Assembly: GCA_030599585.1 (NCBI GenBank)
Contig: JAUVNS010000003.1
Coordinates: 32,001 to 96,000 of the forward strand
Reading direction: 5' to 3'
DNA from: Promethearchaeota archaeon
Lineage (GTDB): Archaea > Asgardarchaeota > Lokiarchaeia > Sigyniarchaeales > SOKP01
DNA length: 64,000 bases
Shown: positions 1 to 64,000 of the stretch, one piece after another
How the letters are laid out: each line of letters begins with the position of its first letter
How positions within the stretch are numbered: position 1 is the stretch's first letter
Notes under the pieces: generated by a model
What the model was told of the DNA's origin: nothing
Database searches by the model: none
Seen by the model: only the letters and a program-made list of their open reading frames with translations
Program-made: the position numbers and the translations under genes

Positions 1-1
1 T

Positions 2-643
2 TTAGATGAAGCAGATAATATGACAGCAGCTGCTCAACAAGCTTTAAGGAGAACAATGGAAAAATATACACGCAACTGTAGGATGATATTAATTTGTAAT
101 TATTCTAATAAAATTATTCCACCTATTCAATCTAGATGCGTGGTTTTCCGTTTTTCATCTTTGAATAACGTAGATATTAAAAATCGTGTCAAATTTGTTG
201 CAAACAAAGAGGATATAAACATTACTGCTGATGGTTTAAACGCTTTAGTTGACGTCTCAAAGGGAGATTGTCGCAGAGCTATCAATTACTTGCAATCATG
301 CGGAACAATCTCTAAAAATATTGATCAAGATGTAGTGTTTCGGGTTGCTGGAGAAGTCCCAACAGAACGGATCAGCGAAGTTCTTAAAACTGCTCTTAAG
401 GGTCAATTACAATTTTCACTAAAATTGTTAAATGATATAACGAGAGAATATGGATTGTCAGGTATAAATATCATAAAGAATTTACATCGAGAAATTTACG
501 ATTTGAATGTATCGGAAAATGTAAAAATAGAGCTAACAAAACTCCTAGCAGAGTTCGAGTACCGATTAAGTCAAGGAGGTACGGAAGAAATTCAGTTACA
601 AGCCCTTCTCGCTAATATTGTTACGCTGCATGAGACTAAATAA
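2..643 (+). CDS. rfcS: Replication factor C small subunit (5' truncated by the window edge)
   Basis: The frame is open from position 2 (LDEADNMT, Walker B). It contains AQQALRRTME, the SRC motif (PIQSRC), GDCRRAIN and the C-terminal E..EYRL..G..EEIQL typical of RFC-S. Confidence 0.95.
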   Translation, partial: LDEADNMTAAAQQALRRTMEKYTRNCRMILICNYSNKIIPPIQSRCVVFRFSSLNNVDIKNRVKFVANKEDINITADGLNALVDVSKGDCRRAINYLQSCGTISKNIDQDVVFRVAGEVPTERISEVLKTALKGQLQFSLKLLNDITREYGLSGINIIKNLHREIYDLNVSENVKIELTKLLAEFEYRLSQGGTEEIQLQALLANIVTLHETK

Positions 644-1453
644 TTTCTGCTTAGTTGAAAATTTTATTTCTTGTTGCAGGAAGAATTTATTCATTCTCTC
701 TTGTGATTTGGTATCAATTATGAATTGAATTTTTTCTCCGTAATTAATATCCCATAGTATTAATCCTAAGGGATTAGCGGGTTGATAGGAGTAGGTTTTG
801 GAGGGGTTAAATAAATCTAAAAACTCTTCAAAAGTTATTATTTCTAAACCAATTTCAAAGATCTTTGCAACCATTCTTCTAATTTGCTGTCTTAAAAAAG
901 CCCGACTCTTGAAATCGAAAATTAAGAAATCACCGTTTAATCTCAGGGATGCTAACATAATGTCTCTAATAGTTTTTTCATTGTCTTTCTCTTGTTTGGA
1001 AAAGTTACTAAAATCGTGTCTTCCTTCAAATTCTTTACATGCTTTAATCATTTCATTTAGATTATTTGAGGTCATCCCTCTACGAAAGATTTTTGAAGAG
1101 GGAATAATATACTTGTAATGTCTATACAGAGCATTGTATCTTGAAAAAAAATCATTTGGTACTTTGGAATATCCCCAGATTCCAATATTTTTTGGGAGAG
1201 CTGAATTGATCTCCATTAAAATTGGTTTTTTTTCAGATTCAAAAGAAAAACTAGATCCGCGGGCGGAAACGTACCTATCAGTCCTGCTTGCCACTTCGAA
1301 ACCCGATTTCTTATCATCTATTATATATTTTCTCTCCTTTAAGGCATTCAACAGACAATCTTCAATTGTTAGATAATCGGGTTGGCGCTGAGAACCATGA
1401 TATTTTTTTTTCCCAATGTAATAGAATTTAAAGATATACCTTGTTTTTTCCAT
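596..1453 (-). CDS. truA: tRNA pseudouridine(38-40) synthase TruA
   Basis: YHGSQRQP, catalytic SRTD, RHYKY, GRHDFSNF, FLRQQIRRMV and ANPLGLIL. Overlaps rfcS convergently by 48 nt. Confidence 0.92.
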   Translation of the reverse strand: MEKTRYIFKFYYIGKKKYHGSQRQPDYLTIEDCLLNALKERKYIIDDKKSGFEVASRTDRYVSARGSSFSFESEKKPILMEINSALPKNIGIWGYSKVPNDFFSRYNALYRHYKYIIPSSKIFRRGMTSNNLNEMIKACKEFEGRHDFSNFSKQEKDNEKTIRDIMLASLRLNGDFLIFDFKSRAFLRQQIRRMVAKIFEIGLEIITFEEFLDLFNPSKTYSYQPANPLGLILWDINYGEKIQFIIDTKSQERMNKFFLQQEIKFSTKQKLFSLMQRNNISEKGL

Positions 1454-1636
1454 CCTAATAATTACATACTTAAAATTTTAATAATTTAATGGATGAAGTA
1501 GGATTTTTATGATAAATGAATTTCGTGTTAGAATATCAAGACCAATTATTTTGCTAAAAAACAATCTTTTAATGTTTTAAAATCTTTTAAATTTCATAAC
1601 TATTATACCCTTCAACAATATTATAAAAGGAAAAAT

Positions 1637-4600
1637 ATGTCCTATATTTACTCATCTTTAAAAAATCTTAGAGATCGCGCAAGAGCAAGTATAACAATAA
1701 AAACATTTAACATCGTGTTTTTCTTTGCTCTCTTTTTAGTTGTAGTTTTAGCAATTTTCATTAGACTCTCACCGATTATTTCTGGTAATACCCTTATAAA
1801 AGCATTTGACCCCTGGATACAATATTACAACGCAGAATATTTATCAACGCATTCTGTATTTGAATATTTTAATTGGCACGACCTAAAAAGTTGGTTTCCT
1901 GAAGGATATAATCGAGGAAACCTTAGACCTGGTTTAACTTTTACTGTGGTAGCAATTTATCAAGTTATTAATTTTATAGGAATTCCAATTTCACTGTATG
2001 ATATTTGTTACTTTTTTCCAGCGATTATGGGAGGTTTGTCTGTTTTAGCTATCTATCTCGTAGGGAAAGAAACGCTCGATCGAAGATGTGGATTAATAGC
2101 AGCATTCTTCTTAGCTTTTAACCCTGGTTTCATGCAAAGAACAACGGCAGGATTTTTCGATAATGAAACTATCGGCGTTTTCGCTGCTTTAATGACTTTC
2201 TATTTCTTTATTAAAACAGTGAGAACAGGAAAATTCTATCATGCCGTTTTAGGTGGGCTCTTTTCTGGTTATTTAGCTTTAAGTTGGGGAGGATTTAATT
2301 TCGTTTTTTTAATTCTGCCAGTTGTGTGTGGTATTATGATTTTACTGAAAAAATACGATTCTAACCTCTTAATCGCTTACGCAGGAATCGAAGGAGTTGG
2401 ATTACTAGTGTATTCTTTAAGCATTAAATTCCCGTTTAATTCTTTCTTTAGTAGTATGGAGCTTGGTTTAATTTTTTATTTTACTCTTTTCCTAATTATA
2501 TTTCATATTTTATATACAAATAGAAACAACTATTCTCGTCTATACAATGGTCTAATAAACACCTTAAAGTGGGGGCTTATCCCCGTAATCGTCATTTTAG
2601 GCGTTATTATATGGGTTGCACCAAATTTAATTCCTTTTGGATTTGGTCAACGATTAGTAAGTGTTTTAAGTCCTTTAATTAGAAATACTTTAAATATTGT
2701 AGCTTCCGTAGCTGAACACATGCCAAGTTCATGGAGTGTATTTTACTATAATACTTTAATTCCTCTGACTCTTTTACCTCTTGGATTATTTTTCTTATTC
2801 AAAAGAGCTAATGTCGCTGATATTCTACTACTCGCTTTTTTAATTTTAATTTTTTATTTTACTGGTAGCATGATTCGAATAATATTACTATTTGCCCCCG
2901 CGGCATGTTTAGTGGGTGCGTATGGATTAGTTAGTGTTTTAAAAATATTTGGCAGTTTTTATGGAGAAAAAAGAATAGGTGTTAGTAGAAAACGAAAGCG
3001 CCAAGTCAAACGGATGGTTGGAAAATCCGAAATTGGAGCTGTTTATTTCATAGTTGGGATTATGTGTATCGCCCAAGTTATGCACGCTTCTAACATCGCT
3101 ATAACACAACTATCACAGAGTCAATTAGCACCAGGAGGGCAAATACACGATTGGGAAGAGTCATTAACTTGGATGAAAACAAATCTCCCTGGAACAAGTG
3201 TTGTTGTCTCGTGGTGGGATTACGGTTATTGGTTAACCCCGATAGGAAACATGACAACGGTTAACGATAACGGAACAATCAACGAAACTCGAATAGGTTT
3301 GACAGGAATGGCAATGATGCAAACAAACGAGATATATAGCGCTAAAGCGTTTAAAGCATTAAAAGCAGACTATGTATTAGTCTATTTTGGAATGCTGTAT
3401 CCTAATCTAGGAGGAGATGAAGGCAAATGGAATTGGATGGTAAGGATTTGTAACGATAACTACCAAAAATATAAGAATCTTGGAATGGAAGAAGACAATT
3501 GGGCTTCGAATTCCGTATTCGTAGAAAGCGAATATTTTAACACAACTACTGGAACCCCCACTCCAAAATGGTTCCAGAGCCAGTTAGTTAGATTAATGTT
3601 TTATGGAAACCCAACGGCTCCTCCATCAAATCCTAATAATATCCAAACATTTACTGAGTATTACCAAAACCAAATTCATACATTAAGAGAGGATCAAGGA
3701 GGCCTATATCTCGAACACATACCTGAAGATGGATTATATGATTTCAAGGTTTTTACGCCCGCTTATATCTCATCAAATGGAATGGTGAAATTGTTCAAAC
3801 TTGATTACACTGCTTTAGAATCTAGTTTTCTAATAGAAAATCCAGAAATATTAGATACGGGTTATGCAACTTTCAGGTTAAAGAATACGGGCTCAAAGGA
3901 TTTAACGATTAACGCCGTAAAAATAAACGGAGAGAGTTACAATTTTAAAATGGGCAAGGGGTTTGAAACTAATACTCTAATCGCAGATGAGGATGATTTA
4001 GTTTGGGTAGACATTCAATCTAGTGGAAAATCTTTTGAAACAAACGATGTAGTAAACATTGAAGTCGAGGTTCAATCAATCGCAGTTGATTCTTCACCTT
4101 TCACTTTCACAAATAGCACAAGCAATTTATTTGTAAAAGAAGCTAAGGAAGGAGATATTAGAATTAATAAAATCAACAGTAATATCGTTCAAGTTAATAA
4201 TTCGGCGAGTGAAATAAATCTAGAAATTGAAAACACAGGGCTAACTACAATAATATTGAAAGATTTCTACATTGATAATGAGGTAAATACACTCAATAAC
4301 ATAACTTATTCTTTAGGATCTCCAATTTTAGAACCGGGGCAAATAGCACATGTCAAAATTCCAAATACACTCTACCCCTTTTATCCATTAAGAACTGAAC
4401 ACTTGATAGGCGTAATTACTCCTAATAATATCAAAGATGAGTTATTATTCACCTCAAATTACGATGGTTTTAAAATTTCTATTCTTGAAGAAACCAGAAT
4501 AGCATCCCCAGAAGCTCTAATTACCACTCAATCTGATTTTCGAAAACACGTACCAATTAATCTCGAAAAAACATTTGCGTATACTTATGCTAATGGTACA

Positions 4601-5509
4601 ACTCAGGTAAATTTAATGGTTAAAAACACTGGAGATATCATACTAGGGCTAGACTCAATATATCTGTCTTCTTCTTCAAGTTGGACATCCATATTGAGTT
4701 TTGTGCCATTTAATTTAAATCCGGGGCAAGAGAGAAGTCTTACTATCACAGCCTCAGATTATTTAACAGGCATTGAAGTAAACGATGAGGTAGGAATTAT
4801 AGTTACCGCAAATTTCGATGGTACTACAAAAGCTTCTGATATTGGCTTCGTTCACACGATTGTAGACAAACCAGATATAGAAATCATTGATGATGTAGAA
4901 GGACATACTGCTTCTTATATAGCTGCTAACGAAACAGGCAAAATTTTAATCAAAAACACGGGAGATGAAGAGATTACATTAGATAAAATATACCTGAATA
5001 GTACTACGAGCTTATCCTTTACAAACGATGTAATTTTTGAATATGGAGATATCACCCTCGATATACAAGAGTGCGCTTTAGTTTCTTTCAATATAACTGG
5101 CTTAAAGTTAAATTCCACTAATATTGTAAACGTGAACATCACTACAAACACTTCTGCTCAATATAACATGGACTTTCCCGTTTTTCTAGATTCAACTTTA
5201 TTCGAAATAAATATCGACGATACTGGAACGTTTGCATCTAATACCGGTAACGTTGTAATCAAAATTGACAACATTGGAATTTATAATCTCACAGTAGATT
5301 CAGTTTATATAAATAACACATTAATTTCTTTGAGTAATTTTATTGAAAATATTTACGAAATTGAAGCAGGAAGCTCAATTCAATTTACAATCAGCATGGT
5401 AAATCTTGAAAGTATAATTGGATCTGTTGATATTGGCGAAAGTTTAAACATTTTAGTTCGAACCAAGGAAGGTGCAGAGGATATACACGAAGAAATCGTT
5501 GCCTCATAA
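1637..5509 (+). CDS. aglB: Oligosaccharyltransferase AglB/STT3 with a long C-terminal extension of Ig-like repeats
   Basis: Multi-TM N-terminal half with FDPW, FFDNE and SVAEH, followed by WWDYG, DNGTIN and a DK-type motif (GGDEGKWNWMVRI). Confidence 0.95.
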   Translation: MSYIYSSLKNLRDRARASITIKTFNIVFFFALFLVVVLAIFIRLSPIISGNTLIKAFDPWIQYYNAEYLSTHSVFEYFNWHDLKSWFPEGYNRGNLRPGLTFTVVAIYQVINFIGIPISLYDICYFFPAIMGGLSVLAIYLVGKETLDRRCGLIAAFFLAFNPGFMQRTTAGFFDNETIGVFAALMTFYFFIKTVRTGKFYHAVLGGLFSGYLALSWGGFNFVFLILPVVCGIMILLKKYDSNLLIAYAGIEGVGLLVYSLSIKFPFNSFFSSMELGLIFYFTLFLIIFHILYTNRNNYSRLYNGLINTLKWGLIPVIVILGVIIWVAPNLIPFGFGQRLVSVLSPLIRNTLNIVASVAEHMPSSWSVFYYNTLIPLTLLPLGLFFLFKRANVADILLLAFLILIFYFTGSMIRIILLFAPAACLVGAYGLVSVLKIFGSFYGEKRIGVSRKRKRQVKRMVGKSEIGAVYFIVGIMCIAQVMHASNIAITQLSQSQLAPGGQIHDWEESLTWMKTNLPGTSVVVSWWDYGYWLTPIGNMTTVNDNGTINETRIGLTGMAMMQTNEIYSAKAFKALKADYVLVYFGMLYPNLGGDEGKWNWMVRICNDNYQKYKNLGMEEDNWASNSVFVESEYFNTTTGTPTPKWFQSQLVRLMFYGNPTAPPSNPNNIQTFTEYYQNQIHTLREDQGGLYLEHIPEDGLYDFKVFTPAYISSNGMVKLFKLDYTALESSFLIENPEILDTGYATFRLKNTGSKDLTINAVKINGESYNFKMGKGFETNTLIADEDDLVWVDIQSSGKSFETNDVVNIEVEVQSIAVDSSPFTFTNSTSNLFVKEAKEGDIRINKINSNIVQVNNSASEINLEIENTGLTTIILKDFYIDNEVNTLNNITYSLGSPILEPGQIAHVKIPNTLYPFYPLRTEHLIGVITPNNIKDELLFTSNYDGFKISILEETRIASPEALITTQSDFRKHVPINLEKTFAYTYANGTTQVNLMVKNTGDIILGLDSIYLSSSSSWTSILSFVPFNLNPGQERSLTITASDYLTGIEVNDEVGIIVTANFDGTTKASDIGFVHTIVDKPDIEIIDDVEGHTASYIAANETGKILIKNTGDEEITLDKIYLNSTTSLSFTNDVIFEYGDITLDIQECALVSFNITGLKLNSTNIVNVNITTNTSAQYNMDFPVFLDSTLFEINIDDTGTFASNTGNVVIKIDNIGIYNLTVDSVYINNTLISLSNFIENIYEIEAGSSIQFTISMVNLESIIGSVDIGESLNILVRTKEGAEDIHEEIVAS

Positions 5510-5640
5510 ATCCCTACTTTTTATTTATAATAGTAATAAAAATAAACTATGTTAGATTAAAAAATCTATAGACCTATCGTCTATAAATTAAGTTTAACTT
5601 CATCTTTAATTAATCTTCAAATTTTGGTGTCTAAATTATA

Positions 5641-7644
5641 ATATCTAATTTCAAAATTGAATCTAGTTTCAAACCTAGCGGAGATCAACCAGAAGCAATC
5701 AAGAAACTCGCCGAAAACATAAAAAACGGAAAAGTCTTTCAAACTCTTTTAGGTGCGACAGGTACGGGTAAAACATTTTCTATAGCACAAGTCATACAAA
5801 GAATCCAAAAACCTACATTAGTAATGGCACCTAACAAAACATTAGCAGCACAATTATATAACGAACTTAAAGATTTATTTCCTAAGAATGCGGTTCATTA
5901 CTTTGTTAGCTACTACGATTATTATCAGCCTGAAAGCTATATGCCTGTGTCAGGTTTATATATTGAGAAAGATTTCAGTGTGAACGAGGAAATCGAGAGA
6001 TTAAGGCTAGCTGCTACTCATGCAATTAGAACGAGGAACGATGTTATCATTGTTGCAACTGTATCATGTATTTATGGTATTGGTGATCCAAAAATTTGGA
6101 CCGCAATTTCCCTAAATCTTGATGTTGGACAAACTATTCAAAGGAAGGAAATAATTAAAAGGTTAATACTGATGAACTATGAAAGAAAGGATATCGAGTT
6201 TAAACCAGGAATAGTTAGAGTTAAAGGAGATATCGTCGATATCTTTCCCGCGTATTTGAACAATGCAATTCGCGTTTCATTATTTGGAGATGTAATCGAG
6301 TCTATACAAGAAATACATTATGTTTCTAATAATGTTTTAAAAGATTTATCAAATTGTAGGATATTCCCAGCTACTCATTTTATAATACCAGAAGAAAATA
6401 AAGCTAAAGCATTAATTTCAATTGAAGAAGAGTTAGAACAACAAGTAGCCAAATTCATGAAAGAAAAGAAATATGCTGAGGCACAACGTATTGAAAAAAG
6501 ATCAAAATTTGATCTTGAAATGATGAGAGAAATGGGTTGGTGTAAGGGAGTGGAAAATTATTCTAGACACCTAGATGGCAGACCACCCGGTAGTCCACCG
6601 ATGTGTTTAATTGATTATTTTCCAAAAGATTTCTTGATAGTTGCTGACGAGAGTCATATAACGATACCTCAAATTCATGGAATGATTGGGGGGGATAGGT
6701 CAAGAAAAAGGAATCTCATTGAGTTTGGGTGGAGATTACCATCCGCATACGATAATAGGCCTTTGACTTTTGAAGAATGGGAAGCGAAAATAAATAACAT
6801 AATTTTTATGAGCGCTACTCCCGGAGCTTGGGAACTTAAAAAGAGCGGTGGAGTATCTGCTGAACAAATAATTAGACCGACTGGCTTGGTTGATCCCCAT
6901 GTGGAAATTCGTCCTGCTAAAAATCAAATTGATGACTTGTTAGATGAGATAAGGAAAGTCATAAGCAGTAAAGGAAGAGTTTTAGTCACCACTCTTACTA
7001 AAAGGATGTCGGAAGATATTGCTGAGTATTATTCTGAAATAGGTTTAAAGGTTGCTTACCTACATTCAGAAGTAGGAACCGTTGAACGATTTGAAATATT
7101 AAGACGTTTAAGAAATGGTACTCACGATGTATTAGTGGGAATTAATCTTCTTAGAGAGGGATTAGATCTACCCGAAGTTAAATTAGTAGCAATTTTAGAC
7201 GCAGATAAAATGGGTTTTTTACGCGACACGCGATCGCTTATACAAACCATTGGTAGGGCTTCTCGTAACTTAGAAGGTAGAGCGATATTATATGCCGATA
7301 AGACAACTCGAGCTATGAAAGAAGCAATTGAAGAAACAGATAGAAGAAGAAAAAAACAAATAGATTACAACGAGAAATTTAAAATTACACCTCAAACAAT
7401 TAAGAAAAATATCTTAAATTCGCTTTCTGAGGAACATGAGTTCAAAGAAAGAGAAACAAAGAAATTGAAAAGAAAAGTTAAAGATAAAATTAAAGATTTA
7501 GAAAAAGAGGTAGATAAAACTTTGGTAATTGAATACCTTGAAAATAAAATGTTTCTTGCAGCTAAAGAGCTACGGTTTGAGGATGCTGCCTATTTACGAG
7601 ATAAAATTAAGGAAATTAAGAAAGATTATAAAATAAAAGTGTGA
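5641..7644 (+). CDS. uvrB: Excinuclease ABC subunit B. The true start lies upstream of the ORF-track ATG at 5824, probably at ATA 5641.
   Basis: In-frame upstream translation gives ISNFKIESSFKPSGDQPEAI...LLGATGTGKTF (Walker A). Also YFVSYYDYYQPE, DESH, LLREGLDLPEV and a C-terminal UVR domain (FEDAAYLRD). Confidence 0.96.
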   Translation: MSNFKIESSFKPSGDQPEAIKKLAENIKNGKVFQTLLGATGTGKTFSIAQVIQRIQKPTLVMAPNKTLAAQLYNELKDLFPKNAVHYFVSYYDYYQPESYMPVSGLYIEKDFSVNEEIERLRLAATHAIRTRNDVIIVATVSCIYGIGDPKIWTAISLNLDVGQTIQRKEIIKRLILMNYERKDIEFKPGIVRVKGDIVDIFPAYLNNAIRVSLFGDVIESIQEIHYVSNNVLKDLSNCRIFPATHFIIPEENKAKALISIEEELEQQVAKFMKEKKYAEAQRIEKRSKFDLEMMREMGWCKGVENYSRHLDGRPPGSPPMCLIDYFPKDFLIVADESHITIPQIHGMIGGDRSRKRNLIEFGWRLPSAYDNRPLTFEEWEAKINNIIFMSATPGAWELKKSGGVSAEQIIRPTGLVDPHVEIRPAKNQIDDLLDEIRKVISSKGRVLVTTLTKRMSEDIAEYYSEIGLKVAYLHSEVGTVERFEILRRLRNGTHDVLVGINLLREGLDLPEVKLVAILDADKMGFLRDTRSLIQTIGRASRNLEGRAILYADKTTRAMKEAIEETDRRRKKQIDYNEKFKITPQTIKKNILNSLSEEHEFKERETKKLKRKVKDKIKDLEKEVDKTLVIEYLENKMFLAAKELRFEDAAYLRDKIKEIKKDYKIKV

Positions 7645-7686
7645 ATAATTTCATTACACATACATTGATTGTTAACAGGAGTCATT

Positions 7687-10572
7687 ATGAATCATAATTC
7701 TATTATTATTAAAGGAGCAAGACAAAATAATTTAAAAAATATTGATGTTACAATTCCAAGAAATAAATTAGTAGTGATTACAGGAATTAGTGGTAGCGGT
7801 AAATCTAGCTTAGCTATGGACACATTGTATGCTGAAGGTCAAAGACGGTTTCTTGAGTCATTATCAAGTTATGCCAGACAATTTCTTGGTGAAATGGATA
7901 AACCCGATGTAGACTCAATAGAAGGTCTATCTCCTGCCATAGCTATTGAGCAAAAACCGTTGTCAAAGAACCCGCGAAGTACTGTAGGAACTGTTACAGA
8001 AATATATGATTATTATAGACTATTATTTGCCAATATTGGGATTCCTCATTGTCCCAACTGTGGTAAAGAAATTACACCCCAAACACCTCAGCAAATAATT
8101 CAACAAATATTAGATTCTATAGAAGAGAATCAAAAATTTATGATTAAAGCACCCGTTATCCGAGATCGCAAAGGTGAATATAAAGACCTTCTTAAAGATC
8201 TCAAAAGACAAGGATATGTCCGGGTTGAGGTAGATGGGATTCAATATACTTTAGACGAAGAAATTCCTATGGACAAGAATATAAAACATAATATTAATGT
8301 AATTCTTGATAGATTAGTAATGAAAAAGGACATAAAAACCAGATTAGCAGATTCAATCGAAAGTGCTTTAAATCTAGCGGAAGGAATCGTTGTTGTAGAA
8401 GTTCTTGACAAGAAAGAGCAAACTTATTCTGAACATTTAGCGTGCATTGATTGTAGCATTTCTTTTCCACCTATTAATCATAAAATGTTCTCATTTAACA
8501 TACCACATGGTAGTTGCAAATATTGTAGTGGATTAGGAACTGTAATGGAATTCGATTACGAATTGGTATTAGGAAAAGATTCTGATATTCCACTTCAAGA
8601 AACTCCGATTAGAAAAATACCTGGGTTTGGTACTTTAACGGGATATTTTTGGCAATCCGTGAGACAAGTTGCTGAACATTACAAATTTGATACAGATAAA
8701 ACAAAGATAAAGAATATTGATCCAAAAAAGCTGCATAAGATTTTATTTGGAACGGATGATGAAGTAATAGAATTTCATTTCGAAAGCGAAAACAATGGTT
8801 TTGGAAATCAAAAAAATGAAATAAAATCATCGTATCATGTTGCTAGACCTTTCGAAGGGCTAATTCCTATGTTGCATAGAAGATATATGGAAACACGTTC
8901 AGAGTGGGCTCGCGATGTATACGAAAGTTTTATGAATCGAATTGATTGTCCACAGTGTAAAGGTCAAAGACTAAGACCAGAAAGTCTATCAATCATCATA
9001 AATAATCTTAATATTGCTGAATTATCCGATTTATCTGTCAAAGACTCATTGAATTATTTTAAAAAATTAAAGTTGAACGAGCGTCAAAAAAAGATCATCA
9101 AGGATGTATTAAAAGAAATTTTAGATAGGCTATCTTTCTTAGAAAATGTTGGATTGGATTACATAACTTTAAGCCGAAGATCACACACTCTCTCTGTAGG
9201 AGAAGCTGAAAGAATTAGGCTGGCAACTCAACTCGGTTCACGTCTAGTTGGTGTGCTGTATGTGTTAGATGAACCTTCTGTAGGTTTACACCAACGAGAT
9301 ATCTCCCAATTGATACAAATGTTAAAGAAATTAAGAGATTTAGGGAATACCGTAATCGTTGTAGAACATGACGATGAAATTATGCGTAATGCCGATCATA
9401 TTATAGATCTTGGACCTTTAGCAGGCGAGAACGGGGGAGAAATCGTTGCTGAAGGCCCTATTGAAGTTATTTTAGAATCAAAAACTTTAACTGGTAAATA
9501 TTTATCAGGGAAAAAAAAGATTGAAGTCCCTAAAAAAAGACGAACCACTAACGGCGAATTTATTGAAATTAAAGGTGCGCGAGAAAATAACCTAAAAAAT
9601 ATAAATATCAAGATCCCTTTGGGTATATTTACATGTATTACAGGTGTTTCTGGAGCGGGAAAAACAAGTTTGATAATAGATTGTTTATACAAGGGACTAC
9701 ATAATATTATAAATACTCGCAGTTCACGTTTAAGTACGGGCGATTTTGACGAATTGATAGGTCACGATAAGATTGATAAAATAATTAACATAGATCAATC
9801 TCCAATTGGAAGAACTCCTCGGTCGGTCCCAGCTACATATACTAAAGCATTAGATTATATAAGAGACATTTTCGCTAGACTTGAAGAATCAAGAGAGAGG
9901 GGTTATAAGAAAGGGAGATTCAGCTTCAATACTAAAGAAGGGCACTGTAAAAAATGTAAAGGAACAGGATACATCCTTAAAGAGATGTATTTTCTTCCGG
10001 ATGTTTACATTAGATGCGATTTGTGCAACGGAAAGAGATATAACGCTGAAACCTTAGAAATTAAATTTAAGGGAAAAACGATTTCAGAGGTGCTTAAAAT
10101 GACGTTTCATCAAGGGTTAGAATTTTTCGATAGCATTCCAAATTTAAAACGAACATTAAAAACTGTAGTGGATGTTGGATTAGGATATCTAGAGTTGGGT
10201 CAATCTTCAACTACCTTGAGCGGAGGTGAATCTCAACGTTTGAAAATAGCAAGGGAACTAAGGAAAACAAGCACAGGGAATACATTATATATACTTGATG
10301 AACCAACTACGGGATTGCATGCCTATGACATAAATTTTTTATTGAAAGTACTTCAAAAATTGGTTGATAAAGGTAATACTGTAATAGTAATAGAGCATAA
10401 TATGGATGTAATTAAATCTTCAGATTATATTATTGACCTTGGACCAGAAGGAGGAGAAGGTGGAGGGTCTATTGTCATTGAAGGCGTACCTGAATCGATT
10501 ATAGATTTTAAAGAATCATATACATCAACATATTTAGCGAAATATATAAATAATTCATCAAAATCGAAATAA
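7687..10572 (+). CDS. uvrA: Excinuclease ABC subunit A
   Basis: GARQNNLKN, two Walker A motifs (GISGSGKS, GVSGAGKT), Zn-binding CxxC pairs, LDEPS and LDEPT. The ATG at 7687 follows AGGAG. Confidence 0.97.
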   Translation: MNHNSIIIKGARQNNLKNIDVTIPRNKLVVITGISGSGKSSLAMDTLYAEGQRRFLESLSSYARQFLGEMDKPDVDSIEGLSPAIAIEQKPLSKNPRSTVGTVTEIYDYYRLLFANIGIPHCPNCGKEITPQTPQQIIQQILDSIEENQKFMIKAPVIRDRKGEYKDLLKDLKRQGYVRVEVDGIQYTLDEEIPMDKNIKHNINVILDRLVMKKDIKTRLADSIESALNLAEGIVVVEVLDKKEQTYSEHLACIDCSISFPPINHKMFSFNIPHGSCKYCSGLGTVMEFDYELVLGKDSDIPLQETPIRKIPGFGTLTGYFWQSVRQVAEHYKFDTDKTKIKNIDPKKLHKILFGTDDEVIEFHFESENNGFGNQKNEIKSSYHVARPFEGLIPMLHRRYMETRSEWARDVYESFMNRIDCPQCKGQRLRPESLSIIINNLNIAELSDLSVKDSLNYFKKLKLNERQKKIIKDVLKEILDRLSFLENVGLDYITLSRRSHTLSVGEAERIRLATQLGSRLVGVLYVLDEPSVGLHQRDISQLIQMLKKLRDLGNTVIVVEHDDEIMRNADHIIDLGPLAGENGGEIVAEGPIEVILESKTLTGKYLSGKKKIEVPKKRRTTNGEFIEIKGARENNLKNINIKIPLGIFTCITGVSGAGKTSLIIDCLYKGLHNIINTRSSRLSTGDFDELIGHDKIDKIINIDQSPIGRTPRSVPATYTKALDYIRDIFARLEESRERGYKKGRFSFNTKEGHCKKCKGTGYILKEMYFLPDVYIRCDLCNGKRYNAETLEIKFKGKTISEVLKMTFHQGLEFFDSIPNLKRTLKTVVDVGLGYLELGQSSTTLSGGESQRLKIARELRKTSTGNTLYILDEPTTGLHAYDINFLLKVLQKLVDKGNTVIVIEHNMDVIKSSDYIIDLGPEGGEGGGSIVIEGVPESIIDFKESYTSTYLAKYINNSSKSK

Positions 10573-10590
10573 GAGAGTTCTCACAAACTT

Positions 10591-11337
10591 TTATTTAAAA
10601 TAGCATACTAATCCACCAAATTTCTTTACGCTAATACCCGCCTCAGATTCTTCATTGACGATTTTAGTTTTAATCTTAAGATTTTGTGCGATTTGTAAAA
10701 TTCGATGTGTCTTGTTTCTATTTTTTGGATTTTTTAGATATTCTTCAGTTAGAATTATGTAATTTGGTTTAGGTAAATTAGAATTTTGTTTAATAAGTCT
10801 TAGTTCATAATCGATTTCTCTCCACGAATAGAGAATCTTTGAAAACTTTTCATTTTTGTTAATTATTTCTGTCAATTCTTCTAGTATCAACAAAGCTTCT
10901 TGGTTTGAAGTTTCCCCTACGATGTCTTTAAAATAGTCTTGCGTTTTTAGGTAATACACATCCTTTTGAGTCTTCGCCTGATTACCTACGATCTTAGAAA
11001 AAACAACCCCTTGATTCCCCTTTTTTAATAACCATGAATGATGTTTATTAACATGGCTAAGAAATTCATCTGAATATTCTTCTTTCGGTGGGGAGAGTAG
11101 TATTACACTTCTAATTCCTTCTTTAATTATAGGTCTTAATACGTTAATGATTTCCTCATGAAAGTGAAATAAATGTTTTTTATTTTGATTTCTTCTTTTC
11201 CTTCCACGATTTATTTTAAAATGGGGTCTAATACTTTCACTGAATATTCTCCAAAATACAGCGTCGTTATCATGCAGACCAATAAGGATTGCTACTGGAT
11301 GACCGCGTCTTACGCGTTTCTTTCTTTTTTTAGACAT
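10591..11337 (-). CDS. Pelota/aRF1-family protein with domains 2 and 3 only
   Basis: Domain-2-like pattern (ILIGL..DAVF, FHEEIINVL, VILLSPP..YSDEFL) and a domain-3-like end (KIVNEESEAGISVKKFGGLVCYFK). No N-terminal domain and no GGQ. Confidence 0.7.
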   Translation of the reverse strand: MSKKRKKRVRRGHPVAILIGLHDNDAVFWRIFSESIRPHFKINRGRKRRNQNKKHLFHFHEEIINVLRPIIKEGIRSVILLSPPKEEYSDEFLSHVNKHHSWLLKKGNQGVVFSKIVGNQAKTQKDVYYLKTQDYFKDIVGETSNQEALLILEELTEIINKNEKFSKILYSWREIDYELRLIKQNSNLPKPNYIILTEEYLKNPKNRNKTHRILQIAQNLKIKTKIVNEESEAGISVKKFGGLVCYFK

Positions 11338-11547
11338 GATAAAATAGTAGATTTAATGTTTCCTAATTTTTTTAAATTTCGTGTTAAATAAATTCAAGTA
11401 TTTGTTAAATATTCCAGATGTAGTTAAAAATAGCTAGCAGATGATTTTTACTTTTTCATTAAATAAAATCTATATCATATTATGCTTTCTATAATTATGA
11501 GAATTAATTAGATTTTTACCATTATTTTAAATCAAAAGTGAGTTTAA

Positions 11548-13359
11548 ATGGCGACTGAAACCGATAAAAAAATTTTAAGGGCTCCTATTGCTTCGATTTT
11601 AGGGCATATCGATCACGGTAAAACATCTCTGTTAGATTATATTCGAGGAACCGTAGTGCAACAAAGAGAGGCTGCAGGAATAACCCAACATATAGGAGCA
11701 TCTTATTTTCCTACTAAGGATATAAAAGAGTTCTTAAAGAAATCAAAGCAAGAATTTGCTGAAAAAGAAATTCAATTACCTGGCATTTTGATTATTGACA
11801 CTCCCGGACACGCTGCTTTTATGAACCTACGCAAAAGAGGGGGGGCTGTTGCGGATATAGCAATATTGGTTATCGATGTAACAGCCGGGAACATGCCAAT
11901 TACGTGGGAATCAGTTAGAATTTTACGCGAGCGGAAAGTACCATTTGTAATTGCTGCTAATAAAATCGATAGGATATCCGGGTGGAAATCTGTTAAAGAT
12001 GCTGATTTCTTAGATTCATATAATAAGCAAAAACCTCATGTAAGAGATTTTCTTGACGAAAAATTAATTCAAATTGGGATAGATTTCTTACAGGAAGGTT
12101 TTACAGGAATAGATCGATACGATAAGATTAAAGATTTTACTAAAAAAGTAGCAATCGTACCTACGAGTGCCAAAACAGGCGAGGGAATATCGACTTTATT
12201 GATGGTTTTAATGGGATTAGTGCAACAATTTTTAACTGAAAACTTGAAATTTAGTGAAGGACCCGCTAAAGGCGTAGTTTTAGAGGTAAAGAAAGAAAAA
12301 GGCCAAGCAATAACTATGGATGTCCTAATTTACGACGGAGTAATCAAGAAAGGCGAAGAATTCATTGTTGGTGGCTTAGAAAAACCTATTAAGTCGAAAG
12401 TAAGAGCTTTACTCATACCGAAACCTCTAGATGAGATAAGAGATCCTAGACAAAAATTTGATTCCGTAGACATAGTAAGTGCGGCAGCGGGGATTAAAAT
12501 TCTCGCCCCTAATCTAGAGAATGTTGTTGCTGGTTCTCCATTTAGAGGAATTGGTGATGATCCTTCACAAGAAGAAATAGTATACAACGAAATTGAATCT
12601 GAGGTAGAAAGTATTCGAATTAAAACAGATAAAGCCGGGGTTGTGTTAAAAGCAGATACTTTAGGTTCTCTTGAAGCATTAGAAAATCATTTCACAAAGA
12701 ATGGTGTTAAGATAAGCATTGCTGATGTGGGTCCGATTAAGAAAGAAGATGTCATGAATGCGAATTTAGTTAAAATTCTTGATCCGTATTCAGCAGCCGT
12801 TTTAGGTTTTAATGTGGCTATTCTACCTGATGCAAAAGAACAAGCTATAACAGACAATATTAGAATTTTCACGAATAATGTCATTTACAGATTGTTGGAA
12901 GATTATATAGAATATGCTGAGATACGAAAAGCAGAGGAGACTGCTAAAGGATTAAGCGAATTAATATTACCTGCCAAGCTAAAAATGATTCCCGATTTTA
13001 TATTTAGAAACTCCGATCCCGCAGTATTTGGAGTTCACGTTGAAGAAGGTACTTTATATCCTAAAGTAATGTTAATCACTGCTGACGGAAAGAAAGCGAG
13101 AAGAGTTCACCAAATTCAAGATAAAGGTAAAACTTTAGAAAAAGCCGTAAAAGGTTCCGAAGTAGCAATATCTATTCGCGGCATTGAGATAGGGAGAGAT
13201 ATCGATAAAGACGAAACTTTGTTCGTTAATGTACCTGAATCTCACGTGAGACAGTTAATGGGAAAATTCCTAGATGAATTAACCGTGGACCAAAAACAAG
13301 CTTTACGAGAATATATTATCCTCCAAAGGTCGATGCAACACCCGTGGTGGGGTATGTAA
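11548..13359 (+). CDS. infB: Translation initiation factor aIF5B (IF-2)
   Basis: LRAPI..LGHIDHGKT, EAAGITQHIGA, DTPGH, NKID, KADTLGSLEAL and an archaeal-type C-terminus (PWWG). Confidence 0.97.
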   Translation: MATETDKKILRAPIASILGHIDHGKTSLLDYIRGTVVQQREAAGITQHIGASYFPTKDIKEFLKKSKQEFAEKEIQLPGILIIDTPGHAAFMNLRKRGGAVADIAILVIDVTAGNMPITWESVRILRERKVPFVIAANKIDRISGWKSVKDADFLDSYNKQKPHVRDFLDEKLIQIGIDFLQEGFTGIDRYDKIKDFTKKVAIVPTSAKTGEGISTLLMVLMGLVQQFLTENLKFSEGPAKGVVLEVKKEKGQAITMDVLIYDGVIKKGEEFIVGGLEKPIKSKVRALLIPKPLDEIRDPRQKFDSVDIVSAAAGIKILAPNLENVVAGSPFRGIGDDPSQEEIVYNEIESEVESIRIKTDKAGVVLKADTLGSLEALENHFTKNGVKISIADVGPIKKEDVMNANLVKILDPYSAAVLGFNVAILPDAKEQAITDNIRIFTNNVIYRLLEDYIEYAEIRKAEETAKGLSELILPAKLKMIPDFIFRNSDPAVFGVHVEEGTLYPKVMLITADGKKARRVHQIQDKGKTLEKAVKGSEVAISIRGIEIGRDIDKDETLFVNVPESHVRQLMGKFLDELTVDQKQALREYIILQRSMQHPWWGM

Positions 13360-13976
13360 TGATTGAAATTCGCAAAATTTTGCATCTTCCCGTCGATAAA
13401 TTAAAAACTGCTGGAATTATCCTTAGTAAGGCATTTAGTCAGGATCCTATTTTTAGTTATCTTATTCCGGATACTAAACATCGATTAAAAACACTTAATC
13501 TTTATTTTCAACATGTTATCAAATATGGTTTACGTTATGGAGAAGTATACTCATCTCCAAATTTAGAAGGTATTTCTATTTGGTTACCACCAAAGAATTC
13601 ATCTCACACCAGATGGAAAGCAATAAAAACGGGGGCATTAGTTCTGCCCTTAAAAGTTAAATGGAAATACCTGACTTTACAAAATAAACTTTATAAATTT
13701 ACAGATAATCTTCATAAAAAATTTGTTCCGTACCCGCATTGGTACTTATCTCTAATTGGAGTAGGACCCATCCATCAAGGAAAGGGTTTTGGACAACAGC
13801 TATTATCTACAACTATTAATAGAATTGATCTAGAATACAAACCAATTTATCTTGAAACGAATAAAGAAAAAAATATAGAAATTTTTAAGCGGTTCGGCTT
13901 TCGCATCCTTCAAAAAGTTATTGTTCCAGGTACTGAGATTTTTCATTGGAGTCTTTTAAGGAACCCAAGTAAATAA
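13359..13976 (+). CDS. GNAT N-acetyltransferase (puromycin-acetyltransferase-like)
   Basis: AFSQDP, PHWYLSLIGVGPIHQGKGFG, YLET, and N...FKRFGF. The ATG overlaps the infB stop (TAATG). Confidence 0.88.
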   Translation: MIEIRKILHLPVDKLKTAGIILSKAFSQDPIFSYLIPDTKHRLKTLNLYFQHVIKYGLRYGEVYSSPNLEGISIWLPPKNSSHTRWKAIKTGALVLPLKVKWKYLTLQNKLYKFTDNLHKKFVPYPHWYLSLIGVGPIHQGKGFGQQLLSTTINRIDLEYKPIYLETNKEKNIEIFKRFGFRILQKVIVPGTEIFHWSLLRNPSK

Positions 13977-14105
13977 AGAATTTGTATGAAAGTTGAAGTT
14001 AATTGGATAAAAATGCTTAAGTTAATAGAATTTATTTAAATTCTGAATACCTTTATATAATAAGAACAATTTTTACTTCAATCAACGCTTCCAAATCATT
14101 CACGC

Positions 14106-15560
14106 ATGACTTTAATAAATACAATCTTTGAAGAAGTTTTAGAAGATATTATTCCAACCCAACTTGAACTCACTTTAATCAATGATATCATTAAAAAACT
14201 CATAAAATTATTAAATGAGAAAGCTCAACAATTAGAAATCAAATATACAAAAATTGAACCTCAAGGCTCAACAGGAATCAAACAAACGCAATTAAAAAAC
14301 GATTTTGACATAGATCTATTTGTTGGACTCGATTATAAGTTATATAAACCAAAATACGAAGGTTTAAGCAAAAATAAATTAAAAAAAGCATCTAAGAAAG
14401 ATTTTCTTAATTTGTGTAATAATTGGATAAAAAAATCGTTAACTCTAAAAGAATTTAGCAATCCACGGCTCCTTTATGCTGAACATCCTTATGTAACGGT
14501 TGACTACTTAGCTGAAAATTATAAAATTAAAATTGACATCGTTCTTTTTTTCGATTTAGATTTAGATTTTATAAGTAATTATGGACCCGTAACGGCAGTT
14601 GATAGATCACCTTGGCATGGTCATTTTATCAAAAATAATTTAACGGAAGAACAAAAGAATGATGTAAGAATATTAAAGCAGTTTTTCAAAGCTAATCATT
14701 GCTACGGTGACAAAAGTGCTGTCGGAAAAGTGGGATTCATTGGCTATAGTGCAGAATTGCTTATAGCTCATTACAAAACTCTGCAAAATTTGTTTTCTAA
14801 TTTCAGTTTACTTAGAGACAACCCTATTGATTTTCATAATAGATCCATTGATGATTTAAGAAAGATTCACCATTTTCAAAACGATTATCTCATCGTTACT
14901 GATCCTATTGATAAGAATCGAAATGTAGCTTCAGCAATTTCAGAAAAGGCATATAAATATTGTAATCAGAGAGTCAAGGAATTTCTAGATAATCCCAATA
15001 AGAAGTTCTTTGTTATAGAAGAAATTCCGGAAATAAATATCTCCACTATAGATAGGTCCCTTGTTGATAATATTTTCATAGTCGAGCTTAAAAACGAAAA
15101 CACTGAGATTCATTATACGATTAATCGAGATAAATTATACTCCATAGGGGATAATATAAAATCGAAGGGAGAAAAAGAATTCTCGCACGCTCAGCGATTT
15201 GGTAAAATAGAATTTGAAGTGTATTTTGAAGCAGATCATGAGGATTATAATATCGCTATTTACTGCGAATATCCCGAAATAGAGAAATCTTATCTACGTC
15301 GAGGCCCTCTAAGTAAAGATATTATCCACTCAGACAAATTTAAACAAAAGAATCCCGGTTGTTTCGAGAAAGACGGCTACTTATGGGTAAAAACTATAAG
15401 AGATTATGACATTTTTATAGATTATTTAAAAAATTTCGTCACAAACAAAATTCCAGATAATTTAAGAATTGTTAATTTATCGAATTCTAAAGAAACCGTG
15501 ACAAAACCAGGTAAAAGAAGTATCTACGTCTTGGTAAATATGGTTTTACCTTTTGTCTAA
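14106..15560 (+). CDS. cca: Archaeal class I CCA-adding enzyme
   Basis: QGS, DFDIDLF, YAEHPYV, TAVDRSPWH, GFIGYSAELL, DPIDKNRNVASA. Confidence 0.93.
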   Translation: MTLINTIFEEVLEDIIPTQLELTLINDIIKKLIKLLNEKAQQLEIKYTKIEPQGSTGIKQTQLKNDFDIDLFVGLDYKLYKPKYEGLSKNKLKKASKKDFLNLCNNWIKKSLTLKEFSNPRLLYAEHPYVTVDYLAENYKIKIDIVLFFDLDLDFISNYGPVTAVDRSPWHGHFIKNNLTEEQKNDVRILKQFFKANHCYGDKSAVGKVGFIGYSAELLIAHYKTLQNLFSNFSLLRDNPIDFHNRSIDDLRKIHHFQNDYLIVTDPIDKNRNVASAISEKAYKYCNQRVKEFLDNPNKKFFVIEEIPEINISTIDRSLVDNIFIVELKNENTEIHYTINRDKLYSIGDNIKSKGEKEFSHAQRFGKIEFEVYFEADHEDYNIAIYCEYPEIEKSYLRRGPLSKDIIHSDKFKQKNPGCFEKDGYLWVKTIRDYDIFIDYLKNFVTNKIPDNLRIVNLSNSKETVTKPGKRSIYVLVNMVLPFV

Positions 15561-15635
15561 ACTCCTTTTTTTTGCTCTTTCGCGGGATTTAGAATAGTTC
15601 ATCAAATGTTCAAGAGTCCATTCATAGTTTAGCAT
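15546..15635 (-). CDS. Possible 29-aa micro-protein MLNYEWTLEHLMNYSKSRERAKKRSLDKR
   Basis: ATG to TAA, too short for the ORF track. It is more GC-rich than its flanks and overlaps the cca 3' end by 15 nt. Confidence 0.3.
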   Translation of the reverse strand: MLNYEWTLEHLMNYSKSRERAKKRSLDKR

Positions 15636-15715
15636 TAAAAACTAATTATGCATCTTTACCTTATTTTAATTAATAACAAAAAACAAGAAAAATAAAAAAA
15701 AGGAGGTAAAAACAA

Positions 15716-15787
15716 ATGGAAAGAACCAATATTAAAGCCTTAAAAGCTAAAATGAACTACAAAACTTTGAATTTTGTTGTAAGATAA
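15716..15787 (+). CDS. Probable 23-aa micro-ORF MERTNIKALKAKMNYKTLNFVVR
   Basis: A perfect Shine-Dalgarno AGGAGGT at 15701-15707 lies 8 nt before the ATG. A T-rich tract follows the stop. Confidence 0.45.
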   Translation: MERTNIKALKAKMNYKTLNFVVR

Positions 15788-15862
15788 GCATGAAATAAAT
15801 TCTTTTTTTAACATTTTATTTTAATTTAAAAATACCAAAAACCCCATAAAAGGTAAATAAAA

Positions 15863-15934
15863 ATGGATAAGTATGAAAGAAAAACAATAATAATAAAATC
15901 TGATAGCGCTTTTCCTGAGCGTATAAATTTTTAA
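15863..15934 (+). CDS. Possible 23-aa micro-ORF MDKYERKTIIIKSDSAFPERINF
   Basis: Its start context AGGTAAATAAAAATGGA closely mirrors that of the 15716 ORF (AGGTAAAAACAAATGGA), and the length is the same. Confidence 0.35.
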   Translation: MDKYERKTIIIKSDSAFPERINF

Positions 15935-16161
15935 TTACGATTTCTTCTAAAGAAATATACTAATTTTTCGTAGGTTACCGATTAATTATCAAGATTTGTC
16001 ACTCTAATTTATAAAAAAACAATTAATAAATCTTTTGAGTTAGCGGTAGATTGCTTTTTCCATAAAATTTTTATGATTTTATTAATTTACTATTTTAAAT
16101 ATTATTCTTATTATTTCATAGTTAATTACTATGATCTTTAAGTTAAAAGAGAGAAAATGAA

Positions 16162-18414
16162 ATGGTTAAAGTAAAAAATCCCGAAGAGATCGCACGCCTC
16201 ATTACATCAGGTTCATTTGAGAAAAAACGGTTGTTTTCAATAGTAGCTCATATAGACCATGGTAAAACCACCGCAAGCGACTATTTGTTAAGACGTGCGG
16301 GATTAATGAGGGAAGAGGACGCCGGACAACTTCAGATGACTGATTCTGACGAAGAGGAGCAGGCAAGAGGAATTACTATTTTTACGAGTGTTGTTTTGTT
16401 AGCATTCAATGATCCAAGAAAACCGGATGAAGATGAACCATACATCCTCCAAATTAATGATACCCCGGGACATATTTCTTTTACCGGAGAAGTCTCGCGT
16501 GCTCTTAGAGGTAGCGATGGGGCAATAATTCTCGTTGATGCTTTAGAAGGAGTTATGACTCAAACGGAGACAAATATCCGATTATCCGTTGGTGAAGAGT
16601 ATTGCAAACCTGTATTATTTGTTAATAAGGTAGATCGGTTAATAAGTGAGCTTAAATTAAGTCCACAAGATACCTTCGCAAAAATTGATAAAATATCAAA
16701 ACAGGTAAATGAATTAATCAAAAAGATTAGACCTAAAGGATCGGGTTGGACCGTTGATTTTGCAAAAAACAGTGTTGCTGTTGGCTCAGCGAAACACGGC
16801 TGGGGGTTTACGTACGAAATTTTAATAGAAAAAGGTTTAACACCACAAGATGTATTCGCAAAATATAAAGAAGGCGACATTCAGTGGCTAAGAGAAAATC
16901 TTCCACTTGACGAGCCTATGTTAAGGATGGTTGTAGATCACTTACCTAATCCTGTTGAAGCTTCAAAGTATAGAATCCCTCACATATGGGGGGGTGATTT
17001 AGAATCAGAACTAGGACAATCACTTCAAAAGTGTGATCCTAATGGACCTCTCTATGGTATGATTACAAAAATATTCTTAGACCCCCGAAGAGGGTATCAA
17101 CCTACTCTTATAGGTCGTGTTTTTTCTGGTACATTCCGATCCTCGGACTCGATCTATTTGGTAAATAACAGAAAAACTAATCGAGTAAAGCGATTGGGAG
17201 TCATGGAAATTACAGATCTATTAGATATCCCAAAAATTCCTGCAGGAAATTTGTTTGCTTTATACGGTTTTATTTGTCCCTCTGGAGAGACATTTATGTC
17301 AGCTAGTGATGTCCCAAAGGATAAAAAAGAAGCTTTACTTCTGCCGTCTTTTGAAAAAATCCAATATGCATGCGAACCCGTAGTTTCAAGAAGTATAAAA
17401 CCAAAAGACCCTCACGAAATCGACAAATTAGATACGGTAGTAAGTAAGTGGCTCCAAGCAGATCCTACTGCGATGTATCGGCGGGACAAAGAATCTGGAG
17501 AGTTCATTTTAAGTGGAATCGATCCGCTTCAAATTGAAATCCTTACCAAACGGATCAATATCCAAGTTCCAATTATAATCGGTGAACCGATTATAGTGTA
17601 TCGAGAAAAAATTACTAAGAGAAGCAGAAATTTTTATACAAAATCAGCTAATTCCCATAACCGCATATTGTTATACATTGAACCGCTGGACGAGATTACA
17701 GAAAAACTAATTGACTCTGGAAAAATAACAGATTTGATGCACGATAAGGATAGAGCTAAAATCTTGAGAGAGGAAGCAGGTTGGGACGCAAAAGAAGCTA
17801 GAAGGATCGTTGATGTATACCAAGGAAGTTTACTCGTAAATGGTACCTCAGGATTACAAAGGTTTGATAAAGTTAAATCTTATTTAACGGCCGCTTTTAG
17901 GGATTGGCTTGGAGAATGTATTCTTGCGAAAGAACCAGCAGCAGGATTTAAAATAGTTTTCACAGACATGACTATTCATGAAGACACTCGCCATACATCT
18001 TATGGTCAAATTGCTGGTATGACATTTTCAGCGATGTCTCTTGCAATGTTGGACGCTGATCCTCATCTTTTTGAACCTATTCAGAGAATTGACGTGAAAA
18101 CTCCAGATGGGTCAGAGGGACCAGTAAATGCTATTATAAACAGACGACGTGGCAAAATTACGAATGTGGTTCCAGAAGGAGAATATGTAAGAGTTTATGG
18201 TGTAATTCCCGCAGCTGAAACTATTGGTATAGCGGACGATATACGAGGTTCTACTCAAGGAAGAGCGTTTTTTGGATACGAATTTTCGGGTTTTGAAAAA
18301 GTACCGAATAGTTTAGAAGAAGATCTTATCCTCGAAATTAGGAAGAGGAAAGGTATGCCAGATCATTTGGCTAATACTTCAAGCTGGGATCGATTTATTT
18401 ACAAAAAAACTTAA
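16162..18414 (+). CDS. Elongation factor 2, probably the divergent Asgard paralogue (aEF-2p)
   Basis: AHIDHGKTT, RGITI, DTPGH, NKVD and a full domain II-V layout. The diphthamide loop reads HEDTRHTS instead of HEDAIHRG. It is not in an rpsL/rpsG operon. Confidence 0.9.
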   Translation: MVKVKNPEEIARLITSGSFEKKRLFSIVAHIDHGKTTASDYLLRRAGLMREEDAGQLQMTDSDEEEQARGITIFTSVVLLAFNDPRKPDEDEPYILQINDTPGHISFTGEVSRALRGSDGAIILVDALEGVMTQTETNIRLSVGEEYCKPVLFVNKVDRLISELKLSPQDTFAKIDKISKQVNELIKKIRPKGSGWTVDFAKNSVAVGSAKHGWGFTYEILIEKGLTPQDVFAKYKEGDIQWLRENLPLDEPMLRMVVDHLPNPVEASKYRIPHIWGGDLESELGQSLQKCDPNGPLYGMITKIFLDPRRGYQPTLIGRVFSGTFRSSDSIYLVNNRKTNRVKRLGVMEITDLLDIPKIPAGNLFALYGFICPSGETFMSASDVPKDKKEALLLPSFEKIQYACEPVVSRSIKPKDPHEIDKLDTVVSKWLQADPTAMYRRDKESGEFILSGIDPLQIEILTKRINIQVPIIIGEPIIVYREKITKRSRNFYTKSANSHNRILLYIEPLDEITEKLIDSGKITDLMHDKDRAKILREEAGWDAKEARRIVDVYQGSLLVNGTSGLQRFDKVKSYLTAAFRDWLGECILAKEPAAGFKIVFTDMTIHEDTRHTSYGQIAGMTFSAMSLAMLDADPHLFEPIQRIDVKTPDGSEGPVNAIINRRRGKITNVVPEGEYVRVYGVIPAAETIGIADDIRGSTQGRAFFGYEFSGFEKVPNSLEEDLILEIRKRKGMPDHLANTSSWDRFIYKKT

Positions 18415-18419
18415 AAATT

Positions 18420-19820
18420 TTAATTTTTATCATCTTTTGTTTTATTATTTTCCATTAATTTCAGTCGTAATTTAACATTTTTAGATACTCTTTTTATTCC
18501 TAGGTCAAAATCATCTAGTGTGATTTCTATTTGTTCAAGATACTTCGGATCAATCTTTTCAGAATCGAACTCCATTGATGGTAGTAACCTTCTCAACACA
18601 AAAATTAAAGCTTCTTTACATACCGCAGAAATATCAGCTCCACTAAAATTATGAGTCTTTTTAGCTAATTCTTTAATTGAAACCGATTTTTCTAATGGCA
18701 TACTTCTTGTATGAATTCTAAATATTTCTGCACGACTATTTTCTTCAGGTAACTTTATCTCAATTATTCTGTCAAATCTCCCCGGGCTAAGTAAAGCAGG
18801 TTCTAATAAATTAAGCTTATTGGTTATGCCAATTACAATAACTCTTCCTCTGTCATCGAACCCATCCAGTAAGGACAACAACTGAGATGTAACTCTTCTA
18901 TCTACTTCTCCAGTCTTTTCGCCTATTTTTGGAGCAATTGAATCTAATTCGTCGATAAGGATAATTGAAGGCGCGTTTTTTTTAGCGTCATCGAAGATAT
19001 CTCTTAGATTTTGTTCGCTTTGTCCATAAAATTTACTCATGATTTCAGGACCGCTAATAGTTATAAAATGGGCATCAGTTTCAAATGCAACTGCTCTGGC
19101 TAACAGAGTTTTTCCCGTTCCAGAAGGACCATGTAATAAAACACCTTTAGGTGGATCGATTCCAATGGTTTTGAATATTTCTGGATGTCTTATTGGCAAT
19201 TCGATCATTTCACGAATTCTCTGAATTTCGTCTTCTAACCCTCCTATATCTTCGTAACTTACCCTTGATTTTTCTCTTTCAATAATTTCTTTATGAGTTT
19301 TTTCACTTAATTTAATCTCCGTACCAGAATGAATTCTTACTGCGGCAGTTTTTGGTAAAAAATCAATAACTACAAAGTCATATTTCTTATTATACGAGTA
19401 AAAGCTTAATATATCGTTCTTAGTAAGAACCCTATTCTCTAAAAGGGAGTTTAGTTGCTTCGGGCTAATTACAATCGTTTCTGTTAATCCTGCGAATACT
19501 ACTTTTTCCGCTAAAGCAACTTTAATTTTGCAAATCTCAACATAATCATCTAAGGTAGTATCGATGTTTCTGCGTAAAAATGGATCTAGCCGAATTATAC
19601 CTGCCCCATTATCTTCACGTTTACTTGGAAATAATAATGCAGCAGTTTTTAATTTTGAAATGGGGTTATATATCTCTAACACATCACCATTTTTTAAATT
19701 CAACTTTTTTACGACTTCAGCGTCAATCCTAATTCTACCTTGCCCAGAATCATTCTTGAAAGCGTCTTTCACTCTAAGTCTATTATCTTTTCCTTCCACA
19801 CCACTTGAAATTTCACTCAT
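18420..19820 (-). CDS. Cdc48/VAT-like AAA+ ATPase (N-domain plus a single AAA module), intact Walker B
   Basis: Double-psi-barrel N-domain ([16 protein letters not shown]), [26 protein letters not shown]. Confidence 0.9.
18658..18800. repeat. Copy 1 of a 143-bp near-identical segment shared by the two AAA genes
   Basis: Matches 20163-20305 (offset 1505 nt) with a single mismatch (18753 C vs 20258 A). Confidence 0.92.
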
Positions 19821-19915
19821 TTTGTAATCACACTCAAATCTTCTTATTATGCATTACTATCGTTATAATTCCGTTATTAACTTCTAAAAAATGATCGTCC
19901 ATTGTAGATTCAGAC

Positions 19916-21325
19916 TTAGATTTTTTTATTATTATTTTCTTTTGTTTTATTATATTCCATCAATTTTTGGCGTAGTTTAACATTTTTTGATATTTTTTTT
20001 AATCCCTGGTCAAAATCATTTGGTGTTATTTCTATTTGTTTAAGTAATTTAGAATCAATTTCTTCAGAATCTAACTCAATTTGTGGTAGTACTCTTCTCA
20101 AGGCAAAAATTAAAGCTTCTTTACATACTCCAGTAATATCAGCTCCACTAAAATTCGGGGTGTTTTTAGCTAATTCTTTAATTGAAACCGATTTTTCTAA
20201 TGGCATACTTCTTGTATGAATTCTAAATATTTCTGCACGACTATTTTCTTCAGGTAAATTTATCTCAATTATTCTGTCAAATCTCCCCGGGCTAAGTAAA
20301 GCAGGCTCTAATGATTCTATTTTATTTGTTATGCCAATTACAATAACTTCCCCTCTACTATACGATCCATCTATCAAAGAAATTAATTGAGCAACAACTC
20401 TCTTTTCTACATCACCAGTTTTTTCTTCTCTTTTTGGAGCAATTACGTCGATATTATCTATGAATATAATAGCTGGGCTGTTATTTTCAGCTTTTTTGAA
20501 TAGCTCTCTTAGTTTTTTCTCAGATTCGCCATAAAATTTTCTCATTATTTCTGGACCATTTATTGAAATGGAGAAAGCTTCGCTTTCATTAGAAATTGCT
20601 CTTAATAAAAGAGATTTCCCACACCCTGAGGGGCCATATAGTAAGATTCCTCGTGGAAGTTTTATCTCAAACCTCGAACTTAGAGATGGAATCTTTGAAG
20701 GGAGTTCTATAATTTCTCTTATTTCCATTATCTCCTCTTTTAACCCTCCAATTTCTTCATATGTAACAAGATCTGCTCCTCCTTCATTATCTTCAATTAT
20801 ATCATCGCTTATTTTTAAAATTGTTCTTGGTTTAATTGTACAAACTCCGTTTGGTTTTAAATTTATTACTTTAAATGTTATCTCTCTACTAATTCCTATT
20901 GATATTAATAAGAGATCTCCAATTGTAACGGGGAAATTATTTAATTTTCGTTGAACGAAGGTTTCAAACCTTGGGTTTGATTTTAATTTAACACCAATTG
21001 GTGCTAAAACGATATTTTGAGCGGTATGAGTTTTTACTTTTCTGATTCGAATCGTTTCATCAATACTTGTACCTATATTTTTTATCAATCTAGAACTGAT
21101 ACGAACAATTCCTAATCCACTATCATGAGGATAACTTGGCCAAGCTATTCCAGCACTCTCTTTCTTTCCAACTAGGGCGATGATATCTCCAGTTTTTATA
21201 TCTAATATTTCCATGGTTTCCTGATCAATTCTTGCAATATTCCTTTCTTTATCCCTCTTTTTTGCTTTTTGTACGCGTAAAGCTACTATTAAGTCATCTT
21301 CAATATTATTAGTTCTATCTTTCAT
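19916..21325 (-). CDS. Cdc48/VAT-like AAA+ ATPase (N-domain plus a single AAA module), Walker B E->N
   Basis: N-domain (LRVQKA..RD..RNIARID), [28 protein letters not shown]. Confidence 0.9.
20163..20305. repeat. Copy 2 of the 143-bp near-identical segment
   Basis: See 18658-18800. Confidence 0.92.
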
Positions 21326-21514
21326 TATACATCAAAATTGAAATAAATGGATTTATTAGAATAGAAGGAATTCAGAGTTAAATAATTTCAGAACTTTAGT
21401 TGATCAATTCTTAAGATGTGATTTGGCAAAGTTTACAATAATACATAAATATGCTTAAAACATATACCATATCAATTTATAATTAAAAAAAATTAGGAAA
21501 ATTAGTGGTTAGTA

Positions 21515-22279
21515 TTGGATATTGTAGATATTTTGCAAGGAAGTCTTAGTCTAATTTTTGTTCTAATTTCCTTTGTTATCGGAGTCTCAATCATTTCCAA
21601 ATATGGTAAATTTAAGAGTCGCTTATACATTCTAGTAGGGCTAACCTGGCTCATGTTGTCCACTCTTTGGCTACCAGAAGCAGTTTCATTCCTAATGAGC
21701 TTAATTATTCAACAAACTCTCGTTATAGAATGGTATTTTATTCTCGGCAATGTTTTCGTTCCGGTCGCTGTTTTTACTTGGATTTATGCCTATACAGACA
21801 TGATCAGTAAAGATAAACAGAAATTTATTTTAATCTTAATAGTAATCTTTGGCATTGTATTTGAAGGGTTGTTTTTCTATCATTTCTTTTTGGATATAAA
21901 TTTAATTGGAGTAATTAGCCCGTTAAGACCATTTAGTGCCGATTTGGGATATTTTTTAACAATATTATTGTTAATATCATTTCTCATTTTATTTGTGACT
22001 GGTCTAAAGTTTGCTAGAAAATCAATAAAATCTGAAAATCAAGAAGTTAGATTAAAAGGGAAACTGCTTCAATTTGCTTTTATCGCTTTTACAATTGCCG
22101 CCCTGCTTGAGAAAACAGCAAGATCTATTCTGATAGGAACGGTTTTTCTTGATCCAACTATTCTATTCTTATCAGCGATACTAGTGATTGTAAGAGTGTT
22201 ATTAATATCAAGCGCTATTGCATTCTATGGTGGCTTTCTCTTACCACGCTGGATTAAGGAAATCTTTTTACAACAATAA
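21515..22279 (+). CDS. 7-TM integral membrane protein of unknown function, copy A (TTG start)
   Basis: Seven hydrophobic segments with basic short loops after TM1, TM3 and TM5. About 79% identical to 24106-24867 by hand count. Confidence 0.88.
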   Translation: MDIVDILQGSLSLIFVLISFVIGVSIISKYGKFKSRLYILVGLTWLMLSTLWLPEAVSFLMSLIIQQTLVIEWYFILGNVFVPVAVFTWIYAYTDMISKDKQKFILILIVIFGIVFEGLFFYHFFLDINLIGVISPLRPFSADLGYFLTILLLISFLILFVTGLKFARKSIKSENQEVRLKGKLLQFAFIAFTIAALLEKTARSILIGTVFLDPTILFLSAILVIVRVLLISSAIAFYGGFLLPRWIKEIFLQQ

Positions 22280-22302
22280 TTTTTTTTTTTAATTTTTTTT
22301 TT
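22280..22302 (+). terminator. Oligo-T archaeal terminator
   Basis: T11-AA-T10 directly after the stop codon. Confidence 0.6.
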
Positions 22303-22342
22303 ATATGCAATACAAGAATTTCATTTAAGAAGAAATTTTAAA

Positions 22343-22903
22343 TTACCTTGAAACTTTAAAGTAGAGCTCTCTTACTAGCTTTTGAAACGCTTCAATAACT
22401 CCTTGTCCTGTCAAAGCACTTGTTTTAAAGTATTCGATGATGGTATGTTCATTTACAAATTTCGTAACGTTAAAATCCGAATTATCTTTATCCTCGTTAG
22501 AAAACAGCTCGGTTTCATCAATTAAATCGATCTTGTTCCCAAATAAAGCAATTGGAATATCTCCGCAAAATTTTTTAAGTTCATTCAACCACTTTTCGAG
22601 GTGATCAAAACTTTCTAATTCTTCGGGAGCATGGGAAAACACAATTATTGCCCCACTGCTTCCCTTATAAAACTTCTTGCGCATTAATTCAAACGTTTCC
22701 TGTCCCGCAATATCCCAAATGAACAATCGAACTTTCTTACCTTCTAGATATTCTTCATATTTCGAAAATTGAGCGCCTAAAGTGGCAATATAATCCTTTT
22801 GAAAAGCTCCCGTGGTGTATTTCCTAATTAAAGTAGTCTTTCCAACCGAGGGATCTCCAACTACTATTATTTTAAATTTAAAATCTTCTTCGTAGCCTGA
22901 CAT
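22343..22903 (-). CDS. Rab/Ras-like small GTPase
   Basis: G1 GDPSVGKT, G2 ATLG, G3 WDIAGQE, G4 NKID, G5 TSAL. No C-terminal prenylation cysteine. Confidence 0.95.
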   Translation of the reverse strand: MSGYEEDFKFKIIVVGDPSVGKTTLIRKYTTGAFQKDYIATLGAQFSKYEEYLEGKKVRLFIWDIAGQETFELMRKKFYKGSSGAIIVFSHAPEELESFDHLEKWLNELKKFCGDIPIALFGNKIDLIDETELFSNEDKDNSDFNVTKFVNEHTIIEYFKTSALTGQGVIEAFQKLVRELYFKVSR

Positions 22904-23080
22904 TATATTTTAGAAAAATTAAGTTTTTTTTTAAATTTTTAATATCTACAATGAATAATGAACTCGATTATTTTTATCTCTTTATAAAGTTCCAAATCTC
23001 AACATTTAAAGAATTAAAGATTTATTGTTACTATTAAGGAAATTTTGAAACTAATTAAAGAGAATAAATTTGATGTAAAT

Positions 23081-23977
23081 ATGACCGAAGATCAAGAAAA
23101 TCAAAACGAAGGTGAAAATAATACGGAGAAAGAAGAATTAAGCGAAGATCGAGACGATTTAGACACATATATCTCAGAAATGAAGCACCTTGAGACAGAT
23201 TTTTCTGATTTGGAAGACTTAGATTTCGAAGAATTAAAAGAAATGCAAGAAGCGATTGCAAAAGTAAAAGAATTAGAAAAATTTGAGGTTGACGGGAATT
23301 TCGAGGAAATTGTACCAAATATTCAATCATCTGAGCAAGAAGATTATATAGCGCAAAAAGAAGCGATGATAAGTGATTTTTCAGATATTGAAGGTATTGA
23401 TTTTGAGGAACTACAAGAAATGCAAAAAGCAATTGAATCTGTAAAACAAGAAGAAATTCAAGAAACTGGAGCAAATTTAAACCAAATGGGTGGAACCGAT
23501 TTAATATCTTCAGATTTGGAAGAACGGATAAAGCAAGAACTCTTAGAAAGAAAGCAAGAAACCAAGAAAAAAGTTATCACTCCAGAACTTTTCATTGAGC
23601 GCACTAAGGATAAGCTAGATAAAATTTGGTATCATGCGCTTTGTTATTTAGTTTATGAGGCAGAAGACCACATTGCGAGTAAGACACTTCTCTATGAAAT
23701 GTTGAAGGAAGTAACGAGCAAAAGTCCGATAGATCCCATTCCAGAAAACCAGTTTTATTTTGGATTAGGATACATTTTAAGATTATCGCTAAATGAGAAA
23801 CAAGTTGTTAAATACATCAAAGGGGGCAAATTTAAGGTTAATGTAGCCGAAAAAGGGATAAAAGATATTCTAGACGAATTAGGGGAACCAATAAGCAGAC
23901 GACCCATTCTCACGGATGAAGAAAAGAAGAAAATGTATGAAGAATTTCTCAATGACGATTTTTTCGATCAAATTTGA
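23081..23977 (+). CDS. Hypothetical protein with an acidic N-half carrying a tandem repeat and a globular, possibly winged-helix, C-domain
   Basis: Long ORF. The repeat DFSD(L/I)E.(L/I)DFEEL.EMQ.AI..VK occurs twice, 59 aa apart. The ATG at 23081 is preferred over the TTG at 23045. Confidence 0.8.
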   Translation: MTEDQENQNEGENNTEKEELSEDRDDLDTYISEMKHLETDFSDLEDLDFEELKEMQEAIAKVKELEKFEVDGNFEEIVPNIQSSEQEDYIAQKEAMISDFSDIEGIDFEELQEMQKAIESVKQEEIQETGANLNQMGGTDLISSDLEERIKQELLERKQETKKKVITPELFIERTKDKLDKIWYHALCYLVYEAEDHIASKTLLYEMLKEVTSKSPIDPIPENQFYFGLGYILRLSLNEKQVVKYIKGGKFKVNVAEKGIKDILDELGEPISRRPILTDEEKKKMYEEFLNDDFFDQI

Positions 23978-24105
23978 AGGAATGAAATAAATCGTAATGT
24001 TTATCTAAAAACTGCTTCTGATACTTAAAATTATAAATAGATCAAAATATTAATTACATACTTCTTACCATTTAATAAAAAAAAATAGAAAAATTAGTGG
24101 TTAAT

Positions 24106-24867
24106 ATGGATATAGTAGATATTTTACAAGGAAGTCTTAGCCTAATTTTTGTTCTAATTTCCTTTGTTATCGGATTTACAATCATTTCCAAATATGGTAA
24201 AATTAAGAATAGATTATACATTCTTGTGGGGCTTACTTGGCTCACATTGTCCACTCTTTGGCTACCAGAAGCAAGTTCATTCCTAATGAGCTTATTCATT
24301 CAACAAACTCTCGCTATAGAATGGTATTTTATTCTTGGAAATGTTTTCGTTCCGATCGCTTTAATTTGTTGGGTAACTGCTTATACAGATATGGTCAATA
24401 AAAAAAAACAAAAGATACCTATAGCGCTCATTTTAGTCTTTAGTGTTGTCTTTGAAGTGCTGTTTTTTTACCATTTCTTTTTGGATATAAACTTAATTGG
24501 AGTAATTAGCCCGTTAAGTCCCTTTAGTGCCGATTTGGGCTATTTCTTAGCAATATTATTGTTAATTTCATTTCTCATCTTATTTATGACCGGTTTTAAG
24601 TTTGCTAGAAAATCAATAAGGTCTGAAAATAAAGAAGTTCGATTAAAAGGGAAACTCCTCCAGGTAGCGTTTATTACTTTTACTATCGCTGCTTTATTAG
24701 AGAAAACAATTAGATCAATTCTTTTAGGTATCGTCTTTACAGACCCGACCAATCCGGTATTATCCATTGCGTTAGTGGTTGATCGATTACTCTTGATTAT
24801 TAGCGCATTTGCGTTTTACGGTGGTTTTCTCTTACCCGGTTGGATGAAAAAAATCTTTACCAAATAA
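24106..24867 (+). CDS. 7-TM integral membrane protein of unknown function, copy B
   Basis: Paralogue of 21515-22279. The ATG at 24106 aligns with the TTG start of copy A, and the upstream AAAATTAGTGGTTA is conserved. Confidence 0.88.
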   Translation: MDIVDILQGSLSLIFVLISFVIGFTIISKYGKIKNRLYILVGLTWLTLSTLWLPEASSFLMSLFIQQTLAIEWYFILGNVFVPIALICWVTAYTDMVNKKKQKIPIALILVFSVVFEVLFFYHFFLDINLIGVISPLSPFSADLGYFLAILLLISFLILFMTGFKFARKSIRSENKEVRLKGKLLQVAFITFTIAALLEKTIRSILLGIVFTDPTNPVLSIALVVDRLLLIISAFAFYGGFLLPGWMKKIFTK

Positions 24868-24882
24868 TTTTTTTTTCTTTTT
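24868..24882 (+). terminator. Oligo-T archaeal terminator
   Basis: T9-C-T5 directly after the stop codon, mirroring copy A. Confidence 0.55.
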
Positions 24883-25018
24883 ATTATTAATTGATTAAAC
24901 CCTTTATACATAAAATAAGAATTTCTTCACTTAGTAAACTGTGAATGTTAATATGATTAAAAATATTTAATTAATTAGTAGATATCAAACATATAGCCAT
25001 ATTTTATTATTCAAAGCC

Positions 25019-25654
25019 ATGAAAGATAAACCTTCTCTACTGATTATGGGAAATTCAAATGTAGGAAAAAGTTCAATAACAAGACTATTACTCCCAAATC
25101 CAAAAAAGTTTAAAGGGAGGGCAGGTAAACAACCCGGGAGCACACTACTAATAAAATCTATAGGGTTTCCTCAGATGCCATATAAAATCGTGGATTTACC
25201 CGGATTTGGGTATATGAAGGACTCTAGCCGCCGAAGAGAGGAACACATAAAGAAACAAATAGTCATACATATTGAAAAACACCATCATGAATACTTTTTT
25301 GGTTTAATAGTACTGAATTCATTAAGAATTGAAGATGAGTTAAAAAAATATTTTAAGGAAAATGAGACTGCTATCCCTCTAACTTTTGAATTGATTAAAT
25401 TTCTAATTGAATTTGAAATACCACTTTTGGTCATTTTAAATAAAATAGATAAGATTTCAGTTTTCGATAAGAAAAGAATATTTTCACTTTTGATCAATTC
25501 TGCTAAGGCTTATGACTTAAACTTAGTTCAACTAACTGATGAAGTAGGTAATAATAATAATGAAATACCTTATTTAGAATTCTCGGCATTGAAAAAAACA
25601 AATTTAGATAAATTAAAAAGAGTTATAAAAGCATCCCTACAAAAGAAAGGTTAA
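25019..25654 (+). CDS. engB: EngB/YihA/YsxC-family ribosome biogenesis GTPase
   Basis: GNSNVGKSS, PGST, DLPGFGY, NKID, FSAL. Confidence 0.88.
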   Translation: MKDKPSLLIMGNSNVGKSSITRLLLPNPKKFKGRAGKQPGSTLLIKSIGFPQMPYKIVDLPGFGYMKDSSRRREEHIKKQIVIHIEKHHHEYFFGLIVLNSLRIEDELKKYFKENETAIPLTFELIKFLIEFEIPLLVILNKIDKISVFDKKRIFSLLINSAKAYDLNLVQLTDEVGNNNNEIPYLEFSALKKTNLDKLKRVIKASLQKKG

Positions 25655-25670
25655 AAACTTTTTTTTGAAC

Positions 25671-26960
25671 CTAAGGATTTTTTATTACAGGATCTTTATT
25701 CTTATCCCAATTTATAGCAAACAAGAAATCTCTACTTGCCTTATTTCTATAGATCAATGGAAAGTTTCCTATTTCTTCGAATTTGAGAGCTAAATCTTCT
25801 AAATATTCGTAAGTAGGAAAGAAATACTGTATAGATTCTTCGCTATTTAATCGCTTATTTATATTTAGCGCTCGTGCTTGAAGTGTAAAACCCTTTATTT
25901 CAAAAAAATTGGGATTAGCCTTATCAATTAATTTAATATAGTCCTTTATGTAATTTTCAGATATATTTAAGTTTTTTACAGCTGTTAATCTTACTAAGGT
26001 TCTACAAGATAAACTTTCGACTATATCTAAGGTGTCCGATATTTTACTCCACCCATTTTTAATCATAGGACGACAAACTTTTTTATAAATATCTTCATTT
26101 GGTGCTGGTAGCGTGACATAGAGTTGGGATGGCAACGAGTTTAAACTTTCAATTCTTTCTGGTAACGTACCGTTAGTTACAATAAAGGTAGTCATATTTC
26201 GATTACGAAACTCACTTACCAATCCATCTAATTTTGGATATAAGAATGGTTCGCCATCAAGAGATATAGCTGCGTGATTAGGGTTCATAGCTTCACTATG
26301 AGCTTGCATGATTTCATCAGGTGTAGTTAAGGATACGTTGATCAACCTCACGACTTCTTCTCTAGAATCTATACAACAAGATATCTCTTCATCCAGCTTA
26401 TAATTTTTTAACGAATCATCTGAGGGATGAATAAATTCTTGATTTTTTAAAAGATTTACAGCTCTTTCAATTTTGTTCTTACTAACGTGAAGACTCTTGG
26501 ACAGAGAATTTATACTATGATCTTCGCTATTTTTTAACATGTAATAAAGCATATCTGCCATAATCTCATAATTTTCAAGATATCGTCTTAAAGGTAAGTG
26601 ATTTTTAATAATATCTTGATGGTGGCGTATCATTTCATCAACGAGTTCCTTGGGTTCATCTGGTATGACAATAAAATCTCTACCTAGATTTCCTAATTCG
26701 TTATCTCTCCAGCAAAAAACACATTGCTGATTACAAAAAGGCAAAGCAGGAGTATTTTGTAAGCATCGATGACTTTCAATACCAAAAACGCCCTTATAAC
26801 AATTTCTATTATTTCTACCAGTCATCAGTTTTTGTTCTAACCAATGACAAGGTTTAATTGCAGTATGTTTATTTTTTCCAATAATCCGATACGTTGATTT
26901 TGAATATGCTTCTACAAACGCATTTGTAATCTTATTGTCAATAATATATGGATTCGTCAT
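25671..26960 (-). CDS. taw1: Radical SAM 4-demethylwyosine synthase Taw1/TYW1 with an internal insertion
   Basis: HTAIKPCHW, CYKGVFGIESHRC, CNQQCVFCWR (CxxxCxxC), HAAISLDGEP, VTNGT, PSQLYVTL, EIKGF. Confidence 0.93.
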   Translation of the reverse strand: MTNPYIIDNKITNAFVEAYSKSTYRIIGKNKHTAIKPCHWLEQKLMTGRNNRNCYKGVFGIESHRCLQNTPALPFCNQQCVFCWRDNELGNLGRDFIVIPDEPKELVDEMIRHHQDIIKNHLPLRRYLENYEIMADMLYYMLKNSEDHSINSLSKSLHVSKNKIERAVNLLKNQEFIHPSDDSLKNYKLDEEISCCIDSREEVVRLINVSLTTPDEIMQAHSEAMNPNHAAISLDGEPFLYPKLDGLVSEFRNRNMTTFIVTNGTLPERIESLNSLPSQLYVTLPAPNEDIYKKVCRPMIKNGWSKISDTLDIVESLSCRTLVRLTAVKNLNISENYIKDYIKLIDKANPNFFEIKGFTLQARALNINKRLNSEESIQYFFPTYEYLEDLALKFEEIGNFPLIYRNKASRDFLFAINWDKNKDPVIKNP

Positions 26961-27089
26961 TCTCCAATACCATGTTTTTATTCAAAGTCTAATAGATTAT
27001 AATTATAGGTTAATTTAGATATTAAAAATTATTATTTAGAAATATAAGTAGTGATTAGGATTTCATAAGAATTTTTAACGGAGAAAAAA

Positions 27090-27965
27090 ATGCTAAATAA
27101 AATTAAAGGTCAGATGTTAAATTTGGGTTTGAAATTCATTTCTGTAAATGAGAAAGTAGTTCGGATGATATTGGAAACAGGATCTTCGAACATTAACGAA
27201 ATCGTGATAATGCCCGCTGTTAAGATCGTTATGAAAAAGTTAGCTAAGCGACTTCAAAATAAAATCGTTCATGGTAGAGTTTATAACGGTACTCTAAACG
27301 GAATTAAAGTAAGTATTATCCGATCTCAAGTAGGATGTCCCAACATGGCACTTACCTTAGAGTGTTTGAAAAGATCAAAAGCAAAAATAGTTGTAAGAGT
27401 AGATTTTTGTGGTGGTATTTATGGAGAGAATACTGCGATAAATATTGGTGATATTGTGATACCAAAATCAGCTTATTGTGGAGATGGAACGAGTTCTGAG
27501 TACTTAAGAGCTAATCCGACTCTTTTGAACCGATTAGAATCAATAACCAACCCACTTTCATCAACCCAAAATCTTATCGCTAGTCCACAAACAATTTTTA
27601 TATCTAAACCTAACGAAATTTTAAAACAACTTCTTATTAAGGAAGCTCGTTCTCTTTTAACAGGTAAAGTTATAGAATCGCACCTTTGGACTACAGATGC
27701 GTTATTTTGTGAAACGTATGAATTTGTACGTGCCCTAAATTCAATCGATATCAAAGCAATAGACATGGAATCCTCGATTCTATTTTTATTGGGGCAACTT
27801 TACAATATAAAGGTTGCGTCAATCCTATCTGTTTCGGATTTACCTGGAGATGAGAAATACGATCTGCTTAAATCAAATGATCTTCATCCAGATATGGAAT
27901 CTGGAATAGATAACGCTATTAAAATTCTAATAAAAGCTCTCCCAAAAATACAACATTCAATATGA
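27090..27965 (+). CDS. Nucleoside phosphorylase-I superfamily (PNP/UDP) protein
   Basis: NGIKVSII..QVGCP, RVDFCGG, IGDIVIP, GDGTS..Y, WTTDA, IDMES, VSD. Confidence 0.85.
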   Translation: MLNKIKGQMLNLGLKFISVNEKVVRMILETGSSNINEIVIMPAVKIVMKKLAKRLQNKIVHGRVYNGTLNGIKVSIIRSQVGCPNMALTLECLKRSKAKIVVRVDFCGGIYGENTAINIGDIVIPKSAYCGDGTSSEYLRANPTLLNRLESITNPLSSTQNLIASPQTIFISKPNEILKQLLIKEARSLLTGKVIESHLWTTDALFCETYEFVRALNSIDIKAIDMESSILFLLGQLYNIKVASILSVSDLPGDEKYDLLKSNDLHPDMESGIDNAIKILIKALPKIQHSI

Positions 27966-27976
27966 AAACAGGGTTA

Positions 27977-28882
27977 CTATAAACCGTTTAGTAATTTAGA
28001 GAAATCAGGTTCGTCAAAAAACTCGTTAAACTTTGTTAAAAGCTCAATATTTATCACGTGTATTTTTTGATTTTTTTGTGTTTTAACTGATTTCACTAAA
28101 TCTAATTCTTTTAATTTTTTTAAGTGGTATTGAACGGTTCCAGAATAGACATCAAGTCCTTCTCCTATCTTAGAAATAGAAATACCCTCTTCCCTAAAAA
28201 ATGCCTCTATTAGTTTTGGAATTAGAGGATTTGTAAAAACTACTTTAAATTTATCATAATCTTCTGGTACATCAGCTAAGAAATAATGTAAAGATTTTCC
28301 TATTCTTTTCGACCTTATGAGTTTGAAACGCTCTAAAGTCATAATATGTTTTAAAAAAGGAGTTCTCGTTATTCCTAATTCTTCTTCGACTTTGTCATCT
28401 CTAGCATGAATTCCTGGATTTTTTTTTATGAACTCCAATATTTTAGCTAGTTTATCGTTGTTTAGAATTTCTAACTTTGTTCTTCTTTCATTTGTGACAA
28501 TCCAACTTTTATCTTCCAAACTTCGTATTGCTAAAAATATTTCTTCCTTACTATAACCTTTCTTGTACGCTAGTTTCGCAATACTTTTTGCGTATAATTT
28601 CTCAATAATAGGAAATTTCTGCAACTCCTCTTCAGAAGATACGTCAATTTCAAAATCGGCATCATACCTTTTTAATTTTAAAATATCTTTTGCGATATTC
28701 AAAACATCAACTTCAATTTCAGTAAGCTCTTCGATTAATGGTTCAGTTTCTATTTGTGATTCCTTTTTTTTCTCTACTTTAGCATCTTGCAGAGGAGTAA
28801 AATCTACGCGTCTAAATGAACTTCCTTCTAATTCTCTTTTCCTGTGTTTTCCTTTTAGTTCTTTTCTTTTCTCTAACGACAT
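27977..28882 (-). CDS. Multi-winged-helix transcriptional regulator
   Basis: ILEFIKKNPGIH...ELGI...KHIMTLERFKLI and GISISKIGEGLDVYSGTVQYHLKKLKELDLV. A possible third, degenerate wHTH lies upstream. Confidence 0.8.
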   Translation of the reverse strand: MSLEKRKELKGKHRKRELEGSSFRRVDFTPLQDAKVEKKKESQIETEPLIEELTEIEVDVLNIAKDILKLKRYDADFEIDVSSEEELQKFPIIEKLYAKSIAKLAYKKGYSKEEIFLAIRSLEDKSWIVTNERRTKLEILNNDKLAKILEFIKKNPGIHARDDKVEEELGITRTPFLKHIMTLERFKLIRSKRIGKSLHYFLADVPEDYDKFKVVFTNPLIPKLIEAFFREEGISISKIGEGLDVYSGTVQYHLKKLKELDLVKSVKTQKNQKIHVINIELLTKFNEFFDEPDFSKLLNGL

Positions 28883-28907
28883 TACTCAATGAGTTTATGT
28901 TTAAATT

Positions 28908-30479
28908 TTAGGCATTTTTTTCTAAAAACTGTACAAATTTGAACTGTTGGGCACTATCCATATATTTTAGTTCTTCTACTAACTTATTATAATATTTTGG
29001 CTTAAGATTTGGAAGCTTACGAATTCGTTCTATTAATTTATGAGGAATTTCTTCATATAATCCTTTTAACGCTTCAAGATACTTTAATTGTTCTTCCTCG
29101 GCAATGAAGGCTAATTCTTTTATAATATTTTTGCGTTCCTTTTTTGGGATATCAAGGTCTAATATTTGCTTTCTCAAATCTTTAGAGATTATATTAAATA
29201 TTTTGGAGAAATATTCTTTAACAATTTTCTTATCCTTCTCATTTTTAACTGGTAATAGAGATTCGTGAAGTCGTAATACAGAAAGGTCCTCTTTTTTCTC
29301 TTTTGTTTTTTCAATATCCGGTGTTTCAGTCTCAACTTCTTCTTTCTTTATTTCAGTAGTAGATTTGATTTCCTCGGGGATAACTTTTAATTGTACCTTC
29401 TCAGGCTCCACTTTTACAGTTTCCTCTTGGGGAATGATCTCTTCTTCAATTTGTTGAAGCTTCTCTTCTTTTTCTAAAGAATCTTTTTCTTTGCTATATT
29501 GTATTTTTTGAAAGGGCTCGATTTTTGGTTGAATTACTCTCATTTCTCTCTTGATAACGGAATCTATAGGTTTCCCTATGAATAATAGAAGTAATATCAG
29601 CGATTTTATTAAAATAAATATACCAATGCTAAGAAAAGCAGTGGATATTGCCCCCATTATAAATATTCCGATCACATAAGCTCCTGAAAACTCCTTCTTA
29701 TTATGAGTTTTTGCCTTTAAAGCTAAATCGATTATTAAAATGATGATAGGTATAATAATAAAAGAAAGATTTAATAAAATCATAAAGAGATTGTTGAAAA
29801 GATATGATAAAAAACCACCAGTAATCAGATTATTTAAAAGTAATAAAATAAGAACAAATCCCGCTTTCGCTGAAAAATAATTTATCGAGTTTTTTAGTTT
29901 GAGACCATAGCTGTAAAATTTATGATCTCCTCCTTTATGATATGCAATCGAATGAGTTAGAATCAAAACTCCTTTAATTAATAAAATGACACCGGATCCG
30001 TAAAAAATGCACCCTAATATTCCATAACAGATTGCATCTAGGGCAATTTCATCGTAGTTTTTTGACTGAACTCTTGGTGATATGTAACTTAGGTCGTAAA
30101 TTAATACTAATACGCTACCTAAAACGAGTAGGTAAGAATTAATTACATTAACAATACCCCCAGAAATGGGAAAATAAAAAAAACTCAAAACTAATATCGC
30201 AAACGCATAAAGGATTATAGGGATGTAATCAATTTTGTTCAAGAATTCTATTGCTTTTTCTAAATTAGTTTTATCCTTATTGCTCATCCCATATTTAGGA
30301 TGTTGCCGAATTTCGTTTGTTTGTCGCCTCGTTGGATGTTGCTTAAAGTTCACTCCCGATAAAGAAAAAGGTGTTCCACACATTTCGCAATAAACTTGAG
30401 TTCTACCATCGATCAGTTTAGATAATTCTTTTGGAAACACATAAGAACAAGTACGACAAATATACAGTTTTTCCGACAT
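28908..30479 (-). CDS. Membrane protein with an N-terminal Zn ribbon, about 7-8 TMs, a Glu/Lys-rich linker and a repeated C-terminal helical domain
   Basis: CRTC...CEMCG, a long hydrophobic block, and a duplicated C-terminal I..L...EL.(F/Y)...Q.K(Y/F)...L motif. Confidence 0.8.
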   Translation of the reverse strand: MSEKLYICRTCSYVFPKELSKLIDGRTQVYCEMCGTPFSLSGVNFKQHPTRRQTNEIRQHPKYGMSNKDKTNLEKAIEFLNKIDYIPIILYAFAILVLSFFYFPISGGIVNVINSYLLVLGSVLVLIYDLSYISPRVQSKNYDEIALDAICYGILGCIFYGSGVILLIKGVLILTHSIAYHKGGDHKFYSYGLKLKNSINYFSAKAGFVLILLLLNNLITGGFLSYLFNNLFMILLNLSFIIIPIIILIIDLALKAKTHNKKEFSGAYVIGIFIMGAISTAFLSIGIFILIKSLILLLLFIGKPIDSVIKREMRVIQPKIEPFQKIQYSKEKDSLEKEEKLQQIEEEIIPQEETVKVEPEKVQLKVIPEEIKSTTEIKKEEVETETPDIEKTKEKKEDLSVLRLHESLLPVKNEKDKKIVKEYFSKIFNIISKDLRKQILDLDIPKKERKNIIKELAFIAEEEQLKYLEALKGLYEEIPHKLIERIRKLPNLKPKYYNKLVEELKYMDSAQQFKFVQFLEKNA

Positions 30480-30792
30480 TAAAGCCTCACACTTATATAT
30501 TAATTATTTTATTTAATTTTTTTAATTTTGGTTTACACGTTTTTTATGATAGATTTTTGGAGGAAAAAATATTCTACGAGAATTGATTTGCTTAAAATGA
30601 TTTTAAATTTTAACCTAATACCACTAAATCCGATCATTTACTTACAACTACAAAAATATGCGTAAATTCTTTTTAAATATGAATAGTTAAATAAAAGAAT
30701 GAGAGGCGAGAATATAAAAAAAATGGAGTCCAATTTTTCCCAAAGAATTAAAATTTAATAATTTCACCAAATTTGCGTATTCGGACTTAAGC

Positions 30793-31317
30793 CTAAGTAA
30801 TGAGTTTACTCCAATTTAAGGTCGTTATAGTATCATTCAGGTCGTGATGATCTTCAGTCGTATGAAATTCCAGGTTAGTAAATAACTGGTAAGCTTGCTT
30901 GCGAGATGCCTTATATTGGGCAATTTCATCATTTTTTCCATGAAAAATGATAGTCCGGATGTTTAACGGTGAGATATTATCTATTTGAAGCATGGGAGAA
31001 GCTAAAAAGGGAGCCAATAATATTAAACGCTCAATGTTTTGAGAATTTCGAAGGGCATAAAGCGTAGCCATCAATCCTCCGAAACTTGAACCGATAATTG
31101 TCCATGATTTCCTTTGCTTAAGAATTAAATCCAATTGTCCCATTCTCTTTTTAAGGAGATTTTCAAGTGTTACACCACTTTTAAATTTTATAAAATCAGG
31201 TGTGAGAATATCTGGGAATAAATTCTTTAGGTAGTTTCCTTTAAATCCCATACCTGAGCTTTCAAGACCGTGGATAAAAATAATATTTTTCATTGTAAAT
31301 ATTTCTGAGTTATCCAT
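30793..31317 (-). CDS. Small alpha/beta hydrolase (YqiA-like esterase)
   Basis: IFIHGLESS, nucleophile GSSFGG, LLAP, HGKND, HDL. Confidence 0.9.
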   Translation of the reverse strand: MDNSEIFTMKNIIFIHGLESSGMGFKGNYLKNLFPDILTPDFIKFKSGVTLENLLKKRMGQLDLILKQRKSWTIIGSSFGGLMATLYALRNSQNIERLILLAPFLASPMLQIDNISPLNIRTIIFHGKNDEIAQYKASRKQAYQLFTNLEFHTTEDHHDLNDTITTLNWSKLIT

Positions 31318-31319
31318 TA

Positions 31320-32384
31320 TTATTCAATATCAAAATCATCTGGACTTACAGGATTGAGTTCTTTATTCAATTCTTTCATCAATTTTTTCTGACCAAAATA
31401 AAAGAATAGAAAAAAGATACAAAAATACGCGGTAATCAGGATTAGTGTAAAGAAATAGTATTCTCTTGTGAACGAGACAAAATGGAGAGCGATACCAATA
31501 ATGAAACCCGTGAACAACCGAGATTCCGTTGTACTTGTCCTAAATAACAATTTTTGAGTTCCCCAATCAATTAAACCTGGTATAGGGAATATAATTATAA
31601 TTATAAACGCTAATTCGGAGCTAAATTGAGGGTTCACGATCAGTTGAAAGAGATGAGTAAAAAAGACTGATATTATCATTCCAATGATCATTCCGGAGCA
31701 TCTCGAGCAAAAATAGATTTTAGTTCGTCCAAATTGAAAATAAAAGGTGTGATCGCTAGCAGAAACTGGATGATGGGTTAACAGCATGTAATAAAGGTGT
31801 TGTTCTTTCGAAGCGAAAATCTTGTCAAAGATGATTAATAGAATTGGGACCGATATAATAACTGAAGTAAGGGTTTGAAAGAAAAATTTAAGTCCAAAGT
31901 TAGAAAACAACTCTGGTAATGGTAGGACACTGGGATGAAATAACATAGTAGCCGTTACTACTAACATAGTAGCTATTAAAGAATTGATAACCAAAATTAC
32001 AATAGAATAGAAGATTTTTTTAATGTTTTGATATTTCAATGGTTTATATTTGTAGATTCCAGCAAGAGAACCATATATCGCTACGATAAAACACCAATCA
32101 ATGTATATTGTATGATAGAATGCGATCTGATAGACGAGTTCCCCTAAGAATCCTGCAAAAAACGCTGGAAGTGGGCCTGATAATACTGAAAAGAAAGCAA
32201 GGATCAGTAAAGATACGCTAAAAACAATCGAAAAACTGACAGTTCCTATATAAGGCGAAGAAACAGAACCAAATGATTCTGAAGTGTATAAGTAACTCAT
32301 AAAAATAAAGAAGACCGTTATAATTTTCACAAATATCGTTCTTATGAAACTATTTGGTTTGTTTTCGTTAGAATCAATGCTCAT
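31320..32384 (-). CDS. Fusion of an ECF S-component-like membrane domain and a DUF2085-like domain
   Basis: N-half: FSVLSGPLPAFFAGFLGELV..WCF..AIYGSLAG. C-half: FCSRCSG, P.LIDWGTQ, S...RLFTG..G. Confidence 0.7.
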   Translation of the reverse strand: MSIDSNENKPNSFIRTIFVKIITVFFIFMSYLYTSESFGSVSSPYIGTVSFSIVFSVSLLILAFFSVLSGPLPAFFAGFLGELVYQIAFYHTIYIDWCFIVAIYGSLAGIYKYKPLKYQNIKKIFYSIVILVINSLIATMLVVTATMLFHPSVLPLPELFSNFGLKFFFQTLTSVIISVPILLIIFDKIFASKEQHLYYMLLTHHPVSASDHTFYFQFGRTKIYFCSRCSGMIIGMIISVFFTHLFQLIVNPQFSSELAFIIIIIFPIPGLIDWGTQKLLFRTSTTESRLFTGFIIGIALHFVSFTREYYFFTLILITAYFCIFFLFFYFGQKKLMKELNKELNPVSPDDFDIE

Positions 32385-32430
32385 CGCATTAAAAAATTAA
32401 TGAAAATAGATAAAATTATCTTTCATAATT

Positions 32431-33090
32431 TTAAAAAAAAATAACATCAAGCTCTTCAATTAAGCTTTTCTTTGTCATTTCAAAACCCTTACGCAACACT
32501 GATACAATTATATTTTTCCCCGTTGGGATATTAAGGATGCTATCATCTTCCTCTACTATTATAATTCCATCGTCGTTATAATCTAATTGGCGCTTAAGAG
32601 CCTCGTATGCTTTTTCTTTAGTTTTAAACGCTGCTCTGGATAATTCATCATAACTCTTAACGTCGTCTTTAATGCTCAAAAATAAAACGCACTCCTCAAC
32701 TTGAGATATAAAGGATTTTCTCGTGATTTCTCGTAACTTATCGTAATGCTTATGATTTCTTTTACACTGTTTATCAGTTTGGTCATTTTCTAAATAACTC
32801 GGAAAATTTTTTTCAATAACCTCATCAAATTTTTCTTGAGTAATCTCACCATTCTGTACTAGAGATTTTGCTGAATCCAATGCGATTGTTATTTGTTTTA
32901 ATGTCCCCACGCGAGCGTTATTATCACTCCAAATCTTATAAAATGCTTTTACTATAGGTTTAACCACAAAATTGAACGCTCCGGCATCTAACTCTGTCTC
33001 AATTAGGTCTCGTCCGTAACCTAAACTTAAATCCGTTGTTGAAATCATCTTTTCTTCAACGATCTTATAATTTCTTTCCAAGTAATCCAT
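32431..33090 (-). CDS. Hypothetical all-helical protein, tandem paralogue 2
   Basis: Full-length similarity to 33177-33833. Confidence 0.85.
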   Translation of the reverse strand: MDYLERNYKIVEEKMISTTDLSLGYGRDLIETELDAGAFNFVVKPIVKAFYKIWSDNNARVGTLKQITIALDSAKSLVQNGEITQEKFDEVIEKNFPSYLENDQTDKQCKRNHKHYDKLREITRKSFISQVEECVLFLSIKDDVKSYDELSRAAFKTKEKAYEALKRQLDYNDDGIIIVEEDDSILNIPTGKNIIVSVLRKGFEMTKKSLIEELDVIFF

Positions 33091-33176
33091 AATATGTCAC
33101 TTTTCAGTTTTTTTTTTCTACCAAATATAGTGTTCTATGTTCTTTTTATATTGTTAAAATAATGATTTGATCTTTA

Positions 33177-33833
33177 CTAATCGTAGGTTTCGTTAATACC
33201 TTTTAAGAAATCTTTTTTACTCTCTTCGAAACCTTTTCTTAAAGATTTAACAATTATCTTTTTACCTGCAGGTAATGATAATATGGATGGGTCGTCTTCT
33301 ATGATGCTGATACCTCTCTCTGTGAATTCTAACTGTTTCTTTAAGTTCTTAGTGGCTATTTCTTTTGACTTAAATGCACTTCTGGCGAGATCTTTGTAAT
33401 CATTAACATGCTCTTCTACACCAAGGAAAGTTTTAACTTCTCTAAGATAATTGATAAAAGTTTCTCTCGAGTTTTCTTTTAACTTATCATAATTTTTATG
33501 GTTCTTACTACATTGATATGTTACCTGATCGCCTTTAAGGAATCTCGGAAAAAATTCGTCTACAATGCGATTAAAAGATTCTTTTGAATTTCCATTTAGT
33601 AATAATTGTTTTCCAGCATCCAAAGTGATATCAATCTGCTTTAAAGTTCCTTTCCTTGCGTCATGTTGAGCCCAATAATCATAGAATGCCTTAACAATGG
33701 GTCGAACTATAAAATTCAACATACCTGTATCTAATTCCGTATCAATTAATTTTCGTCCTAATTTAAGACTTTGTTCCATTTGCTGAATCATTCTTTCTTT
33801 TACGATTTTACAATTCCTTTCCACATAATCCAA
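33177..33833 (-). CDS. Hypothetical all-helical protein, tandem paralogue 1 (TTG start)
   Basis: Shares MDY.ERN, TELD.G..NF.V.PIVKAFY..W, GTLKQI, QC..NHK.YDKL and LRKGFE with 32431-33090. Confidence 0.85.
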   Translation of the reverse strand: MDYVERNCKIVKERMIQQMEQSLKLGRKLIDTELDTGMLNFIVRPIVKAFYDYWAQHDARKGTLKQIDITLDAGKQLLLNGNSKESFNRIVDEFFPRFLKGDQVTYQCSKNHKNYDKLKENSRETFINYLREVKTFLGVEEHVNDYKDLARSAFKSKEIATKNLKKQLEFTERGISIIEDDPSILSLPAGKKIIVKSLRKGFEESKKDFLKGINETYD

Positions 33834-34040
33834 ATAAAATCCCCAGCAAATTTATTTAATAGTCTTTAAAAATTAATATTCTTCTTGAACTAATAAACTA
33901 AAATATTTAAAAATTTTTTAACTTTGTCAATTTTATTTTAGTCTTGCGTCGGGAACGAAAAAAGTAAGTATATAATATGAAAAAATGTTTTATAATTATA
34001 TTAGGTTTAAATACAATTTTAACTTCATTAAATCAATCCA

Positions 34041-37000
34041 ATGCGTTACATCTTTAAAATTCTAATATTGGGCTTAAACGGAGACTCTATCGCCCTTTAT
34101 ACTATAAGAACCTTCGGAGAAGAGGGCGAAAACAAAGGACCATATTTAGAGCTATATAAAGAAGTAAAAGCGTTAGAGGATACTTGTGATCTGGAAGTCA
34201 ACGCTATAATTGATGTTGAGAAAACTGATCTTGATGAATTGATAAATACTGTTGATGGTATTATCTACTTCATAAATCCTTTGAGAAATGAAGAGAAAGA
34301 AATATTTGATTCCATTTTACACGACATTAGAAAAGTTTCTCGAAACATACCAATAATCATAATGTACTATGATCAGGATGGCATTTTTCCTCTATCAGTA
34401 AATAATTTGCTAGAAAACGCTTGGCTTAAGTACTTTGATGTTGAGGCTTTTGTTAATGTTCGTCCGAGAGAGTTTCACCATGTTTTGCATTGTTTATGCA
34501 TCGCAATGATCTCTGGAGATTCGCCATTAAACATAGAGAACGCGTGGATGAGGTTTCCTATTTACATTCAACTTGCCAACATTTATTTTAAAAAAGCTGA
34601 AAAAGAATCTAAACCAGATTATTATTTCTTTTCCGCTCAAGCTGTTAAGAAAGCTGCGATGATTGCTGATATTTTTAACAAAGAAGAATATTATATAATT
34701 TGCGAACAAGCAGCCTTTCTATTCTCAAAAGTAAATTTATATTTAGAAGCCGCTAAAATACTTCAAAATGTAGATAAAAAAAAAGCGGAGAATTTCAAGA
34801 AATTATATGCTGAATCGATGATCTTGGAAGGTAATAAATTGTTTAACAAGCGTAAATTTGACGATTCAGCACGACAATACGAAGCAGCAGCTCAATGGGC
34901 TGCTTTGGAACATGAGAATGAAGAGCTTAAAAACGAAGGATTTAGATTAGCGATAACATCTTGGATTTCAGCTTGTAAAATGGAAAATGCTTATAAAATT
35001 ATTAAAAATTTACCACACGATTTAACACTTGAAGTTTTGCAAGGTTTTCTTCCCAAAATAATCGAGATGGTTGATTTCTTAATAAAAGAACAGAAATTAA
35101 TAATAGCACGAGACCAATTGCGTATAACCGTAGATAACTATCAAAAGAGAAACTTAACTGAAGAGCTCCAAGAATTAGTAACAAAGTTAGTCGAAGTTTT
35201 AAAATTGCTTCTAGCAAAAAATATTGAAGAGAAAGATAGATTTAACGCCTACGAATATTACTATGAAATTAAAAGTGTTTGTGAAACCTATGATTTAGAT
35301 TTACCGGATCAAGATCAACAACTTAATATTTTGATTAATTTATTCATTGACAATCTTGAAGTTGGAGAATATACAGTACTACTGAACGAAGTTAATTCAT
35401 TGAAATTAAAAAAGGAATTGACTGCGCGGATTTCCAAGGTAGAGGATGAAAACAAGGAATTATTGAAACAACAGAAAGAGGAAAATCTACGGAAAAATAG
35501 AGGGCTTCTCAATAGCTATATTGAACGGGAGTTACAAATTATTGCCGAAAGTAACGTGAAAACCATTAAGGAAGCTAATGGGTTAATTGAAAAAGGAGAG
35601 TATCTCAAAGCAGCTAATTTGGTTAAGTCTCAAGCAGACTTCTGGAGCACTATTGGTAGAGAAGAAATTCAAGATCAAATACTAAAAAAAGTTCTCGACA
35701 TTCTATTAATTGGTAAATTTTTTGACAGATTTACGAATGTCTACTATGAACTAACAAATAAATCGAAAAAGAATTATTTGAGAAATAAACTAAATCTCGT
35801 TAAAAAGAAATTAATAGAAGTTGGGAAAGAAAGAGATTTTGAAATAGTTTTTACTACTTGTATATTCATTTTATCAATATATAGAGAACAATTATTATTC
35901 GAGCAATCTAAAGAAATATCCGAGCTTACTGTTGATTATGTTAAATCTGAAGCTCTTAGAGTTGTAAAAGAAAATGAAGATAAAAAAGCAATTGATTTAG
36001 CTAAAAATCTGATTGCAAAAGCTAACGATTTATCACATGCATATTTAGATAAGCGTGAAATAAATTTTGATGAGATATATGCAATAATCGTTAAAATTTA
36101 CATAGAATTAGATAAATTTTCTGATGCTGATGCAGTTATAGATCAAATTTTAGATAAATCACTTAAGGCAAATTTAAATAAAGATCTATTTAAAAAACAA
36201 ACAGATATAAGTGCTAAGGAAGCAAGTAAGGCTAAAAAAGACCATGATAAAAATGTATTAAAAGAAAGAGAGTCGATCATCAAGAAAAGAGCACGGGACG
36301 CGCAACAAGAGAGACAAAACGATTCTAAAAGGAGAAATGGTCTTAGAAGGCAGCTCTATGATAAAGGACTTAGCCTTTTAAAAAACCAAGATTTTGAAGA
36401 CGCTTTGAAAGAGTATAATGCCCAAATCAAATTTTTATTAGGCAGAAAGAGTCTTAATTTAGTTGGAATTTCTTTAGCTATTAGTTTGTTAATTCTTTAC
36501 AAATTAAAAAGGATTGAAGAATTTGAAAAATCCTTAAGCAAAATAAAAAACAGTCTGGGTAGTTTAGAAAAATCCTTTTCAGAAACATATTCAATTACCT
36601 TACTTGACCATATCATTGAAATCGAAAAATTGAGTGATGTTATTGAATTTAAAGAAGCGCTTCAGTATGTTGAATATTTAGCACTATTTGATGAGGAATT
36701 GGACCTACTTAATGAATTATTGGATAAATCAAAAAAACCAATTGATAGTGAAGATATTGAACATTTGATTGTTGAAAGGGGGAAAAAATTAAAAAGAATT
36801 CAAGAATTAGAAAAGCAGATTCTCAAAGATAAAAGAGACATTGCTAAAAGAAAGTTAATGAAAAACCAATATTGGAAGATATCTTATGAAGATTTGTGTA
36901 ATGAAAAATTTACTGTAGCTGGTAATGAATATGACGACACAATTTCAAAATTATTAGATAAACGATTTTTCAATCAGGCTGCCATAAGTCTCATTATTTC

Positions 37001-37808
37001 GACTATTATTATGGTAAAAAACAAAAATGTTTCCTTAGCTAAATCTTATTTAAACGAACTATTAACAAAATATTCAAAATATAAAAAAGATTTTGTAGAT
37101 TTACCTGAGATTCAAATCTTAAGCGAACTTCTTTATGCGTTAGAAAACAAAGATGACAAACAATTCGATTTATGCCTAAAAATTTTAACAAATAAACTAG
37201 TGCTCTTTGAATGTGAAATAGATTTATTAAAAAGTCTCGTCCCTAAGGAACAAGAACATGATGTAGAAGATGTTAGATTGTCAAGAGAAGAACTAGCAAA
37301 GGAAAAAGAGCTCAACATACAATTGGATCAAAATTTTGGAATATTACAAAAAAAAATGCCTGATATTCGTGGTGAACAACAAGAACATCTAAAAAAAAGA
37401 ACCTTCATGAAAAACCGAATCTATACTGATGTAATAGCGCTTCTTGAGAAAAACTCCTTAAAAGATGCTGGAATTGAATATCTTAAATTAGCATACACAT
37501 TATCAAAAAGGAAAAATTTTGAAAGTAGCTCCTTGATGGTTTTATTACATGGCTTAGCACTACTCATAGCGAAGGTACCTTTAAAAGAGATTAGGATTAA
37601 TGTTAATACTTATCTTACTTCCTTAGGCCTTAATAAAAAGCTTTTGGAAGACACTTACCCTATTCGTTGTATTGAATTTCTACTTAATGTAATAACCCAT
37701 AATGTAGAAAAATATAAGCCAACTATTAAGGAATTATTAGATATTTTACCGCTTTTTGAAGAAGAAAAATATTTAATTGATAATTTGTTGAAAGAGGAAG
37801 GAAATTAA
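34041..37808 (+). CDS. Large protein: degenerate small-GTPase-like N-domain plus an alpha-solenoid (TPR/SNAP-like) with three C-terminal repeats
   Basis: YIFKILILG, VDGIIYFINP and NIPIIIM follow the Ras-fold strand order but GKT, DxxG and NKxD are missing. Helical A..Y..AA repeats follow. Confidence 0.75.
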   Translation: MRYIFKILILGLNGDSIALYTIRTFGEEGENKGPYLELYKEVKALEDTCDLEVNAIIDVEKTDLDELINTVDGIIYFINPLRNEEKEIFDSILHDIRKVSRNIPIIIMYYDQDGIFPLSVNNLLENAWLKYFDVEAFVNVRPREFHHVLHCLCIAMISGDSPLNIENAWMRFPIYIQLANIYFKKAEKESKPDYYFFSAQAVKKAAMIADIFNKEEYYIICEQAAFLFSKVNLYLEAAKILQNVDKKKAENFKKLYAESMILEGNKLFNKRKFDDSARQYEAAAQWAALEHENEELKNEGFRLAITSWISACKMENAYKIIKNLPHDLTLEVLQGFLPKIIEMVDFLIKEQKLIIARDQLRITVDNYQKRNLTEELQELVTKLVEVLKLLLAKNIEEKDRFNAYEYYYEIKSVCETYDLDLPDQDQQLNILINLFIDNLEVGEYTVLLNEVNSLKLKKELTARISKVEDENKELLKQQKEENLRKNRGLLNSYIERELQIIAESNVKTIKEANGLIEKGEYLKAANLVKSQADFWSTIGREEIQDQILKKVLDILLIGKFFDRFTNVYYELTNKSKKNYLRNKLNLVKKKLIEVGKERDFEIVFTTCIFILSIYREQLLFEQSKEISELTVDYVKSEALRVVKENEDKKAIDLAKNLIAKANDLSHAYLDKREINFDEIYAIIVKIYIELDKFSDADAVIDQILDKSLKANLNKDLFKKQTDISAKEASKAKKDHDKNVLKERESIIKKRARDAQQERQNDSKRRNGLRRQLYDKGLSLLKNQDFEDALKEYNAQIKFLLGRKSLNLVGISLAISLLILYKLKRIEEFEKSLSKIKNSLGSLEKSFSETYSITLLDHIIEIEKLSDVIEFKEALQYVEYLALFDEELDLLNELLDKSKKPIDSEDIEHLIVERGKKLKRIQELEKQILKDKRDIAKRKLMKNQYWKISYEDLCNEKFTVAGNEYDDTISKLLDKRFFNQAAISLIISTIIMVKNKNVSLAKSYLNELLTKYSKYKKDFVDLPEIQILSELLYALENKDDKQFDLCLKILTNKLVLFECEIDLLKSLVPKEQEHDVEDVRLSREELAKEKELNIQLDQNFGILQKKMPDIRGEQQEHLKKRTFMKNRIYTDVIALLEKNSLKDAGIEYLKLAYTLSKRKNFESSSLMVLLHGLALLIAKVPLKEIRINVNTYLTSLGLNKKLLEDTYPIRCIEFLLNVITHNVEKYKPTIKELLDILPLFEEEKYLIDNLLKEEGN

Positions 37809-37812
37809 ATCT

Positions 37813-38727
37813 TTATACAATATTAGCGTATTTCATTAAATCTTTAACTCGCATCCGTAAAGTAACTTCCGTAACTCTCGCTAAGCGACTTATTTCTTTC
37901 TGAGTTCGGTTTTCGCTACAAATTTTAGAACCAATATAAATCGCAGCAGCAGCAATTCCTTTAGGATCTTTACCCGCAGAGTTAAATCCGCTTTTATCTG
38001 CGCTCTCTATTATTTTAACGGCAGTATTACGACATTGCATTGACAATTTCAACTCGTCGTTAAACTTGTCTACGTAGCGAGATGGTCCGAAATGCTGTAC
38101 TTTTAAATTTAAATGAGGTAACACTTCCATTAGAATTAAGCGATAACTTTTTATGACTTTTTTTTTCGGGATTTGTGCGACTTTTGTAATTTCCTCTACA
38201 GTTCTAGGAATTCCATGGACGCGTAAAGCACAAAATATTGATGCCGAGAGTAGCGTGTCAATACTTCTTCCCATAGTGAGTTTCTTTTTTACTGTCTGAG
38301 TATAAATTCTAAGCGCGTCTTCAGCTACAGTATCTGGGATGCTGAGTCTTTTTTGCAAGCGTTGTAAATTAGGTAAAGCAATCCAAAGGTTCCTTTCATA
38401 ACTTGTTGTTAAGGATCTATGGATTTTTGCAAGTCTATTGAATTTTGATTTATACTTAGGACTTAATAAAGTTCCACGAGCATCTCTACTACCTCGAATT
38501 ATCGTTCTTGGACCGATTGGGCTGTAAACCCTCTCATTACTTTTTCTTTTTTGGATTTCTTCTTGCGTGAACGCTCTGCGAGGAGAATCATCAAGGATTC
38601 TACCATATACTGAACCACAATTCATACATACATAGAATCCATCTTCCTCACTGATTTTAGGTGAGTCGCAACAGGACTCTTCTTCCTTTTCATCAAAAAA
38701 TCCATTGTTCTCGAAGCTTGACGGCAT
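37813..38727 (-). CDS. tfb: Transcription initiation factor IIB
   Basis: Zn ribbon (CC...CMNCG), ERNL..AL..L, GRSI, PRTVEEI, GKDPKGIAAAAIY, RTQKEI...VTEVTLR.R. Confidence 0.95.
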   Translation of the reverse strand: MPSSFENNGFFDEKEEESCCDSPKISEEDGFYVCMNCGSVYGRILDDSPRRAFTQEEIQKRKSNERVYSPIGPRTIIRGSRDARGTLLSPKYKSKFNRLAKIHRSLTTSYERNLWIALPNLQRLQKRLSIPDTVAEDALRIYTQTVKKKLTMGRSIDTLLSASIFCALRVHGIPRTVEEITKVAQIPKKKVIKSYRLILMEVLPHLNLKVQHFGPSRYVDKFNDELKLSMQCRNTAVKIIESADKSGFNSAGKDPKGIAAAAIYIGSKICSENRTQKEISRLARVTEVTLRMRVKDLMKYANIV

Positions 38728-38947
38728 ATCAACTAGCTAATTTAAATGCAATTATTGGGATTATTCAGTTTCAGTATACTATTTAAAAGAAACCACATAT
38801 TTAAATCTTAATTTAATTAATTTAATAGCTTTAGTGAAGATTTAAATCTTAGTCTATTTAACTATTATCTTAGAAGATTAGTAACATTAATTATTTTATC
38901 AAACACTCTCTTAATAATAACTACTAACTAGGACAAATATTAATAAA

Positions 38948-40201
38948 ATGTCAGTTGATATCTCTAAAATTATTAAAGTATTTTCGAAATTTTTAGATCC
39001 AAAATTAGCGAAAGAGGGAAAGTTGAAGACTATTGATGAAATCAAGAAGCTTCCATTGAACTCATTCAAATTTATGTCTAAAGAAGATGTAAAACAACTA
39101 AAAGAAGTACTAAATTTATCTACTATTGAGGATACTTCCAAATTAGATCGAGAGAACCCTTTTGTTAAGTTAAAGAAAATTAAATCTACCAAAGATTCTA
39201 GTAAAGATGCTAAACTACAAAAAGAAATCGAGGGGAAAGCTGCAGCAATACGAATAGAAAATCCCGATCTTGTAAAAGCATTGAACAAAGCAATCATAAT
39301 TAGCTCGATAATAACAAATTTAACCGATGCGGATGAAATCGTTACTGAGAAATCTGCTCAAAAAATTATTGTTATTGGATTAGATAACGCTGGCAAAACT
39401 GCAATTTTGAACAAGTTTGGAGGGCGGTTAGGCATTAGCGATTTGGCAAACTTGAAACCAACTAAAGGTGTCGATCGCCGTCATATCAAGGCAGAAAATT
39501 CTGACTTAGATTTGTTTATCTGGGATTTCGGTGGTCAGGCACAATATAGATCTAAATATTTAAAAAATCCAGAACAATACTTTTTGCAAGTTGATTTATT
39601 AATTTATGTCATTGATATACAAGATTCTGAGAGGTTTCCAGAATCTTTTGAATACTTCGAGCAAATTCTAAAGACACTCACAATTTTAGAAGAAGACCCC
39701 TTTGTATTAATATATATACATAAATTCGACCCAGATTTAAAGCATGACACTGAAACACTTCTTAACATCGAACTTCTGAAAGATAATTTAAACCAGTCAT
39801 TAACTTCTTTTGGATACGATTACGAAGCTTATCTAACTTCAATCTACTCTTTAATTACTAACGAACCCGAGTTTTCTAAATATCTTAAAGAAGTTATGAA
39901 ATCAACCGACTCTTTAACTAACCCCACTCTAAGGAAAGTAGAAGGATTAGGAAAAACTTTAGAAGAAACTATGAATGCTGTTATTCGACTCTCTGAAAGT
40001 CTTTCAAGGCAATTATCTGATATAGATAGTAGATTGAGGGCCATCGAAAGTGGTGCATTTCAAATGGCTCAGAATGGCATCCCCATAGGACTATCACCAC
40101 CTAATCAAGCTTCAGTTCCCGGTAGGCCTGGGGATTCAAGGTTAAAAGTTCTTGACGAATTAAAGTTGTTGTTCGATAAAAAGAAAAAGTTAAACCTATA
40201 G
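38948..40201 (+). CDS. Arf/Rag-like GTPase with an N-terminal HhH-like domain and a C-terminal coiled coil
   Basis: GLDNAGKT, PTKG, WDFGGQ..YR, HKFD, TSIY. Confidence 0.9.
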   Translation: MSVDISKIIKVFSKFLDPKLAKEGKLKTIDEIKKLPLNSFKFMSKEDVKQLKEVLNLSTIEDTSKLDRENPFVKLKKIKSTKDSSKDAKLQKEIEGKAAAIRIENPDLVKALNKAIIISSIITNLTDADEIVTEKSAQKIIVIGLDNAGKTAILNKFGGRLGISDLANLKPTKGVDRRHIKAENSDLDLFIWDFGGQAQYRSKYLKNPEQYFLQVDLLIYVIDIQDSERFPESFEYFEQILKTLTILEEDPFVLIYIHKFDPDLKHDTETLLNIELLKDNLNQSLTSFGYDYEAYLTSIYSLITNEPEFSKYLKEVMKSTDSLTNPTLRKVEGLGKTLEETMNAVIRLSESLSRQLSDIDSRLRAIESGAFQMAQNGIPIGLSPPNQASVPGRPGDSRLKVLDELKLLFDKKKKLNL

Positions 40202-40261
40202 CTTTTTTTAAACAAACTTGTAAATAATGCTTGGTATATATTTTTTATTTAAAATCTAAGC

Positions 40262-40975
40262 CTATTTTGATTTACTGTAAAGTTCCACAATCAATTTGCG
40301 GATGGCTAAGTAAGTGATTATACTTAACAGTCCAATAACTAATATCAAATAAAATACATTTTCAAAAAGTAGGGGATTAATTACTTGGATGTAAATATTT
40401 CCTATATTAAATTGCTCAAAAAAAATCAGTAGACTATGTAAAAGAGGAACTAAAACGAATCTCGCTACTAAAAAACCGAAAATACCTATGAAAACTCCAC
40501 AAATTACATCACTTGGGTAATGAACTCCTAATTGAATTCTAGAAAAAGATACAAATATAACAATAAGTACAATGATAATTACCATCATCGGTGTGTTTAA
40601 CAACGAAGCAAATAGAAGTCCTTGAGACGCCACATTATATGAATGCCATGATGGAAAACTTCTAGAGGTTGGTTCTCTTTCGAGTACTTTAATATTTTTT
40701 AATGCTTCAAAAGGTCTCTCTCTACCTATAAGTTTTTTTATAGGGGCAATTATCAATACGCCGATTAAAAAAACAGCTGAAATGCTTGAAAACAAAAAGG
40801 AATCGTAAAATATGAATAAATAAAAAACCATTAACAACATCCATAAAGTCTCTCTTCCCAGAAACGAAATAATCTTTAATAGACGAGTAAATAACATTCC
40901 ACCAAATCCAATATATTTTAAAATAACCCTTTTATCCCAGGCATCAATGTTCTTTAATATTAAATCTGGTTTCAT
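40262..40975 (-). CDS. PAP2-family membrane phosphatase
   Basis: K....RERP, SFPSWH, SRIQLGVHYPSD. Confidence 0.92.
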   Translation of the reverse strand: MKPDLILKNIDAWDKRVILKYIGFGGMLFTRLLKIISFLGRETLWMLLMVFYLFIFYDSFLFSSISAVFLIGVLIIAPIKKLIGRERPFEALKNIKVLEREPTSRSFPSWHSYNVASQGLLFASLLNTPMMVIIIVLIVIFVSFSRIQLGVHYPSDVICGVFIGIFGFLVARFVLVPLLHSLLIFFEQFNIGNIYIQVINPLLFENVFYLILVIGLLSIITYLAIRKLIVELYSKSK

Positions 40976-40988
40976 GTTTCATATCCCT

Positions 40989-41783
40989 TCAATATGTTAT
41001 ACCTAAAAATTTATAAGCATCTTTGACTTCAGAAATGTTTTCTTGGAAATTTTCAACCGAATGAGAATCTGATCCAACGAAAAATCTAGCTCTTTCTTTT
41101 CTTAACTTCTTAGCAATTTCCCTAGAAGGAAAAGGGCGATCAATGGGAAAACGTAAACCTGATAAGTTATATTCAATCTTAATTTTGTTTTTAATACATA
41201 AACGCCCCAAGTTAAGAACTCGTTCATCTGAAATATCGCAATCCTCTAACGGTTTAATATCATGTTCGTTTATGTATCGATAAATTGTATCGATGTGACA
41301 TATATTCTTGAAAATTTTTGATTCGATCATCATCCTGCTGATCTCAAAGTAATCGTCTATGACTTTTCTCATTTGAACTTTCTCTAACAATTGAAGCAAT
41401 TTAGTTCGTGAAGTAATAGGATATTGGTATACCCATTCATGCAGAGTACCACTAATAAAATCGAGTTCTCTTCCATAGTCATCCATAAATTCTAATAATT
41501 CGATTTCCCTGTCCCGATAATACTCTAACTCGAGACCGCTGAGGATAAACTTATATGTTCCCTTCAAATCGTCAAATTCTTCAAGGTAATCGTCTATCTT
41601 GTCATTATAGAAGGGATTTGATTTGTCTCTTTCGATAGAATAAAGTTCGTAATGCTCGAGAAAACATATGTTAATTTCATTTTCTTCTGCAATTTTGATG
41701 TAATCGTTGAAGTTTGGACCATCTTCTGATATGTCTGAGCTCCAGTTTGTATGTACGTGATAATCAGTATATTTAAATTTCAT
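40989..41783 (-). CDS. PHP-family phosphatase (HisJ/HisK histidinol-phosphatase-like)
   Basis: DYHVHT, EH, GLE, HID, GSDSH. Confidence 0.88.
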   Translation of the reverse strand: MKFKYTDYHVHTNWSSDISEDGPNFNDYIKIAEENEINICFLEHYELYSIERDKSNPFYNDKIDDYLEEFDDLKGTYKFILSGLELEYYRDREIELLEFMDDYGRELDFISGTLHEWVYQYPITSRTKLLQLLEKVQMRKVIDDYFEISRMMIESKIFKNICHIDTIYRYINEHDIKPLEDCDISDERVLNLGRLCIKNKIKIEYNLSGLRFPIDRPFPSREIAKKLRKERARFFVGSDSHSVENFQENISEVKDAYKFLGITY

Positions 41784-41832
41784 AATTATATAATTCTAAA
41801 AATGAAATAAAGAAGTTAAAAATATTTATTAT

Positions 41833-43731
41833 TCAGTCCATAGAATTCTCCCTGTCGAAAAAAACTTCATAAAACAATTCTTTTTCTCCCGCCTCGGGAG
41901 GATTTATCTTCGTATAACCTCCTTTCCTTATAATTTGCACAGTACTTTTATTTTGAATGTGAATGTTTCCGTAAAATCCTTTTATGCCCTTTTCCTTTGC
42001 TATAATTATAAGATGTTGGTATAAGAATGATCCTAACCCCTTCCCTCGATAGTCCTCCCTGACTAAAAAGCTATATTCTGCCATATTTAGCTTAGGATTT
42101 AAGTAATAAGTCGCGTTACCGACCATTTCCTCTTTTCTTACATCACCGATAAAAGCTCCAATTGAAAAAACATTGTTATAATCAATATTAACTTCGTTTT
42201 GCGTCTTTGAATGGGTGAATTCTTTTCTAACTTCGAAAAATCGCAAATATCGATCTGTTTCATTTAAAGAATAATACAAATCTTTTAATAGCGACTCATC
42301 TGTAGTCTTTACTGGGCGAATTTGAATCTTCTCTCCTCCTCTTAGAGTAGATATGGTCACATACTCTGAAGGGTATCTGCAAATTCGTCCTTCTTCGTCG
42401 CATGGTAAAATCTGATCAGAATAAACATATTTCAACTTTTTAGCTTCATCTAACAGCCATTGACGAAAATCAGGATGAGCGACGCATATTAATTCGAGCA
42501 CTCGCTCTCTAATCGTCTTTCCATGAAGATAAGCTACTCCCCATTCAGTTACGACATAATGTGCATCTCCTCGAGATAACATTACTCCCGCACCTTCATC
42601 TAGATGAGGTAAAATCCGGGATTTTTTACCATCACGAGAGACGGATGGCATAATTATTATGGGTTTCCCTCCTTTAGAAAAAGCAGCACCTCTCATAAAA
42701 TCGATGGTCTCTCCTATGCCATTATAGAATCCATATCCTTCAGTTGCTGCGTTTACTTGTCCCGTAAGATCAATTTGTCGAGCTGAGTTGATTGAAACCA
42801 TTTTCTTATTCATTCCTATATACCTAGGATTACATACATAGTCTGAGGGGTAGAATTCGATGTAGGGATTATTATCTACAAAATCGTACAACTTTTTGCT
42901 TCCCAGAGCGAAACTTGTAATAATTTTTTCAGGATGAAAGTTTTTTTTTCTGCTAGTCAATACCCCTTGTTCGATTAAAGGAATAACATTGTCCGTAATA
43001 TAAAGTGAATGCATTCCTAAGTCTTTTTTATCCACTAAAAATTTCAATGCAGCGTTTGGTAAATCGCCAAATCCCACATGAATAGTTGATTTATTTTCTA
43101 TAATATTTGATAAATTTCTTCCTATTTTTTCGGCAATTTCGTCCGGTTCATCGAAATGAAATTCTAACAAAGGTACGTCGTTAACAACAAAATGATCAAT
43201 TTCTTTCATGTGAATAAAACTATTACCTAACGTTCTTGGCATTTGAGGATTCATCTCAACAATGTTTAAAAAAGCTGATTGTGCTAAAGGTTTTGCTATG
43301 TCCACATTAATCCCAAGAGAACAGAATCCATAAGAATCAGGGGGTGTAGCTTGTATAAGAGCAACATCAATATGTTTTCTACCCGTTAAAAATAGTTTGG
43401 GTATTTCACTTGCGTATATAGGAGTATAATCGGCTTGTCCTTTATTAATTTCCTCGCGAAGAGTTTTTCCAATGAATAGTGCATTATGTCTAAAGAGATC
43501 TTCAATTTTATCTTTGAAATATTTCTCTGGGCCAATAGTTAAGAAATGAAGTATTTCAGTATCTATTAACTTCTCAGATTGCTTTATCAATTCTGAAGTG
43601 AGTAATTGTGGTCTCGAGCATCCAGAACCTATAAAAACTCTATTGCCTGGTATAATTTTTTTTATCGCATCCTCAGCAGTAATCTCCTTATCCTTCCACT
43701 TTTCCCGCCATTCTCCATTTGATGAGTCCAT
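41833..43731 (-). CDS. Fusion of an acetyl-CoA hydrolase/transferase (4-HB CoA-transferase-like) domain and a Pat-type GNAT
   Basis: PPDSYGFCSLG, N..MPRTLG, INSA..IDLTGQ, YVVTEWG, AHPDFR, followed by GNAT motifs IRP...D, YLRFF, IDY, AEYSFLV..YRGKGLG. Confidence 0.92.
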   Translation of the reverse strand: MDSSNGEWREKWKDKEITAEDAIKKIIPGNRVFIGSGCSRPQLLTSELIKQSEKLIDTEILHFLTIGPEKYFKDKIEDLFRHNALFIGKTLREEINKGQADYTPIYASEIPKLFLTGRKHIDVALIQATPPDSYGFCSLGINVDIAKPLAQSAFLNIVEMNPQMPRTLGNSFIHMKEIDHFVVNDVPLLEFHFDEPDEIAEKIGRNLSNIIENKSTIHVGFGDLPNAALKFLVDKKDLGMHSLYITDNVIPLIEQGVLTSRKKNFHPEKIITSFALGSKKLYDFVDNNPYIEFYPSDYVCNPRYIGMNKKMVSINSARQIDLTGQVNAATEGYGFYNGIGETIDFMRGAAFSKGGKPIIIMPSVSRDGKKSRILPHLDEGAGVMLSRGDAHYVVTEWGVAYLHGKTIRERVLELICVAHPDFRQWLLDEAKKLKYVYSDQILPCDEEGRICRYPSEYVTISTLRGGEKIQIRPVKTTDESLLKDLYYSLNETDRYLRFFEVRKEFTHSKTQNEVNIDYNNVFSIGAFIGDVRKEEMVGNATYYLNPKLNMAEYSFLVREDYRGKGLGSFLYQHLIIIAKEKGIKGFYGNIHIQNKSTVQIIRKGGYTKINPPEAGEKELFYEVFFDRENSMD

Positions 43732-43850
43732 ATTCTACACTTTAAGGCTCTAATTTTATTTTGTTTAAAATTTTCCTTTATTATCAAAAATAGTTAAGTC
43801 CTATATCTTTAATATTTTTACTTTAACTTTTTAAGGTAATTCTCTTGGAA

Positions 43851-44156
43851 TTACCTGTTTTTAAAAACTACTGAAAAATAAATAACTCCACTGCCAGAAA
43901 TAACACACCAAATCAATGAAGGGATTAAAAAAACAAGGCGCTGCTCAAAATCTACGGACGGGGAAATTATGTTAAAAATTATTGATAATAATGACGAAAT
44001 AAACATAAACCCCCCAAAAAAGATCATGAATATAATAATAAGTGATTTCGAACTCTTCTTTCTACTCTCAATCATGACACAATTAGCACAAATTCCTATC
44101 TTTTCCTCAAAACCACCCTCGACGAGTTCTTGATCGCAAACTTCGCAATTTAACAT
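43851..44156 (-). CDS. Small membrane protein with a C4 Zn-finger and two TMs
   Basis: CEVC...CANC followed by two hydrophobic helices. GGAG lies upstream of the ATG. Confidence 0.7.
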   Translation of the reverse strand: MLNCEVCDQELVEGGFEEKIGICANCVMIESRKKSSKSLIIIFMIFFGGFMFISSLLSIIFNIISPSVDFEQRLVFLIPSLIWCVISGSGVIYFSVVFKNR

Positions 44157-44544
44157 TATTCTTACTCCATATTATAATTAAATAAAAAGATTATACGATT
44201 ATTTAAAATTCTATTCAAATGAAAACGAATCTTTTCAATAAATTAAAGATTTTCTAATCGATTTATTTTTAATAATTATTAATAAAATTAATCTCTATAA
44301 CTCATAAACAAACTCTAAAAAGAGATTTTGAAAAAAACTTACTTCTCCCATTCCTTAATAAATTAAAGATAAAATGTTTAAATTGAATTCGAAATATTTA
44401 CTCCATGACTTAATACAACCATTTAATTTCTAAAAATTTAAATGTGATGAGAAGGAAAAGAAATCTTTAAAGTTTTTTAAGAATTTAATAAACCAAGAAA
44501 TTTAATTATACAAATTAAGTAGAAATTCAAATTAGTGAAATGTA

Positions 44545-46527
44545 ATGTCAAAAGAAGATAACAAAATGAGAAGTGTTCTAACTGAAAATCGAATTTTTGA
44601 CCCTGTAGAAGTCAGCCCCGAATATGCTAAGACTGGAATGTCAATGGACGAATATAAAAAACTCTACAAGCAATCCATCGAAGATATGGAAGGATTCTGG
44701 GGAGAACAAGCAAAATCGCTTGATTGGTTCAAACCTTACGATAAAGTGTGGGAAAAAACCGATCTCTTTCCGGGAAAATGGTTTGTGGGCGGAAAACTCA
44801 ATGTTTCTTATAATTGTATTGATAGACATGTGAACGCTGGAAATGGAGATCGCATTGCTATCATATGGGAAGCAGACGAGCCCGGTCAAGTAAGAAAATT
44901 TACTTACAACGAGCTTTTAAAAGAAGTAAGTAAAGTCGCTAACGCTATGAGGAGTAAAGGACTTAAGAAGGGTGATAGAGTCACAATATGGTTGCCGATG
45001 ATTCCTGAGTTAGCTATTATTATGCTGGCTTGCACTCGAATTGGTGTCATTCACTCCATCGTCTTCGGTGGTTTCTCAAAAGAAGCTGTCAAAGATAGAA
45101 TCGAAGACTCTGATTCGCGCTTATTATTTACTAGCGATGAAACCTTAAGGGCTGGTAAAACTTATCCTAAAATGGCTGATGTCGTTAAAATAATAGATAA
45201 AGTTCCAACAATTGAACATGTTATTGTCGTTAAACGAACAGGGAACGAGGTCCCTCACACTGATAAAGATATTTGGTACCACGACTTTATAGATGGCGTG
45301 AGTGAAGAATGTGAACCTGAACAAATGGATTCGGAAGATACCTTATTTATACTCTATACAAGCGGAACCACCGGAAAACCTAAAGGCGTTAACCATACAA
45401 CAGCAGGTTATATTCTTCATACATCATTTACTCATAGAGTCGTATTCAACTACAAGGAAGGCGAAATTTGGTATTGTACAGCAGACATAGGTTGGATAAC
45501 GGGTCATAGTTATATCGTATATGGTCCTTTAGCCAATGGAGCAACAACTCTAATGTTTGAAAGCGTACCGACTTATCCCAACGTCGATAGATTTTGGGAT
45601 ATCGTGGAACGCCACAAGGTCAACCAATTTTATACCGCTCCAACCGCCATACGTGCCCTTATGAGACACGGTGATGAGCCCGTTAATAGACACGATTTAA
45701 GCTCTTTAAAAGTTCTCGGGACCGTAGGAGAACCGATAAACCCAGAAGCATGGACTTGGTACCATAGAGTTGTGGGAAAAGAACGATGTCCGATTGTAGA
45801 CACCTACTGGCAAACTGAAACGGGAGGTTTTATTATGACTCCTATAGCTACGGCAACCCCAACAAAACCTGGATCATGTTGCTTGCCTTTCCTTGGTATT
45901 AAACCCATAATTTTCGATTTGGAAGGTGACGAGATCACCGAAGCAAACGAAGGTGGCTATTTTGCAATAGGACAACCATGGCCAGGAATGTTAAGAGATG
46001 TTTGGGGAGATACAGAGAGATTTAAATCTACATATCTCGAAAAATACCCCGGATATTATTACACTGGTGATGGAGCACGACGAGATGACGATGGTTATTA
46101 TTGGATACTCGGACGATTGGACGACGTTATAAAAGTATCCGGACACCGCATAGGAACAATGGAAGTGGAATCTGCTTTAGTGAGTCATCCAAAAGTAGCT
46201 GAAGCTGCTGTTGCACCTTTTCCACATAAAATAAAAGGGCAAGCTATTTGGGCGTTCGTGACATTAATGGGTGGAGTCGAAAAATCAGCCAAATTATCGA
46301 AAGAGCTTCGAATGCATGTTAGACAAGAGATTGGGCCTGTATTTCAGCCAGATGTTATTCAATTTGCTGACGCCTTACCAAAGACGAGAAGCGGTAAGAT
46401 TATGCGCAGGATTCTTAAAGCCATAGCTTCAGGAACAGAAATCGGTAATGTTACGACCTTAGCAGATCCTTCAGTAGTCGATGTTTTGCTTGAAGAGCGT
46501 AAGAAAATGGATGTCGAAGTAGGTTAA
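44545..46527 (+). CDS. acs: Acetyl-CoA synthetase (AMP-forming)
   Basis: YTSGTTGKPKG, CTADIGWITGHSY, VGEPINPEAW, DTYWQTETGG, GRLDDVIKVSGHR, LPKTRSGKIMRR. Confidence 0.97.
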   Translation: MSKEDNKMRSVLTENRIFDPVEVSPEYAKTGMSMDEYKKLYKQSIEDMEGFWGEQAKSLDWFKPYDKVWEKTDLFPGKWFVGGKLNVSYNCIDRHVNAGNGDRIAIIWEADEPGQVRKFTYNELLKEVSKVANAMRSKGLKKGDRVTIWLPMIPELAIIMLACTRIGVIHSIVFGGFSKEAVKDRIEDSDSRLLFTSDETLRAGKTYPKMADVVKIIDKVPTIEHVIVVKRTGNEVPHTDKDIWYHDFIDGVSEECEPEQMDSEDTLFILYTSGTTGKPKGVNHTTAGYILHTSFTHRVVFNYKEGEIWYCTADIGWITGHSYIVYGPLANGATTLMFESVPTYPNVDRFWDIVERHKVNQFYTAPTAIRALMRHGDEPVNRHDLSSLKVLGTVGEPINPEAWTWYHRVVGKERCPIVDTYWQTETGGFIMTPIATATPTKPGSCCLPFLGIKPIIFDLEGDEITEANEGGYFAIGQPWPGMLRDVWGDTERFKSTYLEKYPGYYYTGDGARRDDDGYYWILGRLDDVIKVSGHRIGTMEVESALVSHPKVAEAAVAPFPHKIKGQAIWAFVTLMGGVEKSAKLSKELRMHVRQEIGPVFQPDVIQFADALPKTRSGKIMRRILKAIASGTEIGNVTTLADPSVVDVLLEERKKMDVEVG

Positions 46528-46531
46528 ATTA

Positions 46532-46554
46532 TTTTTTTTATTTCTTTTTATTTT
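46532..46554 (+). terminator. Oligo-T terminator after acs
   Basis: T8 plus further T runs immediately downstream of the stop. Confidence 0.55.
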
Positions 46555-46606
46555 AAATGAACAAGAATAAGCTGATTCGTAGCATTTGGAAACGAAGAAT
46601 AATCCC

Positions 46607-48148
46607 CTATATGAGTTTATTCAAGAAAGTTACCAAAAATTTCCAAATTTTTAGAACACTACTAACTTTTAAACGCTCATCTGTAGAATGAGCTCCTAAG
46701 ATAGTTGGTCCGATGGCTATTATTTCTAATTGAGGATTATGTTTTTTAAAATCCGCACATTCCAAGCCTGCATGAATTGCCTCTATATTTATGTCTTCTC
46801 CAAAGATTTCTCTATATGTATTTTTAGCGATATTTGAAATCTTAGAATTAAAATCTGGAGCCCATTCTGGACCACCTTGATAATTGTAAAATTTATATCT
46901 CAACCCCGAAAGCTCTAGTAACGAATTCACTTTTTCATGGAGCATTTTTATTCCGTATTGACTGAAACTTCTATAACATATGCCAAATTCAATTCTAGAC
47001 CTCATTGATCGAATGGGGCCGATATTATTTGAAGTATGTACTAGATCTCGTTTTTGTGAGTGAAAACAATATGGGCCATACGGCATTAAATATAAAATAT
47101 TTAAGAGTTTATTTTGGCAATCCTTGGAGAAGTAAGTATAATCTGTGAAATCCTTTAATTCTTCTAAGGAAATTACTATATTTTTTTCAATTCCTTTGAA
47201 GTGATGTTGGATATTACTACATATTTTCATGACTTGATCTTTGATTTCAGAATAATTTCCTCTCTCAATAAATACGGTAGCTTCAGAGTTTTTAGAAATA
47301 GATGTTTCCCACGATCCACCTTTAAATGAATTAAGATAAATTTTATCTTCTCTATTTAATTTCCAAAGGAGTTGAGTAAGAATTTTTATTGGATTTGCTC
47401 TACCTTCATGTATATCACCTCCAGAGTGGCCACCAACTAATCCCTTTACAGATATTTTTACTGGTAATAAAATCTCTTTTTCTTCAGCTAAGGAGATTCT
47501 TTTCATTTTTATACCAGCTTTATAAACCATAAAGGCAGCACTCCCTATTGTAAATACATTTTCCTTTTCAGAATCGAGATTTATTAAATAATCTCCTTTT
47601 AATAGGTCTTTATTTATAAAAATAGCACCCTCACCACCCCATTCTTCGCTAACAGTAAATAACAATGTAATGTCAGTAAAATCATAATTTAACTCTTTCT
47701 CGTGAATCTTCTTCATTAAGGTTAGCTGGTATGCGATACCAACCCCATCATCTGCTCCTAATGTTGTTCCTTTAGCAGTAATCCATTTTTCGTTATCAAT
47801 CTCATACAATTGTAAATTCAAAGGATCTTTTGAAAAATCGTGTTCAACTGTATCATCTTTTACATATACCATATCCATATGACTTTGTATAATTATCTTA
47901 GTATGATTAGTTAAGGCCTTATTCGTAGAAGGAATCATAACTGCAATATTTTTTATCTCATCGATTATCGTTTGAAACCCGAATTTGTCTGCTTCATTTT
48001 TTATAAATTCTCTGATTTGATCTTCTTTACATGAGTCTCGTGGGATTTTACTAACTTTTTTAAAATAATCCCAAAAATCTGCTGGTTCACCTAATTCTTT
48101 TAAATTCTGTAGGTTTTTCCTACTTAAATTTGATTTCATTCTCATCAA
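46607..48148 (-). CDS. pepD: Aminoacyl-histidine dipeptidase (M20C)
   Basis: QSHMDMV, TTLGADDG, SEE, NLDSE, GGHSGGDIH, IHAGLEC, HSTDE. Confidence 0.92.
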   Translation of the reverse strand: MMRMKSNLSRKNLQNLKELGEPADFWDYFKKVSKIPRDSCKEDQIREFIKNEADKFGFQTIIDEIKNIAVMIPSTNKALTNHTKIIIQSHMDMVYVKDDTVEHDFSKDPLNLQLYEIDNEKWITAKGTTLGADDGVGIAYQLTLMKKIHEKELNYDFTDITLLFTVSEEWGGEGAIFINKDLLKGDYLINLDSEKENVFTIGSAAFMVYKAGIKMKRISLAEEKEILLPVKISVKGLVGGHSGGDIHEGRANPIKILTQLLWKLNREDKIYLNSFKGGSWETSISKNSEATVFIERGNYSEIKDQVMKICSNIQHHFKGIEKNIVISLEELKDFTDYTYFSKDCQNKLLNILYLMPYGPYCFHSQKRDLVHTSNNIGPIRSMRSRIEFGICYRSFSQYGIKMLHEKVNSLLELSGLRYKFYNYQGGPEWAPDFNSKISNIAKNTYREIFGEDINIEAIHAGLECADFKKHNPQLEIIAIGPTILGAHSTDERLKVSSVLKIWKFLVTFLNKLI

Positions 48149-48427
48149 ACATCTTTAAAATGTCGCTAAGGATAAAACAATATTTAGATATTTAACATTT
48201 TTCCTTTGATATTTTAGAATTTTTTAAATCTTCAAGGAAAACATCCTTTTTCTTTAGAGGAAAATAAAAATCATCAATTAAGTAAAGAAATAAAAAACTT
48301 ATTAAGCGTGTATGAACGCGTTTATTGGGCTTTTTAACTTATTATTCATTTTACTTCTAGATTAAGAAGTTGTTTCATTTTACCAATTTTTATTTATCAC
48401 ATATAAGGCTGGTAGGGGTTATCCTTC

Positions 48428-50206
48428 ATGAATTTAGAACGAAAAAAGTACAAAAGTTATAAATCGTGGCTCCTTCACCATCTTTACAAAAATAAAATCT
48501 TGATATTTTTTGTTATAATTGGTATTATAATTGTTACTTTTACCAGAACTCTCATACCTATAATTATTGGAGAGATCGTAGATGATGCTCTAATTGCCCT
48601 TGATTACGATAAATTCATAACGCTTCTTATTATCGGGTTAGTAATTTATCTCATCCGTAATGTTATAGATTATTCAACGATGATGACTGGCCACTATTTA
48701 GGTTTGAAAACCGAGCAGAATATGAGGCAGGAGTTTTTTGAGAATATCCAACATAAACCTTTAAGATATCACGATAGTGCTAAAGCTGGGGATTTGCAAG
48801 CCCTCGCGACTAATGATGTACGCATAATCAATGCGATGATTGCCCATGGAGCTTTTTTTTTCTATCCATTCTTTCAGGTGACAATGACTTTAATCCTCAT
48901 TATTACTACTCTAGATTTAAGATTAGCTTTAGTATGTATTCCTTTTGTTTTTTTTTATATATTCTTCATTTTACGTTATCGTAGAAAAATTGCACCGTTT
49001 GCTGCTAAAAGGTTAAGAAAGCATTCAAATTTAGCAGTTGTATTGCAAGATAGCATAACAGGTGCTTCTGTAGTCAGATCTTTTGCTGCGGAAGGTTTTG
49101 AACGAAAAAAATTTAAGAAAGCAGTAAATGCTTTTAGAGATAACTCTATTGGAGAATATTTAGTGCAAGCAAAATATTTTCCCCTGTTAGCTCTTTACAT
49201 ATCTATAGGAATCACGGCTATTTTTAGCATTTTATTTGTATTTCAGAACACATTAACCATTGGAGAATTAGTTGCTACGAATCTGCTTTTAATTACCCTC
49301 GTAGATCCAACTAATCTGATCTGGTGGGCTACTAATGATATGATGAGTGGGTTTGCAGCTTGCTCCCGCGTGTTCACTTCACTTTCTGTTGATGATAACG
49401 AGGATCAAAAAATCGAGAATCAATCATGGCCGAAGGAGTTCAAAGGAAAAATAGAATTTAGAGATGTAACTTTTTCATATGAAAATGGAGAAAGAAATCG
49501 ATCTCCGGTCCTGAAAAACCTCAATTTCACTATCGAACCAAACCAAAAAGTTGCTCTTGTTGGTCCCACAGGGTGTGGCAAAACAACGATCGCAAAATTG
49601 CTCCTCCTCCTTTACGAGCCCCAACAAGGGAGTATTTTCCTAGATGGAAAAAATATTCATGATTATCCCCTAGCAGAATTAAGAAGAAAAATCGGCTATA
49701 TCGAGCAAGACATTTACCTGTTCTCGCAAACTATATATGAAAATATCGCTTTTGGAAACCAAAATGCTGGACACGACGAAATATTGGACATCGCAAAACT
49801 TGCTCAAGTTGATGATTTCGTCCAAAATTTCTCTGATGAATACAATACTATTGTAGGTGAGAGAGGTACGCGACTTTCTGGAGGGGAAAAACAGCGAGTG
49901 GCTATTGCTCGAGCTTTTCTAACTAACCCTGCTATTTTAATACTCGACGATTCTGTTTCTGCGATCGATAGTGAAACGGAGGAGAAGATTGGTCGAGCAA
50001 TGGAAACGATAATGAAGAAACGAACTACTCTAATAATAACTCATCGCCTTCATACTATAAGGACATCAGATAAGATTTTAGTTTTCAAACACGGAAGGAT
50101 TGTAGCTGAAGGAAATCACACAGAACTATTTCAATCGTCTGAAGATTACAGACGAATCTTTGGGAAACGAGATTCTTTATCAGATTTTAAAGTAAATAAC
50201 ACTTGA
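48428..50206 (+). CDS. Heterodimeric ABC exporter subunit (TMD+NBD, degenerate Walker B)
   Basis: TM domain, GPTGCGKT, LSGGEKQR, Walker B LDDS. Confidence 0.93.
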   Translation: MNLERKKYKSYKSWLLHHLYKNKILIFFVIIGIIIVTFTRTLIPIIIGEIVDDALIALDYDKFITLLIIGLVIYLIRNVIDYSTMMTGHYLGLKTEQNMRQEFFENIQHKPLRYHDSAKAGDLQALATNDVRIINAMIAHGAFFFYPFFQVTMTLILIITTLDLRLALVCIPFVFFYIFFILRYRRKIAPFAAKRLRKHSNLAVVLQDSITGASVVRSFAAEGFERKKFKKAVNAFRDNSIGEYLVQAKYFPLLALYISIGITAIFSILFVFQNTLTIGELVATNLLLITLVDPTNLIWWATNDMMSGFAACSRVFTSLSVDDNEDQKIENQSWPKEFKGKIEFRDVTFSYENGERNRSPVLKNLNFTIEPNQKVALVGPTGCGKTTIAKLLLLLYEPQQGSIFLDGKNIHDYPLAELRRKIGYIEQDIYLFSQTIYENIAFGNQNAGHDEILDIAKLAQVDDFVQNFSDEYNTIVGERGTRLSGGEKQRVAIARAFLTNPAILILDDSVSAIDSETEEKIGRAMETIMKKRTTLIITHRLHTIRTSDKILVFKHGRIVAEGNHTELFQSSEDYRRIFGKRDSLSDFKVNNT

Positions 50207-50218
50207 AGAGGTACCATA

Positions 50219-52039
50219 ATGGGACTTTATGCCGGAATGAGGAACGAGGAACAGAAACGAGAATATTCTGATCGTGAACTTTTGGTTAGGTATATCAAGG
50301 GTGTTGCACCGTTTAGGAAAAGCATAGGACTAATTTCATTGTTTATCTTTGTATCTGCTATAGCAGAAACCATAAATCCTCTTTTAATTGGAATTGCAAT
50401 TGACGAACTTTCTGGTAGTCGCCGTAATCCTCTGATTATATTGGGAGTAGGGGGATTGTATTTTATTATAACTATTCTACTTTGGATAATGTTTTTCTTA
50501 CGACGTAAAGAAATTGGAAAGTTTGTTCCTTATTTTTTAGAAAAGCTAAGAATGAACATATTTGATAAACTACAAGAACAAGATATGAGCTTTTTCGATA
50601 AACATCTGAGCGGTCAACTAAATACTAGAGTTTCTAACGATGCTTTAGACTTTGGTAATACAACACTCTTATTAGCAGATACTTTTGGCAACCTTCTTAT
50701 AAGTTTGTTGACCTTTGGAATGCTTGTATGGCTTAATCTGACACTAGCTCTCTATACATTGATAGCTATTCCTTTTATCTTTTTATTAGTTCTATCTCTA
50801 AGGCGAATAGTAAAAATAGTTAGTAGAACGTACCGAAAAGCGATTGGCAGTGTAAATGCCGCTATGGTTGAATCAATTGAAGGAATTCATGTAAGTAAAA
50901 GCTATGGACAGGAATCTACGGTTTCTAGGCAATTTCAAGAAACTAACAGGGAATATTTCAAAGCGGGATTTAGAGTAACTGCCGTAACTCATATGTGGAG
51001 ACCTCTCCTGGAAACAATAGCGTCCATTACGCTCATTGCTATTATTTTTCTTGGAGGTCAATTTGTTTTTCAAGGGATAACTAATCCCGGAACAATTTTT
51101 ATCTTTATTCTTTATCTTCAGAAATTTTTCCGGCCTATAATGGTCCTCTCCGTATTTTTCCCTCACCTTAGCCAAGGAATGGCTGCATATGAGCGAATAT
51201 TAGATGTTATTGATTCAGAGCCAAATGTAAGACAAAATCCAAACGCGATTAATATTGAGACTTTGGAAGGAGAAATTGTTTTCAAAGATATTGACTTCTG
51301 CTATAGAGAAGGTGGGTGGGTATTTAAAGGATTAAGTCTACACATAAAAAAGGGAGAAAAAATAGCTATAGTGGGCCACACCGGGGCTGGGAAAACTTCA
51401 TTAGTATCACTTTTAGCTCGATATTATGAGTTTCAAGGGGGATCGATCAAAATTGATGGTAATGACATTAGGGACATCACTTTAAATTCTTACAGAAGAA
51501 ATCTAGGCAATGTACAGCAAGAGGTTTTTTTGTTTTCAGGTACTATTGAAGAAAATATTCGATACGGCAGACAAGAGGCATCAGAAGAGGATCTTTGGAA
51601 AGCTATTAAAACTGTACACCTTGAGGAACTAATCGAGTATCTACCTGAAGGGTTGCAAACAGTCATCGGTGAGAGAGGAAAAGGACTGTCAGCAGGACAA
51701 CAACAACTAGTTAGTTTTGCTCGAGCAATATTGTCTGATCCGAGGATTCTCGTTCTTGACGAAGCCACCTCGAGCGTTGACGCTTATACCGAAGCGATTA
51801 TTCAAGAGGCTTTAGAGGAGCTTTTATCTAATAGAACCTCTATTATAATAGCTCATAGGCTCTCAACTATCGTGAATGCTGATCGGATAATCGTAATGGA
51901 TAATGGTAAAATTGTTGAAGAGGGAACTCATAAATCTCTGCTCATACAAGGAGGAAAATATGCCACTCTGTATAAACAATATTTTGAACATCAAAGTCTA
52001 GATTGGGAGCCAAATCGTGAGTCTCTTACGATTGAATGA
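50219..52039 (+). CDS. Heterodimeric ABC exporter subunit (TMD+NBD, degenerate signature)
   Basis: TM domain, GHTGAGKT, LSAGQQQ, LDEATSSVD, AHRLST. GAGG SD upstream. Confidence 0.93.
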   Translation: MGLYAGMRNEEQKREYSDRELLVRYIKGVAPFRKSIGLISLFIFVSAIAETINPLLIGIAIDELSGSRRNPLIILGVGGLYFIITILLWIMFFLRRKEIGKFVPYFLEKLRMNIFDKLQEQDMSFFDKHLSGQLNTRVSNDALDFGNTTLLLADTFGNLLISLLTFGMLVWLNLTLALYTLIAIPFIFLLVLSLRRIVKIVSRTYRKAIGSVNAAMVESIEGIHVSKSYGQESTVSRQFQETNREYFKAGFRVTAVTHMWRPLLETIASITLIAIIFLGGQFVFQGITNPGTIFIFILYLQKFFRPIMVLSVFFPHLSQGMAAYERILDVIDSEPNVRQNPNAINIETLEGEIVFKDIDFCYREGGWVFKGLSLHIKKGEKIAIVGHTGAGKTSLVSLLARYYEFQGGSIKIDGNDIRDITLNSYRRNLGNVQQEVFLFSGTIEENIRYGRQEASEEDLWKAIKTVHLEELIEYLPEGLQTVIGERGKGLSAGQQQLVSFARAILSDPRILVLDEATSSVDAYTEAIIQEALEELLSNRTSIIIAHRLSTIVNADRIIVMDNGKIVEEGTHKSLLIQGGKYATLYKQYFEHQSLDWEPNRESLTIE

Positions 52040-52169
52040 ATTTACTCTTAACGAAATTATTTGAATCCACATTTACTTCAATGTTTTTCATTAAATTCAT
52101 CGTAGACTCATGAATCATTAGAATTTCATCATCATCTAGGACTCTAAGCAGATTAAGTTTCTTACTAAA
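52026..52169 (-). pseudogene. N-terminal remnant of a trimethylamine-methyltransferase (MttB) family gene
   Basis: The minus frame reads FSKKLNLLRVLDDDEILMIHESTMNLMKNIEVNVDS..., matching the MttB-family N-terminal pattern (L.VL..DEI..IHE.(S/T)..L...GV.V). It has no usable start and stops after 47 codons. Confidence 0.55.
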
Positions 52170-52255
52170 TCACATCTCAAAATGCATTTATGTAGCTTTT
52201 TTTATATATCAACAAAAAAATGTAAAAATTAAAAAAAAAAACTAATCTTTATTTT

Positions 52256-53677
52256 TTATTTTTTTGCACCGATAATCTTTTCAATTATTAAAACGATAAT
52301 TACAATGAAAGCTATCGGTGGGAAGATTAGGAGAAATAATCTAAAGACTAAAGAATCTGCTATATCTTCTGCAAATACAAACAATAAGCCATCAATAAAA
52401 GTACTAATTAAAGAGAGACAAGTAAATATGAATAAAATATTATTTATTTTATTATTACTTATTTCCTGTAATCTTTCTTTACCTCTGTCATGTAAGTATT
52501 CAAAAACATCTAATTTATCAATGAAGAATTTTTCCATTTCATTGTTCCGCCAACTATCTGAAGATTTATTATAAATAAAATGAGCAAATGGTGCAAGATT
52601 CTGTAAATAATTGGACTTATTTATAGAGTATAATTCCATTTCCATTCTTAATTTGTTTATCCATTGCACGGTTTTCCTAACACGCCGCTTTTGTAAACCT
52701 TGATACGACGCAAGTTGGTTTAAGCGTTTATAGAGAATCTCGTTAAATACTTGAAGTGTACGATATTCAATTTCTAAATATCTTAATATTTCTTTAGCAT
52801 AATTGAACTCTTTAGCATTTAAATCGGCCCATAAGCTATTTCCCCATCCAACATGGACAAAACCCTTTGTACCTTTAGCAAAATTAATCGAACCCTCAGG
52901 ATGGCTGACTTCAATAACACTGCTCATAATACCATCGATTGGTAAGATCTCATCAGAATTAGTTTTATTTCTGACAAGTACTATGTGCCCCCATAAGGGA
53001 ATATCTGATTTTTGAGTATTAAATAATTCTTCATATGTAAGTAAAGGAGTATCAATATTGAGCTCCGTTAAAACCTCTTGAGATGCCTTAAAAACATTTT
53101 TACCAATCATTTCAGTGTCTTTCAATAAATCTGGAAATTGTATAACACTATCCAATAAATCAGCCATGATATCTCTTGGTTCTTTTTCTTCAATGTCTAA
53201 AAATTCTCGCTTGAATTTTAGTTCTACTTTACAATAGATCATTCCGATCCCGTACTCATGAAAACTCATTGTTTGAAAAATAAGTGTAGGAGGAGCACTA
53301 AATATATCTACTCCGATTACATCTAATGGTAAATTATATTTTAGATTAGCTTGAATTGTAATTATACTTTTATCTCTTTGAGTAGCCCCACTTCCACCCG
53401 TGCCTTTAAACAGAAGATCATCAATTTCACCTTGAGTTAATTGTTCATCTTTTTTTAACCAGCTCTTAATACTTTGAGAATAATCTGGATCGTTTTTAAA
53501 TTTCTCAATTATTATTTGGTTTGGATAAATTTTATCTAGTCTTAAGTAGAGATGTTTTCTTGTTTTTTCGTATTTTCCAATTAGAGATGAATAATCTAAT
53601 GTTGTTCTTGAATTGAAAGGAGCAATGACAAAAAATGCATATTTTGATTTATCTATTCTTTCCATTTTTTTCCCCAT
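52256..53677 (-). CDS. Hypothetical protein with two C-terminal TMs (CorA-like topology)
   Basis: A large soluble domain, a long helical stalk and two TMs at the C-terminus. No GMN motif. Confidence 0.7.
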   Translation of the reverse strand: MGKKMERIDKSKYAFFVIAPFNSRTTLDYSSLIGKYEKTRKHLYLRLDKIYPNQIIIEKFKNDPDYSQSIKSWLKKDEQLTQGEIDDLLFKGTGGSGATQRDKSIITIQANLKYNLPLDVIGVDIFSAPPTLIFQTMSFHEYGIGMIYCKVELKFKREFLDIEEKEPRDIMADLLDSVIQFPDLLKDTEMIGKNVFKASQEVLTELNIDTPLLTYEELFNTQKSDIPLWGHIVLVRNKTNSDEILPIDGIMSSVIEVSHPEGSINFAKGTKGFVHVGWGNSLWADLNAKEFNYAKEILRYLEIEYRTLQVFNEILYKRLNQLASYQGLQKRRVRKTVQWINKLRMEMELYSINKSNYLQNLAPFAHFIYNKSSDSWRNNEMEKFFIDKLDVFEYLHDRGKERLQEISNNKINNILFIFTCLSLISTFIDGLLFVFAEDIADSLVFRLFLLIFPPIAFIVIIVLIIEKIIGAKK

Positions 53678-53831
53678 TATAGAAATGTATTCAAAATTAA
53701 TTACTAATAATTATATTTCCGATTACTAAAAGGTTATGGGATAGTAGATTCACTATAATAAAAAGGTTAGAAATTAAAATATTATAAAAATGTTCACCCG
53801 ACTGAATTTCCAAGTAAATTTCTCAATTTAT

Positions 53832-55874
53832 TTAGTTAAAAGTTAATTTTTTTGTGAGTAAATCTTTTTTATTCGAAGAAGCTCCGATGTAAATAGTGTA
53901 TGTAATATTTTCAACCTCCCATGCGTTATTTTCAGGATTATACCAAGCAAAATCTTTTTTCCATACATCAATGGACACAGTCTTTGTTTCCTTAGGTTTC
54001 AACGCTACTCGTTTAAAACCGCGTAAGAGTTTTATAGGGCGATCCACGCTAGAATTCTCAAAACCTACATATAACTGTACAATCTCTTCCCCAGCAATAG
54101 CTCCGATATTAGAAACATCCACGCTAACAATAATTTTTTCCTCGGTTGATTCTACTCGGATATTTTCATATTTGTATTCAGTATAACTCAATCCAAATCC
54201 AAAAGGAAATGCGGGTTCGATATCTTCTTTTTCCATCAAAGTGTATCCATGATAATAACCATATTCAATCTCATCAATATCTATCTTGAAATAAGGTAAA
54301 TGGGCTTGATCTTTAGGAATTGTAAATGGTAGTTTTCCGCTTGGATTGACTTTGCCGAAAAGAATGTTTGCTAATGCGTTTCCTCCTTCCATTCCGGAAT
54401 ACCAAGCCATTAGTATTGAAGGAACTTTTTCTTTCCACTCTTCCATAAGGATCGCGCTCCCTCCAACTAACACAACGACACATTTTTTGTTGACTTTTGC
54501 GACAGCATTGATTAGTTTAATGTCATCCTCTTTTAATCCAAGGATCGTTCGGTCTCCCAATCCTTTCGAAATATGAGGGATATATTCTCCCTCATCCTTA
54601 GATGTATAACCAACAATTAAAACGACAGAATCCACGCTTTGGGCAATCTGTTGAGCCGTATCAATATCTTTACCTTCGTTATGAATTACTTTTACTTTAT
54701 TCCCAACTCTTTTTTTTATCCCTTGGAGGTGAGTAATAATATTTTTTTGGCGAACATGGCTACTTCCATGATCCCCTGTATTTTTCTTATCAATTAAAGG
54801 TCCTAATACTGCTAAAGTTCCTATTTCATCACTATTGAAAGGTAAAAGTTTGTTTTGATTTTTGAGTAGGACCATGCTCTTTTCAGCTACTTCGCGAGAT
54901 AGCAAAACGTGATCATTGCATCCAATTACACCTGAGTCATAATTTTGAGTATCTTTTTTTGTAGTGAATTTTAGTGTCGTTCGTAGTATTCTTCTTACGG
55001 AATCGTCTATGAGGTTTAGAGGAACTTTTCCTAACCTTACTGCTTTTTCTAACTTTCTTCCATAATGTTTAGCACGGGGCATTTCAACATCTAAACCTCC
55101 CGAGATGCCCTTAATAGTATCTCTAAGGCCATTCATCCAATCTGAATGGACAAAACCGTCAAATTCCCATTCGCCCTTTAAAATATCTCTTAATAAATAT
55201 GAGTTGTGACCACAATATTCACCACGGACTTTGTTATAAGCCGACATGACAGTTGCACACCCGTCTTCAATACAACGTTTAAAATGAGGTAAATAAACTT
55301 CTCTTAATGTCCTTTCACTTATCTGGACATTTACTTTAAAACGTGAATATTCTATGCTGTTTGCTGCATAATGTTTAGCAGTAGCCATTACATTGTGCTT
55401 TTGAACTCCACGAATTACCGCAGCTCCAAATTCGCCAATGTGAAATGGATCTTCTCCGAATGTTTCTTGAGCTCTCCCCCAAGCGGGATGGCGTAAAAGA
55501 TTTATGCAAACGCCTCCAAAAAGATTAGCGCCTTGAGCACGGGCTTCCTTCCCAATAACTTCGCCTATTTTTTCTTCAAGCAATATGTCCCATGACGCAC
55601 CTCGAGCCATTGGTACTGGAAAACAGGTAGATCCTGGCATACTGACTCCCTTTGGTCCATCAGTAAATAAAAATGGAGGAATATTTAAACGCTTAACGCC
55701 TCCACCTGGATATGCCCGGACTCCAAACTTATGATCTTTTAATAAAAGCAAATAAAAATTGTTTCCTGACATAGTTGCAACTTTTTCTTTTAGCGTCATT
55801 ATGTCTAATGCTTTATTGACAGCAACATCAATTTTATCATCCGTCATCCCTTTTCTAATATCTAACTTATCCAA
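53832..55874 (-). CDS. Glycoside hydrolase family 3 (beta-glucosidase-like), cytoplasmic
   Basis: DGPKGV, GRAQETFGEDP, KHYAAN, nucleophile SDW, NPSGKLPFT, FGFGLSYT and an Fn3-like C-domain. No signal peptide. Confidence 0.95.
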   Translation of the reverse strand: MDKLDIRKGMTDDKIDVAVNKALDIMTLKEKVATMSGNNFYLLLLKDHKFGVRAYPGGGVKRLNIPPFLFTDGPKGVSMPGSTCFPVPMARGASWDILLEEKIGEVIGKEARAQGANLFGGVCINLLRHPAWGRAQETFGEDPFHIGEFGAAVIRGVQKHNVMATAKHYAANSIEYSRFKVNVQISERTLREVYLPHFKRCIEDGCATVMSAYNKVRGEYCGHNSYLLRDILKGEWEFDGFVHSDWMNGLRDTIKGISGGLDVEMPRAKHYGRKLEKAVRLGKVPLNLIDDSVRRILRTTLKFTTKKDTQNYDSGVIGCNDHVLLSREVAEKSMVLLKNQNKLLPFNSDEIGTLAVLGPLIDKKNTGDHGSSHVRQKNIITHLQGIKKRVGNKVKVIHNEGKDIDTAQQIAQSVDSVVLIVGYTSKDEGEYIPHISKGLGDRTILGLKEDDIKLINAVAKVNKKCVVVLVGGSAILMEEWKEKVPSILMAWYSGMEGGNALANILFGKVNPSGKLPFTIPKDQAHLPYFKIDIDEIEYGYYHGYTLMEKEDIEPAFPFGFGLSYTEYKYENIRVESTEEKIIVSVDVSNIGAIAGEEIVQLYVGFENSSVDRPIKLLRGFKRVALKPKETKTVSIDVWKKDFAWYNPENNAWEVENITYTIYIGASSNKKDLLTKKLTFN

Positions 55875-55944
55875 AAAATCACACCTAAAATTTCAAATGA
55901 TTATAACTTTAATAATTATCATTAAGAATTACTATTTTAATAAC

Positions 55945-57399
55945 TCAATAGAAGAATTTCCATTCATTTCTATCTAAACTAGCGATTAAATTTAAGACAA
56001 GTTTTGCTAAATCGGCATCTCTCTTCATAAGTTCCTTCATTTCCAACATTAGGCTTTCCTCTCCGAACTTAAGAATCGAAAAAGCTGCAAGTTTTTTTAG
56101 ATTTTTATCCTCGAAACTCTGGAGATTTTCTAAGCAAATATTTACTAGTTCTTCGACTTGTAAATCAATAGTCACCTTGAGGATCATCTCTTTCTTTTTC
56201 ATAAGAGCATTTTTTTCATCGGAGGTTTTGGTTGTAGCAAGTTTTAGAATTTTTATGAATTCATTTTTAACATCGTGCCATTGTTCAAGCATTTCTTGGT
56301 TATCATTGAGAGACTCCCGAATAAATTCCAATGACCACTTATCCCCCTCATTTAGTAAATTCACGATCAATTCTTGGTCGATGAGATTTGATTCTTGCAT
56401 GTCATTAATGAGACTTCCATCAACGATCTGAAAATTTCTTACGTTTTCAATGATTATCTTCTCCCAATTCTCAATTTTATCCTTTAGTACCAAAATTGCC
56501 TTTAAAATTTCTGCTATGAAATTAGGATTTTTACTTTCCTCCAATTTTTTTAAGATAATTGATACTAACTTGTCGTTATTGTAATATCTCTTCGCAATGA
56601 GATATAATGAACCATATGGATATCTTAAAGAATTTATAAATTCGAGAGTTTCTTCTTCAAGTGAAAGTCCTAATATCGCACCAACCCTAAATATATTTTC
56701 TTGAAGTAATTTTACATTTTTTAAGAATTCTTGGTCTGTAATCTTGTCTTCATTTATTTGAGTTAGGTAGGATTTAAAGAGACTTGTAACTTCATTTAAT
56801 TTGATAACATCTCCTTCTTGAGAAAGGTTTTCGAACGATTTAACCATTTGATTTTTGAGATGAAAGTCCCTTATGCTTGTGTTATTAGAGAGTCTTAAAA
56901 TTAACGATTCTACATCTGGGGCAGCAGTTTTAGAAACTACATTTTCAATCAAATCAGAAACCACATCGTCTGTCACTTTATCAAAAGATAGACAATACTC
57001 AAAAGCGGGTTTGAAGCTTAACCTTTTGTTTAATTCACATATCCTTCTAACATGGTGTTCACGTAATGAGGTTCGAAGTTCAATTGAATCACCATAATAG
57101 CTAATTTCTCTACTATCATTTAAAAGGTCTAATATTATCTTCTGAATTTTTGTTATTCTCTCCTCTTCATATACCGAAGTTTCCTCCAAAATATGATGCA
57201 AACCTAGAAAACTCCACGCTCTTAAAACTACTTCGTTAGTATTAAAAAGCTCGAACAATAGATTGAAATCTTTTCTGTTAACTAGAGGCTTGAAGATATT
57301 TTTATAGGTCGATGTTAAATTTGCTTTTGGACTTTGTTCAACTGGGGAATATCCCTTCCTCAATTTATCAATAATTCTTTGGTTGAATGAACTACTCAT
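55945..57399 (-). CDS. Hypothetical all-alpha (HEAT/ARM-like) protein
   Basis: Long ORF with amphipathic helical repeats (NEVVLRAWSFLGL, LKKLAAFSIL). Confidence 0.7.
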   Translation of the reverse strand: MSSSFNQRIIDKLRKGYSPVEQSPKANLTSTYKNIFKPLVNRKDFNLLFELFNTNEVVLRAWSFLGLHHILEETSVYEEERITKIQKIILDLLNDSREISYYGDSIELRTSLREHHVRRICELNKRLSFKPAFEYCLSFDKVTDDVVSDLIENVVSKTAAPDVESLILRLSNNTSIRDFHLKNQMVKSFENLSQEGDVIKLNEVTSLFKSYLTQINEDKITDQEFLKNVKLLQENIFRVGAILGLSLEEETLEFINSLRYPYGSLYLIAKRYYNNDKLVSIILKKLEESKNPNFIAEILKAILVLKDKIENWEKIIIENVRNFQIVDGSLINDMQESNLIDQELIVNLLNEGDKWSLEFIRESLNDNQEMLEQWHDVKNEFIKILKLATTKTSDEKNALMKKKEMILKVTIDLQVEELVNICLENLQSFEDKNLKKLAAFSILKFGEESLMLEMKELMKRDADLAKLVLNLIASLDRNEWKFFY

Positions 57400-57554
57400 A
57401 TGGCTTCAATATTTGGAATTTACTTCTATTTTAATTAAATTTTCTACTCAAAGAAAATATAATTATAATTTTAATACTTAACATACCGAATTTTTATTTA
57501 ACATTGTGATTTTAGACTAAATAGCTCTGTTTTAAATAAAAAGTATTGATAAAA

Positions 57555-58805
57555 ATGTTTGATAATAATTACATGTATAAATTTATTGAAGATATTTGTA
57601 ATGACATTGGTCCTCGGGAATCAGGAACAGAACAGGAAATATTAGCGGGCAACAAAATAGAATTAGAATTGAAAAAATTTTGCGATGAAACGCACCAAGA
57701 ATCATACATCAGTAGTCCTCACGCTTTTTTGGGAGGAATAAGGTACGGAGCACTTATTGTATTTATTGCTGGGGTCTTTTTTTGGGTATCGTTGTTAGGT
57801 GATCTTAGTGTCATTAATCTAAATCCCGTATTTGATATCTTTTTCCTAGTCTTAGCAGTAATTCTTATCGGAGTTACGATAAGCTATTTTATTCTTGAAG
57901 TGATGAAATATCACGAAACTTTTGACTTTCTCTTTCCTAAACGCGAATCAAATAACGTAATTGGAACTATCAATCCAAAGAATGAAGTGAAAAACACAGT
58001 TATTTTCTCTGCCCATCACGATTCAGCATTCGAATTTAATACCTTTTACTATTTGAAGCGATTTGGACAACTTATAATTAATATAGGATATTTAGGGGTT
58101 GCAATCATTTTCGTTGCTATAATACTAAAGTTGATCTTCTTCGTATTAGGGATTGCTCAACCCATTCTCTTTATGGTTTTTGGAATTATTTTTATTTTTT
58201 TCATTCCTATCATTTTAGTTTATGTTTTTTTCCATAGCTATAAACCTGTGCTCGGTGCGTTCGACAACCTTTCTGCGGTTGCTATCCTATTAGGAATCGC
58301 AAAATTCTTGTCAGAGAATAAAACTAACAGCGAAATATTCCCAAAATACACTAGAGTTCACTTAATTTCTTTCGCTGGTGAAGAAGCCGGTTTAAGAGGC
58401 GCTAAACGATATTTAAAAGCACACTATGACGAATTGGTATCAAATCAAACTACAATTGTTAATATGGATAGTATAGCTAAAAAAGATTTCATCGTAATCC
58501 ATAATAAAGAATCAGGGATAGGTGCTAAACACGATCCACTAGTATTTGAACCCCTCTTAGATATAGCTGAGAACTTGAATCTTAACCCAAAAATATTAGC
58601 GCTCCCGTTTGGCGCAACTGATGGAGCAGTCTTTAGCATGAAGAATATTCCTGCTGCCTCAATAGGTGGATTAAATTTAAAAGAAGAACTAGCGCCTTAC
58701 TATCATACTAGAAACGATACTCCTGCTGTGATTGAAAAAGAAGCGCTAGGTCAATTTGCTCAAGTTTGTGTCGAGTATCTAAAGCTCATAGACAGCAAAA
58801 GCTAA
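57555..58805 (+). CDS. Membrane-embedded M28 metallopeptidase
   Basis: GPRESGT, AHHDS, GAFDNLS, GEEAG, NMDS, TD, YYHTRND, with four TM helices inserted. Confidence 0.9.
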   Translation: MFDNNYMYKFIEDICNDIGPRESGTEQEILAGNKIELELKKFCDETHQESYISSPHAFLGGIRYGALIVFIAGVFFWVSLLGDLSVINLNPVFDIFFLVLAVILIGVTISYFILEVMKYHETFDFLFPKRESNNVIGTINPKNEVKNTVIFSAHHDSAFEFNTFYYLKRFGQLIINIGYLGVAIIFVAIILKLIFFVLGIAQPILFMVFGIIFIFFIPIILVYVFFHSYKPVLGAFDNLSAVAILLGIAKFLSENKTNSEIFPKYTRVHLISFAGEEAGLRGAKRYLKAHYDELVSNQTTIVNMDSIAKKDFIVIHNKESGIGAKHDPLVFEPLLDIAENLNLNPKILALPFGATDGAVFSMKNIPAASIGGLNLKEELAPYYHTRNDTPAVIEKEALGQFAQVCVEYLKLIDSKS

Positions 58806-58842
58806 TTCAATTTTAATTTCATTTCTACTTTATTTTTATTTT

Positions 58843-59241
58843 TTAATAGAGGAAAATTAATTTACGAATATAATCTTCCATTTTTTCCAAGATCACATTA
58901 AAATTAGATTGGTAATCTAAATCAAAGACTAAGAAAGTTTTCTCGTCACATTCAGTAATAACAATAGTCTGAGTTCCTAACTCTGCGATTATTTTAGTTG
59001 CTTTTCTATCTCCCATTGTACGGCCTAGACTAATTGCACTTTCTAAGACCGATGCGCACATAGATGTAAAGTTATTAAAATCAATTTCTTCTTTAAAATT
59101 TTCCGCAATAAGACCTCCGTCGCGGTATGCGAATAATACACCTAATAGGTTTCCATTATCTTTAATTAAGTTCATAATTTGCGTTAATTTTTTAACTTTT
59201 TCAGTTTTTGGAAGTTCTAACCCATCCATATTTAACTTCAT
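58843..59241 (-). CDS. Roadblock/LC7 (MglB/LAMTOR-like) protein
   Basis: GVLFAYRDGGLIAE, SMCASVLESA, then a beta-meander and C-terminal helix. Confidence 0.88.
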   Translation of the reverse strand: MKLNMDGLELPKTEKVKKLTQIMNLIKDNGNLLGVLFAYRDGGLIAENFKEEIDFNNFTSMCASVLESAISLGRTMGDRKATKIIAELGTQTIVITECDEKTFLVFDLDYQSNFNVILEKMEDYIRKLIFLY

Positions 59242-59293
59242 ACTCAGTTTTCAATAGATAATTTAATTAATGAGACTTAAAATTTTAATATAT

Positions 59294-60709
59294 ATGAATG
59301 ACGAAAGCTTTTCTAGCAGTAAAAATGATTTTAAGGAATTAATCCGTAGAACAAATGAAAAGTTTATTAAAAAAGATTTAATCCATTTTTTAAAAATTCC
59401 TAGTTATACTTCAAATAGAGAAGCAATTGAAGAAGCGAAAGATTTTATCACTTCGTACATTTCTAATTTTTGCGAAAAAATCATAGAAGTCGAAGGGGAA
59501 ACGAATCCATTACTGATAGCTGAAGTTGATGGAAACATCAAAGATAGGTTATTAATCTACATGATGTACGATACTCAACCCGTAAATAAAGAGAAAGAAT
59601 GGATTAAGAATCCTTTTGGAGCGGAAATTACCGATCTACCAGAACCATTAGATAGATTAGGTAAGGTTATTATTGGTAGGGGCACATACAATTCAAAAAC
59701 TCCTTTATTATGCTTTTTAAATGTAGTGAAACTTTTAAAAGAAGAAGAAAAGCTTCCAATATCATTGATGTTTTTAATAGACGGAGAAGAAGAACTAGGT
59801 TCACCTACCCTATTAAACACTCTTAAAATAAAAAAGAATATGTTTACTGCGTGCACAGATGCATATTACCCTTCTATAAAACAAGATTTAAATGGAATTT
59901 CGGTTTTAAAGCTTGGTTATAAAGGTATTTTATCTTTATCCATCAAAGCTTCATCTACCAACTCTGAGACCCATTCTGCTTTTAGTTCGATGATCCCTAA
60001 TCCTGCCCAAGATTTGATATTCGTACTTAATAGTATTTATTCTAAAAACAAGTTTAAAATTAATTCACTCAGCGCCCCTTACAATATGACAGAAAGTGAG
60101 AACATAATTATAGAGAATTTAATGGAAAGTATTGATTTAGGAATAATAAAAGAAAAAGCAGGAATTAGACAAACTCTTATAGATGATCCTAAGTTGAATT
60201 TTATTGATTACTTATTTAATCCAACTTTCAACATCTCTACTTTAAAATCTGGTTATTTGGAAAATGGAGTAAAAAATATGGTAGCTAACAAGGCAGAGTG
60301 TAATATTGATATTAGATTTGCCCACGATGTGTCAGTAAATTTGATTTTTGAAGAAATTAAAAAGAAAGTTAACGATTTAACGAGAAATTTAAAATCCAGC
60401 TTTGAAATTGTTCAAAATATGGGCTATGACCGATCAAAAGTTAGAGAAAATTCAATTTTAGTAAAAAGTCTTGTAGATAGTTTTAAAGAGCTTGGATTTA
60501 CCACCCAAATTTGGCCGATTAGCGCAGCGGCAGCTCCACTAAGTCAGATACAAAGCCAATTGGGATTGAACTTCATTGTTGGTGGTTTAGGTATTGGAGG
60601 ATATGCACATGCTCCAAACGAATTCGTTCAATTAAATTCGATTCAAAATACGAGACTTTCAAATTATTTTTTTCTAAAAAATTATGCTGATCTTTATAGT
60701 GAGGTGTAA
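59294..60709 (+). CDS. M20-family peptidase/deacylase with atypical metal ligands
   Basis: IPS, MYDTQP, GRGTYNSK, DGEEELGSP, HS, DIRF, HAPNE. Confidence 0.88.
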   Translation: MNDESFSSSKNDFKELIRRTNEKFIKKDLIHFLKIPSYTSNREAIEEAKDFITSYISNFCEKIIEVEGETNPLLIAEVDGNIKDRLLIYMMYDTQPVNKEKEWIKNPFGAEITDLPEPLDRLGKVIIGRGTYNSKTPLLCFLNVVKLLKEEEKLPISLMFLIDGEEELGSPTLLNTLKIKKNMFTACTDAYYPSIKQDLNGISVLKLGYKGILSLSIKASSTNSETHSAFSSMIPNPAQDLIFVLNSIYSKNKFKINSLSAPYNMTESENIIIENLMESIDLGIIKEKAGIRQTLIDDPKLNFIDYLFNPTFNISTLKSGYLENGVKNMVANKAECNIDIRFAHDVSVNLIFEEIKKKVNDLTRNLKSSFEIVQNMGYDRSKVRENSILVKSLVDSFKELGFTTQIWPISAAAAPLSQIQSQLGLNFIVGGLGIGGYAHAPNEFVQLNSIQNTRLSNYFFLKNYADLYSEV

Positions 60710-60710
60710 T

Positions 60711-61874
60711 TTAATACGAATGAAATAGTCCACCAAATCCTCGTAATTTTGGTTTAATTGCTTCTTGAGGACACATTTCCATACAACAAAGACAAGAGAT
60801 GCATTTTCTTCTCAAAAATTCGGGATACTCTCCATTTATAAAATTAACAGCGTTTACTGGACAGACTTGTGAGCATTGCCCACATTGTATGCATAATTTT
60901 TTCTTTAGAGTAGGAATTTTTTTTGTTACTTTATAAACTATGCTCCTAGTGATGAAACTAGCAAATTTAGTCATGAATTTACCTGGGACTTTAAATTTTG
61001 GTGTAGTGTTTCTTGCTTCTTCTATAGATAATCCTAAAATTTCTATATCTTCCAGATCTCCTATACCTAAACCTCTTTCGTAAGCATTTTTTAAATGAGG
61101 AACATGTTTAAGGCCTTTAAATTTACCTATCTCTAACGCTACAACATCTAACGCTAATTCATCGGTCCCAACTAAAATTAAGTCCCATTGCTTCATAGGA
61201 CCAGAAACAGGTCCCATTGGGCCCTGCATAACTTTAACGCAATCGTAGATAATTAAGCGATTGGGTTTATTTTTTACAATCCAAGAATAGTTATCGGCAA
61301 GAGCTTCACCAAATTTATCAGGTGTTCTTCCTACTAAATGATATTTTGCTTTAAGACCACCAGGAATAACTCCCCAATAATTTTTAATCGCGCCCGTTAT
61401 TGTCGCTTCTCCATGAGTTTTTAACTTTGGTAAATTTATCAATAAATCGCAATCTTTTACAGGTTTTGATACATAATAATCTTTTAGCCTTATTGCACCA
61501 TCAATATCTTCATGAACAGGAATGTCTTGTTCAAAATTAATAAATTTGACGCCCGCTTCTTCGCAAACTTTGTATAAGCCGATTTTTTCAGCGATTACTC
61601 TAGCTGAGATCTTTATTTGACCAGGAGAATCCCCAATACGTATGTTATCATTTTCAACACCGATATTTTTTAAATATTTCAAAACAGCTTCAACGAATAT
61701 TGGTTGAGTACACGCATCTTTTGTGGCTCTCAGCAAGTTAGGTTTTAATAGAATGTTCTTACATTCACGAATATCAAAGGGAAGACTGTCAGCAATCAAT
61801 GCGATCCCCGCATTGATAGCATCAAGGATTGAATCGTAATTTTTTACGTTTACAATACTTATTTTCGTAGACAT
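60711..61874 (-). CDS. DUF362 protein with a C-terminal 2x[4Fe-4S] ferredoxin domain
   Basis: LLKPNL, GDSPG, INLPKLKTH...TGAIKN, CIQCGQCSQVCP, CISCLCCMEMCP. Confidence 0.9.
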   Translation of the reverse strand: MSTKISIVNVKNYDSILDAINAGIALIADSLPFDIRECKNILLKPNLLRATKDACTQPIFVEAVLKYLKNIGVENDNIRIGDSPGQIKISARVIAEKIGLYKVCEEAGVKFINFEQDIPVHEDIDGAIRLKDYYVSKPVKDCDLLINLPKLKTHGEATITGAIKNYWGVIPGGLKAKYHLVGRTPDKFGEALADNYSWIVKNKPNRLIIYDCVKVMQGPMGPVSGPMKQWDLILVGTDELALDVVALEIGKFKGLKHVPHLKNAYERGLGIGDLEDIEILGLSIEEARNTTPKFKVPGKFMTKFASFITRSIVYKVTKKIPTLKKKLCIQCGQCSQVCPVNAVNFINGEYPEFLRRKCISCLCCMEMCPQEAIKPKLRGFGGLFHSY

Positions 61875-62092
61875 AATATCCCCTAGAGTAAAAAATAATG
61901 GAATCAATTAAAATATAACTTTAACGACAAAATAAGAACTAATTATAACTATCTAAAACCTTATAGAATTTGACAAAATTTGTTTCGGAAACCATTAATA
62001 TTTTAATTAAGACCTTTTATTATTATTATAATTATACTTTATCATACTATTCTAACAAAATTGTATGGAAAATTGATCACTGATATTAGTCA

Positions 62093-62674
62093 ATGACGCT
62101 CGAGGAAGACCAAAACTTGGACGATGAAAAAACAGATCGAGAACCCGATGTAATGTTTAAAATTTGTTTATTCGGAGATGGTGGAGTTGGTAAAACCACA
62201 TTACTCGGTAGATATCTAACTGGTCTCTTTAAATCAAATCAGACTATTACGATAGGGGTCGATTTCCATGTTAAAAAAGTAGAAGTCAATGGTAAACTTG
62301 TTCTCCTCCAGATTTGGGATTTTGCTGGAGAAAAACGTTTTAGGTTTTTATTACCGAGCTATATTTTAGGTGCGTCAGGAGGAATTTTTATGTACGACAT
62401 AACACGGTATTCGAGCTTGAAAAATTTTCCTGAATGGATTAACATTTTTAAAAACGGTTTTATTGGAGCCAAAGATAAACCTTTACCAATAATTATGGTC
62501 GGGGGAAAATTAGATTTAAGCTTTAAACGAGCAGTTCCAACTAAGGAAGCGTTTGATTTGGCAAAAACTAATAAATTGTTTGGATACATTGAATGCTCTG
62601 CTAAAGATGGTAGAAATATCGAAGACATTTTCACAGAAATTGCTAAATTAATGCTTCAAAGGGCCGGACTATGA
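62093..62674 (+). CDS. Rab-like small GTPase
   Basis: GDGGVGKT, TIGVDF, LQIWDFAGEKRFR, YDIT, GKLD, ECSAK. Confidence 0.95.
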   Translation: MTLEEDQNLDDEKTDREPDVMFKICLFGDGGVGKTTLLGRYLTGLFKSNQTITIGVDFHVKKVEVNGKLVLLQIWDFAGEKRFRFLLPSYILGASGGIFMYDITRYSSLKNFPEWINIFKNGFIGAKDKPLPIIMVGGKLDLSFKRAVPTKEAFDLAKTNKLFGYIECSAKDGRNIEDIFTEIAKLMLQRAGL

Positions 62675-62677
62675 TGC

Positions 62678-63523
62678 TCAAGGCAAAAATATATCTTTAA
62701 GCGAATTTATTACGATATTAGGAATCATTCCTATTTCTGCTTCTGGAGATCGATCTGTATCTCCCTGTAATACTTCAACATCAGATGTTTTTGTCACGCC
62801 CGTCAATACGAGAGCCGTATTAATATCTGCGCGATTACCTGCTAAAATATCTGTGTTTAAGCGATCTCCAAAAATGACAGAACGGCTAGGATTCGAATTT
62901 GTTTCCTTTAAAATCGATTGAATCCCTTCAGGGTTTGGTTTTCCAAAAACCTTAATGGGCTTTTGGCCAGTACAGGTTTCAACAGCGTTCACCATTACAC
63001 CTGCACCGGGTAGCAAACCTGCTGCCACAGGCAAGGAAGCATCTGCGTTAGTTGCGTAAAATTTAGCGTTTCCTTCTAAAATACACCGCTGAGCGAAAGC
63101 TAGCTTTGCGTAAGTAAGGGCTCTATCCAGACCAACTATCACGAAATCAACTTCCTCGTGATTCGATTCAGCATTAACGACCTCATGGCCACATCTTTTT
63201 AATTCTTCTTTTAACCCCATTTCTCCTATAACATAAATCGTAGCGTTCTGTTTTAATCTAGTTATTTCACTTGAAGCGATCGAAGCGCTCGTATAAAAAT
63301 CTAAAATTTTGCTTTCAATGTTAAATCCTTTAAGACGTTGGACGTACATCTGTCGAGTAATTGTGGAATTATTGGAATTATAGACAACTTTAATCCTAAG
63401 TTCTTTTAATGCCGTTATCACTTTATCGCTGTCAGGTATTAGCTTATCTCCTCTGTACACAACTCCATCTAAGTCAAAAATCGCTAACTCGATATCTTTA
63501 AGCTGTTCAATTAATTTTTTCAT
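62678..63523 (-). CDS. HAD-superfamily IIA hydrolase (NagD-like)
   Basis: FDLDGV, SNNS, ATNAD, GKP, GDRLNTDI, VLTGV. Confidence 0.93.
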   Translation of the reverse strand: MKKLIEQLKDIELAIFDLDGVVYRGDKLIPDSDKVITALKELRIKVVYNSNNSTITRQMYVQRLKGFNIESKILDFYTSASIASSEITRLKQNATIYVIGEMGLKEELKRCGHEVVNAESNHEEVDFVIVGLDRALTYAKLAFAQRCILEGNAKFYATNADASLPVAAGLLPGAGVMVNAVETCTGQKPIKVFGKPNPEGIQSILKETNSNPSRSVIFGDRLNTDILAGNRADINTALVLTGVTKTSDVEVLQGDTDRSPEAEIGMIPNIVINSLKDIFLP

Positions 63524-63567
63524 TATAAATTAGTAAAGCATTCTCTCCTAGGTTATGTGTAATAAGT

Positions 63568-63999
63568 TTAAAACCATCCAATTGGTAATCCTAATAGAAA
63601 AACGAGGAATTGTATACCTATCGGTATAAATATAGGATTCAATATGTTATCTGCGGTAACAGCTGGTAAATAGTCAGTTAAAAAGAAAATAAAAGCGCCC
63701 ATTAAAGCATATACCGGTCCTACAAACACAAAACCGATAATATAAGCGACTACAACGCCCGCAACAAATCCTTCTACCGATTTTACTTCTTCATTCCTAA
63801 GTATGACTTTGTGTTTGCCATATTTTTTTCCAATTATTGCGGCAGAAGCGTCAGATAAACACGCTATAAGAATTCCCGCAAAAAAAACGAAAATGTGAAT
63901 GATGCCAGCCATATATAACATATAGGAAAAGATAAAGCCTGTAATAATATAAATCTGTGGTCCTGCTGCGTTTTTTTCTTTGTTTCTCAACATAGATTT
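63568..63999 (-). CDS. Dolichol/phytol kinase-like (CTP-dependent) membrane protein, 5' truncated by the window edge
   Basis: SDASAAIIGKKYG, KSVEGFVAG, DNIL.P. The frame stays open to the window end. Confidence 0.85.
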   Translation of the reverse strand, partial: KSMLRNKEKNAAGPQIYIITGFIFSYMLYMAGIIHIFVFFAGILIACLSDASAAIIGKKYGKHKVILRNEEVKSVEGFVAGVVVAYIIGFVFVGPVYALMGAFIFFLTDYLPAVTADNILNPIFIPIGIQFLVFLLGLPIGWF

Positions 64000-64000
64000 A

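What the first reader, a model, noticed from the sequence alone, without database searches (positions are those of the whole stretch)
41833..46527. Catalytically dead CoA-transferase fused to a Pat-type GNAT beside acs: a candidate acyl-CoA-sensing acetylation switch
Seen: the CoA-transferase domain reads DLGMHSLYITD, with Leu243 (codon 43005-43003) at the position where family I 4-hydroxybutyrate CoA-transferases have the catalytic Glu (LGIH(S/T)EM). The GGQ motif (SGxGGQxDF) is NGIGETIDF, and QLGIG is HVGFG. The GNAT looks intact, including the Glu of AE(F/Y). The divergently transcribed acs, one small gene away, keeps the PKTRSGK target lysine (K618) and the downstream TLADP leucine. Known: bacterial Pat/PatZ enzymes acetylate this Acs lysine and use an inactive acyl-CoA-synthetase-like domain as an allosteric sensor; CoA-transferase-GNAT fusions as such occur in other anaerobes. 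Inference: a different dead enzyme has been recruited as the sensor, giving an Asgard system for post-translational control of acetate activation.
Basis: partly seen in the sequence, partly recalled or inferred. Interest (0 to 1): 0.8.

Follow-up and report, generated by a model that had tools for sequence, protein, structure and literature searches.

The report
Dead CoA-transferase–Pat acetyltransferase beside acs
This Asgard archaeon has, next to its only acetyl-CoA synthetase gene, a gene that joins a Pat-type protein-acetylating domain to a CoA-transferase domain whose whole catalytic site has been replaced but is still strongly conserved; it is probably an undescribed kind of off-switch for acid-activating enzymes.

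Summary
Gene 41833-43731 (-) encodes a 632-aa fusion of a 4-hydroxybutyrate-CoA-transferase-type domain and a Pat-type GNAT. Leu243 aligns with the catalytic Glu, GGQ reads GET, and acs lies divergent, one small gene away.

New here:
- Seven of 67 family-conserved positions are replaced, and the rest of the fold is kept. By inferred equivalence to AarC they include the nucleophile Glu, both oxyanion-hole residues and the Gln of TLQxGIG.
- The replacements (His218, His243 (Leu here), Cys300, Glu/Asp341, Thr342) are nearly invariant in 121 orthologues. The domain has dN/dS of about 0.04-0.09, so it is remodelled, not decaying.
- The dead copy is a paralogue confined to one Asgard family. The same genome keeps a copy with an intact site, next to a sirtuin gene.
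- Fusions with intact sites are also paired with acs in another Asgard family, so the pairing does not depend on the loss of catalysis.
- Two complete relatives keep the dead fusion but have no Acs orthologue, so Acs is probably not the only target.

Best reading: a Pat-like lysine acetyltransferase with a non-catalytic, CoA-transferase-derived regulatory domain. No published classification I read lists this design. This scan had already followed up the same orthologue group in another Asgard genome (e1-3085810).

The parts
41833..43731 (-). Fusion gene, 632 aa: CoA-transferase-like domain plus Pat-type GNAT (P0001)
   Evidence: ORF and translation; Pfam and NCBIfam; AlphaFold2 model with mean pLDDT 90.1 and pTM 0.86
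42430..43710 (-). CoA-transferase-like domain (residues about 8-434) with a remodelled active site
   Evidence: PDB 9vag/3eh7 at E about 1e-113. The model superposes on 3gk7 and 2oas with target TM 0.92-0.94 and rmsd 1.8 A. 60 of 67 family-conserved columns are kept. dN/dS is 0.04-0.09.
43003..43005 (-). Codon of Leu243, at the position of the catalytic Glu (His in 95% of orthologues)
43078..43080 (-). Codon of His218, replacing the Gln of TLQxGIG (inferred equivalent of AarC Gln267)
42832..42834 (-). Codon of Cys300, replacing the conserved Asn (inferred equivalent of AarC Asn347, internal oxyanion hole)
42706..42711 (-). Codons of Glu341-Thr342, replacing the second Gly and the Gln of GGQ (Gly inferred equivalent of AarC Gly388, external oxyanion hole)
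41902..42348 (-). Pat-type GNAT domain (residues about 462-610), with Glu552 (AEY) and RGKGLG at 562-567
44545..46527 (+). acs, AMP-forming acetyl-CoA synthetase, 660 aa; the only Acs orthologue in the genome
46396..46398 (+). Codon of Acs Lys618 (A10 lysine; aligns with Lys609 of S. enterica Acs)
   Evidence: placed in the GNAT active site in the complex model
43851..44156 (-). Small ORF of 101 aa (CxxC...CxxC, then hydrophobic stretches) between the fusion gene and acs; not part of the conserved unit
   Evidence: No Pfam or NCBIfam hit. Found only in the closest relative L003 (62% identity). Many relatives have only about 270 bp between the two genes.
40989..41783 (-). PHP-domain (HisJ-like) gene 49 bp downstream of the fusion gene on the same strand; this position is conserved in the family
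   Evidence: no functional link shown

Best explanation
The gene encodes a Pat-like protein lysine acetyl(acyl)transferase. Its C-terminal GNAT is the catalyst. Its N-terminal domain is a class I CoA-transferase fold of the AbfT/Cat2 type that no longer transfers CoA, but it is kept under strong selection as a regulatory, ligand-binding or oligomerising module. This is analogous to the inactive NDP-forming acyl-CoA-synthetase-like domain of bacterial Pat/PatZ.

Its most likely main target is the neighbouring Acs. Acetylation of Lys618 would block the adenylation step, and one of the genome's three sirtuins or four HDAC-type enzymes would reverse it. Other AMP-forming acyl-CoA synthetases are probably also targets.

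Shown: the architecture, the loss of the catalytic set, purifying selection, origin by duplication, and the conserved pairing with acs.
Inferred: acetylation of Acs, and what the N-domain binds or senses.
For: Architecture. The Pfam domains and PDB matches are as in the observation check. Glu552 aligns with the Glu at position 809 of PatZ chain 9it0, and RGKGLG is present.

Loss of catalysis. I compared 67 columns that are at least 85% conserved in 63 active-type sequences. The dead clade keeps 60 of them. The seven changed are D213N, G214K, Q218H, E243H (Leu here), N300C, G341E/D and Q342T. By the alignment offsets, four of these correspond to AarC Gln267, Glu294 (nucleophile), Asn347 (internal oxyanion hole) and Gly388 (external oxyanion hole). 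PMC4876117 gives these roles and calls the external oxyanion hole strictly conserved in the superfamily.

Selection. dN/dS of the N-domain is 0.077-0.089 at dS of about 0.33, and 0.044 in a second pair. The GNAT gives the same range. The fold is modelled with confidence.

Origin. The dead clade (support 100) is nested in a clade (support 97) with the intact-site paralogues of the same family. The own genome has paralogue P0124 with HSE, GGQ and QMGIG intact.

Link to acs.
- acs lies divergent within 3 kb in 23 of 26 informative loci of this family.
- The intact-site paralogues of this family are unlinked to acs in 4 of 4 loci.
- In family f7 about 25 of 30 genomes pair an intact-site fusion divergently with acs, with a likely transporter gene in between.
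- In the four sampled genomes of genus g3 I found neither gene.

Complex model, GNAT with the Acs C-terminal domain. Score 0.83, best of 3 controls 0.00. The mark was reached by 58 of 80 solved complexes and 2 of 110 mismatched pairs. The runs agree in at least 96% of contacts and the partner's pLDDT is at least 88. Lys618 touches residues 497-499, 554 and 589, and Glu552 touches residues 614-616. A like complex is solved (4u5y: PatA GNAT with the Acs C-terminal domain). The pass may therefore come from memory; it shows likeness, not binding.

Erasers. The genome has 3 Sir2 and 4 HDAC-type genes, and one Sir2 gene lies 24 bp upstream of the intact-site paralogue.

Wider family. Among fusion representatives only 17 of 76 keep all four catalytic elements, against 33 of 59 stand-alone enzymes. 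In the fusion context catalysis seems to be often dispensable.
Against: G083 and G174 (both 100% complete) keep the dead fusion but have only a 30%-identical Acs paralogue. In G104 and G171 acs is in pieces. Acs therefore cannot be the only reason the gene is kept.

Within this family the whole block GTPase-PAP2-PHP-fusion-acs is syntenic, so part of the linkage is inherited order.

The predicted interface residues are no more alike among acs-linked GNATs than the rest of the domain.

The replaced active-site residues are themselves nearly invariant. That fits a new function in the pocket better than a passive loss.

Lys618 is conserved in all enzymes of this superfamily whatever their regulation.

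The residue equivalences to AarC rest on alignment offsets and column conservation, not on a printed residue-by-residue alignment.
Confidence: 0.55

Rival explanations
1. The N-domain is not dead but has a new function. The His218 / His243 / Cys300 / Glu-or-Asp341 / Thr342 set sits where the glutamyl nucleophile and both oxyanion holes used to be. It would form a new catalytic centre (for example a Cys-His-acid triad that takes an acyl group from acyl-CoA or hydrolyses it) or a metal site, working together with the GNAT.
For: The replacement residues are nearly invariant in 121 orthologues: His218 in all, Cys300 in all, Glu/Asp341 in all, Thr342 in 120, His243 in 95%. In AarC the equivalent positions lie within a few angstroms of each other (PMC4876117). 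The domain has dN/dS below 0.09. Gln218 to His recurs in 13 of 76 fusion representatives and in none of 59 stand-alone enzymes, and always in sequences that lack the full catalytic set.
Against: His243 is Leu in this window and in its 97%-identical relative, and Tyr in four others. His218 is Gly in L028, and Cys300 is Ser in the sister sequence P0125. No single replacement except the acid at 341 holds across the wider clade. No coordinates were available to measure the geometry. I know of no precedent.
Confidence: 0.15
2. The protein is a lysine acyltransferase with broad or different targets (the 12 other AMP-forming acyl-CoA synthetase paralogues, or unrelated proteins). Its position next to acs is mostly inherited gene order.
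For: The fusion persists in G083 and G174 without an Acs orthologue. The genome has 12 paralogues of the same superfamily, and a sirtuin gene lies next to two of them on contig C40. The whole five-gene block is syntenic in the family.
Against: The same divergent pairing with acs occurs in a separate fusion clade in family f7, with a different gene arrangement (a likely transporter gene in between). In the four sampled genomes of genus g3 I found neither gene. The complex model passes with Lys618 in the active site, although this may come from memory of 4u5y.
Confidence: 0.2
3. The N-domain is only a scaffold. It keeps the dimer or tetramer architecture of CoA-transferases so that several GNAT domains are presented together, and it senses no ligand.
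For: Class I CoA-transferases of this type are dimers or tetramers (RipA, PMC3180442). Pat oligomerises (PMC3195501). Active-site loss is frequent in the fusion family.
Against: A pure scaffold would not be expected to hold a new, invariant set of residues exactly in the former active site. The apolar residues matching two of RipA's three acyl-pocket phenylalanines (Phe86, Phe114) are kept.
Confidence: 0.1

Closest known systems
Type I/II Pat protein lysine acetyltransferases (S. enterica Pat, E. coli PatZ/YfiQ, S. lividans PatA) with the CobB sirtuin
   Same: The GNAT domain is homologous (9it0 at 1.5e-15, 4nxy at 3.4e-15) and the Glu at 9it0 position 809 is conserved. A large N-terminal domain is derived from an acyl-CoA-handling enzyme that has lost its activity. 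The gene is associated with acs, and sirtuins are present in the genome.
   Different: The accessory domain is a class I CoA-transferase fold, not an NDP-forming acyl-CoA-synthetase fold. At 632 aa the protein is about 250 aa shorter. The five-type classification summarised in PMC11254643 has no such type. The lineage is archaeal (Asgard).
4-hydroxybutyrate CoA-transferases AbfT/Cat2 and RipA (PDB 3gk7, 2oas, 3eh7, 3qli, 9vag)
   Same: The fold is the same (target TM 0.92-0.94), identity is 32-39%, and 60 of 67 family-conserved positions are kept.
   Different: The nucleophile Glu, both oxyanion-hole residues and the Gln of TLQxGIG are replaced, and a GNAT is fused to the C-terminus.
CoA-transferase::GNAT fusions with intact active sites: paralogue P0124 in the same genome, and the acs-linked copies of Asgard family f7
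   Same: Same two-domain architecture and length, 41-52% identity, and the f7 copies are also divergent from acs.
   Different: They keep HSE/HTE, Asn300 and GGQ. P0124 is not next to acs but next to a Sir2 gene. None has been characterised either.

Membership tests
Class I CoA-transferase, acetyl-CoA hydrolase/transferase family (PF02550 + PF13336; AbfT/Cat2 type) | Two-domain CoA-transferase fold | tested here: met
   Pfam 1.7e-28 and 7.6e-59; PDB E 1e-114; model against 3gk7 and 2oas with target TM 0.92-0.94
Class I CoA-transferase, acetyl-CoA hydrolase/transferase family (PF02550 + PF13336; AbfT/Cat2 type) | Catalytic glutamate nucleophile (H-S/T-E; RipA Glu249, AarC Glu294) | tested here: not met
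   Leu243 aligns with the Glu in 9vag, 3eh7 and 3d3u. Orthologues have His, Tyr or Leu.
Class I CoA-transferase, acetyl-CoA hydrolase/transferase family (PF02550 + PF13336; AbfT/Cat2 type) | External oxyanion-hole glycine in GGQ (AarC Gly388, 'strictly conserved' per PMC4876117) | tested here: not met
   GGQ reads GET; the position is Glu or Asp in all 121 orthologues
Class I CoA-transferase, acetyl-CoA hydrolase/transferase family (PF02550 + PF13336; AbfT/Cat2 type) | Internal oxyanion-hole carboxamide (AarC Asn347) | tested here: not met
   The column is Asn in 95% of active-type sequences and Cys300 in all 121 orthologues. The equivalence to Asn347 rests on alignment offset.
Pat-type GNAT protein lysine acetyltransferase | GNAT domain closest to Pat/PatZ/PatA, with the Glu at 9it0 position 809 and the R/Q-x-x-G-x-G/A acetyl-CoA loop | tested here: met
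   9it0 at 1.5e-15, 4nxy at 3.4e-15; Glu552 lies over that Glu; RGKGLG at 562-567. NCBIfam Pat model NF058543 scores 49 bits, below its cut-off of 460.
Pat-type GNAT protein lysine acetyltransferase | NDP-forming acyl-CoA-synthetase-like regulatory domain (types I and II) | tested here: not met
   Pfam and NCBIfam find only CoA-transferase and GNAT domains; classification from PMC11254643
Pat-type GNAT protein lysine acetyltransferase | Acetylates the A10 lysine of Acs or other AMP-forming acyl-CoA synthetases | not testable with these tools
   Only a model: score 0.83 against a best control of 0.00, with Lys618 in the active site; a like complex (4u5y) is solved
AMP-forming acetyl-CoA synthetase (the neighbouring gene) | Equivalog-level match and the A10 lysine | tested here: met
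   NF001208 at 993.6 bits (cut-off 657) and TIGR02188 at 965.9 bits (cut-off 725); Lys618 aligns with S. enterica Lys609

The most novel reading that the evidence does not exclude
The 'dead' domain is a re-tooled enzyme or metal site. A new His/His/Cys/acid/Thr constellation has been built in the pocket that once held the glutamyl-CoA chemistry. It might, for example, take up or edit acyl groups from acyl-CoA through Cys300 and so decide which acyl group the fused GNAT puts on its targets. The intact-site paralogue in the same genome would be the ancestral form, which gives a natural before-and-after pair.
Probability: 0.15. Interest if true: 0.75.

Novelty: new variant of a known kind. Interest (0 to 1): 0.55.

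Why it matters
Reversible acetylation of Acs by Pat and CobB is the textbook case of post-translational control of central metabolism in bacteria. Very little is known for archaea and, as far as my searches reached, nothing for Asgard archaea.

This family would add a further accessory-domain type to the lysine acetyltransferase classification. It also shows the same evolutionary logic a second time: an acyl-CoA-handling enzyme is fused to a GNAT and then loses its catalysis.

One genome carries both the intact-site and the remodelled copy. Expressing these two proteins would directly test what the accessory domain contributes.

It also bears on how Loki-type archaea, which live on short-chain acids and syntrophy, gate acetate activation.

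Tried and rejected

2. I looked for a substrate-specificity signature. The 25 predicted interface residues of the GNAT are no more similar between acs-linked fusions (dead clade, f7, f16) than the rest of the domain: 0.28-0.36 against 0.29-0.34. This is inconclusive.

3. Sir2 as a conserved partner. The Sir2 gene next to the intact-site paralogue in this genome is not found within 9 kb of the orthologous copies in G195, G147 or G104, so I do not count it as a conserved module.

4. Segmental duplication of PHP plus fusion. Both paralogue loci have a PHP-domain gene nearby, but the two PHP proteins show no significant similarity (E 0.025 over 39 aa). Rejected.

5. Literature. Four full-text searches for CoA-transferase/GNAT fusions or Asgard Acs acetylation found nothing relevant. 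This covers only the held library.

6. Pyrrolysine as the explanation for the TAG codons in acs of genus g6. No PylS or PylD hit passes its cut-off.

7. I could not print a residue-level alignment to AarC, and I could not obtain model coordinates. The distances within the remodelled pocket were therefore not measured.

8. The intergenic alignment shows an AT-rich conserved block in one genus, but nothing I could call an operator.

Full report
**What is there**

The region holds three genes. Gene 41833-43731 (-) encodes 632 aa. A small 101-aa ORF lies at 43851-44156 (-). acs lies at 44545-46527 (+) and encodes 660 aa.

Pfam finds both halves of the acetyl-CoA hydrolase/transferase family in the 632-aa protein, at residues 24-188 and 277-430, and a GNAT domain at 512-596. 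The first 450 residues match solved 4-hydroxybutyrate CoA-transferases at E 1e-94 to 1e-114. The last 190 residues match E. coli PatZ (9it0) and the GNAT domain of S. lividans PatA (4nxy, 4u5y) at about 1e-15. The acs product passes the NCBIfam acetate--CoA ligase models well above their cut-offs and is the only Acs orthologue in the genome. Twelve more distant paralogues of the same superfamily exist.

Small GTPases of eukaryotic type lie nearby, and source names on close homologues read Promethearchaeota/Lokiarchaeota. Both fit a Loki-type Asgard archaeon.

**Check of the observation**

In the printed alignments to 9vag, 3eh7 and 3d3u, Leu243 lies over the Glu of H-T-E. GET lies over GGQ, and HVGFG over Q(M/L)GIG. 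The codon of Leu243 is CTT at 43005-43003. Glu552 of AEY lies over the Glu at position 809 of PatZ chain 9it0, and the RGKGLG loop is present. Acs Lys618 aligns with Lys609 of S. enterica Acs.

One detail is wrong. The TLADP leucine corresponds to S. enterica Leu632. Leu641 corresponds to Leu648 in VLLEE, which is present.

**How dead is the domain?**

I took 63 sequences with Glu and GGQ intact, both stand-alone enzymes and fusions, and listed the 67 columns that are at least 85% conserved among them. The consensus of 121 orthologues of the window's protein agrees at 60 of these columns. The seven differences are D213N, G214K, Q218H, E243H (Leu in the window), N300C, G341E/D and Q342T.

The HMMER offsets to AarC chains are query 295-429 to chain 342-469, and query 219 to chain 268. 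They put Gln218, Glu243, Asn300 and Gly341 on AarC Gln267, Glu294, Asn347 and Gly388. [quoted passage not shown] It places Gln267 about 4 A from Glu294 and Gly388.

The entire catalytic apparatus has therefore been exchanged, while the rest of the fold's conserved positions are kept. The AlphaFold2 model is confident (mean pLDDT 90.1, pTM 0.86). Its N-domain superposes on AbfT (3gk7) and on the CoA complex 2oas with target TM 0.92-0.94 and rmsd 1.8 A.

The equivalence to AarC residues is an inference from offsets and column conservation. I could not print that alignment.

**Remodelled, not decayed**

The replacement residues are nearly fixed. The patterns NKHHCET and NKHHCDT account for 110 of 121 sequences. 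Cys300, the acid at 341 and His218 are in all 121, and His243 is in 95%.

dN/dS of the N-domain is as follows:

| Pair | dN/dS, N-domain |
|---|---|
| window vs closest relatives (dS about 0.33) | 0.077-0.089 |
| L006 vs L014 | 0.044 |

The GNAT domain gives the same range. The window itself is unusual within its clade. Position 243 is Leu here and in a 97%-identical relative, and Tyr in four others. This argues that the His at that position is not indispensable.

**Origin**

The own genome has a second fusion, P0124 on contig C35, 49% identical, with HSE, QMGIG and GGQ intact.

Across 201 Asgard genomes, orthologues of the window's protein (at least 69% identity) occur only in the window's own family f1. 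Copies at 40-52% identity are spread over families f1, f2, f7, f16, f18 and f22.

In a maximum-likelihood tree the dead clade (support 100) sits inside a clade (support 97) with the intact-site f1 paralogues and f2 sequences. The f7 fusions form a separate clade. The dead copy therefore arose by duplication within this lineage and then lost its catalytic set.

**Linkage to acs**

- In f1, acs lies divergent within 3 kb of the dead copy in 23 of 26 loci where the contig allows a judgement.
- Four intact-site f1 paralogue loci have no acs within 9 kb.
- In family f7 the fusion has Glu, Asn and GGQ intact. By coordinates, about 25 of 30 genomes pair it divergently with acs at 1-3 kb. The gene in between looks, by my reading of its sequence, like an MFS transporter or a SatP/YaaH-type acetate channel.
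- One f16 locus has the pair convergent.
- In the four sampled genomes of genus g3 I found neither gene.

The association of the fusion with acs is therefore not tied to the loss of catalysis, and the dead domain is not what makes the system. These genomes are kin, so the counts overstate independence. The two families, with different gene arrangements, are the real replication.

**Against a dedicated Acs switch**

G083 and G174, both 100% complete, keep the dead fusion (79% identity) but have only a 30%-identical Acs paralogue. In G104 and G171 acs is in pieces. The fusion is thus kept without Acs, and other targets must exist.

Lys618 is the catalytic lysine of every enzyme of this superfamily (established knowledge). 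Its presence is not evidence of regulation.

**Complex model**

The GNAT domain (alignment A1) was modelled with the Acs C-terminal domain (A2).

- Score 0.83, best of 3 controls 0.00.
- The mark was reached by 58 of 80 solved complexes and 2 of 110 mismatched pairs.
- The runs agree in at least 96% of contacts, and the partner's pLDDT is at least 88.
- Lys618 touches residues 497-499, 554 and 589. Glu552 touches residues 614-616.

PDB 4u5y holds a PatA GNAT together with an Acs C-terminal domain. The pass may therefore come from memory. It shows that this pair looks like the known enzyme-substrate pair, not that it binds.

**The wider family**

Among representatives at 50% identity, only 17 of 76 fusions keep all four catalytic elements, against 33 of 59 stand-alone enzymes. 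Gln218 to His occurs in 13 fusions and in no stand-alone enzyme, always without the full set. The list is the best 150 hits to a dead query, so it may be biased. It nevertheless suggests that catalysis becomes dispensable once the domain is fused to the GNAT. The same happened to the synthetase-like domain of Pat, which binds acetyl-CoA at a second site and drives oligomerisation (PMC3195501).

**Comparison with what is known**

The five-type classification of bacterial lysine acetyltransferases summarised in PMC11254643 lists two kinds of accessory domain: NDP-forming-synthetase-like domains, and small effector-binding domains. It lists no CoA-transferase domain. My literature searches found no paper on such fusions.

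Within this scan the fusion family has been noted in at least 165 genomes. The same orthologue group in another Loki-type genome has already been followed up, with the same main reading (e1-3085810).

New here are the seven-position remodelling with conserved replacements, the selection figures, the live/dead paralogue pair and its phylogeny, the acs-linked intact-site copies in f7, and the genomes that keep the fusion without Acs.

**Verdict**

The gene is best filed as a new variant of the Pat-type lysine acetyltransferases. It works like Pat but fails the type I/II membership test on the accessory domain, and it fails the CoA-transferase test on all catalytic residues.

Noticed in passing
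L023:11004-13037 (G144:C2) and L024:5234-7237 (G138:C52): acs of genus g6 relatives carries exact 30-nt insertions, each with an in-frame TAG, inside conserved motifs: after GEPI and after DTYWQ. One insertion is shared by both genomes. No PylS or PylD hit passes its cut-off, yet acs has dN/dS 0.048 between the two genomes. The insertions are therefore probably removed or bypassed; they are candidate mini-introns in a protein-coding gene. RNAfold puts hairpins at both, but I did not establish a canonical bulge-helix-bulge.
   Followed up: partly
L033:8219-8989 (G000:C35), 24 bp upstream of the intact-site paralogue at L033:9013-10932: A Sir2-family deacetylase gene lies directly upstream of, and on the same strand as, the intact-site CoA-transferase::GNAT paralogue. 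This looks like a writer/eraser pair. It is not conserved in three orthologous loci.
   Followed up: partly
G000:C40:179656-183931: Another Sir2 gene lies next to two AMP-forming acyl-CoA synthetase paralogues.
   Followed up: no
L037-L040, L044 (family f7): Between the fusion gene and acs lies a gene on the acs strand. By my reading of the sequences it looks like an MFS-type transporter of about 430 aa, or in L038 a 193-aa SatP/YaaH-type channel with NPAPLGL. Together with acs this would form an acetate uptake and activation unit divergent from the fusion gene.
   Followed up: partly
window 43851-44156 (-): A 101-aa ORF with two CxxC pairs followed by hydrophobic stretches, with no family hit. 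It is present only in the closest relative (62% identity) and looks like a recent insertion between the fusion gene and acs.
   Followed up: partly
L015:3000-8990 (G171:C82): About 13 kb separates the fusion gene from a broken acs. The 9 kb fetched next to the fusion gene holds several small ORFs, one of which looks ParB-like to my eye. This may be a mobile element.
   Followed up: no
window 38948-41783: The Gtr1/RagA-Arf-like GTPase, a PAP2 phosphatase gene and a PHP (HisJ-like) gene form a block with the fusion gene and acs that is syntenic across the family.
   Followed up: no
L005-L017, fusion-acs intergenic region: A conserved AT-rich block, TTTTTGAAATTATAAATAAAATGTTTAAATTT, lies in the roughly 270-bp divergent intergenic region of one genus. 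It may be a shared promoter or operator.
   Followed up: no
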